In this document: piece after piece, positions 1 to 64,000 of the stretch
Layout of the letters: each line of letters starts with the position of its first letter
How positions within the stretch are numbered: position 1 is the first letter of the stretch
Assembly: GCA_964597675.1 (NCBI GenBank)
Contig: CAZQYV010000001.1
Coordinates: 81,644-145,643, forward strand
Length of the DNA stretch: 64,000 bases
Direction of reading: 5' to 3'
Origin: an uncultured Candidatus Saccharibacteria bacterium
Lineage (GTDB): Bacteria > Patescibacteriota > Minisyncoccia > Phycocordibacterales > DATDWN01
The notes under the pieces: generated by a model
The model's database searches: none
Told to the model about the DNA's origin: nothing
What the model saw: only the letters and a program-made list of their open reading frames with translations
Program-made: the position numbers and the translations under genes

Positions 1-1
1 T

Positions 2-460
2 GTGTGGGTAGACGGACAAATACAAACGGCGCGAGTCACTTTGGCCGCAGGTCGTTTTCCAGACAATGCAACCAACCGACCGGATATCATTATAAATAAC
101 GATTTACTCTATTCGACATATGATGGGCAAGATGTTATTTCTCTTATCGCCCAAGGGGATATAACCACAGGGCTAAACAGTGATAATAATTTACGTATAG
201 ATGCAGCTCTAGTTGCACAAAATGGCCGTGCTGGGCGTTTTTATTACAGTTCTTCATGTGGGTCAAATTATGTACGTGATTCATTAACTCTCTACGGTAT
301 GATAGCAAGTAATATCCGATATGGATTCGCATACACCGACGGTACAGGGTATGACACTAGAAATATTATATATGATGCCAATTTATTGTATGGTCCACCT
401 CCTAGTTTTCCATTGACTTCGGATCAGTATCAGACTATTTCATGGCAAGAAGTAAGATAA
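2..460 (+). CDS. C-terminal fragment of an unidentified protein; the ORF runs in from upstream of the window
   Basis: Open frame from the window edge to a stop at 460; no recognisable motifs. Confidence 0.35.
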   Translation: MWVDGQIQTARVTLAAGRFPDNATNRPDIIINNDLLYSTYDGQDVISLIAQGDITTGLNSDNNLRIDAALVAQNGRAGRFYYSSSCGSNYVRDSLTLYGMIASNIRYGFAYTDGTGYDTRNIIYDANLLYGPPPSFPLTSDQYQTISWQEVR

Positions 461-689
461 ACCCCCATATTTGTGGCAATCTCATCGTCTAAATAAACCC
501 CCCATATTTGACGAACTTCTTTGTTAGATTTCAAAAAATAACGTTCACTTGCACAGGGAGGCAAGCTCACGTTATTTTTCTCATCTGCCTCGAATTTCAT
601 TCAAATATGAGGGTTTATATTATGTCCTAAAGACATTTTCTAAGGACTCACTTGCTTAGAGGAGGAGTTTTTTCATTTATGCTACAATA

Positions 690-1454
690 ATGGTTATGAA
701 AAAGATTAAAAAATTGGTGGTTGGAAACTGGAAAATGAACCCTCTGTCTTTAGGTGAGGCAAAAGTGATTGCCACCACGGTAAAGAGGGGTTTGAGAAAT
801 ATAAAAAAGACACAGGTTGTCTTGTGTCCTCCATACGTATATTTGTCCGGATTGTCACATATGCCGACAACCACACTCTTTTTAGGAGCCCAAAATGCAT
901 TTCACGAACCATCGGGGTCATATACTGGTGAGATTAGTTTTAGCCAATTACATCAATTTAAAACGAGTTTTGTTATTATTGGTCATTCGGAACGTAGGGC
1001 AGTGGGTGAGACAGATGAAGTGATCAACAAAAAGGTTCGCAGTGTTATTGATGAAGGCATGACTGCAATTCTCTGTGTCGGTGAAAAAATACATGATGTC
1101 CATGGTGATTATTTGGCTCTAGTCAGACAACAAATTATTACAGGTCTTCGTGATGTATCAAAAAAAATGCTTGACCATGTTGTCATTGCATATGAACCAG
1201 TTTGGGCTATAGGTGCAAAAGATGCTATGGCCCCAGCAGATGTCCACGAGATGTCTATTTATATTAAAAAAGTGCTAAAGGATATATTTGGAGTGTTGGC
1301 TGATTCGATTCGAGTTATATATGGGGGAGCCGTAACGGAATTTAATGCCAAGGATATTATTGCGGATGGTTTTCTTCATGGTTTTTTGGTTGGACGCGAT
1401 AGTTTAAAATCAAAGAGTTTTTTAGAAATTATAAAAGTTGTTGAAGGAAAATAA
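690..1454 (+). CDS. tpiA: triosephosphate isomerase
   Basis: TIM motifs VGNWKMN, AYEPVWAIG and IYGGAV. Confidence 0.85.
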   Translation: MVMKKIKKLVVGNWKMNPLSLGEAKVIATTVKRGLRNIKKTQVVLCPPYVYLSGLSHMPTTTLFLGAQNAFHEPSGSYTGEISFSQLHQFKTSFVIIGHSERRAVGETDEVINKKVRSVIDEGMTAILCVGEKIHDVHGDYLALVRQQIITGLRDVSKKMLDHVVIAYEPVWAIGAKDAMAPADVHEMSIYIKKVLKDIFGVLADSIRVIYGGAVTEFNAKDIIADGFLHGFLVGRDSLKSKSFLEIIKVVEGK

Positions 1455-2601
1455 TATTATGATGCATTATATTGATGAAGTGGGGGACATGAGTGGACAG
1501 AAGGTCTTGTTGAGACTTGATCTCAATACGCCAGTTGCTGATGGAAAGGTACTAGACCCTTTCAGATTAGAAAAAGCTATTGAGACAATCGACTTTCTTC
1601 GTTCAAAAAACGCGCAGGTTATTGTTGTTGCACACTGCGAAAATTCCATTTCACAGGAAAATAATGCGGAGCCATCACTTCTCCCAATGTGGCAGTATCT
1701 GAATGGTTATTTTCCGATAGATTTTTCACCAACATATTTTACTCCAGAGGCAATCGAAAAATTGCTTGAGATGAAAGATGGGGGAGTTCTGATGTTTGAA
1801 AATATTAGAATTAATGAAGGAGAAAAAACAAATGATTCTAATTTTGTAAAACAACTTGCAGCAATGGCAGATATATATGTCAACGATGCATTTTCAGTTT
1901 GTCACAGAAAGCATGCTTCGATCATTGGTGTGCCAGCAGTACTTCCGCATTATGGCGGGCTATTAATGAAAAAGGAAATTGAACATATTTCGGAAGCATT
2001 TAATCCAGAGAGACCATTTGTTTTTATATTAGGGGGGGCAAAATTTGATACAAAATTACCACTGATTACAAAATATCTAGATCGGGCTGACTATGTCTTT
2101 GTTGGTGGAGCACTTGCAAATAACTTTTTTAGAGCACAGGGGTACGAAATTGGGCGATCGCTTTGTGCCGATGGCAATTTCGGAGAAAAAGAAATGCTAC
2201 AGAATTCTAAATTATTACTACCAGTTGATGTTACTGTTCAAGCGCCGGATGGTTCGGTATCTTTTAAAAAGCCAGACGAAGTAATTGAAGGGGATCTTAT
2301 TGTGGACTCCGGCCCAGAAACTATCGCTCAACTGGAAGCTTCTATACGCAATGCACGCATGGTTGTGTGGAATGGACCACTTGGTAATTATGAGATTGGT
2401 TTTGCTGACAAAACTGAAATGTTAGCCGAGGCGATTGCAGAGAGTGGGGTCAGGAGTGTTGTTGGTGGTGGGGATACATTAGCATCAATACAGAAACTGG
2501 GCATCGAAGAAAAGTTTTCTTTTATATCAACTGGTGGTGGCGCGATGTTAGACTTTTTGGTCAACGAGACATTACCAGGAATAGAAGTGTTGACAAGATA
2601 A
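1438..2601 (+). CDS. pgk: phosphoglycerate kinase
   Basis: PGK-like N-terminus RLDLNTPV and C-terminal GGGD/STGGGA motifs; overlaps the tpiA stop, typical gap-pgk-tpi neighbourhood. Confidence 0.85.
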   Translation: MLKENNIMMHYIDEVGDMSGQKVLLRLDLNTPVADGKVLDPFRLEKAIETIDFLRSKNAQVIVVAHCENSISQENNAEPSLLPMWQYLNGYFPIDFSPTYFTPEAIEKLLEMKDGGVLMFENIRINEGEKTNDSNFVKQLAAMADIYVNDAFSVCHRKHASIIGVPAVLPHYGGLLMKKEIEHISEAFNPERPFVFILGGAKFDTKLPLITKYLDRADYVFVGGALANNFFRAQGYEIGRSLCADGNFGEKEMLQNSKLLLPVDVTVQAPDGSVSFKKPDEVIEGDLIVDSGPETIAQLEASIRNARMVVWNGPLGNYEIGFADKTEMLAEAIAESGVRSVVGGGDTLASIQKLGIEEKFSFISTGGGAMLDFLVNETLPGIEVLTR

Positions 2602-2639
2602 AAATTTGCATTAATCTAAATGATAGAGGTATTAGTGAA

Positions 2640-2996
2640 GTGAGAATAAAACGATCTGATATACTATTTGCTTGTTCCGGTTTTTTGCTTGTTGGGTACA
2701 TAACCTATCTAAGTATGGTCATTGATTCCCGTGAAGTAAACAAAAAACGTTGGGATACTTCACCTTGTGGCAATCTGCTTGTATCTGGCAAATTTATGTT
2801 TGGTTATTACATGGATCAGCCACGAGATTTAAATAAGATGTTTGATGATGGTCGTCGGGTGTGGAAAATGAAAAACATCATATTTCCAAATAGAACAGAG
2901 TTGTCACCAAAGGTTGAGTGGGAGATGGTCATGGATAGATCCCCTGAATCATGTGCGGGATGGAAGGCGGACACAGGTATCGAATTCCCTCAATAA
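2640..2996 (+). CDS. hypothetical membrane-anchored protein (GTG start)
   Basis: ORF with an N-terminal hydrophobic segment; no recognised family. Confidence 0.35.
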   Translation: MRIKRSDILFACSGFLLVGYITYLSMVIDSREVNKKRWDTSPCGNLLVSGKFMFGYYMDQPRDLNKMFDDGRRVWKMKNIIFPNRTELSPKVEWEMVMDRSPESCAGWKADTGIEFPQ

Positions 2997-3040
2997 AATT
3001 TTGTCATTACGCCTGCGGAGCAATCCGTCGGCGTTTCTTT

Positions 3041-3439
3041 TTATAGAAATTTTTTTATTTTTTCTGCGTTTTCGGCAAAGTTCATTTTGTCTCCTGAAAC
3101 GTTTGAATTTGGATAAACCCAGATATGTGCATGCTCGATTTCATCGCCAACAATTTTTGAAAGGATCCAATCGGTATTGAATGCCTTCTGTTGTGCATGT
3201 GCAATTTTTTGTACTACAGAAAAATATTCACCAATGTTTGGTGACACCTGCCTGCCATCGTCTTGCTCATTCATAGCGGGTAGGTCCCACACCCATCGGT
3301 GATGTTGTTTAGGTATTACTTGTGTGTGACCAGGGGACTGCGGGTGAATATCAAGAAAAGCAAAAAAGTTATTGTCCTCGTACACTTTGTACGATGGTAT
3401 ATCTCCGCTAATAATTTTACAAAATATGCAATTTTCCAT
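3041..3439 (-). CDS. HIT (histidine triad) family hydrolase
   Basis: N-terminal CIFCKI...GD, a HPQSPGHTQVIPK segment and a C-terminal H-A-H-I-W histidine triad. Confidence 0.75.
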   Translation of the reverse strand: MENCIFCKIISGDIPSYKVYEDNNFFAFLDIHPQSPGHTQVIPKQHHRWVWDLPAMNEQDDGRQVSPNIGEYFSVVQKIAHAQQKAFNTDWILSKIVGDEIEHAHIWVYPNSNVSGDKMNFAENAEKIKKFL

Positions 3440-3490
3440 GACTATATATTAGCATATATTTTTGATACAATATTTGGTAGGAGTTTTACT

Positions 3491-3700
3491 ATGGAAAAGG
3501 AAATTGAGAGTGTAGAAGAGGCCAACGAATTTGTGAAGGAGGCTGGGTATCCGATATATGTTTCCTCACTGTTTACACTTGGTCAGAGAGGAAATGCTAT
3601 CATTCGTGATAAAAAAGAACTTACGGAGCTTGTCAGGTCAGCACTGGATCTCTCACCAGTGCGCCAAGTTATTTTGAGAACTAAACCAACTGGTCAGTAA
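3491..3700 (+). CDS. small hypothetical protein (69 aa, using the internal ATG)
   Basis: The 3299 ORF overlaps the HIT gene on the opposite strand; an ATG at 3491 gives a non-overlapping small ORF. Confidence 0.25.
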   Translation: MEKEIESVEEANEFVKEAGYPIYVSSLFTLGQRGNAIIRDKKELTELVRSALDLSPVRQVILRTKPTGQ

Positions 3701-3752
3701 AAGATATCTATGCCCCCTTCGGGGGGCTTTATTTTATGCTACACTATACCCA

Positions 3753-5486
3753 ATGAAAAAATATATTCTGCGAGAAGATATTTCAGATGAAGTTAAAAAA
3801 ATATTTTCTTCATACCCGCCACTTGTGCAAAAGTTATTGTATGCTCGAGGTATTGATGACATACAAACTGCTGAAACATTTTTACATCCAAATTATGATA
3901 CCAATGTGCACGATCCACTGTTACTCAAGGATATGAGTAAAGCAGTTAATCGTATTGTTTCTGCAATAGAAGGAAACGAGGTGATCGTGATTTATAGTGA
4001 TTATGATGCCGACGGTATTCCTGGTGCAGTTGTACTCTCTGATTTTTTTAAAAAAATTGGATATGCAAATGTAATTACGTACATCCCCTTGAGAAATGAA
4101 GAAGGATTTGGGTTAAATCGTGAAGCAATTGATACTCTTGTTTCACAAGGAGCAACCCTATTAATAACCATAGATTGCGGCATTTCTGACGTTACTGAAG
4201 TGGAGCACGCGCTGTTACACGGCATGGATGTGATCATTACAGACCACCATCTTCCTGGAAAAGTTGTACCAAATGCCTACGCGATTATAAATCCAAAACA
4301 GATTGGATGTCAGTATCCAGAAAAGATGTTATGCGGGGCTGGAGTTATTTTCAAAGTTGTGCAGGCACTTGTACAACATGAAAAAATTTCATTTCCACAT
4401 GGTCAAGAAAAATGGTTACTTGATATGGTTGGCATAGCAACACTTTCAGACATGGTTCCACTTCGTGGGGAGAATCGAGTCTTTGCTCACTACGGAATCA
4501 AGGTGCTTCAAAAAAGTCCGCGTATTGGACTGACAAAATTATTTTCATTATTAAAAATTGATAAACGATATGTAACAGAAGATGATATCGCATTCATGAT
4601 TACACCGCGTATTAATGCCGCTTCACGAATGGGTATTCCGCGTGATGCATTTCAATTACTTTCAACGACGGATGAAGTGGAGGCCGGTGCGCTAGCAGAA
4701 CACTTGAATAATAAAAATGATGAACGAAAAGGTGTGGTGGGAAGTATGGTTCGTGAGATTAAAAAAAAGATTCACGAAAGAGACGAAGAAATGAAACATG
4801 TTTTAGTATTGGGAAATCCAGAATGGAAACCATCACTTCTTGGACTGGTCGCAAATAGTTTTTCTGATGAACATAACCGCCCTGTATTTTTATGGGGAAG
4901 AGAAGGAGTAAATGGTGAATCAATTATTAAAGGATCGTGTAGGTCTGGTAATGGTGTGTCTGTTGTTCTTTTGATGGAAAAAATAAAAGATGTATTTTTG
5001 GAATATGGTGGACACCATGGAGCCGGCGGTTTCTCTGTTTCTCACGAAAATATTCACACACTCGAACAAAAATTAAATGAAGCGTATATCGAATTACAAA
5101 AAGAAAAAATAAGCGAACCAGAAAATTTTGTTGATGCTCAATTACAACTAAGTGATGTTAACTGGAATACATACGACATGATACATACGTTTGCACCATT
5201 TGGTTTTGAAAATCCAAAGCCAATTTTTTTGTTTTCCAATGTTACTGTTTCAGCTGTGAAACTGTTTGGAAAAGAAAAAAATCATTTGGAAATTAAATTA
5301 CAAGATTCATCAATATCTAATTCAGAAAAAAATAAAGAGGTGACTGCTATTGCTTTTTTCTCTGATCCAACAAAATTTGAAGTGAAGATTGAGGCAGGAA
5401 GCGTGGTTAATTTGGTTGCAACATTAGAGAAATCAAATTTTCGAAATTTTCCAGAACTTCGTCTTCGTGTTGTTGATATATTTTAG
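3753..5486 (+). CDS. recJ: single-stranded-DNA-specific exonuclease RecJ (DHH family)
   Basis: DHH motif ITDHH, DHHA1-like C-terminal region, size 577 aa. Confidence 0.8.
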   Translation: MKKYILREDISDEVKKIFSSYPPLVQKLLYARGIDDIQTAETFLHPNYDTNVHDPLLLKDMSKAVNRIVSAIEGNEVIVIYSDYDADGIPGAVVLSDFFKKIGYANVITYIPLRNEEGFGLNREAIDTLVSQGATLLITIDCGISDVTEVEHALLHGMDVIITDHHLPGKVVPNAYAIINPKQIGCQYPEKMLCGAGVIFKVVQALVQHEKISFPHGQEKWLLDMVGIATLSDMVPLRGENRVFAHYGIKVLQKSPRIGLTKLFSLLKIDKRYVTEDDIAFMITPRINAASRMGIPRDAFQLLSTTDEVEAGALAEHLNNKNDERKGVVGSMVREIKKKIHERDEEMKHVLVLGNPEWKPSLLGLVANSFSDEHNRPVFLWGREGVNGESIIKGSCRSGNGVSVVLLMEKIKDVFLEYGGHHGAGGFSVSHENIHTLEQKLNEAYIELQKEKISEPENFVDAQLQLSDVNWNTYDMIHTFAPFGFENPKPIFLFSNVTVSAVKLFGKEKNHLEIKLQDSSISNSEKNKEVTAIAFFSDPTKFEVKIEAGSVVNLVATLEKSNFRNFPELRLRVVDIF

Positions 5487-5527
5487 TAAACTTTCATTTT
5501 TTCATTTTTTCAATTATTCTATAAGGT

Positions 5528-6205
5528 ATGATAACTATTTTTACAGATGGAGCAGCACGAGGAAATCCTGGTCCGGGAGGGTGGGGTGCGATTGTGGTTG
5601 GTGAGGATCTTGTTGTTGAAATGGGAGGAAGAGAAGACCACACAACCAATAACCGAATGGAGCTTACTGCTGTAATCAGGGCGCTTGAGGCCTACCCGCG
5701 TGAGTATGAAGCACAGATTTATACTGATTCTGCATATGTACTTTCTGGTAGTACTAGATGGGTACAAGGTTGGCAACATAATGATTGGAAAACATCCACG
5801 AAAGACGATGTATTAAATAGAGATTTATGGGAACAAATGGTAGAAGTTATGAAAGGGAAACGTCTAAATTGGCGATTAATCAAAGGTCACTCAGGTATTG
5901 CTCCAAATGAGAGATGCGATGTTATTGCTACATCATACGCTGATAAGGTACCAATCGTGTTATATCAAGGTTCAAAGGAACGATACGGAGTTAATACACA
6001 AGTTACCAGTTCTCTTGGGGTGGATACAAAAACTAAATCTAAAAGTAAAGCATATTCATACGTTAGTTCTATCGATGGTGTTGTGAACATACATAAGACA
6101 TGGGAAGAATGTAAGGCTCGTGTAGTTGGTGTTTCTGGTGCCCGACACAAAAAATCAACATCGCCCGAGGATGAAGATCATATTATCGAGGAGTTTAAAA
6201 AATAG
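5528..6205 (+). CDS. rnhA: ribonuclease HI with a C-terminal extension
   Basis: N-terminus IFTDGAARGNPGPGGWG, TNNRMEL, YTDS and KGHSG motifs of RNase H. Confidence 0.8.
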   Translation: MITIFTDGAARGNPGPGGWGAIVVGEDLVVEMGGREDHTTNNRMELTAVIRALEAYPREYEAQIYTDSAYVLSGSTRWVQGWQHNDWKTSTKDDVLNRDLWEQMVEVMKGKRLNWRLIKGHSGIAPNERCDVIATSYADKVPIVLYQGSKERYGVNTQVTSSLGVDTKTKSKSKAYSYVSSIDGVVNIHKTWEECKARVVGVSGARHKKSTSPEDEDHIIEEFKK

Positions 6206-6210
6206 AAATT

Positions 6211-7701
6211 ATGACTGTATTATTGGGGATATATGGTTTTCTATCTGGAATACTGCTGGGGTCTTTAGGAATTTTTGGATGGCGGTCAATTATTGTAATA
6301 TTATTTTCTATATTTGTTGTCCTGATATATAAAAATTTTTATAAAAATAAGCACAAACAAGTGCTTATTTTTATTTGTATATTTTTGTGCATGTTGGCAA
6401 TTGGTGTCCTACGCATTCATTTTTCTGATGCACATCGTTCATCACAGTTACAGGAATTTGTAGAAACTCCCGCTGTCTTTACGGGTATCATTGTTGCAGA
6501 GCCAGACATACGAGAAAAGAACACAAAACTGACTGTCAGGGTGGCGACAGTTTCTCTCGTCCAACAAAACAGTTCAACAACAAAACATATTTCGGAAAAG
6601 ATAATTATTTCAACAAACCTGTATCCTGAGTTTTCATATGGCGACAAAATATCTTTTAAAACAAAATTGTCAGTACCAAAAAATATAGAATCGGATAGTG
6701 GGCGAGTTTTTGATTATGCTGGGTATTTGCGAGCACGAGGTGTGTGGTATACAGCCAGTTTTGTATATCCACAATTGTTGTCACATGGACATGGTAGTCT
6801 GATAAAGACGTTTCTTTTCCGTATCAAAAAAACCTTTACTAGGGCAATAGAAAATGCTTTACCTGAGCCAGAATCATCTTTACTTAGTGGTTTGTTGCTT
6901 GGCGCAAAACAATCTCTTGGCAAAGATTTGCTCGAGCAGTTTTCACGGACAGGAGTATCGCATATTGTTGTTCTGTCTGGATATAACATTGCCATTGTCG
7001 CTGAAAGTATCATGGCTGTATTGGTATTTTTGCCAGTACCTATTTCATTTGCGGTTGGATGTGTAAGTATTATTATGTTTACAATTTTGGCTGGTGGGGG
7101 AGCATCTGCAGTACGGGCGGCGATTATGGTTTTGGTTGCATTGTTTGCAAAGCGATTTAATCGTGACTATAAAGCAGGCAGAGCTTTTGGATTTGCAGTT
7201 GTATTGATGCTTGCACCAAATCCACTATTGCTTGTGTTTGATCCGTCATTTCAATTGTCCGTATTGGCGACGATTGGAATAATATTTGTTTCTCCTGTTT
7301 TAACTAGTTACTTTCTATGGGTGACAGAAAAATGGGGTATGAGAGAAATTGTTGCTAGTACGATTGCCACACAATTGACCGTCTTGCCATTTCTTGTGTA
7401 TAACACCGGTGTTTTGTCTCTTGTCTCACTTCCAGTTAATGTATTGATCCTCGGCACAATCCCTACAACAATGTTTCTGGGATTTTTGACGGGTCTAAGT
7501 GGGGTCATATCTCTGTGGTTATCATTTATTCCCGCATTACCGACATATATGCTTTTGTGGTACCAACTTTCTATTGTACGGGTCGCTTATTCAATTCCTT
7601 TTGGATCACTATCCTTGCCTGCATTTCCATTTTGGGTGGTTTGTTGTGTCTATTTTACTATTGCATATTGGCTCTATCATGTACAAAAGAAAACTACATA
7701 G
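6211..7701 (+). CDS. comEC: ComEC/Rec2 competence membrane protein, N-terminal and channel part only
   Basis: Multi-pass membrane protein with DUF4131-like N-terminus and the competence channel region; the MBL domain is encoded separately at 9115. Confidence 0.65.
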   Translation: MTVLLGIYGFLSGILLGSLGIFGWRSIIVILFSIFVVLIYKNFYKNKHKQVLIFICIFLCMLAIGVLRIHFSDAHRSSQLQEFVETPAVFTGIIVAEPDIREKNTKLTVRVATVSLVQQNSSTTKHISEKIIISTNLYPEFSYGDKISFKTKLSVPKNIESDSGRVFDYAGYLRARGVWYTASFVYPQLLSHGHGSLIKTFLFRIKKTFTRAIENALPEPESSLLSGLLLGAKQSLGKDLLEQFSRTGVSHIVVLSGYNIAIVAESIMAVLVFLPVPISFAVGCVSIIMFTILAGGGASAVRAAIMVLVALFAKRFNRDYKAGRAFGFAVVLMLAPNPLLLVFDPSFQLSVLATIGIIFVSPVLTSYFLWVTEKWGMREIVASTIATQLTVLPFLVYNTGVLSLVSLPVNVLILGTIPTTMFLGFLTGLSGVISLWLSFIPALPTYMLLWYQLSIVRVAYSIPFGSLSLPAFPFWVVCCVYFTIAYWLYHVQKKTT

Positions 7702-7734
7702 GGGTACCCTATGTAGTTATCAATATAGCAAAAG

Positions 7735-7998
7735 TTACGATTCTTTATATGCCCTCTTACTTTCTGCGAATATCTCTTGTATTCTCTCTTTCGGTATTCT
7801 AGTTGACATAGTGAGAGATTCACTGAGTATTTTTTCTGAAACGGGCATTGTCCCTACCAATTCTGATAAGATACACCCGATGACCGCCAACGTTTGTTCC
7901 AGTTTTTCAGCTCTTTCACCCACCATATTATCCATTGTGCTTTTGATCGGCTCAAGTTCACTGTTGCACATATGTGCCTCCGGGGAATACAGTAGCAC
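7735..7998 (-). CDS. hypothetical protein, possibly co-transcribed downstream of the YbjQ-like gene
   Basis: ORF starting 6 nt after the ybjQ-like stop; no known motifs. Confidence 0.25.
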   Translation of the reverse strand: MLLYSPEAHMCNSELEPIKSTMDNMVGERAEKLEQTLAVIGCILSELVGTMPVSEKILSESLTMSTRIPKERIQEIFAESKRAYKES

Positions 7999-8003
7999 AG
8001 TTG

Positions 8004-8369
8004 CTATTTTTTCTCTACTACGACCGCAGTTCCATATGCCAGAACTTCTGTTACTCCTTGCATTATTTCGGTGGCATCATATCGGGCACCAACCACTGCA
8101 TTTGCGCCCATCTCTTTGGCATGTTGGAGCATGAGATCAAAAGCATCAGATCTTGTTTCTTCACATAGGTCTGTAAAGAGACTTATATTTCCACCGATTA
8201 ATGTTTGTAGTCCTGCTCCAATTGACCCAATGACCGATCGTGATCGAACAATAATACCTTTTGCAACACCTTTGTTTTCGACAATGGTATGCCCTGGTAG
8301 TTCCAGCCCAGTTGTAACCATATTATGACTGACACGGTTTGTTTGTTCCATAGTATTTGTTTTATCCAT
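8004..8369 (-). CDS. YbjQ/UPF0145 (DUF74) family protein
   Basis: The sequence matches the YbjQ family pattern over its whole length; about 120 aa. Confidence 0.7.
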
Positions 8370-8449
8370 TAAAATTATTTTATGCTTTACTCCAATTTAT
8401 ATTTGTAAAAAAACCTCTTATCCTTCGTTTCATTCAGGATCTAGCAGTT

Positions 8450-9043
8450 CTATTTACTGGCTTCCATAAAATTAAGTTCTGTTTTCTTCCAGTTCAAGTT
8501 GGTAAAGTAGTCTTCGACATATTGTTTCTTTCCACTTGGTTGATAGTCAGCTACGAACGAATGTTCCCACATATCCAAAGCAATGATCGGAGTGCAGTTT
8601 TGTAACTGACCCAGATGTTGTTCATCAATCCATGCGTTTAGTAGTTGCCCGTCCATATTATCCCAATATAATATTGCCCAGCCAATACCACGAGTCATAG
8701 ATATTGATTTGAATCGTGTTAGCCACGCATCAAATGATCCAAAATCCTTTTCAATCTGTGAGTATAGTTTACTGTCAGTTTTTGGGGCAGTCGCCTCGTC
8801 TGCGAGGGAGTCAAAATAGATTTCGTGGTTTCTCATACCATTGTATTCAAATCCGAAACGTCTCTGTACTTCACCCAATGCGTAAGCGTTTTTTTCGCTG
8901 TCACCAATCATTTCCTTTATTTTTTGCAAGATAAGGTTACTGTGTTTAACATAACCAGCATATAACTTTAGGTGTTCCTCAATAGTTTTTAGAGAAATTC
9001 CAACTAATGGGCCGATATTAAATTTTTTTTCTTGGAATTGCAT
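8450..9043 (-). CDS. sodA: Fe/Mn superoxide dismutase
   Basis: SOD motifs DMWEH..Y and the metal-ligand His pattern; 197 aa. Confidence 0.85.
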   Translation of the reverse strand: MQFQEKKFNIGPLVGISLKTIEEHLKLYAGYVKHSNLILQKIKEMIGDSEKNAYALGEVQRRFGFEYNGMRNHEIYFDSLADEATAPKTDSKLYSQIEKDFGSFDAWLTRFKSISMTRGIGWAILYWDNMDGQLLNAWIDEQHLGQLQNCTPIIALDMWEHSFVADYQPSGKKQYVEDYFTNLNWKKTELNFMEASK

Positions 9044-9114
9044 ATATATAGTAAGTAAATTATATAAAATGATAACTTTCCAGATCGTATATATTCTGGC
9101 CGGTATATTATACT

Positions 9115-9990
9115 ATGTATATCATGAAAGCCCTACAGTTCATCAGGCATCACTTTAGGTGGATTCTTCTCCTAATTCTTATGTCTTTTTCTGCGACACT
9201 TTGGTATGTTGCTATTCGTGAAAACAGAGATGGGATTTTGACTATATCTTTTCTCAATATTGGCCAAGGTGACGCCATTTTTATTGAGTCTCCGACTGGG
9301 ATGCAAGTTGTTATTGATGGTGGTCCAAACAAGGCAATTATGAAAGAGATTACTTCTATTATGCCGTGGTACGACCGTCATATAGATATGATTATGGTTA
9401 CAAACCCTGACAAGGATCATTACGAGGGTTTTATTCCTCTTTTTGGCAGATATACAATCGGTGTTGAGATTGAACCTGGGACAGTATCACAGACAGAAAT
9501 GTTTCGCACATTAAAAAATATTATACAGACCAAGAAAGTTGCTAGTATAGTCGCACGTCGAGGCCAGATTATTGATATTGGTGGGGGAGCATATATACAG
9601 ATTTTATTTCCAGATCGTGATGTATCGGGACTTTCGACTAACAACGGTTCGATTGTTGCAAAATTGGTATACGGTGAGACGAGTGTCTTGTTGACTGGGG
9701 ACTCGCCAGTTGCCATAGAGGAATATCTAATTTCACAGGACAAAACAATACTCGACAGTGATATATTAAAGGTTGGGCATCATGGGTCACGTACATCCAC
9801 AAGTGATGCTTATGTTCAAGCAATCTCTCCGGCATATGCAGTGATTTCTGCTGGAAAAGATAATTCATACGGACACCCACACAAAGAGGTTTTGGATATT
9901 TTGGCAAAAGAAAAGGTGCCGGTTCTCGGCACCTATGATCTGGGGAGGATTACTTTTGTTTCTGATGGGAAACGTCTTGTTAGAAAGTAA
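9115..9990 (+). CDS. stand-alone ComEC C-terminal-like metallo-beta-lactamase fold protein with N-terminal TM anchor
   Basis: MBL-fold motifs HHGSRTS and SYGHPH typical of the ComEC nuclease domain; single N-terminal TM. Confidence 0.65.
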   Translation: MYIMKALQFIRHHFRWILLLILMSFSATLWYVAIRENRDGILTISFLNIGQGDAIFIESPTGMQVVIDGGPNKAIMKEITSIMPWYDRHIDMIMVTNPDKDHYEGFIPLFGRYTIGVEIEPGTVSQTEMFRTLKNIIQTKKVASIVARRGQIIDIGGGAYIQILFPDRDVSGLSTNNGSIVAKLVYGETSVLLTGDSPVAIEEYLISQDKTILDSDILKVGHHGSRTSTSDAYVQAISPAYAVISAGKDNSYGHPHKEVLDILAKEKVPVLGTYDLGRITFVSDGKRLVRK

Positions 9991-10190
9991 TATCTAGATT
10001 TTAACTGGTTCCTGTGTGTTTTTACCTCGGCACAAATCATCAATTTGTTTTTTAATGCGTGATGCATCATTGTTTGCACCGATATTTTCGGCACGTTCGA
10101 GTCGGCTTCGAAGTAACCAGAGATGTTTTTCCAACTCCCTTTCTTCCTGACACGAATCACACTCACATCTTATAGGATGTTTTTCCATAA

Positions 10191-10227
10191 AAAAGATACG
10201 CTCCAATTGGAGCGTATCTTTTTTGAC
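10191..10227. terminator. perfect palindromic hairpin, bidirectional terminator between the 9115 gene and rpmB
   Basis: aaaaaagatacgctcc-aatt-ggagcgtatctttttt, a 16 bp stem flanked by A/T runs. Confidence 0.6.
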
Positions 10228-10245
10228 TCTGTTAGTCAATATGGA

Positions 10246-10493
10246 TTAGATAAGGCCTGCTTTTTTGAGTGTTGCGTAGGCGCCATTTTTCTGTATAGTC
10301 TTGATCGCTTTCGTAGAGAGTGTCAGCGTAATAGATGTGTTTAATTCAGGTACAAAAATCTTCTTTTTTTGAAGATTTGCATATTTTCGAACAGCGCCAG
10401 TTGGGTTGAATTGGGTTGCACGAGTACGGTTGGAGTATCCTCCTCCCATCTGTGAACTCTTATTCGTGATTGGACATGCTTTTGCCATAGTGT
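10246..10493 (-). CDS. rpmB: 50S ribosomal protein L28
   Basis: The internal MAKACPITNK start matches the L28 N-terminus; the longer ORF upstream is discounted. Confidence 0.7.
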
Positions 10494-10733
10494 TAGATAT
10501 GGTAGCATATGTAATGTAAAACGCAAGTTCGTGATCTACGGAGTTAAAGACGTTAACAACATTTTCGATTTTAAAAACACATTCGCAGTTTTTTGTCTGA
10601 AATGTTGGCATTTTTCTCTAGCCGAGAGCGCTTGCCCCGTAGGGGACGCGAAGCGGTTAGCGGAAGGCAGGGAAAAATGTTTTACATTTCACAAAAAGCG
10701 AGGACGTGTTTTTAAAATTAAAAATGTGACGCT

Positions 10734-11348
10734 ATGACCGTCGACCTTATTTTTTCCATCATTATCCTCATATTTTCAGTCATTATCCATGAGGTCTCTC
10801 ATGGTTATGCTGCATACCTGCAAGGGGATAATACAGCTAAATATGCAGGGAGATTGAATCTTAACCCCTTCAATCACCTCGAATGGTTTGGCTCATTTTT
10901 CTTGCCTATGATGTCATATTTTCTCGGGGGTTTTATTATTGGTTGGGCAAAGCCCGTTCCGTTCAATCCATACAATCTCCGTAATCAGCGATGGGGTGAA
11001 GCTCTTGTGGCAGTGGCAGGCCCTCTGTCAAATATATGTATAGCACTGATTTTTGGGCTTCTCATCCGGTCAGGCGTGGCATTTTCCTTTGGTCTGGCCT
11101 TTGTACAAATATCAGTGATGATAGTTACTATCAATTTAGTTTTAGCGACATTTAATCTCATACCCGTACCACCACTCGATGGTTCAAAGATTCTTTTCTC
11201 GTTTCTCCCATATTCTTTGCAATATATCCGTAATTTCCTCGAGCAGAACGGTACATTTATATTACTTTTCTTTGTCTTTTTCCTCTGGCAATTTATGATG
11301 CCTGTTATTTCATTGGAATTTACTCTTTTGACAGGACTAGTTCTATAA
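10734..11348 (+). CDS. site-2 protease family (M50) zinc metalloprotease, membrane embedded
   Basis: HEVSHG HExxH motif inside a TM helix, multi-pass membrane protein. Confidence 0.7.
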   Translation: MTVDLIFSIIILIFSVIIHEVSHGYAAYLQGDNTAKYAGRLNLNPFNHLEWFGSFFLPMMSYFLGGFIIGWAKPVPFNPYNLRNQRWGEALVAVAGPLSNICIALIFGLLIRSGVAFSFGLAFVQISVMIVTINLVLATFNLIPVPPLDGSKILFSFLPYSLQYIRNFLEQNGTFILLFFVFFLWQFMMPVISLEFTLLTGLVL

Positions 11349-11576
11349 TTTTGTGGAAACATAACCTCGTTGAGGCGTGGCATTTTTGGAGACTTCGGAG
11401 CTCGACGGAGCGAGATTTAGTGGTCCGGCTAGCAAGCTGAACCACGTGCTCTAAAAATACCACGGCGAAAAAGAGGTTTGATCTGAAACAAATTAGTTGA
11501 AGATGGGGAGGAGAAAGAGAGTATTACTTGCTAAACAATTTGCAATTTTCAGGGAAATATATTACTATGTCAGCCA

Positions 11577-11993
11577 ATGTCTACGATAAATCAATTAGTA
11601 AAGAAAAGCCGACATACGACCAAGAGAAAACCACGTTCTGTGGCTTTGACTCGTGGCTTTAATAACCTCAAAAACCATCCTGTATACTATTCGTCTCCAT
11701 TCAAGCGAGGCGTGTGTACAAAGGTGACTACAAAGACACCAAAGAAACCAAACTCCGCTATCCGAAAGATTGCCCGTGTTCGACTAACAAATGGCTACGA
11801 GGTAACCGCATACATCCCAGGAATGGGTCACAACTTGCAAGAGCACTCAGTGGTTATGCTTCGTGGTGGTAAAGTACGAGATGTTGGTCTACGATATTCA
11901 GTTGTCCGAGGAGTTTTGGATGCAACTGGAGTAGATAAACGAATGAAAGGCCGATCACGATATGGTGCGAAACGACCAAAGAAAGGTAAATAA
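11577..11993 (+). CDS. rpsL: 30S ribosomal protein S12
   Basis: TINQLVKK start, PNSAIRK, and the conserved GH..QEHS and LRGG..DLPGVRY-like blocks. Confidence 0.95.
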
Positions 11994-12004
11994 TTCTAAT
12001 TATT

Positions 12005-12475
12005 ATGCGAAGAAAAGTCACAAACAGAAATATAGTAGGTCCAGATCACGTCTATAATTCAGCAAAAATAGGCAAGTTTATTAACTACGTTATGATTCGT
12101 GGGCAGAAAGCAACTGCACAAGGTATTGTATATGAAGCCCTCGAAAAGATAAAAGATAAGGCAAAAGTAGAGGATCCTATGGAAGTTTTGGATACTGCTC
12201 TTAAAAATACAGGACCTTTGACAGAGGTTCGATCACGACGAGTCGGCGGTGCAAACTATCAGATTCCCCGAGAAGTTCGTCCAGAGCGACGCTCATATCT
12301 CTCTATGAAATGGATTATTGATGCTGCTCGAGCACGAAAGGGTATTCCTATGGCTGAAAAATTGGCAGAAGAAATTATTTTGGCTTCAAAAAATGAAGGT
12401 GAGGCAGTAAAGAAGCGAGAAAACACTCACAAAATGGCAGAAGCAAACAAGGCGTTTGCCCACTTTGCATGGTAA
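12005..12475 (+). CDS. rpsG: 30S ribosomal protein S7
   Basis: S7 family sequence; position immediately after rpsL. Confidence 0.95.
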   Translation: MRRKVTNRNIVGPDHVYNSAKIGKFINYVMIRGQKATAQGIVYEALEKIKDKAKVEDPMEVLDTALKNTGPLTEVRSRRVGGANYQIPREVRPERRSYLSMKWIIDAARARKGIPMAEKLAEEIILASKNEGEAVKKRENTHKMAEANKAFAHFAW

Positions 12476-12648
12476 AAATAAACTAAAATTTTTAATACAA
12501 AAACACCACACCCTCTGTGTGGTGTTTTTGTTATCCCCACTTTTACTCCTCCTTCCTCCCACACCAATCATTTTCTCTGTTACAATATATCTAACACAAC
12601 AGGTGTTATTGTTTTTCATTATCATATTATTCGCATTTAACTATCACC

Positions 12649-15600
12649 ATGTCTCTATTCAATCGTATTCGTACCCTATTATTAATCTGTGCTCTCATCT
12701 TTGCAGGGAGTGTTGCACTGCACACCATACACGCACAGTCATCTGGCTACACACCAGTGTCAGTCAACTCTCCCACCAACACCTCACTCAAAGTGACAGC
12801 AACACCTCTAGAGTTAAACAACACCACAAACATGTGGTCCTACAAGATAGACTGGAAGAGAACACGTAATGCACAAGGTTCTATATCTATTGCAGAAGAG
12901 TCATCTCCTACAACTAAAGTCCTCTCACTCTCTCCTGCATCACAAGAGGGAAGTCAGACTGTCACACTCAAACCCTCTACTACATACAGAGTGAAGTTCT
13001 ACAGTACAACGGGATATGGTGGAACACTCATCTTGAGCAAAAAGATGACAACTCTCGCTACATCTGATGAGGATCCTGACCTAGAGGACGATGTGGTGAA
13101 TACAGATACTTCTATCACAGGTCTTCAAACGCAGATTGCATCTCTCCTTGCACAGATCAATGAACTCCGAGCACGATTAGCGGGGGGGACACCTGTGACT
13201 ACTAGCACCAGTTCAAGTCCTGCTGTTGTGACTACAACAGTATCTACAGGCACTGGGAGTTATGATCCTGCGGTGGATAACAGATCAACCAACACATTTT
13301 ACATTGCACCTAAGTCACAGGTAAAAACAGGTAGCAAACCTGCCTATTTCTTTGTGCGTATCGGTAAATATGGAAGTCAGAGCAGTGCTATATCAGAATT
13401 TAAAAATGTACCAAAAGGTATGAATGTCACTTTCTATAGGTTAGATAAAGATAGGATTGACCCTTCATGGTATTCAGGAGAGAAATTACCGGTTGATCAA
13501 TATTCATATACAGGAACTAGTTTTCCAATATTTGCGTATCTTAAATCAGTCCAACCATACCCATTGGCAAAATGGCTTGGGACGTATCAGCGTTGGTTAA
13601 AACCTGATGAAAATATGGCCAGAAGCCAATTTGGCGGACCTAATATTATTAACGACGGCACAGCTATTCTTAGGTCTGGAGAAATGGGGCTGTTAAAAGT
13701 TGATACAGATACAGATTTTACGGCTGGACCTGGGACATATACTATTACAGCAGTCGAGAGTACTAATCAAGGTTCAGATATTGCGGGACAATATAATTCA
13801 TCGGCTACGAAAAAAGAAGTAACATTTAGTGTTGTAATCGGTGATCAGGTGGCAATGTGTCTCAGTGATTTAAAGACGTGGCCAAGTCCAACAGCAAAAA
13901 ATTCTAAAACACTTCCTGATGCATTTAAACTATCTGGCGATCCTGGAAGATTTAATGATGCCTGTGATCCAAGTATTGGCGCAAATGCTTCAGGATTTCC
14001 AAATTTTACTGACAGAAAGAAGCCGTTATTGCAGGATTGTGTTACTAAAGCACAAAAACAAGCAGATGCTCTCGGTGTTCCCATGTCTTGTTCTATCATT
14101 ACAGAGGCAAGTGGTGGTTATTTCCGAGCTGGCTGTATAATCACTGGTACTGGCTATGAATTTCAAGCAGCACAATTGGTTGGAACAGGACAAGTTGGTA
14201 CAAATCAGCAGTATTCTCAGGGTAGTTGGAGAGATGTAGAGAGGACAATTCTTCAAAGACAAGCAGAAAAAGTGGCTGATCGTGGATATGTATATTATGA
14301 TAACGACTCAAATGTTTGGCGAGCAATGAATCAGACTGTAGCAGACGCACCAGCATCTTGTGATAAGTTGCTCGATGTTGATGTTAAAAGCGTTAATAAA
14401 GAATGGAATATTTCCATTCATGCTAAGTCACTGACAGAAGGTTCTGTTATTCCAATCGAAATTGTTGCACACCCATCGGTTAAATCAGTTAGTCTATATC
14501 TGCTTAAAGATTATACGAATGGTTCGAACGCAAGAGAGTGGTGGAATGATGAGTATGCCAAACTTTCATCAGCAACTTCTTGGAGTTCATGGATTGGTGA
14601 GAAAAATGCAGCTCAATCACCACAAAGAAATTTAATTGGATATCCAGAATATCATCCACAGGTTGCGTTGACTATGCAGAGAGTCAACTTGGTAAATGGT
14701 AAGGGTACAATACAGTGGACTGTTCCTTCTAAGCTTGAGCCATATCAAGAAATGGGCTGGAACCAAGGAGGACAAGGCGGTTTGCAGCCAGCCGTTCAAT
14801 ATAGTATTAGAGCGATAGCAGACAATAGTATATGGTCTGATAGTCCTAGTTTTACTATATTATCTAATACTCAATCATGTAACTTACTCGAGGGTACAGC
14901 ATGTGATTCATCAAAGGTTACTGAGTCTGTGCAGTCCGGTTCATCTGGAGGTTATGCATTATGGGTAAATGGCCGCGATTTGTATAGGTCTTTCGGTGTA
15001 ATGGGTCAAGGAGTTGCTCCTCTAGATGTTCGAATTACAACTGCTGATGCAACATATAAAACTGGAGATCCTCATCCAAGTAGTTCTGTTCCACTTCCTG
15101 TTCCAGTAACGGCAGGCAAACCAATTCAGATTTCAGGATACATGTTTAATAATTCGACCAAAAAAGTTGATATTGATCTGTTAAATATTGGCACCCCTCT
15201 GTGTCAAAGCAGTGTCAACCAAGCGTATCAAGTGTTCCATGCTTGTGAGCAAGAATATTATTCAAAACCAATAGTGACATGGTCAATTGCTCGGGATATA
15301 CCATCACGCATTATAACTGATTCATTAGGATATAATACATGGTTCTTTAATCACATCTTTACAGTACCATCTGATGCGATTGTTCCCGGTAAATACGTCA
15401 TTCGCATAACCGATCCTGATTTCTTGTATAGTTATGCTGGACAGGAGAGAGGAACAGCTATATTTGGATTTCAGGGTGGTGTAGCATTTAGTCCATCATT
15501 TGAGGTGATCGGTTCATCACAGCCTGCTACAGGACAGACGCCAACTCCGACAACACCTTCAACACCAACTAGCGCAACACCAGTTTCTAATGCTTCAGGT

Positions 15601-15882
15601 GTGGACGGATTCTCTTCAGTATGTGAATCTACATCAACCTTCTGGTTTAGAAACAACGCATCGGCATATAATCTATATCGAAACACAACAAATAATGTTT
15701 CGACTGCACAGAAAATCTTGAGTAACATATCTTATATGCCTGGGAGTAGTACGGGCGGGTATGTTGATAAACCGCAGAGAGGAACATACTTCTATTGGGT
15801 AGAAAATGTTGGAAGTACTGTAAAAGCCCCTTCTGCAAAGAATGCAATAGATGGTGTACCGGTCATGTCATGTCTCTTCTAA
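12649..15882 (+). CDS. large secreted protein, paralog A (1077 aa): signal peptide, shared Fn3-like N-terminal module, coiled coil, Thr/Ser linker, divergent large C-terminal domains ending in a second Fn3-like domain
   Basis: Signal peptide MSLFNRIRTLLLICALIFAGSVALHTIHAQ; about 110 aa module shared with the two downstream genes; Y-x-Y-x-V beta-sandwich signatures. Confidence 0.7.
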   Translation: MSLFNRIRTLLLICALIFAGSVALHTIHAQSSGYTPVSVNSPTNTSLKVTATPLELNNTTNMWSYKIDWKRTRNAQGSISIAEESSPTTKVLSLSPASQEGSQTVTLKPSTTYRVKFYSTTGYGGTLILSKKMTTLATSDEDPDLEDDVVNTDTSITGLQTQIASLLAQINELRARLAGGTPVTTSTSSSPAVVTTTVSTGTGSYDPAVDNRSTNTFYIAPKSQVKTGSKPAYFFVRIGKYGSQSSAISEFKNVPKGMNVTFYRLDKDRIDPSWYSGEKLPVDQYSYTGTSFPIFAYLKSVQPYPLAKWLGTYQRWLKPDENMARSQFGGPNIINDGTAILRSGEMGLLKVDTDTDFTAGPGTYTITAVESTNQGSDIAGQYNSSATKKEVTFSVVIGDQVAMCLSDLKTWPSPTAKNSKTLPDAFKLSGDPGRFNDACDPSIGANASGFPNFTDRKKPLLQDCVTKAQKQADALGVPMSCSIITEASGGYFRAGCIITGTGYEFQAAQLVGTGQVGTNQQYSQGSWRDVERTILQRQAEKVADRGYVYYDNDSNVWRAMNQTVADAPASCDKLLDVDVKSVNKEWNISIHAKSLTEGSVIPIEIVAHPSVKSVSLYLLKDYTNGSNAREWWNDEYAKLSSATSWSSWIGEKNAAQSPQRNLIGYPEYHPQVALTMQRVNLVNGKGTIQWTVPSKLEPYQEMGWNQGGQGGLQPAVQYSIRAIADNSIWSDSPSFTILSNTQSCNLLEGTACDSSKVTESVQSGSSGGYALWVNGRDLYRSFGVMGQGVAPLDVRITTADATYKTGDPHPSSSVPLPVPVTAGKPIQISGYMFNNSTKKVDIDLLNIGTPLCQSSVNQAYQVFHACEQEYYSKPIVTWSIARDIPSRIITDSLGYNTWFFNHIFTVPSDAIVPGKYVIRITDPDFLYSYAGQERGTAIFGFQGGVAFSPSFEVIGSSQPATGQTPTPTTPSTPTSATPVSNASGVDGFSSVCESTSTFWFRNNASAYNLYRNTTNNVSTAQKILSNISYMPGSSTGGYVDKPQRGTYFYWVENVGSTVKAPSAKNAIDGVPVMSCLF

Positions 15883-15941
15883 AGTTAAATTTCAAAAAAT
15901 CTCCCTTTGGGGAGATTTTTGTATATATTAAAAAATATGTC

Positions 15942-16330
15942 TGATATAATACACCAATGAACATATCAAAATATCTTAGTACCCCTTTACTCATCCTCAC
16001 CATCCTTCTTACTACACTCTGGAGTGTACACACCCTACACGCACAGTCATCTGGCTACACACCAGTGTCAGTCAACTCTCCCACCAACACCTCACTCAAA
16101 GTGACAGCAACACCTCTAGAGTTAAACAACACCACAAACATGTGGTCCTACAAGATAGACTGGAAGAGAACACGTAATGCACAAGGTTCTATATCTATTG
16201 CAGAAGAGTCATCTCCTACAACCAAAGTCCTCTCACTCTCTCCTGCATCACAAGAGGGTACACAGACTGTCACACTGAAACCTTCTACTACATACCGAGT
16301 GAAGTTTTATAGTACAACGGGGTATGGAGG
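15942..16330 (+). repeat. about 390 bp segment (promoter, signal peptide, N-terminal module) nearly identical to 18770..19158; a 220 bp core is also shared with 12731..12950
   Basis: Direct nucleotide comparison shows only a couple of mismatches over hundreds of bases. Confidence 0.8.
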
Positions 16331-18722
16331 AACAGTTATATTAAGCAAGAAACTTACGACATTGTCTTTTGACGATGAACAGCCAGATATTGATGCAACC
16401 TATGTGCAGATAAAACCAGCAAATATATTGCAGACACAGATAAGTGAATTACTTGCGATTATTGCACGATTACGTGCACAACTTGATGCAATATCAATTT
16501 CAACCACAACCCCTCGCATACAACCGCCACAGCCAGCCCTGTGTACTATGGAAGTACGTCTCTGTCCGGACGGTATAACTTATGTTGGACGCACAGGTCC
16601 ACAGTGTGAGTCTGCACCATGTCCTGTAAGTCCAAGTGTTCCATCAAGTCCTGTAAATGTACAAAATACGGTAGTAGTATCAAATAAAAGTGATGTCACT
16701 GTAACCAATTACCCGATGCAAATAGGTAGACCATTTAAGCAGGGTGAGATTGTGGGATATCCTAGTGTGTCGATAAATGGGTCGACTGTACTTACTCAGG
16801 CAGATGTAAAAAATCGATGGTCAGACGGTAGTGTAAAATTTGCAATACTTTCTTTTGTTCTACCGAATTTATCAGCAAATTCTACATTAACATTAGCATT
16901 TTCTAATCAATCGTCTGGTAACAATACTGCGTTGACGAAAAGCCAAATGCTTGGAACCAATTACAATTTTGATGCTCAAATAAAATTGACTAGTGGAGGT
17001 AATACAAAGATGGTATCTGCACGAGACATGCTATCCAATGGTGATTATGTGGTATGGACGAGTGGACCCGTGGCCACAACGATTATTCTTGCCGATCATT
17101 CTGCTGATAGAAAATATGATATGGGATTTGATTCTCACAAATCATTTAGACCAATTTTCGAAGCAACATTTTGGCCAGCAACAAATCAAGTAAGAGTAAG
17201 ATATATTGGTGAAAATAGTAATACAAAATCACTCCAAGATATACAATATGACCTTGCTTTGACACTTGGTTCAGTAAATCCAAAGTCTGTGTATAGTCGA
17301 GCAGGGTTGGCCCATCCTTTGCTCACTCGTTGGACAAAAGTTTTTTGGCTAAATGGTGCACCAAATCAGAAAATCAATGTCGATAATAATTTAGCATATC
17401 TCAGTCAGACAACATATTTTCCAGTGTTTGATATGACAGTTAGTGTTCCGGATGAAGTTGTAGCCTCTGCATATAGTTCTTGGCAAAATAATCCACACGA
17501 CCTATACGATTCTGGTGGTTGGACAAAATATATGCCAACAACTGGCGGAAGGTCAGATATTTCACCATTTACCAATTGGACAATGCGTTGGTTATATACA
17601 GGTGATTGGCGTACACGAGAGATTGCTCTGGGAATGGGTGATTTGGCTGGAGCATGGCGCTTGCATGCTCGTGAAGGAGACTCAACAAAAAAAATAGATA
17701 AAGCACAGACTCAATCTGGACTTACTTTGCCGATATCGGTGTATGCATATCCAAATCTATGGCTGCCCGACAACAACGGTTCCTATGGACAATTAGCAAT
17801 TCCGAACGCTCGGGTGGTTGATAACGGCTGGGTGGCTGATAATGCTCACCAACCGGATCCATTTTATGCCGAGTATGTGCTGACTGGTGATCATTGGTAT
17901 CTAGAAGAAGCGCAGATGTGGGCTAGTATGAGTGCCTTGGCAAACTGTCCCGGAAGTGCACAGTGGTGTCGCGGTTCGGGAATGGCGGGACTACAAGATC
18001 AGGTACGTGGTGATGCATGGGCATTCCGTAATCGTATGAATGCTGCTTTCATCACTCCAGATGATATGCAGACACTCAAAAACTTTTATACTAATATGGT
18101 CAATGATGTTTTGGCTTTTTGGGAAGGGAAAGCTGGAATTACTGGCACGGGGTTTCAAAATACTACTGAATGGAAATGGGCAAACACAAATACGTACAAG
18201 GTTGCACGAACAAACCCGCTCCATTTTTGGTCAATTGATGGTGCTCCACCATACTATTATGCTCCATGGCAGCAGTATTATCTTTTGACAGTGCTTGGAA
18301 TAGCAAAAGAAAGGGGATATGCGACCCGTCCGTTATTTGATTTTCTCAGTACTATGCTAACAAAACAAATATCAGCTGAGCGGTATAATCCATTCAATTT
18401 GGCATCATATTCTATTCAGGTTTCGGATGCAAAAGGAAATTGGTACCCTACATGGGGAGATGTACAGGCGGCAAACGTTGACCGTGACTATATGAAGGCA
18501 ACTGGTGATTTTTTAGCAACTAATAATGGTGCATATTATCCAATACTTGCAACAGCCGCTTCTTCATTTATGACATCTACTTCAGATGGTATGTCTACAT
18601 GGAATTTCTTGAAGACTAATGTGAAAGATAGTTCATTACGTAAATTACTAACCGTACCGGGTTGGTATACGAGTTACTATGATGGTACTGGGGAACTTGG
18701 ATGGAATATTATTCCACGTTGA
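15957..18722 (+). CDS. large secreted protein, paralog B (921 aa): same N-terminal module, a 4-Cys CTME[VA]RLCPDGITYVGRTGPQC module, then a divergent C-terminal region of unknown (possibly carbohydrate-active) function
   Basis: N-terminal 130 aa nearly identical to paralogs A and C; TATAAT 6 nt upstream of the ATG; C-terminal Trp-rich region. Confidence 0.7.
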   Translation: MNISKYLSTPLLILTILLTTLWSVHTLHAQSSGYTPVSVNSPTNTSLKVTATPLELNNTTNMWSYKIDWKRTRNAQGSISIAEESSPTTKVLSLSPASQEGTQTVTLKPSTTYRVKFYSTTGYGGTVILSKKLTTLSFDDEQPDIDATYVQIKPANILQTQISELLAIIARLRAQLDAISISTTTPRIQPPQPALCTMEVRLCPDGITYVGRTGPQCESAPCPVSPSVPSSPVNVQNTVVVSNKSDVTVTNYPMQIGRPFKQGEIVGYPSVSINGSTVLTQADVKNRWSDGSVKFAILSFVLPNLSANSTLTLAFSNQSSGNNTALTKSQMLGTNYNFDAQIKLTSGGNTKMVSARDMLSNGDYVVWTSGPVATTIILADHSADRKYDMGFDSHKSFRPIFEATFWPATNQVRVRYIGENSNTKSLQDIQYDLALTLGSVNPKSVYSRAGLAHPLLTRWTKVFWLNGAPNQKINVDNNLAYLSQTTYFPVFDMTVSVPDEVVASAYSSWQNNPHDLYDSGGWTKYMPTTGGRSDISPFTNWTMRWLYTGDWRTREIALGMGDLAGAWRLHAREGDSTKKIDKAQTQSGLTLPISVYAYPNLWLPDNNGSYGQLAIPNARVVDNGWVADNAHQPDPFYAEYVLTGDHWYLEEAQMWASMSALANCPGSAQWCRGSGMAGLQDQVRGDAWAFRNRMNAAFITPDDMQTLKNFYTNMVNDVLAFWEGKAGITGTGFQNTTEWKWANTNTYKVARTNPLHFWSIDGAPPYYYAPWQQYYLLTVLGIAKERGYATRPLFDFLSTMLTKQISAERYNPFNLASYSIQVSDAKGNWYPTWGDVQAANVDRDYMKATGDFLATNNGAYYPILATAASSFMTSTSDGMSTWNFLKTNVKDSSLRKLLTVPGWYTSYYDGTGELGWNIIPR

Positions 18723-18784
18723 TAGTACTAAAATTTTTGTTTAGATGGATATTGTAGGATGTGTTTATGTGTTATAATACACCA

Positions 18785-20173
18785 ATGAACATATCAAAAT
18801 ATCTTAGTACCCCTTTACTCATCCTCACCATCCTTCTTACTACACTCTGGAGTGTACACACCCTACACGCACAGTCATCTGGCTACACACCAGTGTCAGT
18901 CAACTCTCCCACCAACACCTCACTCAAAGTGACAGCAACACCTCTAGAGTTAAACAACACCACAAACATGTGGTCCTACAAGATAGACTGGAAGAGAACA
19001 CGTAATGCACAAGGTTCTATATCTATTGCAGAAGAGTCATCTCCTACAACCAAAGTCCTCTCACTCTCTCCTGCATCACAAGAGGGTACACAGACAGTCA
19101 CACTGAAACCTTCTACTACATACAGAGTGAAGTTTTATAGTACACCAAACTACACAGGCACTGCTATTTTGAGTAGGAGAATGACAACACTTTCAATATA
19201 TGATGAAGAGCCAGATGTTGAAAATATCATACCCCCTGTTTCCATGGATTCAAGTATAACTAATCTTCAGTCACGTATCTCTGAATTGTTACGTATGATA
19301 GAACAATTACGAGGACAAATTGGTCGCAGTGTATCTTCGTCTTCTACCGCAACAAGTACAGCCACTACAACAAATCCTCTAATTTCACTTCCGCAACAAC
19401 CTGTAGCATGCACCATGGAGGCACGCCTGTGCCCAGATGGTATTACATATGTAGGACGAACCGGCCCGCAGTGTGAATTTGGAGCATGTCCTGTAAAAAA
19501 ATGTGATACTGGATTACTCTACATGCCATCATGTTCTGGCGTACCTGTTCAAAATCCAAACACATGTGAAATAACGTGTCAGTCTAGTGCACAGTCAGCA
19601 CGAGTAACAATTACAACAAACTATAGCGAGCCACTTCTTTTGGGTTCATATAGTAATTTGTCATTTCAGGTATCATTGCCACAAAATGTAAATCCAAATC
19701 CTGACTATACATTCAAGTTAGTCGGTAGTATTCCTGGTATGATTTTTGAAAATATGTGGTGTGACCAAGTGGGTTATGGAGGAATCTGTCCTAAAATGGT
19801 AAGTGTATCAAGTGTCATGTATCTTGACGGCAGACCAACTCAAGTGGGAATATATCCCATTACTCTTGTTGCCACAGATCAATATGGTAATACAGGATCA
19901 AAAACTATAAACATAGAAGTGGTTAGTTTGAAACCGTTACCACTTATTACTCAATGTCTCTATGCTGCACCACCAGATGGTTGTAGTTATATTCCCGGAC
20001 CGAATTATAATCCTCAGACAACATGCGGTATGATTCTTTCCTGTAATGCAGAGACAGCATGTCAAAATGTTGAAGTGGGTGTAATGCGAACTTGCTTGAC
20101 AGGATATGTTTCAAAATTAAATCCAAAAACGTGTATATATGAGTGTGCACCTGTTGGTAGCAGTTCAGAATAG
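18785..20173 (+). CDS. secreted protein, paralog C (463 aa): same N-terminal module and Cys module, with a Cys-rich C-terminal region
   Basis: Start at MNISKYL, identical to paralog B including the upstream tataatacacca; the ORF track starts 24 nt earlier at 18761. Confidence 0.7.
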   Translation: MNISKYLSTPLLILTILLTTLWSVHTLHAQSSGYTPVSVNSPTNTSLKVTATPLELNNTTNMWSYKIDWKRTRNAQGSISIAEESSPTTKVLSLSPASQEGTQTVTLKPSTTYRVKFYSTPNYTGTAILSRRMTTLSIYDEEPDVENIIPPVSMDSSITNLQSRISELLRMIEQLRGQIGRSVSSSSTATSTATTTNPLISLPQQPVACTMEARLCPDGITYVGRTGPQCEFGACPVKKCDTGLLYMPSCSGVPVQNPNTCEITCQSSAQSARVTITTNYSEPLLLGSYSNLSFQVSLPQNVNPNPDYTFKLVGSIPGMIFENMWCDQVGYGGICPKMVSVSSVMYLDGRPTQVGIYPITLVATDQYGNTGSKTINIEVVSLKPLPLITQCLYAAPPDGCSYIPGPNYNPQTTCGMILSCNAETACQNVEVGVMRTCLTGYVSKLNPKTCIYECAPVGSSSE

Positions 20174-20272
20174 GCACGTTCATAATTGCGTTATCCTTAT
20201 TTTTGGTATATAGTTTGAGATGTTAAAAATCGAGTGTGTTCGACTTGTTTTAATTATTAATTTATCATTTTT

Positions 20273-22414
20273 ATGAATCGAGATTATCCACTAGAGCATG
20301 TAAGAAACTTTGGTATTATTGCCCACATAGACGCAGGTAAGACAACGACATCTGAAAGAGTGTTGTTTTATACAGGTATGACTCACAAAATCGGTGAGGT
20401 ACATGAGGGCGAGACTGTAACTGACTGGATGGAACAGGAGCGAGAGCGAGGTATCACTATTACCGCAGCCGCAATTACATGTTTCTGGCACAAGACAGAT
20501 ACTGAAAAGAAACCAGAGACTATGTTTCGATTCAATATTATTGATACTCCTGGACACATTGACTTTACCGCAGAGGTAAAGCGATCACTTCGTGTGCTTG
20601 ACGGTGCGGTAGTGGTTTTCGACGGTGTGGCTGGTGTGGAGCCTCAGTCAGAAACAAACTGGCGATACGCCGATGATGGCAATGTCCCACGAATTTGTTT
20701 CATCAACAAACTCGATCGTATGGGAGCATCATTTGAGCGATCATACGCATCTATTCTAGATAGACTAAATAAAAATGCTGTTCGTCTCCAGATTCCTATT
20801 GGACTTGAAGAACATTTTGCTGGTGTTATTGATCTCCTTAAAATGAAGGCATTTTACTTTGAAGGCAACATGGGCATGAATATTCGTGAGGAAGAAATTC
20901 CAGCAGAATATCTTGATGAGGCGAACAAATACCGTGCAGAATTGATTGAAAAAATTGTTTCAGAGGATGACGAGGCCATGAGTGCATATCTCGATGGTAA
21001 AGAGCCTTCATATGATGAATTAAAGAAAATACTTCGAAAAGCAACACTTGCTGTAAAACTTATTCCAGTTTTTGCAGGGTCTGCACTCAAAAATAAGGGC
21101 GTACAACTAGTGCTCGATGGTGTGGTGGACTATCTCCCATCTCCACTTGATATTCCTCCTGTTGTTGGTACAGATCCAAAGACAGGGGAGCCAGTTACTC
21201 GACATGCGTCAGATACAGAACCATTTTCGGCCCTTGCTTTCAAACTTCAAAATGACCCCTTTGTTGGGCAACTAACATTCTTCCGTGTCTATTCTGGAAC
21301 AATCGAGGCTGGAACATATGTATACAACTCAACTACAGGAGAAAAAGAGCGACTGGGACGTATTGTGCGCCTTCAGGCGGACAAACGAGAAGAGGTAAAG
21401 AAAGTATTTGCAGGTGAAATTGCAGCGGCCGTAGGACTGAAGTCAGCAAAAACATCACACACACTCTGTGATGAAACAAATTCTATTATTCTCGACCCAA
21501 TTAAATTTGTTGATCCAGTGGTTTCACTTCGTATTGAGCCAAAAACAAAAGCAGATCAGGAAAAAATGGGTATGGCACTTAAAAAGTTATCTGACGAAGA
21601 TCCAACATTTATTATTTCATCAAACTCTGATACAGGGGAGACAATCATTTCTGGTATGGGTGAATTGCATCTCGAGATTATGGTTGATCGTATGAAGCGA
21701 GAGTTTTCTGTGGAAGTTAATGTTGGTAAGCCACAGGTGGCATACCGAGAGACAATTTTGGGTACTGCGGAGGCAGAACACAAATATATCAAGCAAACTG
21801 GTGGTAAGGGTCAGTACGGTCACGTAAAGCTTACTCTAAAACCAATGGAGAAGATTGAGGAGGGTGCAAAAATTCCAAAAAATACACACCGATACGAACA
21901 TTTTGAATTTATTGACTCAATCAAAGGAGGTGTTATTCCACAAGAGTTTATTCCTGCAGTTGAAAAAGGTGTACAAGAGGCAATGGAGCGCGGTATTGTT
22001 GCAGGGTTCAAGATGGTTAATGTCTCATGTGAATTGACATTCGGTTCATACCATGATGTGGACTCATCTGAAATTGCATACAAAATCGCCGCTTCACAGG
22101 CCTTTCAAGATGCTGCAAAGCGTGCACGAGCAGTTATTCTCGAGCCGATTATGAAAGTAGAGGCAATTATGCCCGAGCAATTCATGGGAGACGTCACCGG
22201 CTCACTTTCAGGTAAACGAGGACAAATTGAAGGTATGGACGAGCGGGGAATGCTCCGAGTGATCCACGCCAAAGTACCGCTAGCAGAAATGTTTGGATAC
22301 ACAACAGATATTCGATCTATGACTCAAGGACGCGGATCAGCAATGATGGAATTTGACCACTATGAGGTAGTTCCTCCAAATGTGGAAAAACAAATCATTG
22401 AAAGTAGAAAATAA
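20273..22414 (+). CDS. fusA: elongation factor G
   Basis: GTPase motifs [14 protein letters not shown] and NKLD; EF-G domain order; 713 aa. Confidence 0.95.
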
Positions 22415-22453
22415 TTCACAGAAAATCCCCACAATTGTGGGGGTTTTCTTTGC

Positions 22454-25402
22454 GTGATAGATGAGATGGTATATAATAAATACATGAGCAGACTCTCTAA
22501 CATTACGGGTGGATTATACCACCCAAGCGCTGAACCAACCGGTTTGGAAAATTCTCAGAAATCTCCGGTTAATCAAGAAGATTTTGATATTCTAAATAAA
22601 CAAAAGGATCCTTCTCTAGTCAATAGTGATACGAACACAGTATTCACGTTTAAACCACTGACAGAAATTTTGCCGGAGGATGAAAAAAATAATGAGTCTG
22701 GTGATAAAGCAAAAAATTTGCATGTTGTCGTTGACAATACTGTACAAACAGAAAAGGAAACACCAAAAGACTTAGAAGAAAAAACTATTGAAAAACGACC
22801 TCTACCATCTTCGGAGTTATTGTCTTGTTTAGATGAAATTGAGAGTGGAGGAAAAACAATTCGCTCATTGAGACATCAGGCAGAAAAAGGAATACCTATT
22901 AATATCCCTTCTCTTCTTGATGCAATTCGTATTTCAAACACGACGGGTCTTATATCAAAAGGAGAGAGAACTAGAATCGAACGTATATTGATTAGGGAGG
23001 GCATCATAAACCTTAATCAAGAAAAGATCAGCGAGCCAACTAAAATTTTTCATACTGGTCAAAAAGTTCGTCTTGCCCTTAGTGAGGGATCAATTCATGC
23101 AGGCCCCGTTTATACTATACGGAAAGTAGTTGGGGATGCTGCTTTTTTAGAAGGACGTACACAGCCAGTTCCAATCGAAAGCCTAAAAGAGACTGATGAG
23201 TTGGCGGAAGATATAAAAGACCTTGAATCAGAAAAAAGACAATTTCTCTTTGGAAATAAAGATGCAACGAAAAAGGATATTGAGTGGTACGATACCGAAA
23301 TAAATAAAAAAAGGAATCAATTGCAGGAAAGGGATCACCCTGGTATCTCGGCTACCACCGAAACTCCTACTAGCAGTATGGACACGGCAGATGTTCAACC
23401 AGTAGTCGATTTAGCGAGTACTATGTATGGTCCTCGTGCGACAGATGAGGAATTAAATGAGTCAATTGAGATTTCAGTTGAGAACTCGCTTCGAGAGGCA
23501 CGTTCGGCGTATGCAACATTATTGACTGAGCACAAAAATAAGATACGAGAGAGCAAATCACGATTCCAGAAAATTATGGATGATCTTGGTGTTGATATCT
23601 CTCGAAAAATGCCAGATATTCCAATGTCTGCTGAATTACTGAATGCGGAAGAGGAATATATATTAGCTAAGAAAAACAGAAACTTTGCATTGTTTGGTAA
23701 AGGAGAGGTAAAAACAAGAAAAAATCTAGATGGAAATGAGGAAAGTTTCATTTTTAATCCAGAGATTATTAATGCATCAGAACGAGAATATGATATTTTG
23801 AAAAAACAGATTATTGATTCATTACCTCAAAAAGAAAAAAATCTTGCTCAGAGAGCTTTGAAAAAATGGACAAATCTTCCTTTACCGGTTCGCGTCGGTA
23901 TTACATCAACTCTTTTTGGTGTTGGTCTTGGGGTTGGTGCCGGTATGGGTGCTTTTGGTGTTGCTGCATATTCAGGGTATCGTGCGATAAAAGCCGTTGC
24001 TGGCGCAGAGGTTTCTACTGGTGTTGGTTTTACACTCGGAAAGTATTATGACAAAGTAAATAAAAAAACACACGAAGGTGTGTTGGGTGAATATGGTACA
24101 GCAATCGATGGGGGTAACTTTGAAGAAAAAGAACGTCAATTAATGCGATCATTTGAAAAAGAGGAAGAGACAAAAAAGAAGCAAGCACTTAAAATAGGTG
24201 CCGCTATGGCCGTGTCCGGTGGAGTTTCCACAGCATTGCTTGGTGGTGTGTTTAAGCCATCAGCATCCAGTGTAGTAGAGTCAGGCAGTCCAAAGGTCAG
24301 TGGCGCCATTGATAATTCAAAAGGTGCTGTCAGAGGTGTTGACGGTATTCCAAAACCCAATATTCCAACAGAAGCACCATCTTTATCAAAAATAGCAGAA
24401 GTGAAAATAAAGCCAGCTGGGGTTGAATTGTCATCCCGAGGATTTATACAAACATTTGATGATTTAAAAAAGAAACTTATTGAAGAGTATGGTGGAGCAG
24501 ATAAAGTACCAGAAAAAATAAAAGTAAATATTTTGAATAAACCATCTACTGAACTCGCACAAAAATTTGGTTTTTATGATGCCCAAAAGGGTTTGTCAGG
24601 TATGGGTTTGAAAGGTGAACATCTTTCTATTGATTCCAGTGGTGATTTGGTATATGAACATTTAGACAAGTCAAAAGATGTTATGCTCGAGGGTCATACC
24701 GGCAATATTCATACGTTTGATGGAACCATGGCTCACACAGGTCCTGCAGTTGATACTATCTCAACTCCAAAACCATTTGTTGCGCCAGATTCACTTTCTC
24801 GTCCACATGTTGATGTACCACAGGTTGCAGAAGGCGATTTTACATCAATTATAGATACACAACCAGATATGCCACATTTGACACCAGATATCATGGGACA
24901 ACAGATTGGCCAAACTGTTGAATACGCAAATATGAAATTCAATATCGCTAATATTGCAGATCAAGGTAAGGTCCTGCTGACCCCAGAGGGGACACAGATC
25001 GGGCACGAGGGAATGGTTGGGGGAATGAAGCGCTGGATACTTGAACCAAAATTTCAGGATGGAGATAATTTTAAGGGTATTCGTCAGGCATTTAATACTA
25101 TTACACATGGTCAGATTGAAGCAGTGGACATAAAAGGGGTGACATCCAAGGTTATTGATTTCGAAAAAGGGTCACAGATAGAAATAGTAAAAGGCCTAAA
25201 GGTAGATAATCCAAATGCATTGACTATTTTACTGAATGGTAAGGAAGTTGCAGAAGGCACAGTGACAGCAAATGGTCCAAGCCTTCATTTACTCAAAGAC
25301 ATACCAAAAACAGGTCCGTTTTTTGCTGATAATGTCTATGAACGGGCTTTTAAATCAAAAGAACTTAAAAAGGTCCTCAATGAGTTTGTTATTACTACAT
25401 AA
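22454..25402 (+). CDS. large Lys/Glu-rich hypothetical protein with a Gly-rich TM segment, inserted between fusA and tuf
   Basis: 982 aa; TM at LPLPVRVGITSTLFGVGLGVGAGMGAFGVAAY; coiled-coil-like charged N-terminal half; no family recognised. Confidence 0.55.
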   Translation: MIDEMVYNKYMSRLSNITGGLYHPSAEPTGLENSQKSPVNQEDFDILNKQKDPSLVNSDTNTVFTFKPLTEILPEDEKNNESGDKAKNLHVVVDNTVQTEKETPKDLEEKTIEKRPLPSSELLSCLDEIESGGKTIRSLRHQAEKGIPINIPSLLDAIRISNTTGLISKGERTRIERILIREGIINLNQEKISEPTKIFHTGQKVRLALSEGSIHAGPVYTIRKVVGDAAFLEGRTQPVPIESLKETDELAEDIKDLESEKRQFLFGNKDATKKDIEWYDTEINKKRNQLQERDHPGISATTETPTSSMDTADVQPVVDLASTMYGPRATDEELNESIEISVENSLREARSAYATLLTEHKNKIRESKSRFQKIMDDLGVDISRKMPDIPMSAELLNAEEEYILAKKNRNFALFGKGEVKTRKNLDGNEESFIFNPEIINASEREYDILKKQIIDSLPQKEKNLAQRALKKWTNLPLPVRVGITSTLFGVGLGVGAGMGAFGVAAYSGYRAIKAVAGAEVSTGVGFTLGKYYDKVNKKTHEGVLGEYGTAIDGGNFEEKERQLMRSFEKEEETKKKQALKIGAAMAVSGGVSTALLGGVFKPSASSVVESGSPKVSGAIDNSKGAVRGVDGIPKPNIPTEAPSLSKIAEVKIKPAGVELSSRGFIQTFDDLKKKLIEEYGGADKVPEKIKVNILNKPSTELAQKFGFYDAQKGLSGMGLKGEHLSIDSSGDLVYEHLDKSKDVMLEGHTGNIHTFDGTMAHTGPAVDTISTPKPFVAPDSLSRPHVDVPQVAEGDFTSIIDTQPDMPHLTPDIMGQQIGQTVEYANMKFNIANIADQGKVLLTPEGTQIGHEGMVGGMKRWILEPKFQDGDNFKGIRQAFNTITHGQIEAVDIKGVTSKVIDFEKGSQIEIVKGLKVDNPNALTILLNGKEVAEGTVTANGPSLHLLKDIPKTGPFFADNVYERAFKSKELKKVLNEFVITT

Positions 25403-25411
25403 TATTATTAT

Positions 25412-25711
25412 ATGAACATCGTACCAAAAGAAATACTCGAGGAGTGGGGACTGTCCTCCCTTGACGAGCAAAAACAGATCGAGATTATCGATCGGATCGG
25501 GCGGATGCTGTATCAAGCCATTTTGGTGCGCTCTCTCGACATCCTATCTGATAAAGAACAGACCGAATTTGACCTCCTGCTCGATGAAGATGGTACAACT
25601 CCCGAACATGTCTTGGCTTTTCTCAACAGTAAAATACCCACATTTGAGCAACTGGTTATTGAAGAACGTCACAAATTAAGGGATGACCTTTTAATCCCTG
25701 CTCACGCTTGA
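25412..25711 (+). CDS. small hypothetical protein (99 aa)
   Basis: ORF immediately after the 982-aa gene; acidic; no motif. Confidence 0.4.
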   Translation: MNIVPKEILEEWGLSSLDEQKQIEIIDRIGRMLYQAILVRSLDILSDKEQTEFDLLLDEDGTTPEHVLAFLNSKIPTFEQLVIEERHKLRDDLLIPAHA

Positions 25712-25875
25712 CTATTCTCTTGTTTTTGTCTAGTATGATGAATATCGTATATTTTTGCGATTGGCTTTCTTTTGCTAATTGCTAGGGCACAGTTGCGTTT
25801 CTCGAGGATTGTGCTTTTGCAGTTAGTCTGAAGGCGCGGAGATTAATTATTAAGTCATCTAATTACTATAAACAT

Positions 25876-27075
25876 ATGGCAGCAGATTTTGATCGATCAA
25901 AGCCACACGTTAACGTTGGAACAATTGGCCACGTTGACCACGGCAAGACAACTTTAACAGCAGCAATTTTGAATGTACTTGGCCGAGCAGGCGAAGGATA
26001 TTCTTCAAAGGTAAAGGGTGTTGACCAAATTGACTCAGCTCCTGAAGAAAAGGCACGAGGAATTACTATCGCCCTTTCTCACAACGAGTATGCCACACCA
26101 TCTCGTCACTATGCACACGTGGACGCACCAGGTCACGCTGACTACATCAAAAACATGATTACAGGTGCTGCCCAAATGGACGGTGCTATTCTCGTGGTAG
26201 CAGCTACAGACGGCGTTATGCCACAAACTCGAGAGCACGTTCTTCTTGCAAAGCAAGTGGGTGTGCCAAAGATGATCGTATTTTTGAACAAATGCGACAT
26301 GGTACCAGATCTTGAATTGATTGATTTGGTTGAAGAGGAGGTACGTGAGCTTCTTACAAAACAAGGTTTTGATGGTGCAGGTGCACCAGTTATCCGTGGA
26401 TCAGCCCTAAAGGCACTTGAATCAGCAGATAACAACGACGAATGGGCAAAGAAAGTTTTGGATCTTGCAAATGCACTCGATACATATTTCCCAGTTCCAG
26501 AGCGAGATTTGGACAAGCCATTCCTTATGCCAGTTGAAGACATTTTCTCTATTGAAGGCCGAGGTACAGTGGTTACTGGTCGTATCGAACGAGGTATTGT
26601 CAAAGTTGGTGAAGAAATCGAGTGTATTGGTTTGAAAGACACTATGAAATACACTGTGACTGGTATTGAAATGTTCAACAAGTCACTTTCAGAAGGTCAG
26701 GCCGGAGACAACGCGGGTATTTTGCTCCGCGGTGCCAAGAAAGAAGATATTCACCGAGGTCAGGTCTTGGCAAAGCCAAAGACAGTGACTCCACATACAG
26801 AATTTACAGCTGAAGTTTACATCTTGAAGAAAGAAGAGGGTGGACGACATACTCCATTCTTCTCTGGATACAAGCCACAATTTTACATCCGAACAACAGA
26901 CGTAACAGGAGATGTGACATTGAATGAAGGTGTCGAGATGGTTATGCCAGGAGACACAGTTACATTCAAGGTCAAGCTTGTTGCTCCAGTTGCGCTCGAG
27001 GAAAACCAGCGATTTGCTATTCGAGAGGGTGGCAAGACAGTGGGTGCGGGAGTTGTAACCAAAATCGTCGCATAA
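25876..27075 (+). CDS. tuf: elongation factor Tu
   Basis: [18 protein letters not shown] and NKCD motifs; 399 aa. Confidence 0.95.
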
Positions 27076-27211
27076 TAAACTTCCAAATTTGGCGATCTCC
27101 TCGTCTCGAGTTTAAAAATGTTCGGCATCGTATGTACAATACGACTTCTCACATTTCCAAACTCTCGACATCAGATATCATCCAAATTATGAAAGTTTAA
27201 TACAAAATACA

Positions 27212-27592
27212 ATGACAACAAAAGAAGCCACAAAAAAGGTTGTAACGAAAAAAGTCGCATCAAAGACGGCCGGAAAGTCCGACGTGATTTCTAAGTTGCG
27301 CATTCGTGTTCGGGCATACGAGTACAAGATCCTTGATCTGTCTGTAAAGCAGATCATTGATACTGCGCTCCGTTATGACGCTAAAATTGAAGGTCCTATA
27401 CCTCTACCAACAGAAATAAAGAAATATACTGTCAACCGATCATCATTTGTTTACAAAAATGCTCGAGAACAGTTCGAGATGCGTACTCACAAGCGAGTGA
27501 TTGATATATTGAATCCAAGTCCAAAAATCATGGAGGCACTGACGAATATGTCGTTACCTTCAGGAGTCAATATTGACGTGAAGATTATATAG
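27212..27592 (+). CDS. rpsJ: 30S ribosomal protein S10 with a Lys-rich N-terminal extension
   Basis: S10 core IRIRVRAYEYKILD...NIDVKI preceded by about 25 extra residues. Confidence 0.9.
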   Translation: MTTKEATKKVVTKKVASKTAGKSDVISKLRIRVRAYEYKILDLSVKQIIDTALRYDAKIEGPIPLPTEIKKYTVNRSSFVYKNAREQFEMRTHKRVIDILNPSPKIMEALTNMSLPSGVNIDVKII

Positions 27593-27635
27593 CGATACGA
27601 AGTAACGAATGGGTTACGAATTGCTACGAATAAAC

Positions 27636-27672
27636 AAAAAACCGCCCTGAGCTTGTCGAAGGGGCGGTTTTT
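27636..27672. terminator. rho-independent terminator after rpsJ (bidirectional)
   Basis: aaaaaccgccctgagcttgtcgaaggggcggtttttt. Confidence 0.7.
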
Positions 27673-27686
27673 TGTGGAGACATTAG

Positions 27687-27938
27687 TTACTCTGTTGTCT
27701 CTCGTAATCTACTATCAACATCATCTATCATTCTTTGAATCATTTGTTGTTCTCTTTGTACATCGGCTATTTCTCTTTTACCTTGCTCAGCAATGTCCAA
27801 GTCTGCACCGTACCTGGTTCTTATCGAATTCTCTTTGTTTATTAAAGCTTGAAGTTGATTTTCATACTTTGATCTTTCATCAAAAAGAACACTTCTTTCT
27901 GGTGTTTCAAAACTCATGTTTCCTGATTCCATTCCCAT
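27687..27938 (-). CDS. small coiled-coil hypothetical protein (83 aa)
   Basis: ORF convergent on the rpsJ terminator; charged, helical composition. Confidence 0.3.
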   Translation of the reverse strand: MGMESGNMSFETPERSVLFDERSKYENQLQALINKENSIRTRYGADLDIAEQGKREIADVQREQQMIQRMIDDVDSRLRETTE

Positions 27939-28040
27939 ATTTTTAAATTAGTTACTAATACTCATAATTATAGTGGGTGAGGGGAGGCAGGTCAATTATT
28001 CTTGTACTGTTAGACACCGAGTGTCTAACAGTATGGACAC

Positions 28041-28512
28041 TCTATTAGAATATCAAAAATTCTTATCCCTCGCTTTGCTCGGGATCTGCAAATTCTCATG
28101 CTTCGGACTACCTCAGCATCCGGAATTTTCATAGTCGGCGCCTTTGGCGCCTCGTTGAAAATTCGGACTTGACAAATGGGTGGGGGATAGATTATACTGG
28201 TACCAGTGGATGGGTAGAGGGGTCTGGAGGTAAGGTGTTGGCTCAGCCACCCTCCTCCAGACCGCCTGGTCCTCTCACTGTTCTTTCGTTTCTTGTCTGA
28301 TACTTTTGTATCAGATACCAGTCGCAGTCTCTCTTCGGAGGGGCTGTTGTTTTTTTTGTAATTTTTTCTTATCCCTCACTACGTTCGGATATTTGAAATT
28401 CTTATACTTCGGATTACCTCATCATCCGGAAATTCTTATCCATCGCTTCGCTCAGGATCCGGAATTTTCATAGTCGGCACCTTTGGCTCCTCGTTGAAAA
28501 TTCGGACTTGAA
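28041..28512. repeat. repeat-rich non-coding spacer: two copies of a 55 nt imperfect-hairpin unit (28122-28175, 28458-28512) plus tandem 30-35 nt sub-repeats, and a central hairpin cluster ending in a T-run (28210-28340)
   Basis: ccggaattttcatagtcggcgcctttggcgcctcgttgaaaattcggacttga occurs twice; aaattcttatcc...gatc-like units occur three or more times. Confidence 0.6.
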
Positions 28513-28605
28513 ATAAAAAAGGATATCTGCTAGTATAGCCACATTGCGTATTAGAGGCCTTCCCGCCTCTTTGTCGTTCAAAACATTTATATACAATTTC
28601 GTATT

Positions 28606-29220
28606 ATGAAATACCTTCTCGGAACAAAACAAAATATGACCCAAATCTTTGATGATGCGGGTGTCGTACATCCAGTGACTGTCATCAAGACAAGTCCTTT
28701 GGTTGTGACACAGGTCAAAAATGTTGAAAAGGACGGCTATACTGCAGTTCAAGTCGGATACGGTACTCGCCGAGCAAAAAACATAAACAAACCAGAAACT
28801 GGTCAAATGAAAGGTGGTTCATATGCACATCTCAAAGAGTTTCGAGTTGAAGGTGCTCCTACATTTGCTATCGGAGACACCATTGATCTTTCTACATTTT
28901 CTGCAGGGGACACAGTTACCGTTTCATCTATTTCAAAAGGAAAGGGCTTTCAAGGTGTGGTCAAGCGACATGGATTCCACGGTGGCCCCCGATCACACGG
29001 ACAAAAGCATTCAGAACGAGAGCCAGGTTCTATTGGAGGTGCAGGCCGTGATGGAGGACGTGTTGCCAAGGGCAAGCGTATGGCAGGCCGTATGGGAAGT
29101 GACCGCATCACTACAAAAAACCTTACTATTGTTGCAATTAACCCAGAGAACCAAGAAATATTTATTCGAGGAGCAATTGCAGGCCGACGAGGAACGTTAG
29201 TCGAGATCAATGCCGAGTAA
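28606..29220 (+). CDS. rplC: 50S ribosomal protein L3
   Basis: L3 family sequence. Confidence 0.95.
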   Translation: MKYLLGTKQNMTQIFDDAGVVHPVTVIKTSPLVVTQVKNVEKDGYTAVQVGYGTRRAKNINKPETGQMKGGSYAHLKEFRVEGAPTFAIGDTIDLSTFSAGDTVTVSSISKGKGFQGVVKRHGFHGGPRSHGQKHSEREPGSIGGAGRDGGRVAKGKRMAGRMGSDRITTKNLTIVAINPENQEIFIRGAIAGRRGTLVEINAE

Positions 29221-29314
29221 AAATTGAAAAATCAAAATGGAAAATTACAAGACAAAGTCAGAAAATATTAATTAAAATTTTTACTTTTGATTTTTCAATT
29301 TTACATTTAATACC
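29221..29314. repeat. about 90 nt palindromic intergenic repeat element with a perfect 17 bp terminal inverted repeat (aaattgaaaaatcaaaa / ttttgatttttcaattt), MITE-like
   Basis: Related copies at 35276-35377 and 44616-44706. Confidence 0.65.
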
Positions 29315-30076
29315 ATGGAAACAACAACAGCAAAAAAGAATACAAAAGCAGTCAAGGAGCCAAAAGTAAAAGAGGCCATCTCTTTGGATGCAGTTGTTTA
29401 TTCTGACAAAGGCAAGGAGTCTGGTACGATTGCTCTTCCTTCTCACATATTTGGTCTTCCATGGAATGGTGACTTGGTACACCAAGTCGTAACATCAATG
29501 ATGTCTACGGCTCGTACACCTGTTGCCCATACCAAAAATCGCGGAGAAGTTTCTGGTGGTGGTAAAAAGCCATGGCAACAAAAGGGAACTGGTCGTGCAC
29601 GACACGGATCAAATCGATCACCGATCTGGGTTGGTGGAGGTGTTACTCATGGTCCACGAAATGACAAAAATTTTGACCGAAAGGTAAACAAGAAAATGAA
29701 GGCCAAGGCACTTTACACTATTTTGTCTGCAAAATATAAAAAAGGCCAAATTCTCTTTGTTGATGACATGAATCTTGCAAACGCAAAGACAAAAGAGGCA
29801 AAAGTAACACTTTCAGCATTTTCAAAAATTACAGGGTACACAGATATACTTTCAAAAAAGAAAAATTCTGCTTACATTGCGCTCCCTACAAAAAATGTTG
29901 CTGTAGAGCGTGGATTTAGTAACTTCGGTAATCTCGAGGTAGATGAAATTCGAAATATGAATCCACTCGATATTATGCAGTATAAATATTTGGTTATTGC
30001 AAATCCAAAAGTTGGACTATCTCAGGTTGATGCAAAATTGGGTGCAAAAAAAGTAGCCACAACATCTAAAAAATAA
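29315..30076 (+). CDS. rplD: 50S ribosomal protein L4
   Basis: GGGKKPWQQKGTGRAR motif. Confidence 0.95.
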   Translation: METTTAKKNTKAVKEPKVKEAISLDAVVYSDKGKESGTIALPSHIFGLPWNGDLVHQVVTSMMSTARTPVAHTKNRGEVSGGGKKPWQQKGTGRARHGSNRSPIWVGGGVTHGPRNDKNFDRKVNKKMKAKALYTILSAKYKKGQILFVDDMNLANAKTKEAKVTLSAFSKITGYTDILSKKKNSAYIALPTKNVAVERGFSNFGNLEVDEIRNMNPLDIMQYKYLVIANPKVGLSQVDAKLGAKKVATTSKK

Positions 30077-30084
30077 TTTCTATC

Positions 30085-30366
30085 ATGAAAAAAGATTTAT
30101 CATATATCCTCATACGTCCTCGCATTACTGAAAAGGCAACAGTGGTCTCTGAATCATCAGTATATGTCTTTGACGTAGATGCACAGGCAACAAAAACGCT
30201 AGTTGGAAAAGCATTCGAGGCAAAGTATAAAGTGAAGCCAATCAAAATCTCAACAGTTACTATTCCTGCAAAGCAGGTTGTCACTCGGGGTAAGCGAGGC
30301 ACAAAGTCTGGCTACAAAAAAGCATATATATACGTCAAAAAAGGTGAAAAGGTAGAAATAATGTAA
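30085..30366 (+). CDS. rplW: 50S ribosomal protein L23
   Basis: L23 family; gene order. Confidence 0.9.
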   Translation: MKKDLSYILIRPRITEKATVVSESSVYVFDVDAQATKTLVGKAFEAKYKVKPIKISTVTIPAKQVVTRGKRGTKSGYKKAYIYVKKGEKVEIM

Positions 30367-30370
30367 ACAT

Positions 30371-31213
30371 ATGAAACGATATAATCCTACAAGTCCATCA
30401 CGTCGACAATTGTCATCTATTGAATATGGCAAAATTTTGACTGCATCAGAACCAGAGAAATCTTTGACAAAAGGTTTCAAACGAGCAGTTGGCCGAAATC
30501 ATCATGGAAAAGTTACCACACGACACAAAGGTGGTGGTCACAAGCGACTCTACCGAGAAATAGATTTTACATACAATAAGATTGACGTACCATACACAAT
30601 CGCAACAGTCGAGTACGATCCAAACCGATCTGGTTTCATTGGTCTTGCTCAATACAAAGATGGTGAAAAGCGATACGTTCTTTTACCACAATCAGTCAAA
30701 GTAGGGGATATTTGTGTTACATCAGAAAATGCAGAGATTAAAACTGGTAACCGACTACCTCTCAAAAATATTACTGTTGGTACGTTTGTATACAATGTAG
30801 AAATAAAGCCCCAAGGTGGTGCAAAGATCGCTCGATCTGCAGGGAACTTTGTCGAGGTTATTGCAAAGGATGCTGGATATGTTGATCTAAAAATGCCTTC
30901 ATCAGAAGTACGAAAGGTAAAGGAAACAGCATGGGCATCTATTGGTGAGGTATCAAATGAGGAAAATCGTTTGGTCAATCTCGGCAAGGCAGGACGCTCA
31001 CGATGGCTAGGTATCCGACCAACAGTCCGAGGTACAGCACAGAACCCAGTTGACCACCCACACGGAGGAGGTGAAGGACGACAGGGACGAGGACGCCGAC
31101 GAGCAATTTCAGTCTACGGCAAGCCAACAGGAAAGGGTCAGAAGACACGAACTCCAAAGAAATACTCAAACAAATTCATCGTTTCTCGCCGAAAGGTTGG
31201 AAAGAGAAAGTAA
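30371..31213 (+). CDS. rplB: 50S ribosomal protein L2
   Basis: L2 motifs GGGHKR and PTVRGTAQNPVDHPHGGGEG. Confidence 0.95.
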   Translation: MKRYNPTSPSRRQLSSIEYGKILTASEPEKSLTKGFKRAVGRNHHGKVTTRHKGGGHKRLYREIDFTYNKIDVPYTIATVEYDPNRSGFIGLAQYKDGEKRYVLLPQSVKVGDICVTSENAEIKTGNRLPLKNITVGTFVYNVEIKPQGGAKIARSAGNFVEVIAKDAGYVDLKMPSSEVRKVKETAWASIGEVSNEENRLVNLGKAGRSRWLGIRPTVRGTAQNPVDHPHGGGEGRQGRGRRRAISVYGKPTGKGQKTRTPKKYSNKFIVSRRKVGKRK

Positions 31214-31220
31214 AATCAAA

Positions 31221-31250
31221 AAAACCGCTCTACAAGGCGGTTTTTTGGTG
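31221..31250 (+). terminator. rho-independent terminator after rplB
   Basis: aaaaaaccgctctacaaggcggtttttt. Confidence 0.65.
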
Positions 31251-31276
31251 TTCGTATAATATATTATGGCATGTAC

Positions 31277-31305
31277 TTGACAAATAATCAATAATAGTAT
31301 ATACT
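31277..31305 (+). promoter_or_regulatory. sigma70-like promoter (TTGACA, 17 nt spacer, TATACT)
   Basis: ttgacaaataatcaataatagtatatact. Confidence 0.55.
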
Positions 31306-31311
31306 TATATA

Positions 31312-31626
31312 CAGGTGTTTTGAGTAGTCAAACATTCCGCCCTCCGAGTAAGGAGGCGGTTGCCGGAAAGACCACACCGGCGAAAAATGTGGTGACTCTC
31401 GGATATCGTATGAATATCCGAGTTGCACAAAGCCCTGTGCGTAAAATAAGGTGACTCTTTTTAATGGAGAGAGAATGTTGTGAATAAATTGCGTCATTAA
31501 ATAATAACCCTCACCCCGACGCAGGTGAGGTAGCGGTATCTGGGCCTCGAAATCTAGATACAACGTCCGGTCGTGTAAATACATCTGGACACCTTGGCCC
31601 GACATCTGTCCGGGCCTTTTTCTTTG
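31312..31626 (+). ncRNA. unclassified structured ncRNA of about 315 nt with its own promoter and terminator
   Basis: No ORF; at least 6 hairpins including a 9 bp stem ctcggatat/atatccgag, an H-type pseudoknot candidate (gccgg..CCACA..ccggc..TGTGG), and a terminal hairpin ggcccgacatctgtccgggcc plus T-run. Confidence 0.45.
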
Positions 31627-31632
31627 TCAAAA

Positions 31633-31660
31633 TTGACATATTGACCAAATAGTGTATAAT
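31633..31660 (+). promoter_or_regulatory. sigma70-like promoter (TTGACA, 16 nt spacer, TATAAT)
   Basis: ttgacatattgaccaaatagtgtataat followed by an aggagg RBS. Confidence 0.6.
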
Positions 31661-31677
31661 AGTGTTAGGAGGCCAGA

Positions 31678-31947
31678 GTGACTTGTAAAATTCTGGATGA
31701 ACCAACACTCGCGGAGTCGTTGGTAGAGAATAAACTCCCCACTATCAAGATCGGAGATAGAGGGGAAAGTGATTTGAGTCAGGCAGAGAAATTTGAACGT
31801 CTCTGCAATTTCCTTGATAAGGGAGAGGATGTGGTTGTTATGTTGTTCGGCGACACATGGTATCGCGGTGTCGTCGAGCAGGCTGCCCTGGCACGGGGGT
31901 ATGATGTACTCCATGCCAGGAGTGCCACCGAGTTGGTGGCGGCATGA
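31678..31947 (+). CDS. small GC-rich hypothetical protein (89 aa, GTG start)
   Basis: aggagg RBS 8 nt upstream; own promoter and terminator; GC about 50% versus about 36% in flanking DNA. Confidence 0.5.
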   Translation: MTCKILDEPTLAESLVENKLPTIKIGDRGESDLSQAEKFERLCNFLDKGEDVVVMLFGDTWYRGVVEQAALARGYDVLHARSATELVAA

Positions 31948-31952
31948 CGGTT

Positions 31953-31986
31953 GGCCGGGGAGAGATCCCCGGCCACTTTTCTTTTT
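31953..31986 (+). terminator. rho-independent terminator
   Basis: ggccggggagagatccccggcc followed by a T-run. Confidence 0.65.
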
Positions 31987-32023
31987 AGGAGAAAGTTGTA
32001 TTGTGTAGAAGGAGGTTAGAATT

Positions 32024-32302
32024 ATGGTTCAACACAATGATGCTGAGGATGATCCAAAAATCACTATTGAAATTGATTGTTTTGACATCCTATTAAATGC
32101 TTTTATTGTCGCAGTTGGTATGGTAATCCTTACATTTGCAATCAATTCTGTCTCGTGGTTACACACAATTGTTTTCAAAGGTAGAGATGCTAACTATGGG
32201 GCGATATTTAGTCTTTGTTTTCTAACTATTGCTCTGACCCAGTATTTAGCTGAATGGAATGTGATTCAAGAGATAAAGAAGCAACATGGTCGTGGCAAAT
32301 AG
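32024..32302 (+). CDS. small two-TM membrane protein (92 aa)
   Basis: gaaggagg RBS; two hydrophobic segments; hairpin terminator overlapping its 3' end. Confidence 0.5.
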   Translation: MVQHNDAEDDPKITIEIDCFDILLNAFIVAVGMVILTFAINSVSWLHTIVFKGRDANYGAIFSLCFLTIALTQYLAEWNVIQEIKKQHGRGK

Positions 32303-32340
32303 CCACGGCCTTTTATTTTGCCTTGAGGGGCACGATCATT

Positions 32341-32369
32341 TGACATTACTCCTGATTTTGTATAGTATA
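32341..32369 (+). promoter_or_regulatory. sigma70-like promoter for rpsS and the downstream S10-operon genes (TTGACA, 17 nt spacer, TAGTAT)
   Basis: ttgacattactcctgattttgtatagtat. Confidence 0.55.
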
Positions 32370-32461
32370 GAGCCCAAGTTCTAAGAGCATGACTCTTAAA
32401 CAATTTTGTGTGCGGTATGCAATATACCTCTACAAAGAGTGTTTTTATTTTTGAATATTTC

Positions 32462-32803
32462 ATGACACGATCATCAAAAAAAGGCCCATATGTAGACGAA
32501 CGACTCCTCAAGAAGATTGAGGGCAAAAAGCCGATAGAAACCGGTGTTATTAAGACGTGGTCACGTGCATGCGTTATTTCTCCAGAAATGGTTGGGTTCA
32601 ACTTTGGTGTTCACAATGGAAAAACTCATCTTGAAGTATTGGTTTCAGAGGACATGGTAGGTCACCGACTGGGCGAGTTTTCTCCAACAAAGAAATTCAT
32701 CAAACACGGTGGTAAAATGCAAAAAGACCTCGAGCAGAAAAAGAAAGAGTCCGAAATTTCTGCTGCAAAAGCTGCAAAGACAACTACTGAAACAAAGAAA
32801 TAA
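32462..32803 (+). CDS. rpsS: 30S ribosomal protein S19 with a Lys-rich C-terminal tail
   Basis: Start at [12 protein letters not shown]; the S19 core matches; the ORF track starts 54 nt too early. Confidence 0.9.
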
Positions 32804-32812
32804 TTTATCCAT

Positions 32813-33253
32813 ATGGCAACAGCACACGCAACACTTTCAAACTTCCGACAATCACCACGCAAAATGCGCGTGGTTGCAAATCTTGTACGTGGCAAAAAAG
32901 TGTTGGATGCACTCACAAGTCTAGAGTTTACAGACAAGCGAGCATCAGGCCCGATCAAGACACTTATTGCAAGTGCTTTGGCAAATGCAAAGTCTCTGGA
33001 TATTCCAACAGAACATTTGATTATAAAAACAATCGAAGTCAATTCTGGTAAGATTATGTACCGACGTATTCCTGCTGCTCGGGGAAGTGCACATCCGATC
33101 CGCAAGCGAACATCACTTGTTCGTGTCGAGTTGGGCGAGGCAACAACAACAAAGAAGGTGAAAATTGCAAAAGAAAAGGCAATTGCCGCACCTAAAACAG
33201 AGACAAAGGCAAAGAAACCAGCTGTAAAAAAAGTAGCAAAGAAATCAGATTAA
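32813..33253 (+). CDS. rplV: 50S ribosomal protein L22
   Basis: L22 family. Confidence 0.9.
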   Translation: MATAHATLSNFRQSPRKMRVVANLVRGKKVLDALTSLEFTDKRASGPIKTLIASALANAKSLDIPTEHLIIKTIEVNSGKIMYRRIPAARGSAHPIRKRTSLVRVELGEATTTKKVKIAKEKAIAAPKTETKAKKPAVKKVAKKSD

Positions 33254-33289
33254 TTTTTCATTTCGATTTTTTAATTTTAAATTTTATTT

Positions 33290-33949
33290 ATGACTCATAC
33301 GGTACATCCATATTCACACCGACTAGGCATCATCAGAGATTGGAAATCTCGCTGGTTTGGCGTGAAAGGTAAATATCGAGATTTTCTAAAGAGTGATGTA
33401 TTGTTACGAGAATACTTGGAAAAGCGATTTCGTGGTCAGTACGTCAGTAGTATTGAAATGGAACGAAGTGAAAAGGTATTGCGCATCATTATTGAAACAT
33501 CACGACCAGGTATGATCATTGGCCGCAGTGGAGAAGGCGCAGTCAAACTTCGCGAGGATATTGTTGCTTTTATTGCAAAGAAAAAACTATCAACAGAAGG
33601 TGAAATAAAAATTGATATCAAAGAAGTCCGATCTCCAGAATCAAACGCTTCGATTGTAGCCCAAATGATTGCAGATGGTTTGGAAAAGCGAATGCCATTT
33701 CGCCGAGTGGTCAAGTCTGTTGTTGAAAAGGTTATGGCAAATCGTGATGTACAGGGTGTGAAAGTCGAGCTTTCTGGCCGACTAGGTGGTGCATCAATGG
33801 CACGACAAGAAAAAATGAAGCGTGGACGTATTCCACTTCAGACATTCCGAGCAGACGTTGATTTTGTTAAATATGAGGCACGTTTGCCATACGGTGGTAT
33901 AGGTATAAAGGTTTGGATATACCGCGGTGAGATCTTCAGTAAGAAGTAA
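33290..33949 (+). CDS. rpsC: 30S ribosomal protein S3
   Basis: KH domain and S3 C-terminal motifs. Confidence 0.95.
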   Translation: MTHTVHPYSHRLGIIRDWKSRWFGVKGKYRDFLKSDVLLREYLEKRFRGQYVSSIEMERSEKVLRIIIETSRPGMIIGRSGEGAVKLREDIVAFIAKKKLSTEGEIKIDIKEVRSPESNASIVAQMIADGLEKRMPFRRVVKSVVEKVMANRDVQGVKVELSGRLGGASMARQEKMKRGRIPLQTFRADVDFVKYEARLPYGGIGIKVWIYRGEIFSKK

Positions 33950-33958
33950 AAAAATACC

Positions 33959-34375
33959 ATGTTAATACCAAAAAAAGTTAAATATCGAAAGTGGCACACA
34001 ATGCGAAAAAATCCATCAAAGGTGGGTGTTGCATCACGTGGTATTACTGTAGCTTTTGGATCATTTGGTCTAAAGGCAACCGAAGGTGCACGTATTCGAT
34101 CAAATCAGATTGAGGCAGCTCGAAAAGTGCTTTCTCGTGCGACTGGTAAAACAGGTAAAATCTGGATTCGCATTTTCCCCGATATGCCATATACACAAAA
34201 GCCAGCCGAGGTGAAACTTGGTAAAGGAAAGGGAGATTTGGCAGGGTATCATGCTCCAGTCAAGCCAGGACGAATCCTTTTCGAGGTTGATGGTGTAACA
34301 GAGCCAGTCGCTCGAGAGGCCCTACGAAAAGCAGGAACAAAATTGCCTTTGAAGACTAAAATTGTTGCCCGATAA
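33959..34375 (+). CDS. rplP: 50S ribosomal protein L16
   Basis: L16 family. Confidence 0.95.
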   Translation: MLIPKKVKYRKWHTMRKNPSKVGVASRGITVAFGSFGLKATEGARIRSNQIEAARKVLSRATGKTGKIWIRIFPDMPYTQKPAEVKLGKGKGDLAGYHAPVKPGRILFEVDGVTEPVAREALRKAGTKLPLKTKIVAR

Positions 34376-34385
34376 CAATACCACT

Positions 34386-34577
34386 ATGAACATGAAAGAA
34401 ATTGCACAAAAAAATACACAGGAATTACGAAAACTCATTGCAGAAAAAAAGGAGGCACTTCGTGCATTTCGATTTGGTATTGCTGGCAGTAATGTTCGCA
34501 ATGTTAAAGAGGGAGCGGTTTTGAAAAAGGACATCGCTCGAATCGAGACACATATAAATACAAAGAATATAGAATAA
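34386..34577 (+). CDS. rpmC: 50S ribosomal protein L29
   Basis: L29-like helical protein; start assigned to the internal ATG at MNMKEIAQK. Confidence 0.8.
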   Translation: MNMKEIAQKNTQELRKLIAEKKEALRAFRFGIAGSNVRNVKEGAVLKKDIARIETHINTKNIE

Positions 34578-34624
34578 CGAATAGTGAATATAGAAAAAAT
34601 CAATATTCTAAATTCAAAAATATT

Positions 34625-34894
34625 ATGAAAACTTCACAAAATACAAAAGAAAATAAAGACACAATAATTTCAGCAGGGAAGACCCTTTCAGGGGTTGTTG
34701 TATCTGACAAAATGAAAGACACAGTCGTGGTCAAAGTCAGTCGGTTTGTGAAGCATCCAAAATATGGAAAGTTTCTTTCACGCGATAAAAAGTTCAAGGC
34801 ACATGATGCAGGCAACACCAAAAAAATAGGGGACAAAGTTAGCATCATTGAGTGTGCTCCAATTTCAAAAGACAAGACATTTAAAATTATTTAA
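34625..34894 (+). CDS. rpsQ: 30S ribosomal protein S17
   Basis: S17 family. Confidence 0.9.
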   Translation: MKTSQNTKENKDTIISAGKTLSGVVVSDKMKDTVVVKVSRFVKHPKYGKFLSRDKKFKAHDAGNTKKIGDKVSIIECAPISKDKTFKII

Positions 34895-34903
34895 TACACT
34901 GCC

Positions 34904-35275
34904 ATGATTCAACCTCGATCAATCGTAAAAATAAGTGACAACTCCGGAGGCAAAATCGGACGTATTTTCAAAGTCCTCGGAAGTTCAAAAAAGCGATACG
35001 CACGTATTGGTGAGGTTGTTATGCTTTCTGTTCAAAAGGCAGAACCACGAAAGGCAACAAAAAAGAAAGACGTCTTGTATGCGGTGGTTGTTCGACAAAA
35101 AGCACCATTTCGCCGAAAGGATGGATCATATATCCGATTTGATGAAAATGCAGTGGTTATTATCGTAAAAGACAAAAAAGAGCCAGTGGCAGGACGTATT
35201 TTCGGTCCGATCCCACGAGAGCTTGGTGAAGGGGGATATCAGAAAATCATTTCGTTAGCACCAGAAGTAGTATAG
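34904..35275 (+). CDS. rplN: 50S ribosomal protein L14
   Basis: MIQPRSIVKISDNSG... Confidence 0.95.
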   Translation: MIQPRSIVKISDNSGGKIGRIFKVLGSSKKRYARIGEVVMLSVQKAEPRKATKKKDVLYAVVVRQKAPFRRKDGSYIRFDENAVVIIVKDKKEPVAGRIFGPIPRELGEGGYQKIISLAPEVV

Positions 35276-35377
35276 GAAAGTAAAATATTAAAAATCAAAA
35301 TGGAAAATTACCAGATAAAGTCAAAGAATACTAATTAGAATTTTTACTTTTGATTTTTCAATTTTAAATTTATTACC
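35276..35377. repeat. second copy of the about 90 nt palindromic intergenic element (about 85% identical to 29221-29314)
   Basis: aaaaatcaaaatggaaaattac...tttttacttttgatttttcaattttaaattta. Confidence 0.65.
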
Positions 35378-35593
35378 ATGCATATCAAAAAAGACGACAA
35401 AGTAAAAATACTGTCAGGAAAAGATAAGGGCAAAACTGGCTCGGTGGTTAAGTCATTTCCAAAAGAAAACAAAGTCATTGTTTCAGGTGTCAATGTAGTA
35501 AAGGCACACAAAAAAGCTCGCAAGAGTGGCGAAAAAGGTCAGATTATAGACAAGACAATGCCTATCCACGCATCGAATGTAAAGAAAGTGTAA
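35378..35593 (+). CDS. rplX: 50S ribosomal protein L24
   Basis: KOW motif, 71 aa. Confidence 0.9.
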   Translation: MHIKKDDKVKILSGKDKGKTGSVVKSFPKENKVIVSGVNVVKAHKKARKSGEKGQIIDKTMPIHASNVKKV

Positions 35594-35613
35594 TAAAACC
35601 TTAAACTAATATC

Positions 35614-36147
35614 ATGGAAACAACCAAACAAAAAGAAGCAACAGCATACACCGCACTCAAGTCTGCTTTTGGCTATACAAACAAAATGCGTGCGCCTCGA
35701 GTACAAAAGGTGGTTGTTTCTGCTGGCGTGGGTTCTTTTAAAGATAAAAAGAAAATCGAGCTAGCTCTTGATCGCCTTTCAAAAATTACTGGCCAGCGTC
35801 CTGTAAAAAAAGGCGCAAAGCAGTCTGTCGCTGCTTTCAAGGTCCGAGAGGGGGATACAGTTGGTATGCAGGTGACTCTCCGTGGCAAACGAATGTATGA
35901 TTTTCTTGATCGATTAGTCAATATTGCTCTCCCTCGAACAAAGGACTTTCGCGGTATTCCAACAAAGGGTATCGATGAAATGGGGAACTACACACTTGGT
36001 ATCAAAGAACACACTATTTTCCCAGAGACATCAGATGAAGAATTGAAAGATGTGTTTGGTCTCGCACTTACTGTCGTCACAAACGTCAAAGACAAAAAAG
36101 AGACATTGGCATTCCTTACTCATCTTGGCTTCCCATTCAAAAAATAA
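35614..36147 (+). CDS. rplE: 50S ribosomal protein L5
   Basis: L5 family. Confidence 0.95.
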   Translation: METTKQKEATAYTALKSAFGYTNKMRAPRVQKVVVSAGVGSFKDKKKIELALDRLSKITGQRPVKKGAKQSVAAFKVREGDTVGMQVTLRGKRMYDFLDRLVNIALPRTKDFRGIPTKGIDEMGNYTLGIKEHTIFPETSDEELKDVFGLALTVVTNVKDKKETLAFLTHLGFPFKK

Positions 36148-36286
36148 TACCACCACAAGAGCCCCGAAAGGGGTTTTTGTTGACTTATGGTATAGATTGT
36201 TATATAAATCCGATAGATCCATACCCCACCACATATGTTCAGTTCATTCTGATATGTAGGATGAGGAGTATAGGAAGGAGTCCGAT

Positions 36287-36868
36287 ATGTTTGATATTAA
36301 ACTGTTTGTCACTTTGTTGGTATTTTGGGCGGTGATTATGCTGCCAAGATTCATCCGTAACCATTTCGACGATCGTCGCAGGATCAGACGAATGGCTCGG
36401 GAAATAGAGCTTATTGATCAGGCAAAAAAAATCGGTCCGATCCTCATTCAAAATATTGAAGGGGGAATTGTGGCTTTCTGTACTGCTCGTGATTTTTATC
36501 AAGCAGAGAAGATGGCACGGGGTACTGAGGTTTGGAAGCGTGTGAGGGTGGAAGTAATCCCAACCTTTACATTTGCATCAAATGAAGGTGTGAGGGTCGG
36601 TGCTCACACTGGAGTTATGGCAGATGCGGAACTAATCCTAGAAAGCATGATCAGGCGGTCAATCCTAATCTGCAAAGGAGAGCAAATTCCGAGAAAAGTA
36701 TTCAAATACCTCATTCACAAAAATGAGAGACTTCATGTCCCATTCTTGCCAGCGACCGATGATATAGATCGGTTCAAGCGAGAATTAAGGGATTACGGTC
36801 TAACTACGGTCGAACAAGCCGAAAATAACTTTCTGAAGGAGTGCTTGAATATTATTTGGAAGGGGTGA
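36287..36868 (+). CDS. GC-rich hypothetical protein (193 aa, N-terminal TM) inserted between rplE and rpsN with its own promoter and terminator
   Basis: Terminator gagccccgaaaggggttttt before it and acccggttgcagtggtgcaaccgggt after it; RBS ggaagga. Confidence 0.5.
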   Translation: MFDIKLFVTLLVFWAVIMLPRFIRNHFDDRRRIRRMAREIELIDQAKKIGPILIQNIEGGIVAFCTARDFYQAEKMARGTEVWKRVRVEVIPTFTFASNEGVRVGAHTGVMADAELILESMIRRSILICKGEQIPRKVFKYLIHKNERLHVPFLPATDDIDRFKRELRDYGLTTVEQAENNFLKECLNIIWKG

Positions 36869-36970
36869 TATGTTACCCGGTTGCAGTGGTGCAACCGGGT
36901 ATTTTGTTGACTTTTCTTGAGGGTTTTGCTATCCTATTGCGAGTCTTACACAGACTTATTTTATTTAGAT

Positions 36971-37156
36971 ATGGCGAAAACATCAGTTAAAGCACGAGCA
37001 GCAAAGACACCAAAGTTTCCCACTCGGGCTGTTAATCGTTGTTTCAAGTGCGGACGAAAGCATGGATTTATGAGAGACTTTGGTCTCTGCCGAATCTGCT
37101 TCCGCGAGCTTGCCAATGAAGGTAAATTGCCAGGGGTAAAGAAATCCTCTTGGTAA
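36971..37156 (+). CDS. rpsN: 30S ribosomal protein S14, zinc-ribbon (Z) type, 61 aa
   Basis: [16 protein letters not shown]...CFKCGR...CRICFRE. Confidence 0.9.
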
Positions 37157-37221
37157 CACAAGGTGTCTCGGTTCGTCACTCCCACTCGGGTTGTGATACC
37201 ACCAAGATATAATACACACAC

Positions 37222-37611
37222 ATGAACGATCCAATTGCAGACATGATTATACGTATCAAGAACGCATCAGATTCAAAGAAAGAATCGGTCACTTTACCGT
37301 ATTCAAAGTTGAAACTTGCTATTCTTGATGTTCTTTTGAAAGAGGGTTTCATCAAGTCATTTGGTAAAAAAGGAAAAAAGGTAGCAAAATTTATCGAAGT
37401 TGGCCTTGTATACTCAGATGGTATGCCAAAAATTCACGGAGTTGATCGGGTGTCAAAGACATCAAAACGAGTCTACCAGAAGGCAAAGGATATTCGACCA
37501 GTTAAGAGCGGTTTCGGAGCACTTATTATTTCAACACCACAAGGTATTATTACTGACAAGATAGCTCGGGCAGAACATGTTGGTGGTGAGGTATTGTTCA
37601 AGATCTGGTAA
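37222..37611 (+). CDS. rpsH: 30S ribosomal protein S8
   Basis: MNDPIADMIIRIKNA. Confidence 0.95.
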   Translation: MNDPIADMIIRIKNASDSKKESVTLPYSKLKLAILDVLLKEGFIKSFGKKGKKVAKFIEVGLVYSDGMPKIHGVDRVSKTSKRVYQKAKDIRPVKSGFGALIISTPQGIITDKIARAEHVGGEVLFKIW

Positions 37612-37632
37612 TCGCATTATTTATATACACAT

Positions 37633-38166
37633 ATGTCACGAATCGGAAAAAAAATCATATCAATTCCAGAAAAAACAAGTGTAACGTTCACTTCTGGTGT
37701 ATTAACTGTGACCGGTCCTCAAGGCACATTGTCTCGACCTATGAAGTCTGACATCACTATTTCAGTTGAAGGTTCAACTGTAAACCTTGTGCCAGTAAAA
37801 GAGACAATAGCAACACGAGCACTATGGGGAACATATGCATCTCATATCACAAACATGATTACTGGTGTTAATACTCCTTTTGCAAAGAAATTGATTATCG
37901 AAGGTATCGGCTATAAATCTGAAGTAAAGGGTACAAATCTTGTTTTGGCACTTGGTTTTTCACATCCAGTCAATGTAGCAATCCCTGCAACACTAAAAGT
38001 TACTGCCGAGAAGAACATTTTGACAATTACTGGTATTAATAAAGAAGAAGTTGGGGCGTTTGCAGCACAAATTCGATCTCTTAAGAAGCCAGAACCATAC
38101 AAGGGTAAAGGTATTCGAGGTGAGTTCGAGGTCGTTAAGCGAAAGCAGGGCAAGAAAACCGCCTAA
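37633..38166 (+). CDS. rplF: 50S ribosomal protein L6
   Basis: MSRIGKKIISIP. Confidence 0.95.
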   Translation: MSRIGKKIISIPEKTSVTFTSGVLTVTGPQGTLSRPMKSDITISVEGSTVNLVPVKETIATRALWGTYASHITNMITGVNTPFAKKLIIEGIGYKSEVKGTNLVLALGFSHPVNVAIPATLKVTAEKNILTITGINKEEVGAFAAQIRSLKKPEPYKGKGIRGEFEVVKRKQGKKTA

Positions 38167-38185
38167 CTAATCTGGTTATACGTAT

Positions 38186-38536
38186 ATGAAAACAAACATA
38201 TCAAAAACAACACAGAGACTCCGAAGACGCGCACGCATCCGTGCAAAGATTTCTGGTACCGCACTAAAACCTCGTCTATCAGTATTCAAATCAAACAAAT
38301 ATATTTCTGCACAACTTATCAATGATGAATCAGGTGTTACTTTGGGTACTGCACATTCAAAAGATATGAAAGGAAAATCACTCTTGGAAAAATCAGCATT
38401 GGTTGGAAAGGCGGTTGCAGAATTGGCACAGTCAAAAAAGATAGAGCACGTTGTTTTTGATCGAGGTGGCTTTATTTACACAGGTTGTGTTAAGGCGGTG
38501 GCAGAAGGTGCTCGAGCAGGTGGACTTACATTCTAA
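38186..38536 (+). CDS. rplR: 50S ribosomal protein L18
   Basis: L18 family. Confidence 0.9.
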   Translation: MKTNISKTTQRLRRRARIRAKISGTALKPRLSVFKSNKYISAQLINDESGVTLGTAHSKDMKGKSLLEKSALVGKAVAELAQSKKIEHVVFDRGGFIYTGCVKAVAEGARAGGLTF

Positions 38537-38544
38537 TACAAATT

Positions 38545-39117
38545 ATGGAAACAGAAGTAATAAAAACAGAACAAGCAGTAACAACCGACAAGCCATCGGC
38601 TCCTTTCGATACACAACGAGACAATCGTGATCCTAGACGAAACCCTCGCAAGTCAGCTCCTCGCCGAGAAGCACGTGTTAAGCCAGAGTTTGATCAGAAA
38701 ATAATTAGTATCCGCCGAGTGACTCGTGTGGTAACAGGTGGACGACGTTTCAGTTTCTCTGTAGGTATTGTTATTGGAGACAGAAAGGGTCGCGTGGGGG
38801 TAGGCCTCGGTAAAGCTGGAGACACACCAGTTGCAATCGAAAAAGCTATCCGCGATGCAAAGAAAAATATGGTTACAATTCGCATGACAAAAACAGGCTC
38901 AATTCCTCATGATGTCGAGGCAAAATATGCTGCATCACGAGTTATGATTATGCGAGCACCAGGCAAAGGTATTATGGCCGGAAGTTCTGTTCGTACTGTA
39001 TTGGAATTTGCTGGTGTCAAAGAGGTTAGTTCAAAAATCTTTTCTCGAAGTAAGAACAAAATAAACAACGCCCGAGCTGCTATCAAGGCGCTTGCTCAAT
39101 TGATCGTTAAAAAGTAA
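38545..39117 (+). CDS. rpsE: 30S ribosomal protein S5 with N-terminal extension
   Basis: S5 dsRBD and C-terminal domain. Confidence 0.9.
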   Translation: METEVIKTEQAVTTDKPSAPFDTQRDNRDPRRNPRKSAPRREARVKPEFDQKIISIRRVTRVVTGGRRFSFSVGIVIGDRKGRVGVGLGKAGDTPVAIEKAIRDAKKNMVTIRMTKTGSIPHDVEAKYAASRVMIMRAPGKGIMAGSSVRTVLEFAGVKEVSSKIFSRSKNKINNARAAIKALAQLIVKK

Positions 39118-39121
39118 TACC

Positions 39122-39550
39122 ATGCAAATCCACAATTTACAAAGAACACATAAAAACAAGAAAGCGCGACAAATCGGTCGTGCTGGACAGCGTGGTAAGA
39201 CATCTGGCCGAGGTACAAAGGGTCAGAACGCACGCGCAGGACACAAGAAGCGACCAGAAATTCGTGATTTCATTAAGCGAATTCCAAAAATGCGTGGACG
39301 TGGTAAAAACGGTAACACATCAATTCAGGAAAAATATATTGTTGTCCGATTGGCCGATATAAATGCATCGTACAAAGCAGGGGACACAGTTTCTCCTACA
39401 ACACTCCGAGCACTCGGTGTTATTACACGACTGGGGGATATTAAAATATTGGCTACAGGTACACTTGATAAAAAAGTATCTGTCGAGTCGTGTATGGTTT
39501 CCGCAGGCGCTCGCCTTGCGATAGAAAAAGCAGGTGGTACTATAAAGTAA
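39122..39550 (+). CDS. rplO: 50S ribosomal protein L15; no L30 gene lies between rpsE and rplO
   Basis: L15 family; rpsE-rplO are adjacent with only a 4 nt gap. Confidence 0.9.
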   Translation: MQIHNLQRTHKNKKARQIGRAGQRGKTSGRGTKGQNARAGHKKRPEIRDFIKRIPKMRGRGKNGNTSIQEKYIVVRLADINASYKAGDTVSPTTLRALGVITRLGDIKILATGTLDKKVSVESCMVSAGARLAIEKAGGTIK

Positions 39551-39554
39551 TCCT

Positions 39555-40826
39555 ATGACAAATTTTTTCAATAAAATGTTTCTCGTCTTCCAAGATTCTG
39601 TCTTGCGAAAGCGAATATTTTTCACACTCGGAGCATTAGTTTTGTTTCGGGTTCTTGCTGCTATCCCTGTTCCTGGTGTAGATCATGCGGCATTGTCTCG
39701 TTTTTTCACAAATAACGAGTTCTTTGGCTTACTTAACATTTTCTCTGGTGGTGGTCTTTCACAACTTTCGATTGTGATGCTTGGTGTTGGTCCATATATT
39801 ACAGGATCAATCATTATGCAGTTGTTGACCATCATGTCACCTCGACTGAAAGAGATGTACCAAGAGGATGGTGAGGCAGGCAAGAGACGTTTTGCACAAT
39901 ACGGCAGACTTTTGACTGTGCCACTTGCTTTGGTACAAGGTTTTGGTTTTATAAAACTTCTCCAGAGTCAGCAGGTTTTCGCTGCTTTGTCTCCGTTTGC
40001 ATTCGTGGTTAATCTTATCGTTATTACTGCAGGATCAGTACTGCTTATGTGGATCGGTGAGTTGATTTCAGAATATGGTATAGGCAATGGTGTTTCCCTT
40101 ATTATCTTTGCTGGTATTGTTGCTAGTCTTCCTTCATACCTTGGACAGTTAGTTGCCATCTTTGATCCATCACAAATTCCAGTTTATCTTGCCTCAATTA
40201 TTGTAGGAGCAATCGTGGTCATAGGTGTAGTGGTTATAACAGAAGCAGAACGTCCCATCCCTGTAACATATGCAAAACAGGTGCGTGGTAATCGTGTATA
40301 TGGCGGTACATCAACCTATTTGCCACTTCGCATAAATCAAGCGGGTGTTATTCCAATTATCTTTGCTATGTCACTTCTGCTCTTTCCTCAGATGATCGTC
40401 CGTTTCTTGCAAAATGTTGACAACACCACAGTCAAGACAGTTTCAACTTATATGTTGAGTCTTTTATCTAACAGTTGGTTCTATGGCATCGCATATTTCT
40501 TGCTGGTTTTTGTCTTTACTTATTTCTATACAGCAGTGACATTTGATCCAGATCAGATATCTACAAACCTACAGAAGAACGGTGCATTTATCCCAGGTGT
40601 CCGCCCAGGAAAATCGACATCAGAGCATATTGCACGCATTCTTACTCGATTGACACTCGTCGGAGCACTCTTTCTCGGTGTCATTGCTGTATTGCCTCTT
40701 ATCATGAAGGGAATAACTGGTATCCAAGCCCTTTCGATTGGCGGTACAGGACTTTTGATTGTTGTTTCCGTGGTCATCGACCTCATCAAAAAGGTCAACG
40801 CTCAGGTTTCTATCCGAGAGTACTAA
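39555..40826 (+). CDS. secY: preprotein translocase subunit SecY
   Basis: 10-TM SecY family; position after rplO. Confidence 0.95.
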   Translation: MTNFFNKMFLVFQDSVLRKRIFFTLGALVLFRVLAAIPVPGVDHAALSRFFTNNEFFGLLNIFSGGGLSQLSIVMLGVGPYITGSIIMQLLTIMSPRLKEMYQEDGEAGKRRFAQYGRLLTVPLALVQGFGFIKLLQSQQVFAALSPFAFVVNLIVITAGSVLLMWIGELISEYGIGNGVSLIIFAGIVASLPSYLGQLVAIFDPSQIPVYLASIIVGAIVVIGVVVITEAERPIPVTYAKQVRGNRVYGGTSTYLPLRINQAGVIPIIFAMSLLLFPQMIVRFLQNVDNTTVKTVSTYMLSLLSNSWFYGIAYFLLVFVFTYFYTAVTFDPDQISTNLQKNGAFIPGVRPGKSTSEHIARILTRLTLVGALFLGVIAVLPLIMKGITGIQALSIGGTGLLIVVSVVIDLIKKVNAQVSIREY

Positions 40827-40835
40827 TGTTACTTC

Positions 40836-41885
40836 TTATTTATTATCCCAAAACCAGTACTGATTCTTCAGATTCTCACTCAGTCTATATGCGTTCGCAT
40901 GTGATAGAGCCCCAAGATATGATGCGAATGTTTGATTAAAACTTTCTTTTGAAATTATTCCTTTAGTATACGCATTGAATTTATCTCTATGTTTTCTCTC
41001 AATTCGTCTGAGTGTTTTCTTACGTATGAGTCTATGATACGGACGGAGAATATATCCCAGAAAATCAACACTTCCAGATGCTTTCAGTATTTCTACTTTG
41101 TCTGTATGAAGCCGTAATTTGAGACGATTTCCAAGGAACAGGATGATTGGTTTGATTAAATTTTCCAGATATTTTTTGTCGTTCGAGACGATAATAAAAT
41201 CATCGGTGTATCTGCCATAGTGCTCGACTTTCAGTTTTTGCTTCATATACTGATCAAACTCGTTCATATACATATTGGCAAAGAGTTGAGAGGTGAGGTT
41301 GCCAATTGGTACGCCTGTACGAGTAAAAAGGTTGGAATATCCACTCACAAAACTGTCCACAATTTCTCCAATGAGCCATATTACTTCTTTATCCTTTATC
41401 TTTCTTTGGATCAAGGAAAGAAGAATGGAATGATCGATACTGTCAAAGAATTTTCTCACGTCGCATTTGAGAACGTAGCACGCTCTTGTGTAATTTCTTG
41501 AAACTTTACGAATCATACTTTCTGCCACGTCTACTCCTTTGTGTGATCCTTTTTGGATACGACAGGAAAAAGAGGTGGCGATAAATGTCGGCTCAAACAG
41601 GGGATTCAAAATCTGGTAGACCGCATGATGAAGTACTCGGTCCCGAACTGTTGCCTTGTGGATGTGTCGGAGTTTTGGATCACAAATAAAAAAGTCAGTA
41701 TATCCACCGTGTCTGTAAGTCTTGTCCTTCAAATCTCTATGCAGTTGAAAGAGTTCCTGTTCAAGGTTTTTCTCAAACTTCAGAACGTCAGCCTTCTTTC
41801 CTTTGCCGTGTTTGAATTCTTCCCACGCCCAAAACAGGTTCTCTGGTTCTATAATTTTATTAAATAAATTTTTATATACTTTCAT
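40836..41885 (-). CDS. diversity-generating retroelement reverse transcriptase
   Basis: RT motifs including YTDDFII (YxDD) and the DGR-specific IGNLTSQ ([ILV]GxxxSQ) in place of the group II QGxxxSP; the start MKVYKNLFNKI aligns to DGR RT N-termini; the ORF track start at 41954 is probably too long. Confidence 0.8.
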   Translation of the reverse strand: MKVYKNLFNKIIEPENLFWAWEEFKHGKGKKADVLKFEKNLEQELFQLHRDLKDKTYRHGGYTDFFICDPKLRHIHKATVRDRVLHHAVYQILNPLFEPTFIATSFSCRIQKGSHKGVDVAESMIRKVSRNYTRACYVLKCDVRKFFDSIDHSILLSLIQRKIKDKEVIWLIGEIVDSFVSGYSNLFTRTGVPIGNLTSQLFANMYMNEFDQYMKQKLKVEHYGRYTDDFIIVSNDKKYLENLIKPIILFLGNRLKLRLHTDKVEILKASGSVDFLGYILRPYHRLIRKKTLRRIERKHRDKFNAYTKGIISKESFNQTFASYLGALSHANAYRLSENLKNQYWFWDNK

Positions 41886-42237
41886 GAATGATGCAGATAT
41901 ACCGATACTAAAGAAAACATACGAGCTGTACAAGCTCTTCCATGAATACCGCAAGGTAATTTCAAAAGCAAACCGATTTACTATCTATGAACGATGCGAA
42001 AACCTCATTATTGATCTCATTGAATGTTTTTTTGAAGCAGGATACGCCAAAACTGTAAATAAGGCAGTCATTTTGGATAGAGCAAGTGTTCGTCTAAATA
42101 GTTTGCGATTATTTGTTCGTCTGATGAAAGAAACGTATGCAATCGACAATAAAAAATATCTTGCGCTGCAAACAATTATAGATGAGATTGGGAGAATGCT
42201 TGGTGGTTGGATCAGATCAACCGGTCCTACCACTTAA
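41884..42237 (+). CDS. avd: DGR accessory variability determinant (Avd), four-helix-bundle family
   Basis: 117 aa; the C-terminal IDEIGRMLGGWIRS matches bAvd IAEVGRILGSWIAR; its start codon overlaps the RT start on the opposite strand. Confidence 0.75.
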   Translation: MNDADIPILKKTYELYKLFHEYRKVISKANRFTIYERCENLIIDLIECFFEAGYAKTVNKAVILDRASVRLNSLRLFVRLMKETYAIDNKKYLALQTIIDEIGRMLGGWIRSTGPTT

Positions 42238-42242
42238 ACAAA

Positions 42243-42268
42243 AGGTATCCGAATGGATACCTTTTGTG
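42243..42268. terminator. perfect palindromic bidirectional terminator (ends avd on + and the TR transcript on -)
   Basis: aaaaggtatcc-gaat-ggatacctttt. Confidence 0.65.
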
Positions 42269-42299
42269 ATGAAGGGGAGACTTCGGAACGAGACCGGAC

Positions 42300-42408
42300 G
42301 CGGTACCGTAGTTCGCATTGGCATTGTCGAACCAGTTCGTGTCGAACTTGACCTTGCCGTCGTTGAAGTTGAAGTACGGAGCGTGATCGAAGCGAACATC
42401 GGCATCCG
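42300..42408 (-). repeat. DGR template repeat (TR), Asn-codon rich, minus strand
   Basis: The reverse complement aligns to 43700-43800; over a clean core of about 75 nt every difference is an A in TR versus G in VR. Confidence 0.7.
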
Positions 42409-42724
42409 GAATTTGCCCTTGCTCATCCAGAGCACCAGAGCTTGAAAAAGTTTTCTGTTGGAAACAGATCTCAGTCTCACTCTTGAATTTAACTTGGTAG
42501 CACCCGCCATATAGGCTCAGTGGTCCACCTTAAACAAGGGCAAGCAGTATCTCCTTATCACTACACTCTTTTGGAAATCGTAATCTCCAAAACTCTGGTC
42601 GTTTCTCTTATAGAGGGTAAAGAGAAAGAGTTCGGCGACGGCAATCCATAGACGACCGTTCATGAGCCTAGACTCAAAGGAAGTGTACCAGAAAAGATAT
42701 AAATTAAGCAATATTTATGACCTA

Positions 42725-42753
42725 TTGACAAAAAAGCCATTTGGGTGTATAAT
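42725..42753 (+). promoter_or_regulatory. sigma70-like promoter of the DGR target gene (TTGACA, 17 nt spacer, TATAAT)
   Basis: ttgacaaaaaagccatttgggtgtataat. Confidence 0.6.
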
Positions 42754-42788
42754 ATATAGTGGAGGGGCTTTCTGACATTCACTGTTTT

Positions 42789-42835
42789 GAGACGAGCTTT
42801 TTGAGCCTTATTTTAGGACCTAAAAAGCTCGTCTC
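42789..42835 (+). promoter_or_regulatory. 14 bp stem-loop in the about 140 nt 5' UTR of the DGR target gene
   Basis: gagacgagcttttt...aaaaagctcgtctc. Confidence 0.4.
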
Positions 42836-42898
42836 ACAAGGACAAGTCGCAACAAAAGCCGGGGCGAATCTGGTAAATCAGGAAAGGGAGATAACGTC

Positions 42899-43834
42899 AT
42901 GACGACGATTACTCAAGCAACTTCCGGTCAGAAGAAACAGAATAGCCGTTTTCTCGAGGACGCCTTTCAGGCACTCAAAACGGAATTGGAAACCATGTTT
43001 GGTGAACTCGACACCGAGAACGCTCAACGATTCCTCGGTAACGGCGACGAATTCAAAGCCGATGTTCAGAAGGCAGCTCTCGACTCGTTCGGACGCCTGT
43101 CCATCTCGAATCAGTTCGCCAACGAAGAAGTGGAATCGACCTACGGCTACCTCTCGGGCTATCAGAAGCCGAAGGGATTGACCGAGCAGGCCAACCGCTT
43201 GCGTGAACTGTTCTCTGGTGCCGGTTTCGTCAACCTCGATCTGCAAGGCAGAATCGAGAAGGGTGAGATCGCACTGCCAGCATACGCCGAAGGTTGGTCC
43301 GTCATTCCCAACTGGATGAAGAATCCGGAGGCATGGGGCACCTACAACGAGGCACTGCAAAAAGTCCTTGACGCAATCAAGAAGACTCGCAACGGTGCCT
43401 TCTACAACTACCGCGAGGGTCAGATCGGTCCCGAGCGTCTGCGCCAAACGAAGCGTGCGGAGAAATTCTTCCGTGAGCTTTCGGAAGCACAAGGCAATCC
43501 GGATCTCTTAATCGTCCCGACCCAGTTCGGCATCCGCCATCGCGGCCGTTCGGTTCGCCGATCCCGCGAGGTTATGCTGGACAATGGCAACGAGTTCGGA
43601 CTCGGCGCATTCGCAATCGGCATCATGATCCTCGCCCATCCCGAGAGACTGAAAAACGTGGATGATCTGTGGATCGATTGTGCCGGAGACGAATATGCTC
43701 CGGGTGCCGGTGTTCGCTTCGATCGCGCTCCGTACTTCAACTTCAACGACGGCGGGGTCGGGTTCGACGCGGGGTGGACTGGCAGCGCGAGCGGCCGCTA
43801 TGGGTCTTCCTCCGCCTTCCTTCCGCAGCAGTGA
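42899..43834 (+). CDS. DGR target protein (311 aa), GC-rich, with the variable repeat at its C-terminus (C-type-lectin/FGE-like fold suspected); no signal peptide
   Basis: The C-terminus GAGVRFDRAPYFNFNDGGVGFDAGW matches the TR-encoded DADVRFDHAPYFNFNDGKVKFDTNW; ggaaagggag RBS. Confidence 0.7.
   Translation: MTTITQATSGQKKQNSRFLEDAFQALKTELETMFGELDTENAQRFLGNGDEFKADVQKAALDSFGRLSISNQFANEEVESTYGYLSGYQKPKGLTEQANRLRELFSGAGFVNLDLQGRIEKGEIALPAYAEGWSVIPNWMKNPEAWGTYNEALQKVLDAIKKTRNGAFYNYREGQIGPERLRQTKRAEKFFRELSEAQGNPDLLIVPTQFGIRHRGRSVRRSREVMLDNGNEFGLGAFAIGIMILAHPERLKNVDDLWIDCAGDEYAPGAGVRFDRAPYFNFNDGGVGFDAGWTGSASGRYGSSSAFLPQQ
43700..43800 (+). repeat. DGR variable repeat (VR)
   Basis: See the TR entry; the 3' third has diverged with non-adenine changes as well. 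Confidence 0.65.
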
Positions 43835-44027
43835 TCGCTTGCTCCTCGAATTCTTGAGTCTTTTGATTTCTTTTCTCTTGATTCTTGAATTCGCCGGCAA
43901 AATTCGGGCTACTCACAACGTGTGGGTGGCCCGATTTTCTTTTGTATAAAATTAATTATAGGGATTTTTTTGATAGATTTGCTATACTACTTGGTATAGC
44001 ATTTGTTTTATATTTTAACCGTATTTT

Positions 44028-44615
44028 ATGTCTCCTCATACATTTGTGTTTATCGGACGTTCTGGTTGTGGTAAAGGTACTCAGGCGGGTTTGCTCATGC
44101 AGCAGATTGGAGAGAAGAAAGTCGGTGAACCAATTTTTTATCTTGAAACAGGTCAGAAATTTCGCGATTTTATTGGAGGCGCTGGATACACAAACACTCT
44201 CGCACGCACCATCCAAGAAGCCGGAGGACTCCAGCCATCTTTTTTGGCGGTTTGGATGTGGTCAAATATCTTTATTGACAAATTGACTGATAAGGATCAT
44301 TTGGTTATTGATGGTACTCCACGCAAACTTGGTGAGGCAATTATTTTCACCGAAGCAATGAAGTTTTACAATCGAAGACCGATTGTTATATATATCAATG
44401 TATCTCGTGAGTGGTCAGAGGCACGGCTATCAGATCGGCATCGGTCTGACGATATGAGTGAAGTCATAAAAAATCGCCTTGATTGGTTTGACACGGATGT
44501 CTTTCCGGCGGTAGAGTACTTCAAGACAAACCCCGATGTCCAGTTTCTCGATATAAACGGTGAACGAGCGATTGAGGAGATTCAGGATGATATTTTAGAA
44601 AAATTAAAAATTTAA
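44028..44615 (+). CDS. adk: adenylate kinase
   Basis: P-loop GRSGCGKGTQ; normal position after secY, displaced here by the DGR. Confidence 0.8.
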   Translation: MSPHTFVFIGRSGCGKGTQAGLLMQQIGEKKVGEPIFYLETGQKFRDFIGGAGYTNTLARTIQEAGGLQPSFLAVWMWSNIFIDKLTDKDHLVIDGTPRKLGEAIIFTEAMKFYNRRPIVIYINVSREWSEARLSDRHRSDDMSEVIKNRLDWFDTDVFPAVEYFKTNPDVQFLDINGERAIEEIQDDILEKLKI

Positions 44616-44706
44616 AAATCAAAAAGGAAAATTAATATACATTTTTACTTTTTACTTTTGATTTTTCATTTTTAAATTGGTGAAAATCTAGGTTAAATGA
44701 TTATCT
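44616..44706. repeat. third, more diverged copy of the palindromic intergenic element
   Basis: aaaaatcaaaaaggaaaattaat...ttttacttttgatttttcatttttaaatt. Confidence 0.5.
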
Positions 44707-45474
44707 ATGATAACAATAAAGACAAAGGAGGAGATTGAAATACTAAATGAGGGCGGTCGCCGTCATGCTTTTATCTTGTCTCAGGTTGCGGAAAAAGTTG
44801 CTCCTGGTGTTTCTACTGCTTCGCTCGAGGATTATGCTAGAGAATTGATTAAGGAGGGCGGTGATCTTGCTGCGTTTTTAAACTACACACCACGTGGTGC
44901 ACGCCGTGCGTATCCAGCGGCCTTGTGTGTATCGGTTAATGATGAAATCGTCCACGGTATTCCAAATGAGGATCCAAAAATCTTACAGGAAGGAGATGTT
45001 GTTGCGCTTGACCTCGGGCTAATTCACCAAGGACTTATTACTGACAGTGCAATTACGGTAGGAGTTGGGGCAATTACTCCGGAGGAAAGGAAACTGATTG
45101 AACACACAAAAGAAGCGTTATTTATTGGTATTAAACAAGCGCGGGGAGGTGGTCGGATCGGGGACATTGGACATGCAATCGAGTCATTTGTCCGCCCATT
45201 GGGCTATGGGCTCTGCGAGGGGCTCGCAGGGCACGGTGTTGGCTACAAAGTGCACGAGGACCCCTTTGTACCAAACGAAGGGCGTAGGGGCTCTGGGGAC
45301 CTTTTGAAGCCAGGTATGGTTATTGCAATCGAGCCCATGCTCACCCTCGGTACAGATAGGATTGTCCTCTCTGCAGATGGGTATACATACAAAACAGAGG
45401 ATGGTTCAAAGTCGGCACATTTCGAACACACCATTGCTATTACAGACTCCGACCCTATCATACTTACAAAATAA
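44707..45474 (+). CDS. map: methionine aminopeptidase type I
   Basis: MAP metal-ligand pattern; 255 aa. Confidence 0.9.
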   Translation: MITIKTKEEIEILNEGGRRHAFILSQVAEKVAPGVSTASLEDYARELIKEGGDLAAFLNYTPRGARRAYPAALCVSVNDEIVHGIPNEDPKILQEGDVVALDLGLIHQGLITDSAITVGVGAITPEERKLIEHTKEALFIGIKQARGGGRIGDIGHAIESFVRPLGYGLCEGLAGHGVGYKVHEDPFVPNEGRRGSGDLLKPGMVIAIEPMLTLGTDRIVLSADGYTYKTEDGSKSAHFEHTIAITDSDPIILTK

Positions 45475-45498
45475 TATTAATATGTAATTATCAATTTC

Positions 45499-46104
45499 AT
45501 GCCACATCCAAAAACAGAACGTACGCTCGTTATTATTAAACCAGATGGTGTCCAACGAACACTGGTGGGTGAGATTATCAAGCGTCTCGAGCGACCCGGA
45601 TTGAAATTGGTGGCAATGAAAATGACGGTACCCAGTATTGATCACATTGAAAAACATTATACTCTTGATCCAGAGTGGCGACGTATTACTGGTGAGAAAC
45701 GTATTAAAGCAGCATTGGCAAAAGGGGAGAAACTAGATAATGAAGATCCATTTGCTATCACGGCAGTTATTTTAGAAAAGTTGAAAAAATACATGACATC
45801 AGGTCCTGTTATTGCTATGGTCTGGCAGGGTGCTCATGCCACAGAGTTGGTACGCAAAATTGTTGGAGGTACAGAACCGAGGACATCAGATGTTGGCACG
45901 ATTCGTGGGGACTACGTCCTTGATTCATACGTTATGGCAGATACAGATGGTAGGGCAGTCAGAAATCTAGTGCACGCGTCAGGTACGGCAGAGGAATCTG
46001 AGAAAGAAATTGCACACTGGTTTAGTCCAGAGGAGGTTGTGGATTATCGTCTCGTCCAAGAGCAGATTATATATGATGTCAATATGGACGGAATACTCGA
46101 ATAG
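45499..46104 (+). CDS. ndk: nucleoside diphosphate kinase with C-terminal extension
   Basis: ERTLVIIKPDGVQR, N..HASG. Confidence 0.85.
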   Translation: MPHPKTERTLVIIKPDGVQRTLVGEIIKRLERPGLKLVAMKMTVPSIDHIEKHYTLDPEWRRITGEKRIKAALAKGEKLDNEDPFAITAVILEKLKKYMTSGPVIAMVWQGAHATELVRKIVGGTEPRTSDVGTIRGDYVLDSYVMADTDGRAVRNLVHASGTAEESEKEIAHWFSPEEVVDYRLVQEQIIYDVNMDGILE

Positions 46105-46107
46105 GTA

Positions 46108-46136
46108 TTGACATGCAACCTATTTAGGTGTATAAT
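46108..46136 (+). promoter_or_regulatory. sigma70-like promoter (TTGACA, 17 nt spacer, TATAAT)
   Basis: ttgacatgcaacctatttaggtgtataat. Confidence 0.6.
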
Positions 46137-46149
46137 AGAATAGGAGGGT

Positions 46150-46299
46150 ATGATGACAACAGGCCTTATTCTTGGCATTTTAGTCATAGTGGTTACCATT
46201 ATGACTATGGTGGTCGTTATAAGATTGTGCATGAATTACGCTAGGCGTGAAAAGGCGACAAAGGAAGCATTCAAAGAGAGGTTTCCTCCGTCCGAGTAG
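46150..46299 (+). CDS. 49-aa single-TM hydrophobic peptide with its own promoter, RBS and terminator
   Basis: aggaggg RBS; MMTTGLILGILVIVVTIMTMVVVIRLCMNYARREK...; terminator cacccccgacgagtagtcgggggtg plus T-run at 46303-46335. Confidence 0.5.
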   Translation: MMTTGLILGILVIVVTIMTMVVVIRLCMNYARREKATKEAFKERFPPSE

Positions 46300-46611
46300 A
46301 CCCACCCCCGACGAGTAGTCGGGGGTGTTCGTTTTTACACATTACTTATTTCATACCCGCAAGTGTTTCTCTATTATATCGAGATGTATAATATTGGTAG
46401 GATTGTTTCATATTTTCTATCTAACAATTTTTTAGGGAGTCTCATATTTACATATCCCGATGAGCATTGTCGCAAGACAGAGTTCACTCAGATATGTGTG
46501 CGGACACCCACCTGGCATTATGCTAGGGGAATATGAACACAATCCTATTAAAGAACCCCGTGTCGTACGGGATTTTTTAATTTTTTCTTTCGCTTTTATC
46601 ATTCTCACGGT

Positions 46612-47025
46612 ATGATTATGATATATACTATGTCGCAAACACTTTTCAAAAGAGCTTTTTTATTTCTCTGTATCACTGGCGCACTCAATTGGGCAGGAGT
46701 GACGTTGTATTTGTATTGGAGTCTGTGGTGGTATGATGTTTTGATGCATTTTCTAGGCGGACTGACTGTCGGGTTTGCTACATTATGGCTTGTCAGGTTA
46801 CGCACAGGTTATAATCTGTCGTTTACCCAATGTCTACGTATTGTTTTGTATGGTGGGATTTTTGTTGGGATCGTATGGGAAATATTTGAGTTATATTATC
46901 ACGTCACCACTTTTGATGATGGAATATATTTCGTGACAGATACAATGGGGGATTTAATCATGGACACTATAGGTGCACTCGTGGCGGGTGTATGGGGATA
47001 TAACATACTGAAAAAAAATGACTAA
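46612..47025 (+). CDS. hypothetical 4-TM membrane protein
   Basis: ORF with hydrophobic segments; overlaps the next gene by 8 nt. Confidence 0.5.
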   Translation: MIMIYTMSQTLFKRAFLFLCITGALNWAGVTLYLYWSLWWYDVLMHFLGGLTVGFATLWLVRLRTGYNLSFTQCLRIVLYGGIFVGIVWEIFELYYHVTTFDDGIYFVTDTMGDLIMDTIGALVAGVWGYNILKKND

Positions 47026-48394
47026 TCATTTACAACTGACATGTTGGGGCGGAGTAGGCACAGTAACCGGTGCAAATTTTTTACTAGAAGATAGTTCAAC
47101 GCGAATATTGGTTGATTGTGGGATTGTGCAGGGAACAGTAGATGCCGACGCTTTAAATCGTGAGCCATTTCCATACAATCCAAAAACAATTGATTTTTTG
47201 TTCGTGACGCATGCTCACATGGATCATATTGGGAAAATACCAAAACTTATCCGTGACGGATTTGTTGGTACAATTTATTCCACACCAGAGACTCGTGAAC
47301 TGGCTTCGCTTATGTTGCAAGATGCTATCAGGGTAATGGAAATGCAGAGTAGGGAAAAAAATATCGATCCTTTGTATAGTCCGGTGCATTTGACCATGGC
47401 ACTTTCGCTGTGGCAGACAATTCCATATCACACAGACACAAAAATAAATGATAATTTTTCAGTTTATCTCAAAGATGCCGGTCATATTCTCGGCTCATCC
47501 ATGTATGAGGTGACGTATTCTGGAGAAAAAGGGTCCAAAAAAATTGTTTTTACAGGAGACTCTGGCAACTCACCATCACCTTTACTCAAAGATACAGAGC
47601 CGATTACTGATGCTGATTATCTAGTAATGGACAGCGTTTATGGGGACAGAAATCATGAGCCAAAGAAAGAGCGAGATCAAAAGTTTAAACAAGTTGTTTT
47701 GGACACAATCTCCAGCAAGGGGGCACTGGTTATTCCTGCATTTTCTCTCGAGCGGACACAGGTTGTGTTGTATGAATTGAATAATCTTGTCGAAGATGGG
47801 TTGGTCCCAAGTGTCCCAGTCTTTCTGGATTCTCCGCTTGGTATAAAAGTGACTGAAATATATAAAAAATTAAAAAAGGATTTTAATGCCGAGGTTCAAG
47901 GTGAAATAAAAGGAGGGGATGATATATTTAATTTCCCTCGTCTGACTATTACAGAAACATCGCTCGAATCTCGAGAGATAGCCGACACACCAAATCCAAA
48001 AATCATTATTGCAGGATCGGGTATGTCTTCTGGTGGTCGGGTCATACAGCACGAAGCACACTTTCTCCCTGATCCAAAGAGCACTATTCTCCTTATGGGT
48101 TACCAAGCAGTCGGTACGCTCGGTCGCTCGATACAAGAAAAACCAGCCAGAGTGGAAATCAACGGTGAAATTGTCCCTATTCGTGCTCGAGTGGAAATGA
48201 TCAGTGGGTACTCATCACACAAGGACTCCGACGGGTTGGTCGGAATTGTTGCCGGTACTGCCGAGAAGCTAAAACGGGTATTTGTGACAATGGGCGAGCC
48301 AAAATCATCTACTTATCTTGCCCAAAGACTTCATAATGAACTGGGTGTTGATGCGATCTATCCAGAGCGAGGAAAAGTGTACGAACTCAACTAG
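47018..48394 (+). CDS. beta-CASP family MBL-fold ribonuclease (RNase J / CPSF-like)
   Basis: HAHMDHIG motif and a beta-CASP region; 458 aa. Confidence 0.7.
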   Translation: MTNHLQLTCWGGVGTVTGANFLLEDSSTRILVDCGIVQGTVDADALNREPFPYNPKTIDFLFVTHAHMDHIGKIPKLIRDGFVGTIYSTPETRELASLMLQDAIRVMEMQSREKNIDPLYSPVHLTMALSLWQTIPYHTDTKINDNFSVYLKDAGHILGSSMYEVTYSGEKGSKKIVFTGDSGNSPSPLLKDTEPITDADYLVMDSVYGDRNHEPKKERDQKFKQVVLDTISSKGALVIPAFSLERTQVVLYELNNLVEDGLVPSVPVFLDSPLGIKVTEIYKKLKKDFNAEVQGEIKGGDDIFNFPRLTITETSLESREIADTPNPKIIIAGSGMSSGGRVIQHEAHFLPDPKSTILLMGYQAVGTLGRSIQEKPARVEINGEIVPIRARVEMISGYSSHKDSDGLVGIVAGTAEKLKRVFVTMGEPKSSTYLAQRLHNELGVDAIYPERGKVYELN

Positions 48395-48431
48395 CATAAA
48401 ATTAAATACCACCCTAGGGTGGTATTTAATT

Positions 48432-48821
48432 TTATGCTGTCACTGCCTCTTTTACTGTAGATTTTGTAGAGGTGACTGCGAATGCATTGTCTACGATTTT
48501 CTTAAATGTATCAGGGCTTTCCTTTACTAGTGTCGCTAGGATCTTTCGGTCGAGCAACACGTTTTTCTTTTTTAGTGCTCCCATCAATTTACTGTATGAA
48601 AGACCCATTTCTTTTAGTGAATATGAAATATTAACATTCCAATTTCTTCGAGCATCACCTTTTTTATCACGTCGGTGTGCAAAAGCGTACACTCCTGCAT
48701 GTGAAATTGCCTCGATCGCCTGGCGCTCTTTATTTGCTCGTCCATAGCGAAAACCTTTTACTCTTTTGAGTACATTTCGTCTTGTCTTTAGTGCATTTAC
48801 TCCTCCTTTTACTCGTGTCAT
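48432..48821 (-). CDS. rplT: 50S ribosomal protein L20
   Basis: MTRVKGGV... Confidence 0.85.
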   Translation of the reverse strand: MTRVKGGVNALKTRRNVLKRVKGFRYGRANKERQAIEAISHAGVYAFAHRRDKKGDARRNWNVNISYSLKEMGLSYSKLMGALKKKNVLLDRKILATLVKESPDTFKKIVDNAFAVTSTKSTVKEAVTA

Positions 48822-48887
48822 GTTTGAATGATTAATAAGTAACGAGTAAGATGTAATTTTTACTTCTTACTATTTACTTTTTACTAA

Positions 48888-49073
48888 TTATTTAATAAAT
48901 CGTGCCTTATCTTTGTTACTAATAGGGAATGCGACCCCTCGGTTTTTTGCCATTTGTCCGCGTGCACTTTCCTTTGCATTGAAATGGTTTTGGCCAGTCT
49001 TGCGAGCGACAATTTTACCATTTTTTGTGACTTTCAATCGTTTGGTGAAAGATTTATTTGTTTTTGTTGTCAT
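48888..49073 (-). CDS. rpmI: 50S ribosomal protein L35
   Basis: Small basic protein between infC and rplT. Confidence 0.75.
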   Translation of the reverse strand: MTTKTNKSFTKRLKVTKNGKIVARKTGQNHFNAKESARGQMAKNRGVAFPISNKDKARFIK

Positions 49074-49162
49074 TGTTTTTAATAAGTAAGATGTAATAAG
49101 TAAGATGTAATTTTTTGATTTTGTATTTTTTACTTCTTACTATTTACTCATTACTTTTTTGT

Positions 49163-49675
49163 TTAACCTGCTTTTTCAATAATTATACTTAAACCCTTGG
49201 GACTTTTCTTTGCAGGATCAGCGATTTTGTATGTTTCTGTAATAAGTTTCAATACTCGATCCATACGTTCCCGCAAAAATGCTTCATTCATGTACTTGGT
49301 TCTACCGGGCAAAAAGAGATCTATTTTGATACGGTGCCCTTCTTTGAGCCATTCTGATGATTTTTTCGCTTTTAACCCCAAATCATGATCCCCAGTACCC
49401 ACCTTGATTTGAATGTTTTTCACTTCAACAGTGTGCGCTTTGGATTTTGCTACCTTTTGCTTTTTACTTTCAGTGTACTGAAATTTACCATAATCCATGA
49501 TTTTAGCAACCGGTGGATTGGCTTTTGGGGAAATCTCTATAAGATCGAGTCCTGCTTCCTTGGCTTTTTCAATGGCCTCGGCAAAGGACAAAACCCCTAG
49601 ATTATCTCCATCATCAGTAAGGACACGGAGTTCAGGTGCTTTTATTTGGTTGTTAATTCGAACAGATGTACTCAA
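49163..49675 (-). CDS. infC: translation initiation factor IF-3
   Basis: IF3 N- and C-domain motifs; conserved infC-rpmI-rplT order. Confidence 0.9.
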   Translation of the reverse strand: MSTSVRINNQIKAPELRVLTDDGDNLGVLSFAEAIEKAKEAGLDLIEISPKANPPVAKIMDYGKFQYTESKKQKVAKSKAHTVEVKNIQIKVGTGDHDLGLKAKKSSEWLKEGHRIKIDLFLPGRTKYMNEAFLRERMDRVLKLITETYKIADPAKKSPKGLSIIIEKAG

Positions 49676-49741
49676 TATGAATCAATTAATGAATAAAATA
49701 CTGCGTTAATATATCATCTTTTTTATAAAAATGCAAGGGTC

Positions 49742-50377
49742 CTACTGGATGGAGAGACTCTTTAATATATCATTAAATATACTTTCAGATTTTGATGGAG
49801 AAATAACTCCGGGGACAGCAAGGACCTTGTCTCGAGCTTCCTTAACGATAGCCGAAGAAAGAGCCTGAATAGATGCCTGATTTATCACAAGTGTTTCTGT
49901 AGTGCCGGCAGGGAAATAGTAGGTGGTTTGGCCACACCCTTCTGCGCCCTCGTATATTGCAAAGCCAGATAGTTTGCCGATTTTGAATGTTTCAATAAAT
50001 CCAGGAGAGGAGACCAATTCATCATTTATAAAATTTTCTTGTGGAATGTACGGGCTTAGGGTGCGTACGGTGTCAGTTAGATTTTTTTGAATGATTCGAA
50101 TAGTGACATTGAAATCGGTCAATCGCTCGTATGTTTTTGTATCACCCATCATGTCGCATGCACCAGTATTGAGATAGGGGATATCGTGGTGGAGTGTAAC
50201 AACATCATCGGTGGTGTTGACCGAAAGTATTTTAGGATATGTAAAGCCGACACCAACACGAGCATTTCGGTATGTTCCGGTTGTTGAATTTGTAATCTGG
50301 GTTTTTCCTTTTTTGAAATACCACAAGCCTCCGAGAATGATAATGCAGATTGCAATAATGATGTACGTTCGTTTCAT
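49742..50377 (-). CDS. hypothetical secreted or membrane-anchored protein
   Basis: Start assigned at MKRTYIIIAICIIILGG (signal anchor). Confidence 0.45.
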   Translation of the reverse strand: MKRTYIIIAICIIILGGLWYFKKGKTQITNSTTGTYRNARVGVGFTYPKILSVNTTDDVVTLHHDIPYLNTGACDMMGDTKTYERLTDFNVTIRIIQKNLTDTVRTLSPYIPQENFINDELVSSPGFIETFKIGKLSGFAIYEGAEGCGQTTYYFPAGTTETLVINQASIQALSSAIVKEARDKVLAVPGVISPSKSESIFNDILKSLSIQ

Positions 50378-50433
50378 ACCCAGAGTATACCACATCACCT
50401 TTTTTGGGTTATGTGGATAGTATTTTAGACAAA

Positions 50434-50462
50434 CAAAATCCGCCCTCCACCGGATTTTGTTG
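50434..50462. terminator. bidirectional hairpin terminator
   Basis: aaaatccg-ccctccac-cggatttt. Confidence 0.6.
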
Positions 50463-50503
50463 CCCGATGTTGGGCGGTAATCGAACAACTCAGACTGTTT
50501 GAG

Positions 50504-50758
50504 TCATTGCTTGTGGACTCCTTTCTTCGGTAGTCTTTTCAGGAGACCTTCGATTTCAGCGATGTTCCTCACGTGTGGCAGTGTCTTGCTGAGAAAATCC
50601 CTCTCAACTTCTTCAACCGCCGTGAGTGTTCGAGGTGGAATCATGCAGTGGGCGCAGTTAAGTTCTGCCAACCGCAATACTTTTTTGTGTACTTCTGGGA
50701 GTCGCGACTCCCTTCTTTTTATTGCGACGAACTTTTTGATGTCTGTTCGGACACTCAT
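50504..50758 (-). CDS. GC-rich hypothetical protein (84 aa) with its own promoter, RBS and terminator
   Basis: Minus-strand promoter ttgacaagaaagtgatttgggtgtataat at 50821-50849; RBS aggaaaggag. Confidence 0.5.
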   Translation of the reverse strand: MSVRTDIKKFVAIKRRESRLPEVHKKVLRLAELNCAHCMIPPRTLTAVEEVERDFLSKTLPHVRNIAEIEGLLKRLPKKGVHKQ

Positions 50759-50852
50759 CAAAGAACTCCTTTCCTAACTCTCGGTTCACCAATTTCCTCT
50801 AGGATGTTATTTACAATTGTATTATACACCCAAATCACTTTCTTGTCAACCA

Positions 50853-50920
50853 TTTTTCGAGTACAAAAAAGTCCTATTTCTAGGTGAAATTTGGGGGTAG
50901 TGGTGGCAGTTCGGCCTTCG
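50853..50920 (+). repeat. about 65 nt direct repeat, copy 1; copy 2 is at 51660-51727; the pair flanks the NYN-domain gene
   Basis: tttttcgagtacaaaaaag[t/c]cctatttctaggtg...ggggtagtgg[t/c]ggcagttcg. Confidence 0.6.
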
Positions 50921-51090
50921 CTATCTTGTCGATAAAATAAAAAGTAAAGCCCGCACCGAGTGCGAACTGTATTATTGTGAGCGGGGTATAAAATTTAAGC
51001 ATAAAAATGACGTCGACGGCCTAAATACAAAATACATCCAAATTAAGTATAGTTGTTGTTTAACATGAGCTTTTTGATATTATTATCATA

Positions 51091-51519
51091 ATGAAAAAGG
51101 AAAACAATCTAGCTTTCATAGATGGAGCAAATCTTCATATGGGTGTGACTTCTCTTGGTATTAAGTTAGATTATAAAAAATTTAGAGTATGGTTAACAGA
51201 TAAATTTTCAGTTTATACTGCATACATTTTTCTCGGAAATATTCCAAAATATTCAAATCTTTACGTCCATCTTCAAGAATCAGGATACAGAATAATTTTT
51301 AAGGAAGTTGTTTATGATGGAAATGGAAAAGCAAAAGGGAATTGCGATGCAGACTTAGTTTTAAAAACAGTTCAGTGGTTTTACGAAAATGAATATGATA
51401 ATGCTGTTATTGTTTCAAGTGATGGTGACTATGCTTCACTTGTAAATTTTTTGATTGATAAAAATAAACTAAGAGCTGTCGTTTCTCCTTCCGACGAAAA
51501 AAATGTTCCGTCTTACTAA
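51091..51519 (+). CDS. NYN/LabA-like (PIN-like) domain protein
   Basis: LAFIDGANL N-terminus and acidic residues typical of the NYN domain. Confidence 0.6.
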   Translation: MKKENNLAFIDGANLHMGVTSLGIKLDYKKFRVWLTDKFSVYTAYIFLGNIPKYSNLYVHLQESGYRIIFKEVVYDGNGKAKGNCDADLVLKTVQWFYENEYDNAVIVSSDGDYASLVNFLIDKNKLRAVVSPSDEKNVPSY

Positions 51520-51775
51520 AAAGAACAAAAGCTAAAATTTATTATTTGAAAGATAAGAAAAATACACTTACATAAAAAAAGACCCCCAATGAAGACGAGC
51601 TTCACAAGGGTTCTTTTCGTAGTGATATTAAAAGTATATCAAACTGTTCGTGAATGTCAAATAAATATTTTTCGAGTACAAAAAAGCCCTATTTCTAGGT
51701 GTTGTTTAGGGGTAGTGGCGGCAGTTCGCCCTTTGCCTTAAAATTTTCTCGTCAGAAAATTTAATATTGTGGGAG

Positions 51776-52045
51776 TTATGGTTGTTTAGTTTCTAATCCG
51801 AGATTGAATTTTTCTATAAGCATTTCTTTCTTTTCTCGTCTCCATTTTTTGATTTGTATTTCTCTCTGTCTGGCATGAGCAAGTGTTTCATATTTTTCTA
51901 AAAAGACAATTTGGAGGTTATGTTTTATTTTTGTGAAGTTGGATCCTCTTTTTTCATTATGATAAAGAACTCGTTGCTTTGGGTTTTTAGTGATACCTAC
52001 ATACAAAATATTATCAGGGTTTTTGATCATGTATACGAAAAACAT
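51776..52045 (-). CDS. small GIY-YIG domain nuclease
   Basis: YMIKNPDNILYVGITKNPKQRVLYHN GIY-YIG signature. Confidence 0.7.
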   Translation of the reverse strand: MFFVYMIKNPDNILYVGITKNPKQRVLYHNEKRGSNFTKIKHNLQIVFLEKYETLAHARQREIQIKKWRREKKEMLIEKFNLGLETKQP

Positions 52046-52067
52046 AAATTAATTATAACAAAAGCTG

Positions 52068-52090
52068 CCAAAGGCAGCTTTTGTGTGTTA
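52068..52090. terminator. perfect palindromic terminator downstream of the tmRNA
   Basis: aaaagctgcc-aaa-ggcagctttt. Confidence 0.6.
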
Positions 52091-52193
52091 ATACAGTCCC
52101 TCGAATCCCTCGGGACACTCGACTCGTAAGTACCATCTTGTTTTTAGGTGGTTTACCACGAGCGAGTTCCAAGTAATCTTGGGACGAGTCGAG

Positions 52194-52588
52194 TGGAAGT
52201 GGCGGCATCGAAGCCGCGTCCATAGAAGGAACTAAAATGTGTCTACAGCGTGTAGTTTGTTTTATATTTAATCATCTATACTATGTAACAAACAAAATGT
52301 ATAAGTGACGATTCTCAATGTTTCAAACGATGAGTCGAGACACACCCATGTTCTAGCTAAAAATATATCAATCAACCTCCCGTATTAGCGTCAGGGAAGC
52401 GACCGTCTCCTTGGCGTCGGCTTATGCTCGAGCGAAAGAGAAAGCAAAGTCATTCATACTAAAGTATGGTGATGTTGCTTTTGAAGCTACAGTATTTGCA
52501 TGTAGGCTTTTCTGTACCGTTTTAGGAGAGCACAGAACTCCGCGTTGCGCAGATCAATTCTTTTCTATGTCAAAACCTGTCACCCCCG
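52194..52588 (-). ncRNA. ssrA: tmRNA (ssrA), one-piece, about 395 nt
   Basis: Immediately downstream of smpB; the 5' GGGGGTG pairs with the 3' CACTTCC-A giving a G3-U70 wobble and an A73 discriminator; T-arm GCGGC-TTCGAT-GCCGC; candidate tag frame from about nt 88 ending ...NDFAFSFARA-stop; the exact tag start is unresolved. Confidence 0.6.
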
Positions 52589-52694
52589 CAAAATGTGCCT
52601 GCCATGGAAGGCAGTTGCAGATTTTCGCGTCCCGATACCACCCGTGTAGGGTGGTAGAGGGGCAGACGTACTTTGCGCGAAGCAGGTTTTGGTG

Positions 52695-53138
52695 TCAACG
52701 AACTTTGTGCTCTCGGTCTATATCGCGATCGCTCTGTCGTTTCTTGAGTGTCTCTCGTTTATCAAACTTCTTTTTACCACGGACAATAGCAATATCTACC
52801 TTGATCTTTGTACCCTTATTATACACCGAAATAGGTACAATTGTCAAGCCCTTTGTTTTCTCTGCTGTCTCAAGATCGAGGATCTCATTTTTCTTGAGTA
52901 GCAGTCGGCGATTACGATATGGGTCATAGTCAATTGGGGTGTTGTTTTCTTGGTAGGGTGGTATGAACATGTTGGTAACAAAGGCCTCTGTACCACGGAC
53001 TGTGACTCGGGCACCTTCGAGTGACCCCTGACTTCCCTTGAGGGATTTTACTTCATGACCAAAAAGCTCTATTCCTGCGGGATAGGTTTCCATTATTTCG
53101 TAATTCATGCCGGTCTTTCGGTTTGTAATGAGTGCCAT
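52695..53138 (-). CDS. smpB: SsrA-binding protein SmpB
   Basis: SmpB family, 147 aa. Confidence 0.9.
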   Translation of the reverse strand: MALITNRKTGMNYEIMETYPAGIELFGHEVKSLKGSQGSLEGARVTVRGTEAFVTNMFIPPYQENNTPIDYDPYRNRRLLLKKNEILDLETAEKTKGLTIVPISVYNKGTKIKVDIAIVRGKKKFDKRETLKKRQSDRDIDREHKVR

Positions 53139-53488
53139 GGCTAGATTGTACCCCGCTTGCTTGGTATTGACAATACAAATATCATGGAGTAACCTTTTTC
53201 TAGATCTGTACGATCTTTCCGTGGGAGGTTTCTTTTCGGTGAAGGAGAAACCACCATGAAGATCGCTTATCTGTAAAAGGCCTGTGGCAAACAGGCCGGG
53301 CTAAAGGTTGCTGCGTATTCTCGTCCTATCAGTAAAATGTGCACTCATTGCTGGTAATTTGAGTTTCAGAACAGAACCTTGCCCCTTCATCCGGATTACG
53401 TGCTCTATGCACAGCCGGGATGCCCCGACACGAGCGTCGGGGCATTTTACATTTCAATTTTTGTATTTTCATGTATAATACCCGTACT

Positions 53489-55420
53489 ATGGCAACTCCA
53501 GAAAAACCACAAAAACAAACAAAAATTATTATAAAAAAATCGCCAGATGGAAAAGGTGGCGGGGGATCAATCATAAGTTATGTTTTGTCTATTTTGATCA
53601 TATTTATGATCCTCTCTTCGCTTTACTCTCTTATTGTTAACCGGACAAAGACCACGAGCGAAATTCCTCTTTCCCAAGTCTCAACAGATATAAAATCTGG
53701 TTCCATCATTTATATTGTTGTAAAAGGGGATGAACTTGATCTCACATATAAAAACGGTGATATAAAAAAGACAAAGAAAGAATCAAACGAGGCGCTGTCT
53801 CAAACACTGGTCAACTACGGAGTGACGTCAGCGGAATTGGCTACTATAAAAATTGATATTAAAAATGAAACAGGACTTGGCTACTGGTTGCTAAATCTGT
53901 CACCAATTATTTTTCCAATTCTTTTTATTCTTGTGTTCATCTGGTTTATCACGCGACAAGTCAAAGGGGCCGGTATGCAAGCTCTTACTTTTGGCCAGTC
54001 CAAGGCGCGTATGATAGACCCAAATGACAAGACGCAGCGAGTGACATTTAAAGATGTTGCTGGGGCAAAGGAGGCAAAGGAGGAGCTAGCAGAAATTGTT
54101 GATTTTCTCCGTAATCCAAGAAAGTTTCTCGATATTGGTGCACGTATCCCTAAAGGAATTATTTTGATGGGTGCTCCAGGTACGGGAAAGACATTGCTTG
54201 CACGTGCGGTTGCTGGCGAAGCCGGTGTGGCATTCTTTTCTATTTCGGGATCAGAATTTGTGGAAATGTTCGTAGGTGTCGGCGCATCTCGCGTACGTGA
54301 TCTTTTTATGATGGCAAAGAAAACTGCACCATCAATTATTTTTGTTGATGAAATTGATGCGGTTGGTCGCGTACGCGGTGTCGGTGCCGGTGGAGGAAAT
54401 GATGAACGCGAGCAGACACTCAACCAAATTTTGGTAGAGATGGATGGGTTTGAACCAAACGAAAAAGTTATTGTTATGGCAGCAACAAACCGACCAGATG
54501 TTCTAGACCCCGCTCTGCTCCGTCCAGGCAGATTTGATCGCCGTGTGACACTTGATCTACCAGATCGCCTCGATCGTGAGGAAATATTGAAAGTCCATGC
54601 AAAGAAAAAACCACTCGCAGAAGATGTGAATCTCTCTGTCATTGCAGAGCGTACCCCAGGATTTTCTGGTGCAGATCTATACTCGCTTATGAACGAAGGG
54701 GCGATCCTTGCTGCTCGCGAGAGTCGCCAAAAAGTTTCCCAGTATGATTTGATTCGATCGATTGAAAAGGTCATGCTCGGTCCCGAGCGCAAGAGTCATA
54801 TTCTTTCGAAAAAAGAAAAAGAAATTACTGCATATCACGAAGCAGGGCATGCCGTACTCGCATCGCTTTTGCCATATGCAGACCCTGTCCATAAAATTTC
54901 TATTATCTCTCGTGGTCGTGCGGCGGGATACGTTTTGAAATTGCCACTCGAAGATCGCAAAATGCAGTCCAAGAAAGAATTTCTTGATGATATCGCGGTT
55001 TCTCTCGGTGGATATGTCACAGAAAAAATGTTGTTCGATGATTTGACCACAGGTCCATCAAATGATTTGCAGGTTTCGACGGCTCTCGCTCGAGATATGG
55101 TAACTAAATACGGTATGTCAGACGCTCTTGGTCCTATTGCTCTCGAAGGTCAAGGTGGTAAAGTTTTGTTTGGTCGTGGTGTAGAGGAGAGAGAATTTTC
55201 AGAAAGAGTTGCTGCCGAAATTGATTTTGAAGTTTCAAAAATAATGAAAGAGGCACAAGAAAAAGCATTCTCAACAATTACACTAAACCGACCACTACTG
55301 GATGCGATAGCTCGACGCCTAATTGAAGTCGAGACGATAGAACGGGCAGAATTCGAAACACTTCTTGTAGCCCATGGTATTACACCAAAACAAAAATTGG
55401 ATATTGAACATCAAGTGTAG
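53489..55420 (+). CDS. ftsH: ATP-dependent zinc metalloprotease FtsH
   Basis: AAA Walker [18 protein letters not shown] zinc site; start assigned to MATPEK with TATAAT 9 nt upstream. Confidence 0.9.
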
Positions 55421-55503
55421 AAAATAAAAACAGTACCTCGGTGCTGTTTTTATTTTCTTGCATCTATTGTGGAGCGTGTGTATGATAGGGAAAGGAGAGT
55501 TTC

Positions 55504-55731
55504 ATGAGCACTAGTTCTATTTGTGACAGAATAAAGTATCTGCCTGAGGAGGGCGGATTTGTCCCGTGTGAGGGCAGATTGACTGCTCAGTTAATTGAGA
55601 ATGAGTGTGGTCAATTTTCAACACACCGAGTTTGTCCGAAGTGCGAAAAAGATTTCGGAGAGGTTGATTTGTTTTCATCTCCGCTTGACCTTACATCATC
55701 ACACAAACAACAACTGCTTAACTTTCGGTAA
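55504..55731 (+). CDS. small Cys-rich (zinc-ribbon-like) protein, 75 aa, as a self-contained cassette
   Basis: C..C...C..C spacing; RBS gggaaaggagag; promoter cttgca-18-tatgat; terminator ggccactctacggagtggcc. Confidence 0.45.
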   Translation: MSTSSICDRIKYLPEEGGFVPCEGRLTAQLIENECGQFSTHRVCPKCEKDFGEVDLFSSPLDLTSSHKQQLLNFR

Positions 55732-55771
55732 ACTTCTTTTCACGGGCCACTCTACGGAGTGGCCTCAATTT

Positions 55772-56029
55772 TTATTTACCACCCCATCTCCAATGAGGAC
55801 GTTCACCTTTTGCGTAGCAGATGATAAGAAGGAAAATGGTATCGATAATAAAAGGCAATGCAAAACTTGCAAAAAAATCACTAGGAGAGTTGGCGTATTT
55901 TTCAGAGAGCATTGCAAATTGAACAATAGGTGTCACATATAAAAGTGTCACCGCCCAACCCTGCCACGACACTGGGTACCAACCCCACCCGTACATTTTT
56001 GCTTTAAACCATAATTTGTTATTTTTCAT
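55772..56029 (-). CDS. small Trp-rich membrane protein
   Basis: ORF with two hydrophobic segments. Confidence 0.35.
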   Translation of the reverse strand: MKNNKLWFKAKMYGWGWYPVSWQGWAVTLLYVTPIVQFAMLSEKYANSPSDFFASFALPFIIDTIFLLIICYAKGERPHWRWGGK

Positions 56030-56067
56030 ATCTATATTTTATGCTAGTATAGCGATATGTTCAATAT

Positions 56068-56141
56068 GCGCGTGTAGCTCAGTTGGTTAGAGCTCGGAGC
56101 TTATACCTCCGTGGCCGGGGGTTCGAGTCCCTCCACGCGCA
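56068..56141 (+). tRNA. tRNA-Ile with anticodon UAU (reads AUA)
   Basis: Cloverleaf: acceptor GCGCGTG/CACGCGC, D stem GCTC/GAGC, anticodon stem CGGAG/CTCCG with loop CTTATAC, T arm GGGGG-TTCGAGT-CCCTC. Confidence 0.7.
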
Positions 56142-56145
56142 CAAG

Positions 56146-56970
56146 TTATCTAGGAAACTCTTCTACCAATTCATTTGAATCATAGAATTCTCGAGCAAGT
56201 GAGCCAAAACTATATGTATGGTCACCGATTTTTATTTCAGCACCACCTGACTGTGGGTCAGAATGTGGACGCGATCCATTGAAGCCGATATTGTATAGTG
56301 TTGCTAAAATATTAGACCTACCAGAAATATCAAAACCAGCATTTTTCCACTGTGTCATGATCTGTTTCAAATAGAGCCCGGCATATAGGTAACTGTAGTA
56401 GTGGTCGTGCTGGTCTGTCATACGGGTGAATCGCTCTTGTTTAATGTCTGCGGTCTTGAAATCAAGCATGTGTTCATATGTTGGTCCGAGGTAGTATGCT
56501 GATGATCTGTCTTTCAGATTATTTTCTATTTCAATCGCTGTCTCTTCTTTGGTGCCCATCACACCCCATGAAAACTGTGTTTGGCTACCAAGTATTTTCA
56601 ATGGCTCAAAAAACTTTTTGTACGATTCGCGCTCCGTATAAAAAAGACGAAGTTGTTCGACAACAAGTTGGGTGATAATCAGGCGAGGGGACACCCCTGC
56701 AGTCGCGCTCGCTCGGTAAATCACTGCTTTGTCTTTCAATATAGCAGCTCGTATTGTCTGCCATTCTGGCAGTGTCGCCCAGTACATGTCACTAGGTGAA
56801 TTGGTTACAGTTTCAGGTGTTTTTCCGCCATCGAGGAAGTTTTGACGTTGGGTATCAATCACTCCGCTTGTGTTTGTTAGTCCATATTTCACAGCAAAAA
56901 ATCCGGCTGTTAGTCCAAAGCCGATGAAAGCAAATATATAAACTAATATAGTAAATATTTTTTTTGGCAT
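56146..56970 (-). CDS. hypothetical membrane-anchored protein (274 aa)
   Basis: N-terminal TM; no family recognised. Confidence 0.45.
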   Translation of the reverse strand: MPKKIFTILVYIFAFIGFGLTAGFFAVKYGLTNTSGVIDTQRQNFLDGGKTPETVTNSPSDMYWATLPEWQTIRAAILKDKAVIYRASATAGVSPRLIITQLVVEQLRLFYTERESYKKFFEPLKILGSQTQFSWGVMGTKEETAIEIENNLKDRSSAYYLGPTYEHMLDFKTADIKQERFTRMTDQHDHYYSYLYAGLYLKQIMTQWKNAGFDISGRSNILATLYNIGFNGSRPHSDPQSGGAEIKIGDHTYSFGSLAREFYDSNELVEEFPR

Positions 56971-57013
56971 GAGATTTTTCTATTGTGTGTTCCAACATAA
57001 CACGACAGAGACA

Positions 57014-59170
57014 TTATTCAAAGTGTACAGAATTATTTTTGTCAGAAATCCGTTGAAGCAGGGTGGGGTGTCTTGCAAGTGCTGGGTCTGTGTCAATTAT
57101 CTTTGTTGCTTCTGTTCGGGCTGCCTCTACCATTTTAATATTTTTGAGGGCTTCCATAGCAAGGTCAGAGATGCCCCATTGCTTTCTGCCATACAGATCA
57201 CCAGCACCGCGTTGAGCAAGATCAAATTCAGCCAGTTCAAACCCATTTTTGGCTGTGATAAGAGCTTTCAATCTGTCACGAGTTTTTTGCCCGTTACTTT
57301 CAGGGAAAACGTAGCAATACGCTTGGTGGTTCGAGCGGATAACTCGACCACGGAGCTGGTGTAGTTGGGAGAGACCAAATCGCTCCGCCCCTTCAATAAT
57401 AATCATAGTGGCATTTGGTACATTGACGCCCACTTCGACCACAGATGTCGCGACCAAAATATCTATTTTTTTCGAAGCAAAGTCATGCATCACTTTTTCT
57501 TTTTCCACAGGTGTCATTTTGCTGTGAACAATGCCAATATGCCACGATTGGAATATATTTTTTTTCAGTCTCTCCGCTTCCATGGTCACAGATTTTGCAA
57601 TAACTGCCATTTCTTTGGTTGGATTAGGCTCATCAATACGTGGACAGATAACATACAGTTGTCTACCATTTTGAAGTTCTTGTTTTATTGCTTCATATAT
57701 TGCGTCACGCTCGGCCGGTACAATAATTTTGGTAATAATTGGTTTTCGGCCTGTTGGCATTTGGTCGAGGAGAGTCAGATCAAGGTCTCCGTAGAGAGTG
57801 AGGGCTAGTGTACGGGGTATAGGAGTTGCAGTCATAGAAAGTAAATGGGGGACAAGTCCTGATTTTTGAGCAAGTTTTTGCCTCTGGGCAGTGCCAAAAC
57901 GGTGTTGTTCATCGATTACCACAAAGGCGAGATGTTTGAACGTGACTGATTTTTGTATGAGCGCATGGGTACCAATCAGTATTGGCACTTCACCGTTTGC
58001 AACCCATTTTAGTAGTTGTGCTCGAGAGATATGTGTCGGCAAATTTGGATTACTTTTTGATGGGAATATTTGGCATCCACTTCCTGTGATGAGGCCAACT
58101 TTAATCGGTAGGTGCCGGAAGTATTGAATAAAGTTTTCATAATGTTGTTTTGCTAGTATTTCTGTTGGTGCCATGTAGGCAGTTTGTAGATGACCAAAAT
58201 CCTTGCCTTGTGGTCGAGCAATGACAGTGGCAAATGCACAGGTGGCTGCTACGGCGGTTTTGCCCGAGCCTACATCGCCCTCAAGTAGTCGCGACATAGG
58301 TTGCCCTTTTTTAAAATCCGCAACAATAGTTTCTATTGCATGTTTTTGTGCGTCGGTTGGTGTAAAAGGGAAACGGGACATAAAATCTGTAATATCTTTT
58401 TTGCTTGTTTCAATAACAAATGATTTTTCTGTCTGCCACAGTTTTCTATCCTTTTGTTTTTGGAGTTGAATAAAAAATATTTCTTCGAATGCAAATCTTT
58501 TTCGGGCGGACAATGCATCAGATTCTTTTTTTGGAGCATGTATCCAGATCAGCGCCGTCTTGAGTGTGGGGAGATTATATATATGTAAAATATCCTCTGG
58601 TATTTCATCCTGTACCATATCGAGCACTCCCTGCGACATTATTTTTTGTATAGCGTGGTACAACCAATTCGACGTAATACCTCTACTTTCAGGATAGACC
58701 GGGTAGAGCGAATGTTCTTCGCCATCACTACCAAAGAGCGACTGACCTACAGCGATTGGCATGTCTCGGACAACTTCTATTTTCGGGTTACTCATGTATC
58801 TCTCGCCACGACGCTCGGATATTTTTCCTTCTGCACGCACCGGTTGCCCATCATGAATCATTTTGGCGATGTATGGTTGGTTAAACCAAACACATTTTAT
58901 TTTGCCAGTTTCGTCTGTAATCGTTCCTTCAGACATAGGAATCTTTTTAACATAGGCTTTGCTTGTTTTGAGTCCAGATATTGTGCCGAAAACTACCGCC
59001 TCCTCGCCAGTACCGAGTGATTCCACAGATTTGACTTGGTTTGTATTGCCGTATCGTGTGGGGAAGTGGTAGAGCACATCGTATATTGTAGCGATACCCA
59101 GTTTTGATAGGGCTTTTTTCTGTATCGGAGTCAGTCGAAAGTGGTCCGTAAGTGGTGAGTTTGGTCGCAT
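57014..59170 (-). CDS. recG: ATP-dependent DNA helicase RecG
   Basis: Wedge domain and helicase motifs GDVGSGKT, DEQHRFG; start probably at MRPNSPL. Confidence 0.85.
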   Translation of the reverse strand: MRPNSPLTDHFRLTPIQKKALSKLGIATIYDVLYHFPTRYGNTNQVKSVESLGTGEEAVVFGTISGLKTSKAYVKKIPMSEGTITDETGKIKCVWFNQPYIAKMIHDGQPVRAEGKISERRGERYMSNPKIEVVRDMPIAVGQSLFGSDGEEHSLYPVYPESRGITSNWLYHAIQKIMSQGVLDMVQDEIPEDILHIYNLPTLKTALIWIHAPKKESDALSARKRFAFEEIFFIQLQKQKDRKLWQTEKSFVIETSKKDITDFMSRFPFTPTDAQKHAIETIVADFKKGQPMSRLLEGDVGSGKTAVAATCAFATVIARPQGKDFGHLQTAYMAPTEILAKQHYENFIQYFRHLPIKVGLITGSGCQIFPSKSNPNLPTHISRAQLLKWVANGEVPILIGTHALIQKSVTFKHLAFVVIDEQHRFGTAQRQKLAQKSGLVPHLLSMTATPIPRTLALTLYGDLDLTLLDQMPTGRKPIITKIIVPAERDAIYEAIKQELQNGRQLYVICPRIDEPNPTKEMAVIAKSVTMEAERLKKNIFQSWHIGIVHSKMTPVEKEKVMHDFASKKIDILVATSVVEVGVNVPNATMIIIEGAERFGLSQLHQLRGRVIRSNHQAYCYVFPESNGQKTRDRLKALITAKNGFELAEFDLAQRGAGDLYGRKQWGISDLAMEALKNIKMVEAARTEATKIIDTDPALARHPTLLQRISDKNNSVHFE

Positions 59171-59340
59171 ATTTCTATTGTACCATGAAGGATCTTCTTT
59201 TTTGATTTTGCTTTCATGAAATACGAGACATGTGTATATCAATGTGTGTCAATGGAGGCACTTGACAGAAAGGGGGTGAGTATGGTAGGGTGCGGGTGCT
59301 GTTCTTTACAGTAAATCCAAAGTTAGAGGAGGGGACAAAG

Positions 59341-59886
59341 ATGAAGATCTTTTCCCGTTTTTCCATTTTCGTGCTCATCCTTGTGGTGAGCATCATGATT
59401 GTTCCAGCATCGGCGGCGACCTTGTGGTCGCAGCAGTGGGACTCGACCCCGGCATTTCCGGGGACGTTCAATCGGATAGAAATCGCAATGGGTGCTGGTG
59501 GTGGCCAGTTTGGCGGGCCTCTCTCGGGCTTTACGACAGGCTCCGGATGGGTAACCACTTTTGATCCTTATTTTGTGACGGCTACGTCGGCGACCACAAT
59601 GAACGGGTCACCCGGTACCGATAATCTCTGGGATATCAATTTCGGCACGCCTTTGAATCAGCCCCTCGCTGTTCAACTCAAGTTCTATATGGACACAGAG
59701 TTGAAGTCCACCGACACGTGGGGATACGATGGTTTGGGACAGGGCAATAACCCTGTCGGGAACTGGCACCACCTCTCCAATGATGGGTTCCAAGGTGTAC
59801 CTGAGCCAAGCACCTACGCGCTGATGGGCGCAGGTCTCGCGGCGCTGAGTTTCATTCGCCGTCGTCGGCAAACAGCCGGCAAATAG
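59341..59886 (+). CDS. PEP-CTERM sorting-signal protein, GC-rich
   Basis: Signal peptide, Gly-rich body, C-terminal VPEPSTYALMGAGLAALSFIRRRRQ; RBS agaggagggg. Confidence 0.65.
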   Translation: MKIFSRFSIFVLILVVSIMIVPASAATLWSQQWDSTPAFPGTFNRIEIAMGAGGGQFGGPLSGFTTGSGWVTTFDPYFVTATSATTMNGSPGTDNLWDINFGTPLNQPLAVQLKFYMDTELKSTDTWGYDGLGQGNNPVGNWHHLSNDGFQGVPEPSTYALMGAGLAALSFIRRRRQTAGK

Positions 59887-59949
59887 TTCGTTCGTCCGTC
59901 TCCATGGTGGGAGACAAAAAATAAAGCGGATCCGCATGGGTCCGCTTTT

Positions 59950-60669
59950 TCAGTGGGGGAGATTGCTATTAGATCTAACAAAATTCCTAATACAGCGACT
60001 ATTTTTAAAATTTTCTACAATTCGTCTTATGGTTTCCGATGATGTTGTCTCTTTTACATAATTTGTCACATATGTTTTGTTTGTAACTTGTATGTTTCCA
60101 GTATTATTCATCATAAGTGCGAGCAAATAGTCTTCAGGATTACGGCTTAATCCAATCTCTCGGGAATATAGAATACTATCTTGATATATTTTTACAATTT
60201 TATCTTTGTCTTTTAACCAGAAAGCAAAACTTGGTCCCCATATCCAAGACGTCGCTTTTTCATTTTCTGAAACACATATGTATTTATTAAATATGTTTAA
60301 AATATAACAAAGATTAGTGCCTTTAAATTTTATCCAAGACCCAACCAATATATTTTCATTACGCGTGAGTGTTGCCACCATCACTTCAACCCAATTATTT
60401 TTTGCGAAGGAATCTCCGTCGATGCAGAGCACGATATCTCCGGTGACATGGCGAATTCCTTCAATCCGTGCAGGAACGATGCCAGTGGCTCCTGCAAAGG
60501 GGATAACAGTAATATGGAATTTACTCGCAATTTCCACGGTCTTGTCTGTACAGTTGTGTGCGATAAGGATTACCTCATCTGCCTTTTTAGTCTGGTTGAG
60601 GATTGATCGAATACATTGTTCAATGTGAGTTTCTTCATTATGAGCAATGATTAGGATAGAGATTTTCAT
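59950..60669 (-). CDS. family 2 glycosyltransferase
   Basis: SILIIAHNEE...DGD motif pattern of GT2. Confidence 0.65.
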   Translation of the reverse strand: MKISILIIAHNEETHIEQCIRSILNQTKKADEVILIAHNCTDKTVEIASKFHITVIPFAGATGIVPARIEGIRHVTGDIVLCIDGDSFAKNNWVEVMVATLTRNENILVGSWIKFKGTNLCYILNIFNKYICVSENEKATSWIWGPSFAFWLKDKDKIVKIYQDSILYSREIGLSRNPEDYLLALMMNNTGNIQVTNKTYVTNYVKETTSSETIRRIVENFKNSRCIRNFVRSNSNLPH

Positions 60670-60699
60670 GCTTCAAATCCTATCACATTTTTAGATGTT

Positions 60700-61430
60700 T
60701 TTTGAGTAGGAGAGAGCGAGAATTTTTGCCTCGAAATTTTCAATTTCGTCAAAAGGAGCGAGAGTTTCTCACTCGACTTAAAAATTTCTCGTCAGAAATT
60801 TTTAGTCTGTGCACTGACTCGCGTCCTGCTTTTGCTAAAGCAGGAATCGCTCCGTCGTTCGAATCTCGACACAATCTGCTAACAGCAGATTGTTCTCTCT
60901 CCGTAAACAAAAAGCGCCTTTCGGGATTTTGTTGGCGGAGAGAGCGAGAGTTTCTCCTACAATTTTTTCTCGTCGCCACTCGAAAAAATTCTAGGCGCCA
61001 GATGTGCGACAAACTCTGCTAAGTTTGTAGACCGCACATCTGTTCGAATCTCGCGCGCATAGCTTCGCTTTGCTTCTCTCCGCAAAAAGAAAACCCGTTT
61101 CGGGGTCCTTTTTGCGGAGAGAGCGAGATTCGAACTCGCGGTTCCAATTAAGGAACGACGGTTTAGTAAACCGTTGATTTAAACCACTCATCCATCTCTC
61201 CATATACTCGCTATGCTCGAATGGAGCTGCTTTCGCAGATCGATGGATTCGTGGTCGGTGATTACACCGGCTCGGTGTGAAGTAGTTCACACCATCGCCC
61301 ATCTCATCCATCTCTCTGTATACTCACCTGAACATTAGGAATATAGCATTTTTCTGTGGATTGATAAAGTTTTTTTGCGGAGACGGGGAGAGTTTCTGCC
61401 TCGAAATTTTCAATTCCGTCAAATTGAAAA
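60700..61430. repeat. tRNA-fragment repeat region: three copies of a tRNA 3'-end core (gcggagagagcgaga and gcggagacggggaga classes), each followed by gtttctgcctcgaaattttcaatt[c/t]cgtcaaa-type flanks, plus a partial duplicate of the 5' end of the 61115-61201 tRNA
   Basis: Copies at 60708-60752, 60945-60990, 61377-61424 and 61290-61318. Confidence 0.6.
61115..61201 (-). tRNA. type II (long variable arm) Ser-like tRNA with apparent anticodon ACU
   Basis: Acceptor GGAGAGA/TCTCTCC, G73 discriminator, anticodon stem ACGGT/ACCGT with loop TTACTAA, variable arm GTTCC/GGAAC, T arm GCGAG-TTCGAAT-CTCGC. Confidence 0.55.
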
Positions 61431-61525
61431 TTTCTGGCCACCGGTTTGTCGACAAGCCCTGCTGGGCTAGTAAACCGACAAACCGTTCGAATCTCCCACG
61501 TAAAGCTTCGCTTTACTCGTTCCTG

Positions 61526-61615
61526 CGGAGACGGGGAGATTCGAACTCCCGAGGCCTTTTAAAGGGCCTGCCTCTTTAGCAAAGAGGTACGTTAGACCAC
61601 TCTGACACGTCTCCA
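61526..61615 (-). tRNA. tRNA-Ser (GCU)
   Basis: Acceptor GGAGACG/CGTCTCC, G73, anticodon stem CCTCT/AGAGG with loop TTGCTAA, long variable arm AGGCC/GGCCT, T arm GGGAG-TTCGAAT-CTCCC. Confidence 0.75.
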
Positions 61616-61636
61616 TAATCTTTCTACGGTATCATA

Positions 61637-62308
61637 TTAGTGAGCGATGGTAAACGCAAAGACGTTTTTTGCGCCAACTCCAAGGAGGGTTTCTCGTGCT
61701 TCGGCGAGGGTACTTCCCGTGGTGACCACGTCATCAATCAAAACAACATATGCATTTTCGACTTGTGGGTTTGCAGAGAAGCAGCCAACTAAATTTTTCA
61801 TACGTTCCTGACGCGAGAGACTTCGACTTTGTTTCGGAGTCTCTTTTATTTTTTCTAGCCACTGTGGCGCATAGAGCATTGTGTGTGAAGTGTCGCACAT
61901 AAAAATTGCTTTCGCTATATATTCACTTTGGTTGTACCCTCGTTCTATTCGTCTTTCTCGTGAAATGGGGATAGGGATCAGAATCCATTTACTGTCACAG
62001 TCAAAAAGTATGGCATCCGTCATTAGGGCAAGGATTTCGTCATATAAAAGTTGGCCAATTGTTTCGAGGTGCAGAGTATTGTGTCGATATTTTAATTCCC
62101 AAATTAATGCGCGAACGCGGTAGTCTCGGTATTGAAAGAGTGCGTGTACGTAACTGTGTCCTGAAACGGGGGATGATTTTGGGAGAGAGGGAATGTCTTC
62201 GGCGGTCAATTTTTGTATCACCGTAAAATTTTCTCGGTGCGGTGCAATGAGATCGAGTAGTTGGTACCACAATATCGTGACACTTTTCAACATATCTATA
62301 TTATACAA
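61637..62308 (-). CDS. comF: ComF family phosphoribosyltransferase-domain protein
   Basis: PRTase motif VVLIDDVVTTGSTL; N-terminal Cys/His cluster. Confidence 0.7.
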   Translation of the reverse strand: MYNIDMLKSVTILWYQLLDLIAPHRENFTVIQKLTAEDIPSLPKSSPVSGHSYVHALFQYRDYRVRALIWELKYRHNTLHLETIGQLLYDEILALMTDAILFDCDSKWILIPIPISRERRIERGYNQSEYIAKAIFMCDTSHTMLYAPQWLEKIKETPKQSRSLSRQERMKNLVGCFSANPQVENAYVVLIDDVVTTGSTLAEARETLLGVGAKNVFAFTIAH

Positions 62309-62338
62309 GAGGTGGCTATGCTATACTATATCTGTCGT

Positions 62339-63442
62339 ATGGCAAACTTTTTTTCACGTTTACTCAATCGCGAAACTCCTAGCATCTTGGGTATTGATGT
62401 TGGCTCATCATCTATCAAGATCGTACAAATAAAACGTCAAAATGGACGGGCGATTTTAGAGACGTATGGTGAACTTGCTCTCGGACCATATGCTGGGGGT
62501 AGTATTGGTGAACCAACAAATCTGCCAGTTGAAAAGATCATAGAAGCGCTACTAGATTTACTTCGAGAAAAAGAAGTTAAAATTAGTACAAACGTCTGTG
62601 GCATTGCAGTACCTTTTTCATCAAGTCTTGTCACTGCTATCGAAATGCCAATGGTGCCAATGAAGCAACTTGCCCAAATGGTGCCAATCGAGGCCCGCAA
62701 ATATATTCCTGTACCTATTTCCGAGGTCACACTAGACTGGTCAGTTATTCCTCAAACTAAAAGTCCGGAAGCAAGCGATGATGTAAAGGGTGTACAAAAA
62801 CTCGAAGTGCTTTTGGTGGCACTTCACAACAGCACAGTAGAACGATACAAAGAAATTGTGACAAAGAGTGGACTCGATGCTAGTTTTTTTGAAATAGAAA
62901 TATTCAGCACAATGCGTTCAGTACTCGACCAAGAGCCAGATCCTGTCATGATTGTCGATATGGGAGCAACAAGCACCAAGTTATATGTTGTCGAGCGAGG
63001 CGTATTACGTGGGTCACATACAATAAATCGTGGCTCACAGAGTATAACAACCACATTGTCAAAATCTCTCGGAATTTCACTTGCAGAAGCGGAGATTATG
63101 AAACGAGAGAAAGGTTTGATTGGTGAAGTAGATGGTATTGATATCAAAAGTGTCATTACGGTTACACTCGATTATATTTTTTCTGAAGCAAATCAAGTGG
63201 TCTTGGCATATCAGAAAAAATACAATAGAAATGTTGGCAAGATAGTTCTAGTGGGTGGGGGGAGTGCCTTAAAAGGTCTTGTCGATGTGGCAAAAAACAA
63301 TTTTCAGACAATGGTTGTTGGCGGAGATCCATTTTCAAAGGTTGTTGCACCAGCATTCTTGGAACAAATTTTACGCGAAACAGGTCCAGAATTTGCGGTG
63401 TCTGTCGGTGTTGCATTGAGAAGACTACAAGAGCTCGATTAA
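62339..63442 (+). CDS. pilM: type IV pilus assembly ATPase-fold protein PilM
   Basis: Actin-like fold, GIDVGSSSIKIV N-terminus; start at MANFFSRLL. Confidence 0.75.
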   Translation: MANFFSRLLNRETPSILGIDVGSSSIKIVQIKRQNGRAILETYGELALGPYAGGSIGEPTNLPVEKIIEALLDLLREKEVKISTNVCGIAVPFSSSLVTAIEMPMVPMKQLAQMVPIEARKYIPVPISEVTLDWSVIPQTKSPEASDDVKGVQKLEVLLVALHNSTVERYKEIVTKSGLDASFFEIEIFSTMRSVLDQEPDPVMIVDMGATSTKLYVVERGVLRGSHTINRGSQSITTTLSKSLGISLAEAEIMKREKGLIGEVDGIDIKSVITVTLDYIFSEANQVVLAYQKKYNRNVGKIVLVGGGSALKGLVDVAKNNFQTMVVGGDPFSKVVAPAFLEQILRETGPEFAVSVGVALRRLQELD

Positions 63443-63521
63443 TTTTTATACTAATCAATTATTTATACACAGGTTCGTAGTGTTTTATAGCGTGATGTAT
63501 TATACTTATATCAAAGTATAT

Positions 63522-64000
63522 GGATCCTAAATTTCAAACATCGTTCATTCCGAAAAAACCTATCGTTATTGGTGGCCTCTCAGCCACTCTTCCAAAGGAT
63601 GATTCTGTTGGGTTGTTTTATATTGTTAGTGTAATATTGTTTATTGTGACTTTATTTTCTATGGCTGGTTTATATGGATACAAAATCATTGTCTCAAAAC
63701 AATTACAACAAGCAGAGACAGAATTAAATGCAGCACGTGAGGCTTTTGATCCAAATGCTGTACAGGATTTAATTAGCACAAGCAGGCGTATTTCGTTTGC
63801 GGATCAGTTACTCAGCAAACATGTTGCAACTTCACGGATTCTCGATTTACTTGGATCACTAACAATCAAAAAGTTTAAATTTAATACACTCTCATATAAA
63901 AATGACGAGGGTGGTTCAAAGGTTACAGCTGAAGTTGAGTCACTCTCATATAGTATGTTTGGCCAGCAAGCTTTACTTTTTCAAGCAGATTCAAATTTGA
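63522..64000 (+). CDS. PilN/PilO-like pilus assembly protein, partial; runs off the window end
   Basis: Short cytoplasmic N-terminus, single TM, then a coiled-coil segment; follows pilM. Confidence 0.4.

Follow-up and report, generated by a model that had tools for sequence, protein, structure and literature searches.

The window (the whole 64,000-nt stretch of DNA that was analysed) carries a DGR cassette ordered as RT (minus strand), avd (accessory variability determinant, plus strand), a stem-loop, TR (minus), a structured RNA (minus), the TR-RNA promoter (minus) beside the target promoter (plus), and the target gene with its VR (plus) (Table 1). The RT ORF matches the RVT_1 profile and contains the motifs IGNLTSQ (I194-Q200) and YTDD (Y226-D229) of DGR-clade RTs, which agree with the [I/L/V]GxxxSQ and YxDD signatures and are invariant in our alignment A1. 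It has 7161 homologues, the best 120 of which are nearly all 345-352 aa long, most of them exactly 349 aa, and the exact 349-aa product was found in a public protein collection. A scan of metagenome contigs with RT as the only query yielded 19 loci, all at no more than 66% identity; the close relatives of the RT were obtained via exact-protein look-ups. Some of the close-relative neighbourhoods resemble phage DNA and hold genes for an S49 peptidase, a recombinase or a terminase.

Avd residues 8-112 align with positions 3-106 of the 107 positions of PF22296 (104/107 covered), and the N-terminus MNDADIPILKK is kept in relatives. The exact 117-aa Avd is absent from the public protein collection. 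With an Avd-family gene, TR and RT on the same strand and avd inverted between them, the cassette belongs to type B3. An earlier note on this DNA had described divergent RT and avd genes as uncommon for DGRs. This does not hold: type B3, TR-(avd)-RT, makes up 90% of CPR DGRs according to Wu et al. 2018 (Nucleic Acids Res 46:11, PMC5758913), and in our synteny comparison with related DGRs the divergent layout was the rule among the relatives of this RT (53 divergent loci), not an oddity. We conclude that the layout is already catalogued for the DGRs of ultra-small (CPR) bacteria and that this cassette is one more example of the standard arrangement.

Table 1. Coordinates and supporting evidence of the cassette features in the window.
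Feature	Position	Strand	Evidence or remark
DGR reverse transcriptase gene, 349 aa	40836..41885	-	RVT_1, E 4e-24; homologues; motifs
AT-rich island, RT codons 2-13, candidate avd promoter and leader	41847..41882		94% A+T
CATG junction, start codons overlapping by 2 nt	41883..41886		sequence; same in related loci L003, L029, L071, L100-L105
avd, 117 aa	41884..42237	+	PF22296 bAvd, E 1e-16
Perfect 13-bp stem-loop, ACAAAAGGTATCC-loop-GGATACCTTTTGT	42238..42267		between avd stop and TR
Template repeat (TR)	42281..42410	- (RT strand)	inverted repeat with 43699-43828
Structured 5' domain of TR RNA, ~245 nt	42431..42675	-	conserved, covarying
Candidate TR RNA promoter: TTGCTT, 18-nt spacer, TACACT, extended -10 TG at 42690-42689	42682..42711	-	predicted start ~42675
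Candidate target-gene promoter, consensus sigma-70: TTGACA, 17 nt, TATAAT	42725..42753	+	12/12 match
DGR target gene, 311 aa, VR 43699-43828	42899..43834	+	ORF; VR/TR alignment

The 311-aa target protein has no Pfam match. Its VR, which pairs with TR as a 130-nt repeat, lies at the 3' end of the gene, as expected of a DGR, and stops 6 nt short of the final base of the target stop codon. With TR read on the minus strand, where its adenines lie, the first 80 nt of TR and VR differ at 12 positions, 10 at TR adenines and 2 elsewhere, whereas the last 50 nt hold 7 adenine-site mismatches and 16 others, so that the adenine pattern is present in the 5' part and not in the 3' part. The 3' ends (IMH/IMH*) have only TTCCG(A/C)AG in common, and the preceding 40 nt diverge at non-adenine positions.

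The start-codon junction of RT and avd

The overlap of the two divergent starts in a CATG palindrome, as first described for this DNA, is borne out by the sequence. Within tttCATGaat (41880-41889), the RT ATG reads 41885-41883 on the minus strand and the avd ATG 41884-41886 on the plus strand. To see how far this geometry extends, we compared related loci. CATG is kept in 6/6 loci (L100-L105) from the four closest RT relatives looked up, whose RTs are 70-83% identical. Across the 53 divergent loci CATG occurs 10 times and CATATG 6 times, and in 41 of them the gap between start codons lies between -15 and +21 nt (from a 15-nt overlap to 21 nt apart). The other divergent gene pairs of the window have 32-184 nt between genes. 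Because the closest-relative loci all keep CATG and the other divergent pairs are so much further apart, the overlap is more than chance; the loci compared show, at the level of sequence, that a spacer-less head-to-head junction is the norm of the family. CATG was also considered as a methylation or restriction palindrome, and this was rejected, since relatives show CATATG, spacers or longer overlaps at the same junction.

Both start codons are fixed by homologue lengths, N-terminal conservation and upstream stops in relatives, which together show CATG to be the true RT/avd junction of the predicted genes. In alignment A1, RT residues W21, F24 and K28 never vary, and conservation reaches 90% or more at positions 1, 8 and 11. 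In L024, L018, L019 and L015 a stop 0-3 codons ahead of the ATG closes the RT frame, and the avd ATG is likewise closed by a near-upstream stop in L015, L003, L009 and L011. The in-frame ATG at 41954 that had been suggested as a possible RT start is in fact a TTG, and the 23-codon extension from it is not conserved in relatives. No further canonical in-frame starts were found near the N-terminus of RT or avd.

It is therefore exceedingly improbable that the overlap is an annotation artefact, with one gene starting elsewhere behind a normal spacer. An in-frame TTG does precede each ORF (41954 for RT, 41803 for avd), the RTs of L101 and L104 were called 17-18 codons too short, and since Avd has no entry in the database, a gene caller picked another start or none. 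Yet an upstream shift of either start would widen the overlap rather than abolish it, the relatives' stop codons close such extensions, there is no downstream in-frame start ahead of conserved residues, and the modal RT length is 349 aa.

Control of avd, TR RNA and RT

Without intergenic DNA, the region upstream of avd consists of the first ~13 RT codons. No other 36 nt of the RT-avd locus are as AT-rich as the island that directly precedes avd, and at 0.06 the GC content of these RT codons 2-13 is the lowest found at the 5' ends of 44 genes of the window. Read on the plus strand, it contains TATAAT (41850-41855) and TATATAC/TATACT (41873-41880). In a broad set of relatives, synonymous divergence of the RT was 0.12 in codons 1-10, the lowest window along the gene, and 0.31 in codons 6-15, against 0.55 for the whole gene; in a close set, the 5' end scored 0.11 versus 0.48. 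The ratio of 5' to remaining GC content was 0.48 in B3 RTs (n=39). Collinear DGR RTs gave 0.80 (n=21; Mann-Whitney p = 1e-6) and B3 avd genes 0.74 (p = 1e-6). The 5' codons of avd showed no extra constraint in the broad set (0.51 vs 0.58). In the close set avd codons 1-10 dip mildly (0.31 vs 0.475) and the first five are invariant, which may reflect some constraint on the RT-proximal side. A -10-like hexamer stands at the RT-anchored TATAAT position in 15/40 loci, largely dictated by an Ile-Ile dipeptide.

These comparisons show almost AT-only, synonymously near-invariant 5' codons to be a sequence signature specific to RTs that face a divergent avd. What is new here is this nearly frozen stretch of RT codons. 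Because only B3 RTs show it and the 5' end of avd lacks it, the upstream control region of avd probably lies inside the RT coding sequence. The earlier proposal that each promoter lies inside the other gene thus stands in part: the DNA upstream of each gene is the coding sequence of the other and an embedded element is supported for avd, but the avd 5' codons offer no comparable conserved element for RT. The AT island would act as avd promoter and/or as a region for ribosome loading independent of a Shine-Dalgarno (SD) site. It could just as well assist RT itself, as a start region for translation without an SD site. The likeliest avd -10 would be the TATAAT noted above, giving a ~20-nt A/U-rich leader that would bear the TATATAC motif found before many genes of this genome. 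By analogy with the pentamer-RT complex of the Bordetella phage, Avd may be required in ~5-fold excess over RT, in which case a dedicated, conserved avd control region makes sense. All promoter assignments are candidates, as consensus matches in AT-rich DNA.

The structured 5' domain of the TR RNA was found by an nhmmer profile in 26 related loci besides the window, always on the RT strand. Compensatory changes affect 28/35 predicted pairs, and 94% of cells are paired versus 33-54% with partners slid; 0/500 shuffles matched these values. Rfam was searched with 40500-44200 (E up to 1) and with the whole window (gathering thresholds); the only matches were spurious miRNA ones on a hairpin at 42785-42839, plus a tmRNA and two tRNAs elsewhere, with no DGR- or RT-associated motif and no match for the 5' domain. 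Among 23 aligned relatives a -10-like hexamer was detected in 18, and in 16 of these it lies 13-14 nt before a conserved GGC. A TR RNA start from the mirror of the target-gene -10 (ATGTCA-18-TATTAT, 42778-42749) was dropped, the -10 at 42687-42682 being positionally conserved. The target-gene promoter stands back-to-back with that of the TR RNA, and relatives keep it as TTGACA-17-TATACT. RNAduplex of the TR-flanking sequences (an analogue of the 'cPRT stop') gave a mean z-score of -0.8.

Between avd and TR, a hairpin lies 0-42 nt from the avd stop in 34/37 B3 loci, and 30 of these have 10-15 bp within ~21 nt; close relatives show compensatory changes in the stem-loop. A T-tract (at least 6 of 9) stands beside it on the RT strand in 16/31 loci and on the avd strand in 10/31, which is ambiguous as to a terminator acting in one direction. 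The hairpin may be an Avd-binding stem-loop of the TR RNA, a terminator working in both directions, or the two at once; an analogous Avd-binding stem-loop 3' of TR has been described (bioRxiv 10.1101/2023.10.23.563531). In the clade of the window, UUUUGUUUA follows the stem-loop on the RT strand, so the TR RNA is possibly terminated before RT; the stem-loop may do so efficiently enough to block read-through into RT.

For RT itself, neither synonymous sites nor a -10 scan revealed a conserved promoter inside avd: synonymous conservation gave no clear dip in the broad set and a mild one in the close set. On the RT strand within avd, the promoter scan returned weak, non-conserved matches, such as TTCAAA-18-AATAAT (42036-42007) and TGTACA-16-TAGTAT ending at 41905. 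RT would probably be expressed at a low level, either by read-through of the TR RNA past the stem-loop, antisense across avd, or from such a weak promoter within avd. Since the start codons overlap, any -10 boxes must lie outside the junction, in the opposite coding regions. The two mRNAs would then either overlap antisense at their 5' ends or both be leaderless, and we favour the overlap.

Leaderless transcripts had been suggested in the earlier note from TATA-like boxes before both starts. For avd the box exists, TATACT (41875-41880) followed by ttc and the ATG; for RT no TATA-like hexamer is nearer than TATATC (41901-41896), 10 nt before the ATG, and nothing -10-like stands at a usable distance. 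In promoters of the E. coli type, transcription starts ~6-10 nt after the -10 hexamer, so TATACT, only 3 nt before the avd ATG, is too close to serve as its -10. Our scan placed the next candidate for avd, TATAAT, 28 nt before the ATG. On the RT side the closest hexamers are CATCAT and TAGTAT, whose ends lie 2 nt and 19 nt upstream of the ATG, respectively. At the ~6-10 nt that a leaderless start calls for, only degenerate hexamers without the final T are present. Neither gene has an SD site, which is uninformative because only 8/62 ORFs of the window have one. TATAC/AATAC-type motifs are ~7-fold enriched before many starts, including those of genes inside a ribosomal-protein operon. The TATA and SD evidence thus does not appear to indicate leaderless initiation, and a literature search for DGRs with leaderless transcripts found nothing relevant.

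Several observations still fit a scheme in which both mRNAs start at the A of their ATG, from face-to-face promoters with -10 boxes in the opposite gene's first codons. No spacer is available to hold a leader and neither gene has an SD site; AT-rich hexamers occur near the avd ATG (TATATA at 41873-41878, TATAAA/TAAATT in relatives), those of relatives put the A 6-7 nt downstream in some loci, and several genes of the window have a TATAAT-like hexamer 6-9 nt before their ATG, for example ctgaTATAATacaccaATG at 15957. This scheme is nevertheless unlikely. The better-placed avd hexamers lack the conserved final T, RT has no -10-like hexamer 5-9 nt upstream, and the avd 5' codons that would hold its box are unconstrained in the broad set. 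The drift in start spacing across the clade leaves no single fixed leaderless geometry everywhere, the SD deficit is genome-wide, and the TATAC motif also precedes operon-internal genes. No likelier is the proposal that the AT island benefits RT, as an unstructured A/U-rich stretch on which ribosomes initiate without an SD site, with transcription of avd beginning at a more distant upstream site, as it would in read-through from secY. Gene 5' ends are indeed AT-enriched across the genome (mean GC 0.34 vs 0.42), and secY (39555-40826, plus strand) ends 9 nt from the stop of the convergent RT, with no terminator found between the two. Yet the GC drop at RT is far larger than at any other gene of the window and exceeds that in the RTs of collinear DGRs and in the avd genes of these same B3 cassettes, for which the translation problem is equal; close relatives also keep the island in different neighbourhoods, with no co-oriented upstream operon seen.

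The cassette might instead be decaying, which would leave the junction without present regulatory meaning in this genome. Over its last 50 nt, VR fits the TR of L100 (4 non-adenine mismatches) better than the resident TR with its 16, so homing from the present TR may be impaired. Decay is very unlikely all the same, since the ORFs of RT, avd and target are intact and the catalytic motifs present, TR and VR keep their adenine-specific pattern over the first 80 nt, and relatives share the TR RNA with its promoter as well as the stem-loop. Taken as a whole, our explanation is that this is the CATG junction of a B3 CPR DGR, in which the AT island would control avd while RT would be expressed at a low level by read-through or from a weak promoter; we judge it somewhat likelier to be right than wrong. 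A more far-reaching joint reading would make the spacer-less B3 junction a selected compact control module. In it, the first ~13 RT codons would be recoded as avd promoter and leader, and RT would be expressed only as a tail of the TR RNA, antisense through avd. Convergent transcription and sense-antisense pairing would couple Avd and RT/TR-RNA output, setting a high Avd:RT ratio, and the RT-recruiting RNA structure would have moved from 3' of TR (Bordetella type) to the 245-nt covarying domain 5' of TR. As a package of all these parts, this reading is speculative and rather doubtful.

Implications and comparison with known systems

The head-to-head layout of CPR DGRs should not be flagged as anomalous in future scans. 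Gene callers mishandle the RT/avd junction, as seen from the RTs cut short in L101 and L104 and from the lack of an entry with this Avd start in the public protein collection, and the rule that avd and RT abut at CATG, at CATATG or within ~20 nt can correct the annotation of thousands of CPR DGRs. To our knowledge, the CPR-type DGR class has never been reconstituted. The AT-recoded RT 5' end, the candidate TR-RNA promoter and the 5' RNA domain provide concrete, clonable boundaries of transcription units, which are needed for heterologous expression of a CPR DGR or for comparing its priming with that of the Bordetella system.

Among gene overlaps, divergent ones form the least frequent class and are mostly lineage-specific accidents. 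The junction described here resembles other head-to-head overlapping genes of compact prokaryotic and phage genomes in that upstream signals would be embedded in the partner's coding sequence; unlike those accidents, it is conserved without a spacer across a large RT clade, although its offset drifts from -15 to +21 nt. The symmetric bidirectional promoters of Warman et al. 2021 reportedly have outward-facing starts ~18 bp apart, and their -10 boxes overlap in the interval. Divergent transcription from an AT-rich region is common to both, but the RT/avd junction is not a member of that class.

The order and strands of the cassette are those of type B3 in Wu et al. 2018 (PMC5758913), and the host lineage agrees too, the relatives being Patescibacteria/Paceibacterota-like. 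The passages of that paper found by keyword make no mention of avd-RT spacing, overlapping starts, promoters or TR-adjacent hairpins; its classification is coarser than the detail given here on the junction, on the AT-recoded 5' end of RT and on the 5' RNA domain. The cassette shares with the prototype, the DGR of Bordetella phage BPP-1 (mtd-avd-TR-brt), a DGR-clade RT, a bAvd-family protein, a TR/VR pair (here with adenine-specific differences in its first 80 nt) and a stem-loop just 3' of TR that resembles the one bound by Avd (bioRxiv 10.1101/2023.10.23.563531). The BPP-1 genes are all collinear, whereas avd is inverted here. A ~140-nt structured spacer 3' of TR in BPP-1 binds RT and carries the priming adenosine; here, the sequence 3' of the stem-loop is antisense avd, with no strong synonymous-site conservation, and a large, conserved structured domain lies 5' of TR.

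RT-avd junction and cassette layout

The start codons of the DGR reverse transcriptase gene (RT, minus strand) and the accessory variability determinant gene (avd, plus strand) overlap by 2 nt in a CATG (41880-41889, tttCATGaat). The earlier note had described this overlap, and sequence, homologue lengths, conservation and upstream stops all agree with it. The best 120 of 7161 RT homologues are almost all 345-352 aa long, mostly exactly 349; conservation of the N-terminus begins at position 1 in the homologue alignment, and several relatives have a stop codon 0-3 codons 5' of the ATG, which together fix the RT start. The avd start is fixed by the same kinds of evidence. Neither gene has a downstream in-frame alternative start before its conserved residues. 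On all these grounds we conclude that the 2-nt overlap is real. The same note's alternative RT start, an ATG at 41954, was not borne out: the codon there is TTG, and the extension is not conserved. Gene callers steer clear of the overlap, and existing annotation suggests that starts at this junction are systematically misplaced. In two of the related DGR loci (L-numbers), RT was called 17-18 codons short (L101:753-807, L104:3947-4001). For the window, the public protein collection includes the RT and target proteins but not the exact 117-aa Avd.

Coordinates of the cassette and other features of the window
Feature	Position	Strand	Basis
secY	39555-40826		Neighbouring gene
RT	40836-41885	-	RVT_1 (E 4e-24), 349 aa; ATG reads as CAT at 41883-41885
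avd	41884-42237	+	PF22296 bAvd (E 1e-16; 104/107 profile positions covered), 117 aa; ATG 41884-41886
Stem-loop	42238-42267		Perfect 13 bp, directly after avd stop; A-tract and T-tract flanks
Template repeat (TR)	42281-42410	-	Adenine-specific mismatches, first 80 nt
Structured RNA domain	42431-42675	-	Nucleotide profile, covariation
TR-RNA promoter	42682-42711	-	TTGCTT (42711-42706), 18-nt spacer, TACACT (42687-42682), extended -10 TG
Target-gene promoter	42725-42753	+	Consensus
Leader hairpin	42785-42839		18 bp
Target gene	42899-43834	+	311-aa ORF, VR at 3' end
Variable repeat (VR)	43699-43828	+	Paired with TR
adk	44028-44615		Neighbouring gene
tmRNA gene	52191-52587	-	Whole-window Rfam scan
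tRNA gene	56068-56141	+	Whole-window Rfam scan
tRNA gene	61115-61201	-	Whole-window Rfam scan

The cassette sits between secY and adk in a Patescibacteria/CPR-like genome. The insertion point of the whole cassette (39555-44615) is the ribosomal-protein (spc) operon; RT and secY are convergent, with stops 9 nt apart. Close relatives of the cassette occupy other neighbourhoods, some of them phage-like (S49 peptidase, serine recombinase, terminase, KAP NTPase). Two segments form a 130-nt inverted repeat whose copies, read on the minus strand, differ over the first 80 nt at 10 adenine sites and 2 other positions. Since these mismatches fall mainly at adenines of 42281-42410, this copy is the TR, on the RT strand, and the other is the VR. 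The gene order is thus RT(-), avd(+), TR(-), target(+), or TR-(avd)-RT.

The VR is a chimera. Over its last 50 nt (43779-43828 versus 42281-42330), it differs from the resident TR at 16 non-adenine positions, but from the TR of locus L100 at only 4. This suggests a past swap of TR or target-gene segments, and possibly impaired homing. The target gene is richer in G+C (GC 0.57, GC3 0.68) than the rest of the window (~0.41 and ~0.34), carries one of the genome's few strong Shine-Dalgarno (SD) sites (aaagggag), and encodes a protein with no Pfam match. The composition of RT and avd is host-like. An 18-bp hairpin occupies the target-gene 5' leader between promoter and SD; it is kept in L100, L102 and L104 with compensatory changes (gagacgagct/agctcgtctc versus gagacaagct/agcttgtctc), and spurious Rfam miRNA matches stem from it.

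The junction among related elements

We searched an RT alignment against one genome of each species, which gave 80 related loci; a metagenome scan contributed 19, and exact-match queries with the window's own RT and four of its closest homologues another 7. RT and Avd were placed in each locus by phmmer, and starts were set by alignment. An avd and a confidently placed RT start are present in 77 loci; avd is divergent and adjacent in 53 of these, and in 41 of the 53 the start codons range from a 15-nt overlap to a 21-nt gap. The junction reads CATG in 10 divergent loci and CATATG in 6. CATG is found in all six looked-up loci of the closest relatives (L100-L105; RT 70-83% identical), with the flanking 20 nt almost unchanged. 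Collinear avd and RT are found in relatives below ~41% identity (cyanobacteria, Chloroflexota, others). Other divergent gene pairs in the window are 32-184 nt apart, so that a junction without a spacer is unusual for the genome and normal for the element.

The earlier note had called the arrangement uncommon and proposed a synteny comparison with related DGRs; among CPR DGRs it is not uncommon. The description holds only against the Bordetella-type prototype. The parts of Wu et al. 2018 (PMC5758913) drawn on here catalogue a divergent avd as architecture B3, TR-(avd)-RT, in which avd runs in the opposite direction, report it for 90% of CPR DGRs, and state that such cassettes require at least two transcription units; overlapping start codons, promoters and hairpins next to TR go unmentioned in them. 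The window's cassette is a further example of this known architecture.

Head-to-head junctions with CATG or a 2-nt spacer also occur on Bacteroidota-binned contigs whose RTs are ~37% identical (L071:241-242, Lewinella MAG; L077:2385-2388, Aquimarina MAG). Unless these short contigs are mis-binned, the layout is not strictly confined to CPR. In one subclade (L028, L033, L037, L039, L083, L084, L087, L088, L095; RT ~42-51% identical to the window's), the avd-RT spacer is longer and a run of 8-11 G lies 15-35 nt 5' of the RT start. As homopolymers of 8-11 nt are prone to slippage, the divergent control region of this subclade could be phase-variable.

Upstream signals of avd and RT

The junction is in itself a modest finding; the parts worth following are the recoding of the RT 5' end and the RNA domain 5' of TR. 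With no spacer between RT and avd, the upstream signals of each gene are embedded in the opposite gene, as the earlier note had it, and the two mRNAs are therefore either both leaderless or overlap in antisense at their 5' ends. The note had favoured leaderless transcripts on account of TATA-like boxes before both starts. An E. coli-type -10 hexamer usually ends ~6-10 nt before the transcription start. TATACT (41875-41880) ends 3 nt 5' of the avd ATG, TTATAT and TATATA, which lie at a usable distance from that ATG, each miss a key base of the consensus, and a hexamer scan of the RT side found no -10-like hexamer ending 5-9 nt from the ATG. An SD site precedes only 8 of the 62 long ORFs of the window, and this general rarity weakens any argument for leaderless initiation from the missing SD at avd and RT. 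The window contains no 16S rRNA gene for comparison with the anti-SD. Moreover, TATAC, AATAC, ATACA and TAATA are over-represented ~7-fold in the 20 nt upstream of start codons (for example 37611-37635, 38166-38188 and 15940-15959), including inside the ribosomal-protein operon, as at L6 (tatatacacatATG). The TATATAC before avd matches this genome-wide motif and so is no specific sign of a promoter; the motif may be either a non-SD ribosome-binding signal or internal promoters of leaderless mRNAs. Given this geometry, the general scarcity of SD sites and the genome-wide motif, leaderless initiation at avd and RT is not indicated. On balance we lean towards antisense overlap of the mRNA 5' ends.

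The coding sequence at the RT 5' end bears on where avd's signals would lie. Synonymous divergence was scored as how often two sequences sharing an amino acid differ in codon. Across 13 B3 loci it is 0.12 for RT codons 1-10 and 0.31 for codons 6-15, versus 0.55 for the whole gene; in the five closest relatives, codons 1-10 score 0.11 versus 0.48. Codons 1-10 are by far the gene's lowest window, none other falling below 0.44 except the overlapping 6-15. The corresponding values for avd codons 1-10 are 0.51 versus 0.58 (broad set) and 0.31 versus 0.475 (close set). With 2 G/C in 36 nt, RT codons 2-13 (41847-41882) are richer in A+T than any other stretch of the RT-avd locus, and the GC content of the RT 5' end is the lowest of 44 genes in the window (mean 0.34). 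Across B3 RTs, GC is 0.185 in codons 2-13 versus 0.385 in the rest (ratio 0.48, n=39), compared with ratios of 0.80 in collinear DGR RTs (n=21) and 0.74 in avd of the same B3 cassettes (Mann-Whitney p = 1e-6 for the former, p = 1e-6 for the latter). Low synonymous divergence and a B3-specific drop in GC together indicate a second, sequence-level constraint tied to the adjoining divergent avd. Its simplest reading is that the RT 5' end would serve as avd's upstream control region. A perfect TATAAT lies in this AT island (41850-41855); as the avd -10 box, it would give a ~20-nt A/U-rich leader ending in TATATAC. A -10-like hexamer occurs at the same RT-anchored position in only 15 of 40 loci, which leaves the exact position of the avd promoter uncertain.

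The TR RNA and its 5' domain

No conserved RT promoter was found inside avd. The RT strand carries a positionally conserved -10 box 5' of TR: of 23 aligned relatives, 18 have a detected hexamer, and in 16 of these it lies 13-14 nt ahead of a conserved GGC. The box has the form TAnnnT and frequently includes the extended TG. The window's version stands back-to-back with the target-gene promoter and predicts a TR-RNA start near 42675; the transcript would cross a 245-nt conserved domain, then TR, then the 13-bp stem-loop. A hairpin occupies this position between avd stop and TR in 34 of 37 B3 loci, with a 10-15 bp stem in 30; its sequence differs between loci, with compensatory changes among close relatives. 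It fits the putative Avd-binding stem-loop that Handa et al. (bioRxiv 10.1101/2023.10.23.563531) predicted immediately 3' of TR in 207 of 278 DGRs, CPR included. Within the window's clade, UUUUGUUUA follows the hairpin on the RT strand, making it terminator-like as well, and there it looks like a bidirectional terminator. T-tracts at the hairpin are inconsistent across the family. Given both observations, RT would be made in one of two ways: by read-through of the TR RNA, which would cross avd in antisense, or from a weak avd-internal promoter.

The 5' domain is more conserved in nucleotide sequence than the flanking genes. A nucleotide profile built from five sequences found it in 26 related loci besides the window, in every case on the RT strand and 5' of TR, including loci whose RTs are only ~45-60% identical. 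RNAalifold on a 23-sequence alignment (L100:560-821, L102:3200-3460, L104:3130-3399, L024:4190-4451, 18 further loci and the window) gave 35 pairs in 7 helices, 28 of them with compensatory double changes. Standard pairs fill 94% of cells and the covariation score is 0.72; with partners displaced by 1-3 columns these values fall to 33-54% and 0.11-0.18, and 0 of 500 shuffles reached the observed values. These controls support the predicted structure. The domain had no match in Rfam 15 at E up to 1, including the RT-1 to RT-19 motifs (Weinberg et al. 2017), of which RT-10 lies in the Bordetella TR-RT spacer.

In the Bordetella phage, the large structured segment lies 3' of TR, whereas in the window the structured domain lies 5' of TR and, beyond the stem-loop on its 3' side, the DNA is avd in antisense, without strong synonymous-site conservation. 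The 5' domain may therefore take the role of the Bordetella 3' segment; by this analogy we infer that it may be the part of the TR RNA that recruits RT and Avd in B3-type DGRs.

Follow-up and report, generated by a model that had tools for sequence, protein, structure and literature searches.

The 3' end of the tmRNA gene in the window (the whole 64,000-nt stretch of DNA that was analysed) appears to be a repeated insertion site of small cassettes without an integrase, the first of which would be a selfish, nuclease-driven module; we place slightly better than even confidence in this reading. The module is a recurrent two-part unit, made up of a structured element of ~100 nt, here called T3E, and a leaderless gene encoding a minimal GIY-YIG nuclease of the Slx1-like type. 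The initial annotation had described a tmRNA with a short T loop and island features in its 3' flank, and had interpreted the flank as an integrative element. The observation was confirmed, and the interpretation is partly supported. T3E is the most informative part of the locus. The features are as follows.

52695-53138, minus strand: smpB, the protein partner of tmRNA (Pfam PF01668, 1.2e-44)
52194-52587, minus strand: tmRNA (ssrA), standard one-piece form (ARAGORN; Rfam RF00023, 77.8 bits; T-arm census)
52096-52195, minus strand: T3E, conserved structured element directly adjoining the tmRNA 3' end (covariance model R1, 88.4 bits, E 2.9e-16; covariation in P1, P2 and P5)
52195-52186, minus strand: T3E P1a, CACTCGACTC
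52185-52166, minus strand: T3E P2 hairpin
52165-52148, minus strand: T3E invariant block, TCGCTCGTGGTAAACCAC
52125-52116, minus strand: T3E P1b, GAGTCGAGTG
52116-52096, minus strand: T3E P5 hairpin, GTCCC..GGGAC
52060-52082, minus strand: intrinsic-terminator-like hairpin, AAAAGCTGCC-TTT-GGCAGCTTTT (fold and sequence)
51776-52045, minus strand: gene for an 89-aa stand-alone GIY-YIG nuclease of the UPF0213 / bacterial Slx1-like family (PF01541, 1.5e-15)
51667-51736, minus strand: repeat copy A, displaced tmRNA 3' remnant plus native downstream flank with a weak terminator, CCTAGAAATAGG-T6
51709-51728, minus strand: displaced and decayed duplicate of the tmRNA 3' end, from T loop to acceptor, CGAACTGCCGCCACTACCCC (repeat search; local alignment p < 0.003)
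51091-51519, plus strand: AT-rich (GC ~0.30) NYN-domain (LabA-like) gene, between the repeat copies and in opposite orientation (PF01936, 2e-14)
50852-50921, minus strand: repeat copy B, 89% identical to copy A, with a tmRNA-like core at 50913-50893
50504-50761, minus strand: strain-variable orphan ORF of 85 aa, with Shine-Dalgarno site (no match in Pfam, NCBIfam, PADLOC or PHROGs)

ARAGORN called the tmRNA gene at 52193-52587 on the minus strand, and RF00023 matched 52191-52587 of the same strand over model positions 1-374 (gathering score 47, E 1.6e-28). Together with the PF01668 match these calls put the gene beside smpB, where it had been proposed, and give its ends and its tag. The encoded SmpB is 77-80% identical to SmpB of Patescibacteria/Paceibacterota, and its gene lies 108 nt upstream of the tmRNA; the locus is an ordinary smpB-ssrA locus of a Patescibacteria (Paceibacteria-type) genome. 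In the acceptor stem GGGGGTG pairs with CACTTCC-A at 7/7 positions, counting G-U, and the alanine identity elements G3-U70 and A73 (at 52194) are present as first described, as is G4-U69. CCA is not encoded; CTC follows directly after A73. The tag ORF occupies nt 89-166 of the gene: it opens with GCA at nt 89 in the ARAGORN call (nt 88 or thereabouts in the initial annotation) and runs for 25 codons to TAA, giving the tag ANTVASKATSPYFSMNDFAFSFARA, which ends in ARA as had been read. Alanylation and trans-translation are predicted activities of this tmRNA.

The T arm, GCGGC-TTCGAT-GCCGC, has 5 bp and the 6-nt loop that had been claimed, visible both in the sequence and as a 1-nt deletion in the Rfam alignment. 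Few RNA motifs are as conserved as the canonical T-loop fold. A 6-nt loop, TTCRAT, was present in 15 of 64 parsed related tmRNAs, with a covarying closing pair (C-G or U-A), and 7-nt loops closed by G-C or A-U in 49. Judged by these alignments, the 6-nt T loop is a lineage trait. With six loop nucleotides where RF00023 has seven, the window tmRNA is a variant of the family and still a member; the short loop is no bar to membership, as the model score and every other feature agree with the family. The usual tmRNA tag ends in LAA or ALAA, and the ARA terminus had been called atypical. Within the clade it is normal: the final 16 residues of the L001 tag are identical to those of the window tag, and ARA also ends the tags of eight more relatives (L009, L012, L039, L045, L048, L066, L020 and L023). 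tmRNAs with a 6-nt T loop occur across a whole Patescibacteria lineage. ARAGORN overlooks many of them, failing to call the gene in six of the nearest relatives, and genome surveys could wrongly score such organisms as tmRNA-less. A viable 6-nt T loop in a widespread RNA such as tmRNA offers a natural experiment on tRNA-mimic structure, on the binding of SmpB and EF-Tu and on modification of the T loop. As a side possibility, it might be a resistance allele of the clade against elements that cut the T loop.

For the 147 nt 3' of the tmRNA, the folding energy is -54.7 kcal/mol (z = -6.4 relative to shuffled sequences). The hairpins of the 100-nt trailer noted initially are real, but the trailer is more than a row of hairpins; it is a conserved element tied to a GIY-YIG gene. 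T3E begins directly after the CCA or the discriminator, and P1 pairs back onto the last two bases of the gene. Over 49 sequences 93.6% of cells pair, compared with 85.1% in shuffled sequences (0/500) and 29-45% when the partners are slid, and twelve pairs carry compensatory changes, those of P1 included (CCA followed by TTCGACTC, with GAGTCGAATG, in L208 and L211). G-U is far commoner than A-C in P1 and P3, so the sense strand of T3E is the folding strand. P3 as a hairpin (GTGG-YAAR-CCAC) was rejected: it has no covariation support, and the variants in L208, L209 and L211 alter one strand only. Many copies have a terminator-like hairpin between P1a and P1b, and P1 and P5 might therefore not both be present in a single transcript. 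A native analogue of P1 was seen in 29 of 61 relatives (12% expected): here the gene's own trailer, on the far side of the terminator, is complementary to the end of the tmRNA.

Rfam searches of window positions 50700-52250 (E <= 10) gave nothing relevant, only terminator look-alikes (Phe leader, enterobacterial sRNAs), which were rejected; in seven other T3E-bearing loci (E <= 0.1) tmRNA and tRNA were the only matches, none of them to T3E. By eye, a hammerhead reading was discarded since the core motif is absent; the strand order of an HDV-like one fits only in part, and no Rfam ribozyme model matches. The literature on GIY-YIG, UPF0213 and tmRNA/tRNA-gene flanks, searched also with the sequence strings of the element, held no description of T3E.

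Among SmpB-centred loci, T3E was found in 5 of 80 as well as in the window (6/81), always at the tmRNA 3' end. A pattern scan of metagenomes returned ~50 full elements, on contigs with a GC of 0.31-0.71; this sample was picked by an exact 17-mer from T3E and is biased to close variants, probably also to tmRNA-linked copies. Wherever ARAGORN called the gene, T3E started 0-1 nt after tRNA-Leu, Ala, Val, Tyr, Phe, Ile or tmRNA. In this sample the T3E-GIY module is almost confined to tRNA and tmRNA 3' ends, and it is conserved in sequence and structure and patchy among relatives. In viral contigs the T3E core pattern matched six times, none of the matches being genuine by covariance model.

The nuclease gene that had been noted beyond the trailer was borne out by Pfam. 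The GIY/YIG tyrosines, Arg and Glu are present (FVY..YVG..R..E), and the protein is a catalytic core of ~89 aa without a DNA-binding domain. It matches two solved structures of this minimal single-domain architecture, PDB 1YWL (7.5e-9) and 1ZG2 (1.9e-4), entries classed as bacterial Slx1-like GIY-YIG (PMC1564403). These matches place it in the Slx1-like lineage and not in that of the homing endonucleases and UvrC. There were 488 homologues, and those with a source name were all from Patescibacteria. The terminator that had been put at 52068-52090 is present as a hairpin, but at 52082-52060, only close to that position. An extended -10 box, TGTTATAAT (52060-52052), overlaps the 3' end of this hairpin, 6 nt before the GIY ATG, and the same TGnTAnAAT-6/7 nt-ATG geometry recurs in L053 and L078; the gene is probably leaderless, with its own putative promoter downstream of T3E.

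A GIY ORF lay 89-282 nt downstream of T3E, on the same strand, in 32 of 52 elements, and the gene was missing from ~16 of the 52. An independent test of the link came from six GIY homologues chosen by protein similarity alone, a selection blind to T3E: all (6/6) stood in the order smpB-tmRNA-T3E-GIY, in differing neighbourhoods. GIY identity (54-64%) ran roughly parallel to SmpB identity, so the module may have descended vertically with many losses.

The gene order in relatives is ftsH and smpB-tmRNA, then a variable segment of 0.13-2.6 kb, then hyp248-infC-rpmI-rplT. Genomes free of the insertion, with which a comparison had been proposed initially, were found: the gap after the tmRNA is essentially empty in L004 and L024, and the filled locus L010 has the same flanking genes as the empty L003. 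After the GIY stop, L010 has CGATACACACCATCTCCAC, which repeats the last 19 nt of the tmRNA, and then the native terminator. Displaced tmRNA 3' ends occur likewise in the window and in L208, L139, L128, L118 and L156. Local alignment within 200 nt after the GIY stop detected such fragments in only about a quarter of the loci with a GIY ORF (6/24 in one set and 1/6 in another, the latter L208, p = 0.02). An ungapped 16-mer scan was dropped as too crude, real cases with indels being scored as noise. In at least four loci (the window, L010, L208 and L156) the original tmRNA 3' end survives as a decayed copy, mostly followed by the native terminator; insertion therefore supplied a replacement 3' end and trailer. 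Between L078 and L063 the alignment was limited to the tmRNA. At the level of genome comparison, the L010/L003 pair and the decayed tmRNA ends after GIY show that the module is an insertion.

Patescibacteria genomes are usually regarded as small and streamlined. The locus nevertheless shows turnover of single-gene cassettes between strains. A sister strain (L217/L218, 95-97% identical) carries an extra 439-nt cassette inside the tmRNA remnant, with TGCCACCA repeats at both sides, and differs from the window in two further cassettes; in L217 an unrelated 79-aa ORF takes the place of the 85-aa ORF, with the same 5' UTR and terminator. The tmRNA 3' flank is an accretion site for tiny cassettes.

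The NYN-domain gene had been described as lying between 65-nt direct repeats at 50853-50920 and 51660-51727. The repeats are real and do flank the gene, but they are 70 nt long and those coordinates were slightly off. At 89% identity they are present in two copies only in the window, and weaker similarity extends to ~190 nt, the copy A side spanning 51760-51564. The 70-nt repeat was absent from 80 relatives by blastn. Local alignment of CGAACTGCCGCCACTACCCC in the repeats with the tmRNA 3' end, CGA-TGCCGCCACTTCCAC (52209-52193), gave p < 0.003, a decayed copy such as an att-type duplication would leave, and the remnant at 51728-51709 is taken to mark the right border of the T3E-GIY insertion. 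A putative promoter, TTGACA-16-TATACT (51660-51633), follows copy A, and a perfect TTGACA-17-TATAAT (50849-50821) follows copy B. The repeats are the displaced tmRNA remnant with its native flank, probably duplicated upon arrival of the NYN cassette; sequential insertion at the end of the tmRNA would not by itself yield the ~190-nt duplication that surrounds this gene. Many other short repeat families returned by the repeat search were chance matches. The NYN protein had a weak NYN match in PADLOC (4e-6), and the 85-aa ORF had no homologue among the 80 relatives. Searched against NCBIfam, PADLOC and PHROGs, the GIY, NYN, hyp85 and hyp248 proteins gave nothing or weak generic nuclease matches. 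A GC-rich cassette, also proposed, was not found: positions 50500-50999 (GC 0.43-0.44) are about the window average of 0.41, and the GIY/NYN stretch at 50750-52000 is AT-rich (0.30-0.34).

By Pfam, the inserted segment at ~50.76-52.19 kb contains GIY-YIG, NYN and the 85-aa ORF only, and no integrase. Because conserved housekeeping genes bracket the insert and limit it to this segment, an integrase of the island outside the window, as had been suggested, is unlikely. The proposed integrative element stands as far as a variable insertion site, tmRNA-derived repeats and whole-cassette differences of the sister strain at these repeats are concerned, but it has no integrase. Classical integrase-mediated islands are an alternative: the cassettes would then be decayed remnants, or else passengers flanked by att sites and mobilised in trans, the tyrosine integrase being encoded elsewhere, on a phage or ICE, and directed at the tmRNA 3' end, with T3E as an att or arm-type site and GIY as cargo. 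The cassettes are indeed bounded by direct repeats derived from the tmRNA 3' end, the 439-nt cassette of L217 sits in a secondary fossil site between its flanking repeats, inverted CTCGAC/GTCGAG motifs abound in T3E, and integrases are well known to target tmRNA 3' ends (PMC11915505). We nevertheless consider this explanation improbable. Besides the lack of an integrase in the segment and the exclusion of a larger island by the conserved flanks, the called genes of six independent smpB-tmRNA-T3E-GIY loci had no integrase-family Pfam match. The pairing and spacing of T3E and GIY are far too constant for cargo, the covariation of T3E is of the RNA type, with G-U pairs on the sense strand, and the viral contigs scanned were without T3E.

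A still less probable explanation is that nothing here is mobile, T3E being the 3' trailer of a tRNA or tmRNA precursor and GIY-YIG a nuclease or cofactor dedicated to maturing or controlling the 3' end. In favour of this, T3E directly adjoins the CCA or discriminator and pairs through P1 with the final two bases of the gene, its folding strand is the sense strand, and native trailers show similar pairing. Slx1-like GIY-YIG genes also recur beside COG4123 methyltransferases, one being fused to a TrmH-like tRNA methyltransferase, and a role in RNA metabolism has been suggested (PMC1564403). However, with T3E in only 6 of 81 related smpB-tmRNA loci, it is not needed for tmRNA maturation. Insertion is shown by the filled/empty pair and by the fossil 3' ends, the GIY gene is missing beside many T3E copies, and the gene would be transcribed from its own leaderless promoter downstream of T3E. 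To our knowledge, the GIY-YIG enzymes studied to date all cut DNA. The roles recorded for the superfamily are likewise DNA-cleaving only (PMC1564403). The reading in which nothing is special (the trailer a terminator region, the repeats chance or local duplication, the T-loop length a sequencing or annotation artefact) is already refuted: terminator-like hairpins do occur and many short repeat families are chance matches, but T3E recurs in ~50 unrelated contigs with near-invariant blocks and compensatory changes, the 6-nt loop is common to 15 independent assemblies with a covarying closing pair, and zero chance matches are expected for the 70-nt repeat.

In the favoured reading, that of a selfish T3E-GIY module at a repeatedly used insertion site, the nuclease would drive the module as free-standing GIY-YIG homing genes do beside phage tRNA genes. 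If an empty gene were cut in or near its T arm, a filled copy would serve as the template for repair, and imprecise repair would leave duplicated 3' fragments behind. T3E would stand in for the native palindromic trailer/terminator and thereby preserve correct synthesis of the host RNA. This course of cassette movement is inferred. A bolder proposal, which we put forward tentatively and consider less likely than not, is that T3E and the Slx1-like GIY-YIG gene form an undescribed class of minimal mobile elements of ~0.4 kb, homing to tRNA and tmRNA 3' ends in several bacterial phyla. The structured RNA, which might be a self-cleaving motif or a processing signal at the CCA junction, would keep the invaded gene functional, and the nuclease, having no DNA-binding domain, would find its target via nucleic-acid structure. 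Such a tiny, widespread module of structured element and nuclease would extend the routes of selfish DNA at tRNA and tmRNA genes, which include integrases, group I introns and phage Seg nucleases.

Compared with known systems, the tmRNA agrees with the standard one-piece form (RF00023) with SmpB in its full-length match, G3-U70/A73, tag ORF and the smpB gene immediately upstream. It differs in the 6-nt T loop (TTCGAT) with a C-G closing pair, in place of 7 nt, and in a long tag ending in ARA, both being clade traits. With the tyrosine-integrase islands at tmRNA and tRNA 3' ends the locus shares the target, direct repeats from the 3' end of the gene, tandem accretion, presence or absence at strain level and AT-rich inserts. 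Here, however, no integrase was found, the units are single-gene cassettes of 0.4-0.8 kb, and the first unit is always T3E plus GIY-YIG.

Group I introns, some with homing endonuclease genes, are mobile and make use of the conserved T-loop region in ssrA (PMC11915505), which the present module would have in common with them, but here the tmRNA is uninterrupted, the element follows the gene and Rfam gave no group I intron match. SegB of T4 and T6, a free-standing GIY-YIG homing endonuclease, adjoins tRNA genes, cleaves within them at RAWTSGAAC and gives rise to tandem duplications by microhomology (PMC13096335); in our own reading RAWTSGAAC would be the reverse complement of T-arm sequence. Both systems have a GIY-YIG gene beside tRNA-type genes and a patchy distribution, and the displaced fragments described here begin in or near the T arm, with the flank duplicated. 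Unlike SegB, the present protein has 89 aa, lacks a C-terminal DNA-binding module and is of the Slx1-like/UPF0213 lineage; its gene is bacterial and chromosomal, T3E-GIY was not found in the viral contigs scanned, and it is coupled to a conserved structured element, none being mentioned for Seg genes in the Seg literature examined.

The closest likeness in sequence family and size is to the bacterial Slx1-like stand-alone GIY-YIG proteins (UPF0213; PDB 1YWL, 1ZG2), for which a family-level tie to tRNA enzymes has been noted (PMC1564403). The literature examined on UPF0213 members makes no mention of tRNA or tmRNA 3' ends or of a T3E-like element, whereas the subfamily described here is, in the loci examined, invariably linked to a tmRNA or tRNA 3' end. 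The T3E-GIY module would thus give these uncharacterised proteins a first testable context.

ARAGORN and Rfam both call a tmRNA of standard form on the minus strand beside smpB, as the initial annotation had proposed, and both the GIY-YIG and the NYN gene that it placed nearby were borne out by Pfam. The features of the locus are as follows.

52695-53138, smpB (PF01668, 1.2e-44), with the tmRNA 108 nt downstream
52193-52587 (ARAGORN) or 52191-52587 (RF00023), minus strand, tmRNA of standard form (77.8 bits; Rfam gathering score 47)
52096-52195, minus strand, T3E, a ~100-nt structured element abutting the tmRNA 3' end
51776-52045, minus strand, GIY-YIG ORF (Slx1-like nuclease, hereafter GIY)
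51091-51519, plus strand, NYN-domain ORF, in opposite orientation between two repeat copies

The acceptor stem of the tmRNA, GGGGGTG/CACTTCC followed by A73 at 52194, contains the predicted alanine-type G3-U70 and also G4-U69. Because CTC comes next after A73, CCA is not encoded. The T arm (GCGGC-TTCGAT-GCCGC) shows a one-base T-loop deletion in the Rfam alignment. In a strict structural scan that parsed 64 tmRNAs, 15 had a 6-nt loop TTCRAT with a 5-bp T stem (the window, L001-L007, L009, L010, L012, L039, L045, L048 and L066) and the other 49 had a 7-nt loop. The closing pair was C-G or U-A in all fifteen, a compensatory pattern which argues that this pair is real. Given the recurrence and the compensatory pair, the 6-nt loop suspected at first reading is neither a sequencing error nor confined to the window genome. 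ARAGORN called no tmRNA in L001, L002, L004, L005, L007 and L009, where Rfam found full-length genes (73-96 bits); all six, which are among the closest relatives, have the 6-nt loop.

The tag frame starts with GCA at nt 89 and encodes ANTVASKATSPYFSMNDFAFSFARA* (ARAGORN). Its ARA terminus had been considered atypical; however, the clade has long tags with the endings ...AFSFARA, ...AFSYARA, ...AFAYARA or ...FAFARV, and the last 16 residues in the window are those of L001. The 6-nt loop and the tag form are traits of the clade, and the tmRNA of the window is an ordinary family member with a clade-specific T-loop variant. A recent tmRNA database paper covers T-loop introns and islands at ssrA (PMC11915505); the passages that a term search picked out in it make no mention of a 6-nt T loop. 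In many close relatives (L001, L003, L009, L010, L039, L045, L048 and L066) the resume codon is GUA (Val) in place of GCA (tmRNA nt ~85-90). Within smpB, at 52847-52818 (minus strand), there is a perfect TTGACA-18-TATAAT that precedes the tmRNA 5' end by ~225 nt; its ACCTATTTnGGTGTATAAT box is also present at 46118-46137. This may be the ssrA promoter, implying a long 5' leader.

SmpB relatives all came from Patescibacteria/Paceibacterota assemblies (best 77-80% identity), and many share the order ftsH(opposite) - smpB - tmRNA - [variable] - hyp248 (a 248-aa ORF) - infC - rpmI - rplT - beta-CASP(opposite) - ndk - map - adk. From the tmRNA to hyp248/infC the distance is 126 nt in L024, 244 nt in L004 and up to ~2.6 kb elsewhere, and the genes that fill this space are unrelated from one genome to another. 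The non-syntenic material of the window is limited to ~50.76-52.19 kb and comprises just GIY, the NYN-domain gene and an 85-aa orphan ORF. The suggestion of an integrative element at the tmRNA 3' end holds in that the site is a genuine hotspot of insertion and its repeats are att-like, but not as regards an island with its own integrase, none being found in this segment. The GC-rich cassette described earlier is absent: GC is low (0.30-0.34) across the AT-rich GIY/NYN stretch and lies at the window average (~0.41-0.44) on either side of it.

Elsewhere in the window, GC reaches 0.52-0.57 at 43000-43750 and 59250-60000 (window mean 0.41). The first ~30 codons of the 248-aa ORF (49742-50488, minus strand), called at 217 aa in the sister strain, overlap a terminator-like CCGCCC...GGGCGG-TTTTG which closes the upstream small ORF; its true start is probably later. 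A tRNA-Ser with anticodon ACT (A34) adjoins tRNA-Ser(GCT) (61114-61201 and 61525-61614, both minus strand), a pair also seen in L002, L018, L028 and L076. In bacteria, A34 tRNAs other than Arg(ACG) are unusual. A tRNA-Ile with anticodon TAT (UAU; 56068-56142, plus strand) sits beside ftsH/smpB in most of 60 relatives scanned; such a tRNA would fit AUA decoding without lysidine.

The 147 nt 3' of the tmRNA fold much better than shuffles (z = -6.4), in agreement with the hairpin-rich trailer noted initially. This sequence recurs behind the tmRNAs of L005, L010, L053 and L078, exactly the loci with a GIY homologue (5'-truncated in L005). Directly past the CCA, T3E runs through CTCGACTC, the P2 hairpin (variable), TCGCTCGTGGYAARCCA, P4 (a terminator-like hairpin that may be absent), GAGTCGAGTG and the P5 hairpin YCCY-GAGCG...GTCGA-RGGR. 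Metagenome contigs scanned for exact matches to a 17-mer core yielded ~50 full elements (contig GC 0.31-0.71); those beside an ARAGORN-called gene start 0-1 nt past the 3' end of a tRNA (Leu, Ala, Val, Tyr, Phe or Ile) or of a tmRNA.

In the consensus fold, the CA of CCA and CTCGACTC pair with GAGTCGAGTG to form P1. In alignment A2 (24 sequences) 92.8% of cells were paired, against a shuffled mean of 86.7% (0/500 reached the observed value) and 33-43% for slid partners, with compensatory change in 7 pairs (P2 and P5). Alignment A3 (49 sequences), which was fitted to the model so that its pair counts are biased towards structure, gave 93.6%, 85.1% (0/500) and 29-45%, respectively, with compensatory change in 12 pairs (P1, P2 and P5). 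P3 showed no compensatory change in either alignment. Since G-U pairs are common and A-C rare, the tRNA-sense strand is the folding strand. Independently chosen GIY loci gave variants in blocks held invariant by the pattern scan; L208 and L211 have T as the first base after CCA and A as its partner in the second P1 strand, a compensatory change in P1. Many copies have a terminator-like hairpin inserted between one strand of P1 and the other.

No family in Rfam (15) matches T3E, even at permissive thresholds, and no description was found in the literature searched; judged against these, the module of T3E and Slx1-like GIY-YIG gene appears undescribed. A solo P5-type hairpin, GCCCTGAGCGAACGTAGTGAGTCGAATGGGC, lies reversed between smpB and tmRNA in L067 (7711-7765, minus strand), without the rest of T3E and without GIY, and extra or tandem copies are found in L096, L180 and L173. 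This hairpin may spread by itself in a REP-like manner.

Of 52 T3E elements, 32 were followed on their own strand by a GIY ORF at a distance of 89-282 nt; ~16 were solo and 4 were cut by contig ends. As this sample was chosen via T3E itself, a reverse test was made from the GIY protein. A protein search returned 488 homologues, from which six on long contigs were picked blind to DNA context; all six loci had the order smpB - tmRNA - T3E - GIY, with varying remaining neighbours. In a model search T3E was found in 5 of 80 SmpB-centred loci plus the window, at tmRNA 3' ends only, and none of the viral contigs matching the pattern had a real element. One further smpB-tmRNA-T3E-GIY genome (L211:5258-5294 / L212:2840-2876) has an NYN-domain gene ~2.4 kb downstream of GIY, a neighbourhood that recalls the window's.

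The comparison with a genome lacking the insertion was provided by L003 and L010, which have the same genes beyond the tmRNA, T3E and GIY being present in L010 only. In L010, the tmRNA's final 19 nt recur, slightly decayed, as CGATACACACCATCTCCAC 9 nt past the GIY stop, and this repeat is followed by the terminator that in L003 directly adjoins the tmRNA. In the window, CGAACTGCCGCCACTACCCC, 52 nt past the GIY stop, corresponds to CGA-TGCCGCCACTTCCAC of the tmRNA (p < 0.003) and precedes a weak terminator and a promoter; in L208, TCCCGTAATCTCCA lies 12 nt past the stop, before a palindromic native-type terminator. Similar displaced tmRNA or tRNA 3' fragments occur in L139, L128, L118 (tRNA-Val) and L156, but just a quarter or so of the loci have a recognisable fossil of this kind. 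On these sequence comparisons the T3E-GIY module is an insertion; the inserted unit therefore provides the working 3' end and trailer, leaving the old 3' end as a fossil.

The direct repeats reported around the NYN gene are present, 70 nt long and 89% identical (51667-51736, copy A, and 50852-50921, copy B), with no other copy in the window. Copy A is the tmRNA fossil plus native flank, and copy B a second copy of both; similarity between them tails off over ~190 nt, which take in the promoter and apparently the opening codons of the 85-aa ORF. The sister strain (L217/L218), at 95-97% identity, repeats the layout tmRNA-T3E-GIY-NYN. It carries a 439-nt unit with a 103-aa ORF within the fossil after GIY, flanked by TGCCACCA, a 125-aa secreted-protein gene after the copy-B promoter, and an unrelated 79-aa ORF in place of the 85-aa ORF, with 5' UTR and terminator unchanged. 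The strains also differ in the working 3' strand of the acceptor, which reads CACTTCC in the window but CATCTCC in L217. Given these whole-cassette differences, the flank is a stack of very small cassettes that turns over fast and has tmRNA-end-like sequences at the cassette borders.

In 29 of 61 relatives (L035, L039, L048, L052, L058, L060, L066, L077 and others; 12% expected by chance) the tmRNA acceptor 3' strand and first trailer bases have an exact complement of 7-12 nt located 25-130 nt further downstream, on the far side of a palindromic A-tract/hairpin/T-tract terminator. The complement varies with the acceptor sequence (L035 versus L058); this feature may serve precursor processing or reflect the symmetry of an att site. 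P1 pairs with the 3' end in a like manner, and T3E plausibly stands in for the native trailer.

The part of the locus that merits follow-up is the T3E-GIY module. Its anatomy, conservation and covariation, patchy distribution and insertion signatures are established, as is its near-exclusive location at tRNA and tmRNA 3' ends in this sample; we infer that it is a selfish unit driven by its own nuclease. Counting against this reading are the hairpin within P1 and the protein itself, no more than an 89-aa catalytic core and of Slx1-like lineage, so that the selfish reading does not account for target recognition. Alternatively, T3E and the GIY protein could be an RNA-processing pair, in line with the known linkage of this GIY family to tRNA methyltransferase genes, or an integrase encoded elsewhere could move att-flanked cassettes in trans. 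For the proposed selfish nuclease module the nearest precedent is SegB, whose GIY-YIG gene lies among phage tRNA genes and which cuts inside them at RAWTSGAAC, provoking tandem duplications (PMC13096335); we read this site as the reverse complement of T-arm sequence. The GIY protein belongs to the Slx1-like/UPF0213 lineage (PDB 1YWL, 1ZG2), which is set apart from the homing-endonuclease GIY-YIG lineage (PMC1564403).

Follow-up and report, generated by a model that had tools for sequence, protein, structure and literature searches.

Why do the 3' ends of two serine tRNA genes recur within a few hundred base pairs, and is one of these genes, which bears the anticodon ACU, a working tRNA gene? 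These questions are raised by a locus in a 64,000-nucleotide (nt) stretch of DNA from an uncultured Candidatus Saccharibacteria bacterium, referred to here as the window, within which all coordinates are given. An initial annotation had described two type II tRNA-Ser genes on the minus strand, the last 15 nt of which recur, and this description holds. ARAGORN and Rfam placed tRNA-Ser(GCU) at 61525/6-61614 (44.5 bits with the Rfam tRNA model) and tRNA-Ser(ACU) at 61114/5-61201; both genes have G73 and neither encodes CCA.

ARAGORN called the ACU gene a type II serine tRNA, and the gene matched Rfam RF00005 over its full length with 57.4 bits (threshold 29). Its anticodon loop indeed reads TTACTAA (UUACUAA in the RNA), a loop that is identical in 12 of 12 homologous genes from independent contigs, while compensatory changes among these genes are found in the acceptor, D, anticodon, variable and T stems. 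The gene had been considered a mutated duplicate, a pseudo-tRNA or a genuine decoder of AGU. In light of the 12 homologues, it is an intact, conserved gene, neither a pseudogene nor a single mutant, and the last option fits best. Open reading frames (ORFs) of the window contain 152 AGU, 45 AGC and 106 AGA codons. Given the 3.4:1 preference for AGU over AGC, tRNA-Ser(ACU) is most likely a dedicated AGU decoder with an unmodified A34; inosine at position 34 would misread AGA, a common arginine codon. A tRNA-Ser(GCU), covering AGY, is also present in the window and in most sampled relatives. When an ACU tRNA was engineered, it decoded AGU, with no detectable reading of AGC or AGA, and a natural A34 tRNA, Mycoplasma tRNA-Thr(AGU), is left unmodified (PMC11066159). 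Like the latter, tRNA-Ser(ACU) has its wobble A outside tRNA-Arg(ACG) and belongs to an AT-rich host with a reduced genome; unlike in the Mycoplasma tRNA, this A34 serves a split codon box (AGN). A natural tRNA-Ser(ACU) was absent from the literature we searched.

Upstream of the gene, between it and the element el3 (see below), a consensus scan revealed a promoter-like site on the minus strand (TTATCA-16-TATATT preceded by TG; 61340-61367). The same strand carries a 23-nt repeat of the tRNA(ACU) 5' end together with 8 upstream nt, the arms of which (61303-61325 and 61187-61209) enclose a 93-nt, hairpin-rich insert (61210-61325 including the outer arm). This repeat is exact in a related locus, L099, and was found in this lineage alone.

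At the other end of the genes, GCGGAGAGAGCGAGA, the terminus of tRNA-Ser(ACU) (61114-61128), has an exact copy at 60935-60949 and a copy with two mismatches at 60707-60721; these three matches compare with 0.05 expected, and none of 100 shuffled sequences reached three. GCGGAGACGGGGAGA, the terminus of tRNA-Ser(GCU) (61525-61539), is copied exactly at 61377-61391 (0.03 expected). The copies listed initially are thus real, although the position 60945 given for one of them is the end of the copy at 60935-60949. A flank said to follow every copy is exact at 61392 and identical in 28 of 32 positions at 60722, but at 60950 only GTTTCT and the general hairpin layout are found. The motif TTTCTCGTCAGAAA recurs, as had been noted, in this case at 51745-51758, where it makes up the upper part of a 9-bp hairpin whose loop is CGTC. 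The concern that the repeats are assembly artefacts can be dismissed, because the same architecture occurs in more than 30 independent contigs. In the predicted folds, the repeats are not bare scars but form one side of the helix that closes each of three elements of about 150 nt, el1 to el3.

All three elements were detected on the minus strand with a covariance model of the family described below. The first, el3 (61377-61523; 141.7 bits; fold z = -6.0 to -6.6), adjoins the 3' end of tRNA-Ser(GCU) with a 2-nt spacer. Read on the plus strand, it consists of the tRNA-end repeat (61377-61391), GTTTCT (61392-61397), hairpin A (61398-61438, loop CCGTCA), CAC (61439-61441), hairpin B (61442-61485, loop TGCT), TTCGAA (61486-61491), the inverted T-stem strand TCTCCC (61492-61497), hairpin Y (61500-61516) and the inverted acceptor strand (61518-61523). 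The inverted copy of the tRNA end, present in each unit, had escaped the initial annotation.

Between tRNA-Ser(ACU) and el2, an inverted-repeat search located a palindromic hairpin (61085-61113) that is terminator-like on the minus strand (61109-61090) and is flanked by perfect inverted repeats (61075-61089 and 61108-61122). The adjacent el2 (60933-61083; 129.3 bits; fold z = -5.3 to -5.6) comprises the tRNA(ACU)-end repeat (60935-60949) preceded by TGG, the complement of CCA (60933-60935), hairpin A (60956-60995), hairpin B (60999-61042), GTTCGAATC (61042-61050), TCTCGC (61049-61054), hairpin Y (61057-61073) and TCTCTCC (61075-61081). A second hairpin spacer, term1 (60904-60932), emerged from a direct-repeat search and from comparison with L099; in that locus, the orthologous tRNA(ACU) is followed by a 3' flank that matches term1 plus the CCA. 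Distal to term1 lies the apparently older el1 (60755-60903; 125.5 bits, supported by its fold), in which the repeat has eroded to GGAGCGAGA (60755-60763), followed by the hairpin A loop CGTC (60790-60793), the hairpin B loop TGCT (60833-60836), GTTCGAATC (60857-60865) and a long hairpin Y (60871-60893). A truncated minus-strand unit (60707-60754) retains a tRNA(ACU)-end repeat (13/15) and ~33 nt from the start of a hairpin A of the el3 type, ending just past the CGTC loop. A fragment truncated in a similar way precedes the copy at locus L002. The neighbors of the units in the window are housekeeping genes (RecG, a GT2 glycosyltransferase, a ComF-like protein and PilM), and the flanking genes lie on the same strand as the units.

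The window elements are members of a larger family. In each, the neighboring tRNA's 3' end is present in both orientations, direct and inverted, and these copies clamp a conserved three-way junction with two hairpins; the two closing helices have the sequences of that tRNA's acceptor and T stems. The covariance model found 33 copies in the first 26 loci (100-154 bits, with one weak copy at 44) and more in fresh loci beyond these. Compensatory changes support 27 of 32 consensus pairs; 92.9% of cells are paired, compared to 64.8% after shuffling, and the covariation score is 0.707 versus 0.188 for shuffled alignments (0/500 shuffles reach the observed value). The stems are nearly all Watson-Crick, with 17 G.U cells on one strand and 18 on the other among 1018. 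Units are 130-190 bp long and contain a core module of ~95 nt; in more than 30 loci, spacing is fixed at 86-87 nt and junction and loop nucleotides are invariant, with GAGTTTCT and GTTCGAATC as the conserved sequences. The module is conserved to the same degree as tRNA between genomes in which PilM is only 22-45% identical, and near-identical module subtypes occur even at 22% PilM identity; copies within one genome have common subtypes.

Several units are found per genome in Patescibacteria with genomes of ~1 Mb. All copies with a neighboring tRNA are situated 0-39 nt from its 3' end and in one fixed orientation, that of the tRNA. The tRNAs concerned are those for Ser (UGA, GCU, ACU), Gln, Val, Asp, Arg (two kinds), Trp, Tyr and Ile as well as an intron-bearing Asn tRNA, i.e. 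tRNAs for nine or more amino acids. The initial suggestion that the intervening segments might be decayed elements does not agree with a covariation-supported family of this breadth.

Searches with Rfam 15 of the whole window, of the region at E values up to 10 and of 14 other loci returned nothing over the units, only tRNA and tmRNA matches elsewhere in the searched DNA, and we found no description of the element in the literature. A phage origin was rejected, as none of 2.9 million viral contigs matched in a pattern scan. No integrase, recombinase, transposase or Rep gene adjoins any mini unit in the unit loci examined. A guide RNA of the IscB/TnpB type, with the 15 nt as "guide" and a scaffold that starts with GUUUCU, was rejected: a nuclease neighbor is absent, synteny involves conserved housekeeping genes, and the "guide" is sequestered by helix formation. 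A T-box-like specifier was likewise discarded, as the hairpin B loop, with the Ser codon AGC in the tRNA sense, is unchanged beside Gln, Val, Asp and further tRNAs. The ORFs that cross the units are spurious, as the hairpins have gained or lost nucleotides in numbers not divisible by three; these ORFs cluster only via their common DNA, and the units are not coding. Group I introns, defined by a position inside the anticodon loop and a fold of ~200 nt or more, occur in Patescibacteria tRNA genes (PMC13011429), but the units lie outside the tRNA, have a core of ~95 nt and show no RF00028 match.

Several observations document copying at the DNA level. The tRNA-end repeat is exact over about 10-39 nt, includes genomic flank and is longest where it contains the terminator. 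Five tRNAs contain a U.G pair within their acceptor or T stem, and all five of the associated elements have C opposite G; the element's arm is therefore an inverted copy of the tRNA 3' strand and not of the 5' half, which also rules out an origin from a whole-tRNA tandem duplicate by internal deletion. A T-loop variant, TTCGATT, is mirrored in its element, compensating change included. The window and the 96%-identical L099 differ by one repeat-bounded unit of 228 bp. In L099 and L007, the orthologous tRNA retains its CCA and terminator; in the window, these are found at the copy distal to el2, while the tRNA(ACU) itself lacks CCA and is followed by a different terminator. Units occupy 4 of 10 unselected ComF-linked loci of relatives, and L131 and L138 contain identical tandem units. 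No free circular form, no transcript and no empty-site/filled-site pair at one locus was seen for the loci examined. Judged by these sequence comparisons, the patchy presence, the tandem arrays, the 228-bp difference and the displaced CCA-bearing end point to insertion units that act at the DNA level. Of the integrase footprint initially proposed, DNA-level events at tRNA 3' ends, with flank copied and CCA and terminator displaced, are borne out; an integrase is unproven, and no recombinase is found beside the mini units.

Larger inserts of 0.9-5 kb are present at the same repeats in L128, L006 and L138, with a tRNA or unit on one side and the next module and its repeat on the other. Small ORFs stand in front of some units in L128 and L006, and the cargo ORFs of these two loci gave no Pfam match. 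The 5.1-kb insert of L138, at the same tRNA-Ser, encodes a large serine recombinase and a rolling-circle Rep and is the only one with a recombinase. We rejected this enzyme as the source of the mini units, as neither the window nor the other unit-bearing loci contain a homologue and the junctions suggest a separate insertion into the repeats. The L138 element thus reads better as such a separate insertion than as an autonomous parent of the units.

Starting from the observed anatomy, conservation, covariation, dependence on the neighboring tRNA, DNA-level copying and polymorphism, we favor, on balance and by no wide measure of confidence, the interpretation that the repeats are edges of three small, cargo-less, non-coding insertion units beside a functional, AGU-reading tRNA-Ser(ACU) gene. 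In the direction of the tRNA, such a unit begins with the tRNA's last 14-22 bp, from position 60 to the discriminator plus some flank. Next comes either a spacer of 2 nt or a terminator-like palindromic hairpin, and then the tRNA end in inverted form, interrupted by hairpin Y; TTCGAA leads on to the conserved two-hairpin module of ~95 nt. The unit closes with the tRNA end in direct orientation once more, behind which lies the former flank of the tRNA. Inverted and direct copies can pair in a single strand, so that a helix of acceptor- and T-stem sequence is predicted to clamp the three-way junction. New units would enter beside the tRNA and push older ones outward, consistent with the order in the window, where el2 is proximal and intact and el1 and the fragment are distal and eroded. 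Movement might occur by site-specific recombination in the repeated tRNA end with a recombinase supplied in trans, possibly via a folded single-stranded form, the helix of which would recreate the target duplex. The additional tRNA-end copies could then serve as landing sites for larger integrative elements.

Some features do not sit easily with insertion units. The housekeeping neighbors and the lack of a recombinase, transposase or Rep gene beside the mini units count against them, as does the match of both the direct and the inverted arm to each new tRNA species; conservation equal to that of tRNA, purine-rich unpaired bases and a stabler fold in the tRNA sense are typical of a functional RNA. 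In each of the 33 copies, the tRNA-sense strand has the lower folding energy (mean -45.0 versus -39.0 kcal/mol), and 78% of its unpaired positions are purines. The unit might accordingly be a tRNA-like RNA in tRNA orientation, produced by read-through or co-transcription, that mimics the "top half" of a tRNA with the T-loop opened to a three-way junction. It would be read by RNase P, RNase Z, the CCA-adding enzyme and a dedicated partner, and the DNA repeats would be by-products. We regard this alternative as rather unlikely, despite the tRNA-like topology with hairpin Y in the place of a class II variable arm, the conservation across genomes with 22-45% PilM identity, the co-oriented flanking genes in the window, copies only 2 nt from the tRNA, a terminator of their own after several copies and a CCA after the discriminator in four. 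An essential RNA would not be expected to be patchy among close relatives, a terminator-like hairpin usually separates tRNA and unit, and neither strand has an excess of G.U. Moreover, the acceptor-like helix is often imperfect, pairing often runs over the discriminator into the flank, and tRNA identity continues into the flank, which a mimic would not need. Transcription of the opposite strand, giving an antisense small RNA whose first 15-19 nt would anneal to the precursor tRNA at its 3' end and trailer and be masked until needed by the internal sense copy, seems highly improbable. The 5' end of this strand is exactly complementary to tRNA positions 60-73 and the trailer, GTTCGAATC and the T-stem strand follow in tRNA-like order, and some AT-rich loci have -10-like hexamers just upstream, with a hairpin and T-run downstream. 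However, the scan of the window revealed no promoter-like site on the antisense strand, such sites are absent upstream of GC-rich copies, 78% of its unpaired bases are pyrimidines, its predicted lowest-energy fold misses the common structure in several copies, and it has A.C mismatches in the T-stem helix of five of six mismatched copies.

Two further explanations were considered. Template switching during replication at the TTCGAA T-loop and at terminator palindromes could generate the direct-inverted-direct layout as the outcome of a double switch, the module having spread by gene conversion and nothing being mobile. The long, near-perfect palindrome formed by inverted tRNA-end copy, terminator and tRNA 3' end (for example in L047 and the window), perfect tandem units and common module subtypes within one genome agree with this idea. 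We nevertheless deem it improbable, because it accounts neither for the presence of the same ~95-nt module and of hairpin Y within the copied end at numerous unrelated tRNA genes nor for near-identical subtypes despite 22% PilM identity. It is highly improbable that the units are passive, unconstrained att scars, decaying remnants of ordinary integrase-borne islands that have shed their cargo. Direct repeats of tRNA 3' ends are the classic footprint of islands, and larger inserts, one with a recombinase, do occupy the same tRNA-Ser genes; the 27 covarying pairs, the invariant junction and loop bases and the fixed 86-87-nt spacing at more than 30 loci and nine tRNA identities, the inverted tRNA-end copy that tracks each tRNA, and alignments that are not composed of near-identical recent copies from a single source all speak against it.

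How, then, do insertion units of this kind compare with known systems? tRNA-gene islands, such as pSAM2-type AICEs, insert at tRNA 3' ends and are bounded by attL/attR repeats of the tRNA end. The units resemble them in a direct repeat that runs from the T-loop region past the tRNA 3' end, in a replacement 3' end that keeps the tRNA intact while the displaced original lies on the far side, in tandem arrays, and in the larger L138 element with recombinase and rolling-circle Rep at the same tRNA-Ser. Unlike islands, they measure 130-190 bp, lack an integrase or any other gene, contain the att core in inverted form as well as a conserved, covarying two-hairpin module, and serve at least nine tRNA identities with one module family. 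Integron attC and CTX-phage attP(+) are recombination sites that act as folded single strands, imperfect palindromes of 60-150 nt. The units are likewise non-coding, imperfectly palindromic and conserved in structure rather than sequence, with a folded stem resembling the chromosomal target duplex, and, as in integrons, the newest unit would lie beside a fixed site to give arrays, some with small ORFs in front (L128, L006). In contrast to attC, they have no GTTRRRY core and no neighboring intI or Xer-type gene; their stems copy the end of a tRNA gene and change with it, and their loop and junction nucleotides are conserved, unlike the variable loops of integron attC.

Bacterial MITEs (Correia, ERIC) are non-coding elements of ~150 bp with inverted-repeat ends, a strong hairpin fold and several copies per genome, in all of which they resemble the units; the ends of the units, however, are not specific to the element but are copied from the neighboring tRNA and differ between copies, the units are inserted only at tRNA 3' ends, and the duplication has no fixed length but ranges from ~10 to 39 bp. 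Plant mitochondrial t-elements, mascRNA and the tRNA-like domain of tmRNA are tRNA-like processing elements. As in t-elements, a helix resembling an acceptor stem is stacked on one resembling a T stem in the tRNA-sense unit, and there is no anticodon arm; unlike in t-elements, these helices are exact copies of the neighboring tRNA's stems, a three-way junction stands in place of the T-loop, and pairing often covers the discriminator. It is possible, although we put this forward tentatively and with more doubt than confidence, that the units represent a new class of protein-less, tRNA-anchored cassettes in which the target is rebuilt as a helix, either in folded single-stranded DNA as an att mimic or in a tRNA-like RNA. 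Such cassettes would pass between tRNA genes of differing identity, with both arms re-templated from each new neighbor, and, by adding copies of the tRNA end, would provide the Candidate Phyla Radiation with an integron-like platform on tRNA genes that captures larger elements.

Whatever their nature, the units will mislead efforts to annotate tRNAs, predict islands and call att sites in these phyla. If mobile, they would be the smallest site-specific insertion units known to us and would illustrate how a non-coding element can borrow its target sequence in both orientations to fold and can make new integration sites for larger elements; if they act as RNA, they would constitute an undescribed family of tRNA mimics. 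The tRNA-Ser(ACU) next to a tRNA-Ser(GCU) represents a rare natural A34 in a split codon box, and makes it testable why A34 is avoided elsewhere and whether TadA, the wobble-adenosine deaminase, spares this tRNA.

Two type II serine tRNA genes, each recovered by ARAGORN and Rfam, lie on the minus strand: tRNA-Ser(ACU) at 61115–61201 (57.4 bits) and tRNA-Ser(GCU) at 61526–61614 (44.5 bits). As proposed in the initial annotation, their 3′ ends recur nearby. Read on the plus strand, their last 15 nt have exact second copies at 60935–60949 and 61377–61391 and a third copy, with two mismatches, at 60707–60721, against 0.03–0.05 such matches expected in shuffled sequence; the common flank described behind them is complete in two copies and present only in outline in the third. 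Each recurrence forms the opening 15 nt of a unit of about 150 nt with a fixed plan. On the plus strand, the reverse complement of tRNA positions 60–73 is followed by an invariant GAGAGTTTCT, hairpin A, which is AT-rich and has CGTC in its loop, then CAC, the long hairpin B with loop TGCT, an invariant GTTCGAATC, the sense sequence of the tRNA T-stem 3′ strand, a small hairpin Y and a sense-like copy of the acceptor 3′ strand; GAGAGTTTCT and GTTCGAATC are spaced by 86–87 nt in all three window units. Because the direct and inverted tRNA-end copies pair, a three-way junction is predicted, closed by a helix with the sequence of the neighbouring tRNA's T and acceptor stems. The fold is far more stable than in shuffled sequences on both strands of all three units (z = -5 to -7).

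The three units, el1 (60755–60903), el2 (60933–61083, adjoining tRNA-Ser(ACU)) and el3 (61377–61523, touching tRNA-Ser(GCU)), are accompanied by a truncated one (60707–60754). The latter ends right after the hairpin A loop, with a full unit directly next to it, as does a truncated unit at an unrelated locus, upstream of the 515–675 copy on contig L002 (loops CGTC/CGTT), suggesting that this loop is a preferred breakpoint. A 14-nt motif reported near the NYN gene is indeed present, as a stand-alone 9-bp hairpin with a CGTC loop (51741–51762), flanked by the NYN gene and a small ORF on the minus strand. This hairpin is almost identical to the top of hairpin A in el1 and is one of just 19 perfect hairpins in the window with a stem of at least 7 bp and a 4-nt loop; a covariance model of the unit family calls no element there. 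Elsewhere in the window, a tmRNA (52191–52587, minus strand; Rfam, 77.8 bits) has an unusually long predicted tag peptide, ANTVASKATSPYFSMNDFAFSFARA, and GGAGAGAGTGAGA occurs three times on the minus strand at a spacing of about 3 kb (12923, 16231 and 19059), within three consecutive large ORFs (12649–15882, 15957–18722 and 18761–20173) that are probably paralogous genes.

Pattern searches revealed a family of such units in Patescibacteria, with a breadth of tRNA identities that the initial annotation had not seen. A strict pattern found seven loci among 185,579 species-representative genomes, all seven in Patescibacteria, and a looser pattern run on metagenomes yielded further loci among the matches listed. 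The covariance model, built from 32 copies, gave 33 matches at 100–154 bits (one at 44) in 26 loci; beyond the window units, it matched nothing further in the whole 64 kb, and no unit was found in viral contigs. Rfam, searched with both strands, holds no family matching the units, and a literature search found no description of them. Where a tRNA is nearby, the unit lies 0–39 nt past its 3′ end in a single fixed orientation, and its arms match its own neighbour, be it Ser (UGA, GCU, ACU), Gln, Val, Asp, Arg (UCU, GCG), Trp, Tyr or Ile, which excludes anything serine-specific. A further neighbour is a tRNA-Asn with an anticodon-loop intron: on contig L009, a tRNA-Asn(GUU)-like gene at 9755–10049 (plus strand), undetected by ARAGORN and Rfam, is split by an insert of about 215 nt and followed by a unit. 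The insert is consistent with the group I introns described at position 35/36 in Patescibacteria (PMC13011429). Another unit-bearing contig, L111, has a borderline Rfam match (35.3 bits, threshold 35) to group II intron domains D1–D4 at 294–365 (plus strand), directly past the 16S rRNA 3′ end; group II introns are reported to be absent from Patescibacteria (PMC13011429).

The structure of the units is under selection. Changes on both sides were seen in 27 of the 32 consensus pairs, so the suggestion that the elements may be decayed was wrong. Paired cells amount to 92.9%, versus 64.8% in shuffles, and the covariation score of 0.707 (0.188 in shuffles) was reached by none of 500 shuffles and collapses in shifted registers. 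The module, i.e. the two-hairpin core, occurs in discrete subtypes with wholly different stem sequences; in one, hairpin B is about 96% identical between genomes whose PilM proteins are 22–45% identical.

The arms that match the tRNA are DNA-level copies. Typically 14–18 nt long, but up to 26 and 39 nt, terminator included, in three loci, the direct repeat passes the discriminator into the genomic trailer and not into CCA. The inverted arm is a copy of the tRNA 3′ strand rather than of the 5′ half, since all five units beside tRNAs with a U·G pair in the acceptor or T stem have C opposite G. A tRNA-Arg T-loop variant, TTCGATT, is repeated in its own unit, where the pairing partner has changed to compensate. 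Unlike in typical structured RNAs, G·U pairs are rare, and as rare on one strand as on the other (17 and 18 of 1018 cells). The tRNA-sense strand, on which the flanking genes of the window also lie, has the lower folding energy in all 33 copies (mean -45.0 versus -39.0 kcal/mol), purines make up 78% of its unpaired bases (on the other strand, pyrimidines make up 78%), and its predicted lowest-energy fold recovers the common architecture more often. Its topology is tRNA-like, with an acceptor 5′ strand, a hairpin at the place of the class II variable arm and a T stem; the module sits in the T-stem loop, followed by the tRNA's own 3′ end, a trailer and often a terminator. However, a terminator-like hairpin usually separates the tRNA from the unit, arguing against a simple co-transcript, and the opposite strand has only weak -10-like hexamers, in AT-rich loci, with no promoter-like site for it in a window scan. 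We therefore treat a putative RNA function as a rival, or an additional layer, to DNA insertion.

Comparison with relatives revealed turnover. Contig L099, 96% identical to the window across the flanking genes, lacks a 228-bp stretch (60722–60949) comprising exactly one repeat-bounded unit. Behind the far-side repeat of el2 lie CCA and a hairpin, which together form the 3′ flank of the orthologous tRNA-Ser(ACU) in L099; CCA is encoded in locus L007 as well. The window gene now lacks CCA and has a different hairpin behind it. The simplest reading of these sequences is that el2 separates the body of the tRNA from what was once its 3′ end. On contig L004 (minus strand), one of two identical tRNA-Ser(UGA) genes 2.5 kb apart (2858–2947 and 5391–5478) encodes CCA and is not followed by a unit; the other lacks CCA and has a unit and two successive terminators. 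On the 5′ side, the first 15 nt of the window tRNA-Ser(ACU), together with the 8 nt before them, have a second copy 116 nt upstream (61210–61325, minus strand; exact in L099). The two copies enclose a segment of 93 nt rich in hairpins, one of them with a GAAA loop. This arrangement, found only in the window/L099 lineage, looks like a counterpart of the 3′-side units.

In a pattern-independent sample of ten loci, collected through homologues of the neighbouring ComF-like gene (58–63% identity), 16 tRNA-Ser genes were present and only four loci had units. In L136, a unit of the standard type is fused to tRNA-Ser(GCU), and L131 contains a pair of identical units, each 128 nt long, of a shorter variant with one hairpin. 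In L128, 1.46 kb containing three small ORFs separate tRNA-Ser(ACU) from a 22-nt repeat (including CCA plus 5 nt), and a module adjoins this far repeat; L006, which is not one of these four loci, has two small ORFs between two units, and Pfam matched none of the cargo ORFs of these two loci. In L138, the 5.1 kb behind tRNA-Ser(GCU) encode a large serine recombinase and a rolling-circle Rep; next come a module plus repeat, 2 kb that include a DUF3800 gene, a second, identical module plus repeat and the SecY operon; a diverged, CCGCA-terminated tRNA-end-like stretch precedes each module. From its sequence, L138 reads best as two large elements integrated into repeat copies of a pre-existing two-unit array, with the repeats serving as additional attachment sites. 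LAGLIDADG homing-endonuclease genes lie beside tRNA-Ser in L128 (4745–5818, minus strand; overlapping tRNA-Ser(GCU)) and L136 (7606–8649, minus strand), and L138 carries AbiEii toxin and DUF6922 genes between pilus genes and pilM (7930–8827, minus strand). AbiEii-type nucleotidyltransferase toxins target tRNA acceptor ends, including that of tRNA-Ser.

Of the options raised for the ACU tRNA, a genuine AGU decoder is the best reading. The gene outscores its GCU neighbour and occurs in 12 independent contigs, including six of the ten unselected ComF-linked loci. The UUACUAA loop is invariant in all 12 genes, and every stem (acceptor, D, anticodon, variable and T) shows compensatory changes. In 23 long window ORFs, AGU is used 152 times, AGC 45 times and AGA (Arg) 106 times; inosine at position 34 would misread AGA. 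An engineered ACU tRNA decoded AGU in E. coli, with no detectable reading of AGC or AGA, and natural tRNAs with unmodified A34 are described as very rare (PMC11066159). We suggest as candidate role that tRNA-Ser(ACU) is a dedicated AGU decoder with A34 left unmodified. The window also encodes a tRNA-Ile with anticodon UAU (56068–56142, plus strand; 70.9 bits), and AUA is frequent in its ORFs (215 codons); most bacteria decode AUA with a modified CAU tRNA.

The units lack the defining features of a MITE, a group I intron, a T-box or an Rfam family. Their closest known kind is the tRNA-gene integrative element, with which they share att-type repeats and polymorphism but not an integrase; insertion at tRNA ends, as initially annotated, stands, while the role given to an integrase is unproven. 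The likeness to folded att sites is confined to structure and does not extend to sequence motifs or neighbouring genes. Where a unit is fused to its tRNA, the end of the tRNA and the inverted arm make up a short palindrome that spans the 2-nt spacer (e.g. CTTCC-GCA-GGAAG in L131 and L136), resembling recombinase core sites, which are often palindromic. The sequences establish the anatomy of the units, their direct and inverted copies of each neighbouring tRNA end, covariation, polymorphism, arrays and insertions at the repeats. With moderate confidence, we favour DNA-level insertion units that would recombine within the repeated tRNA end, newer units entering beside the tRNA. Site-specific recombination might be carried out by an enzyme supplied in trans on a folded single-stranded intermediate, whose helix would recreate the tRNA-gene duplex, in parallel to integron attC sites and the CTX-phage attP(+) hairpin. 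That the feature is something more unusual seems to us rather unlikely; we classify the units as miniature insertion units that sit at tRNA 3′ ends, are structured and are templated by their neighbour.
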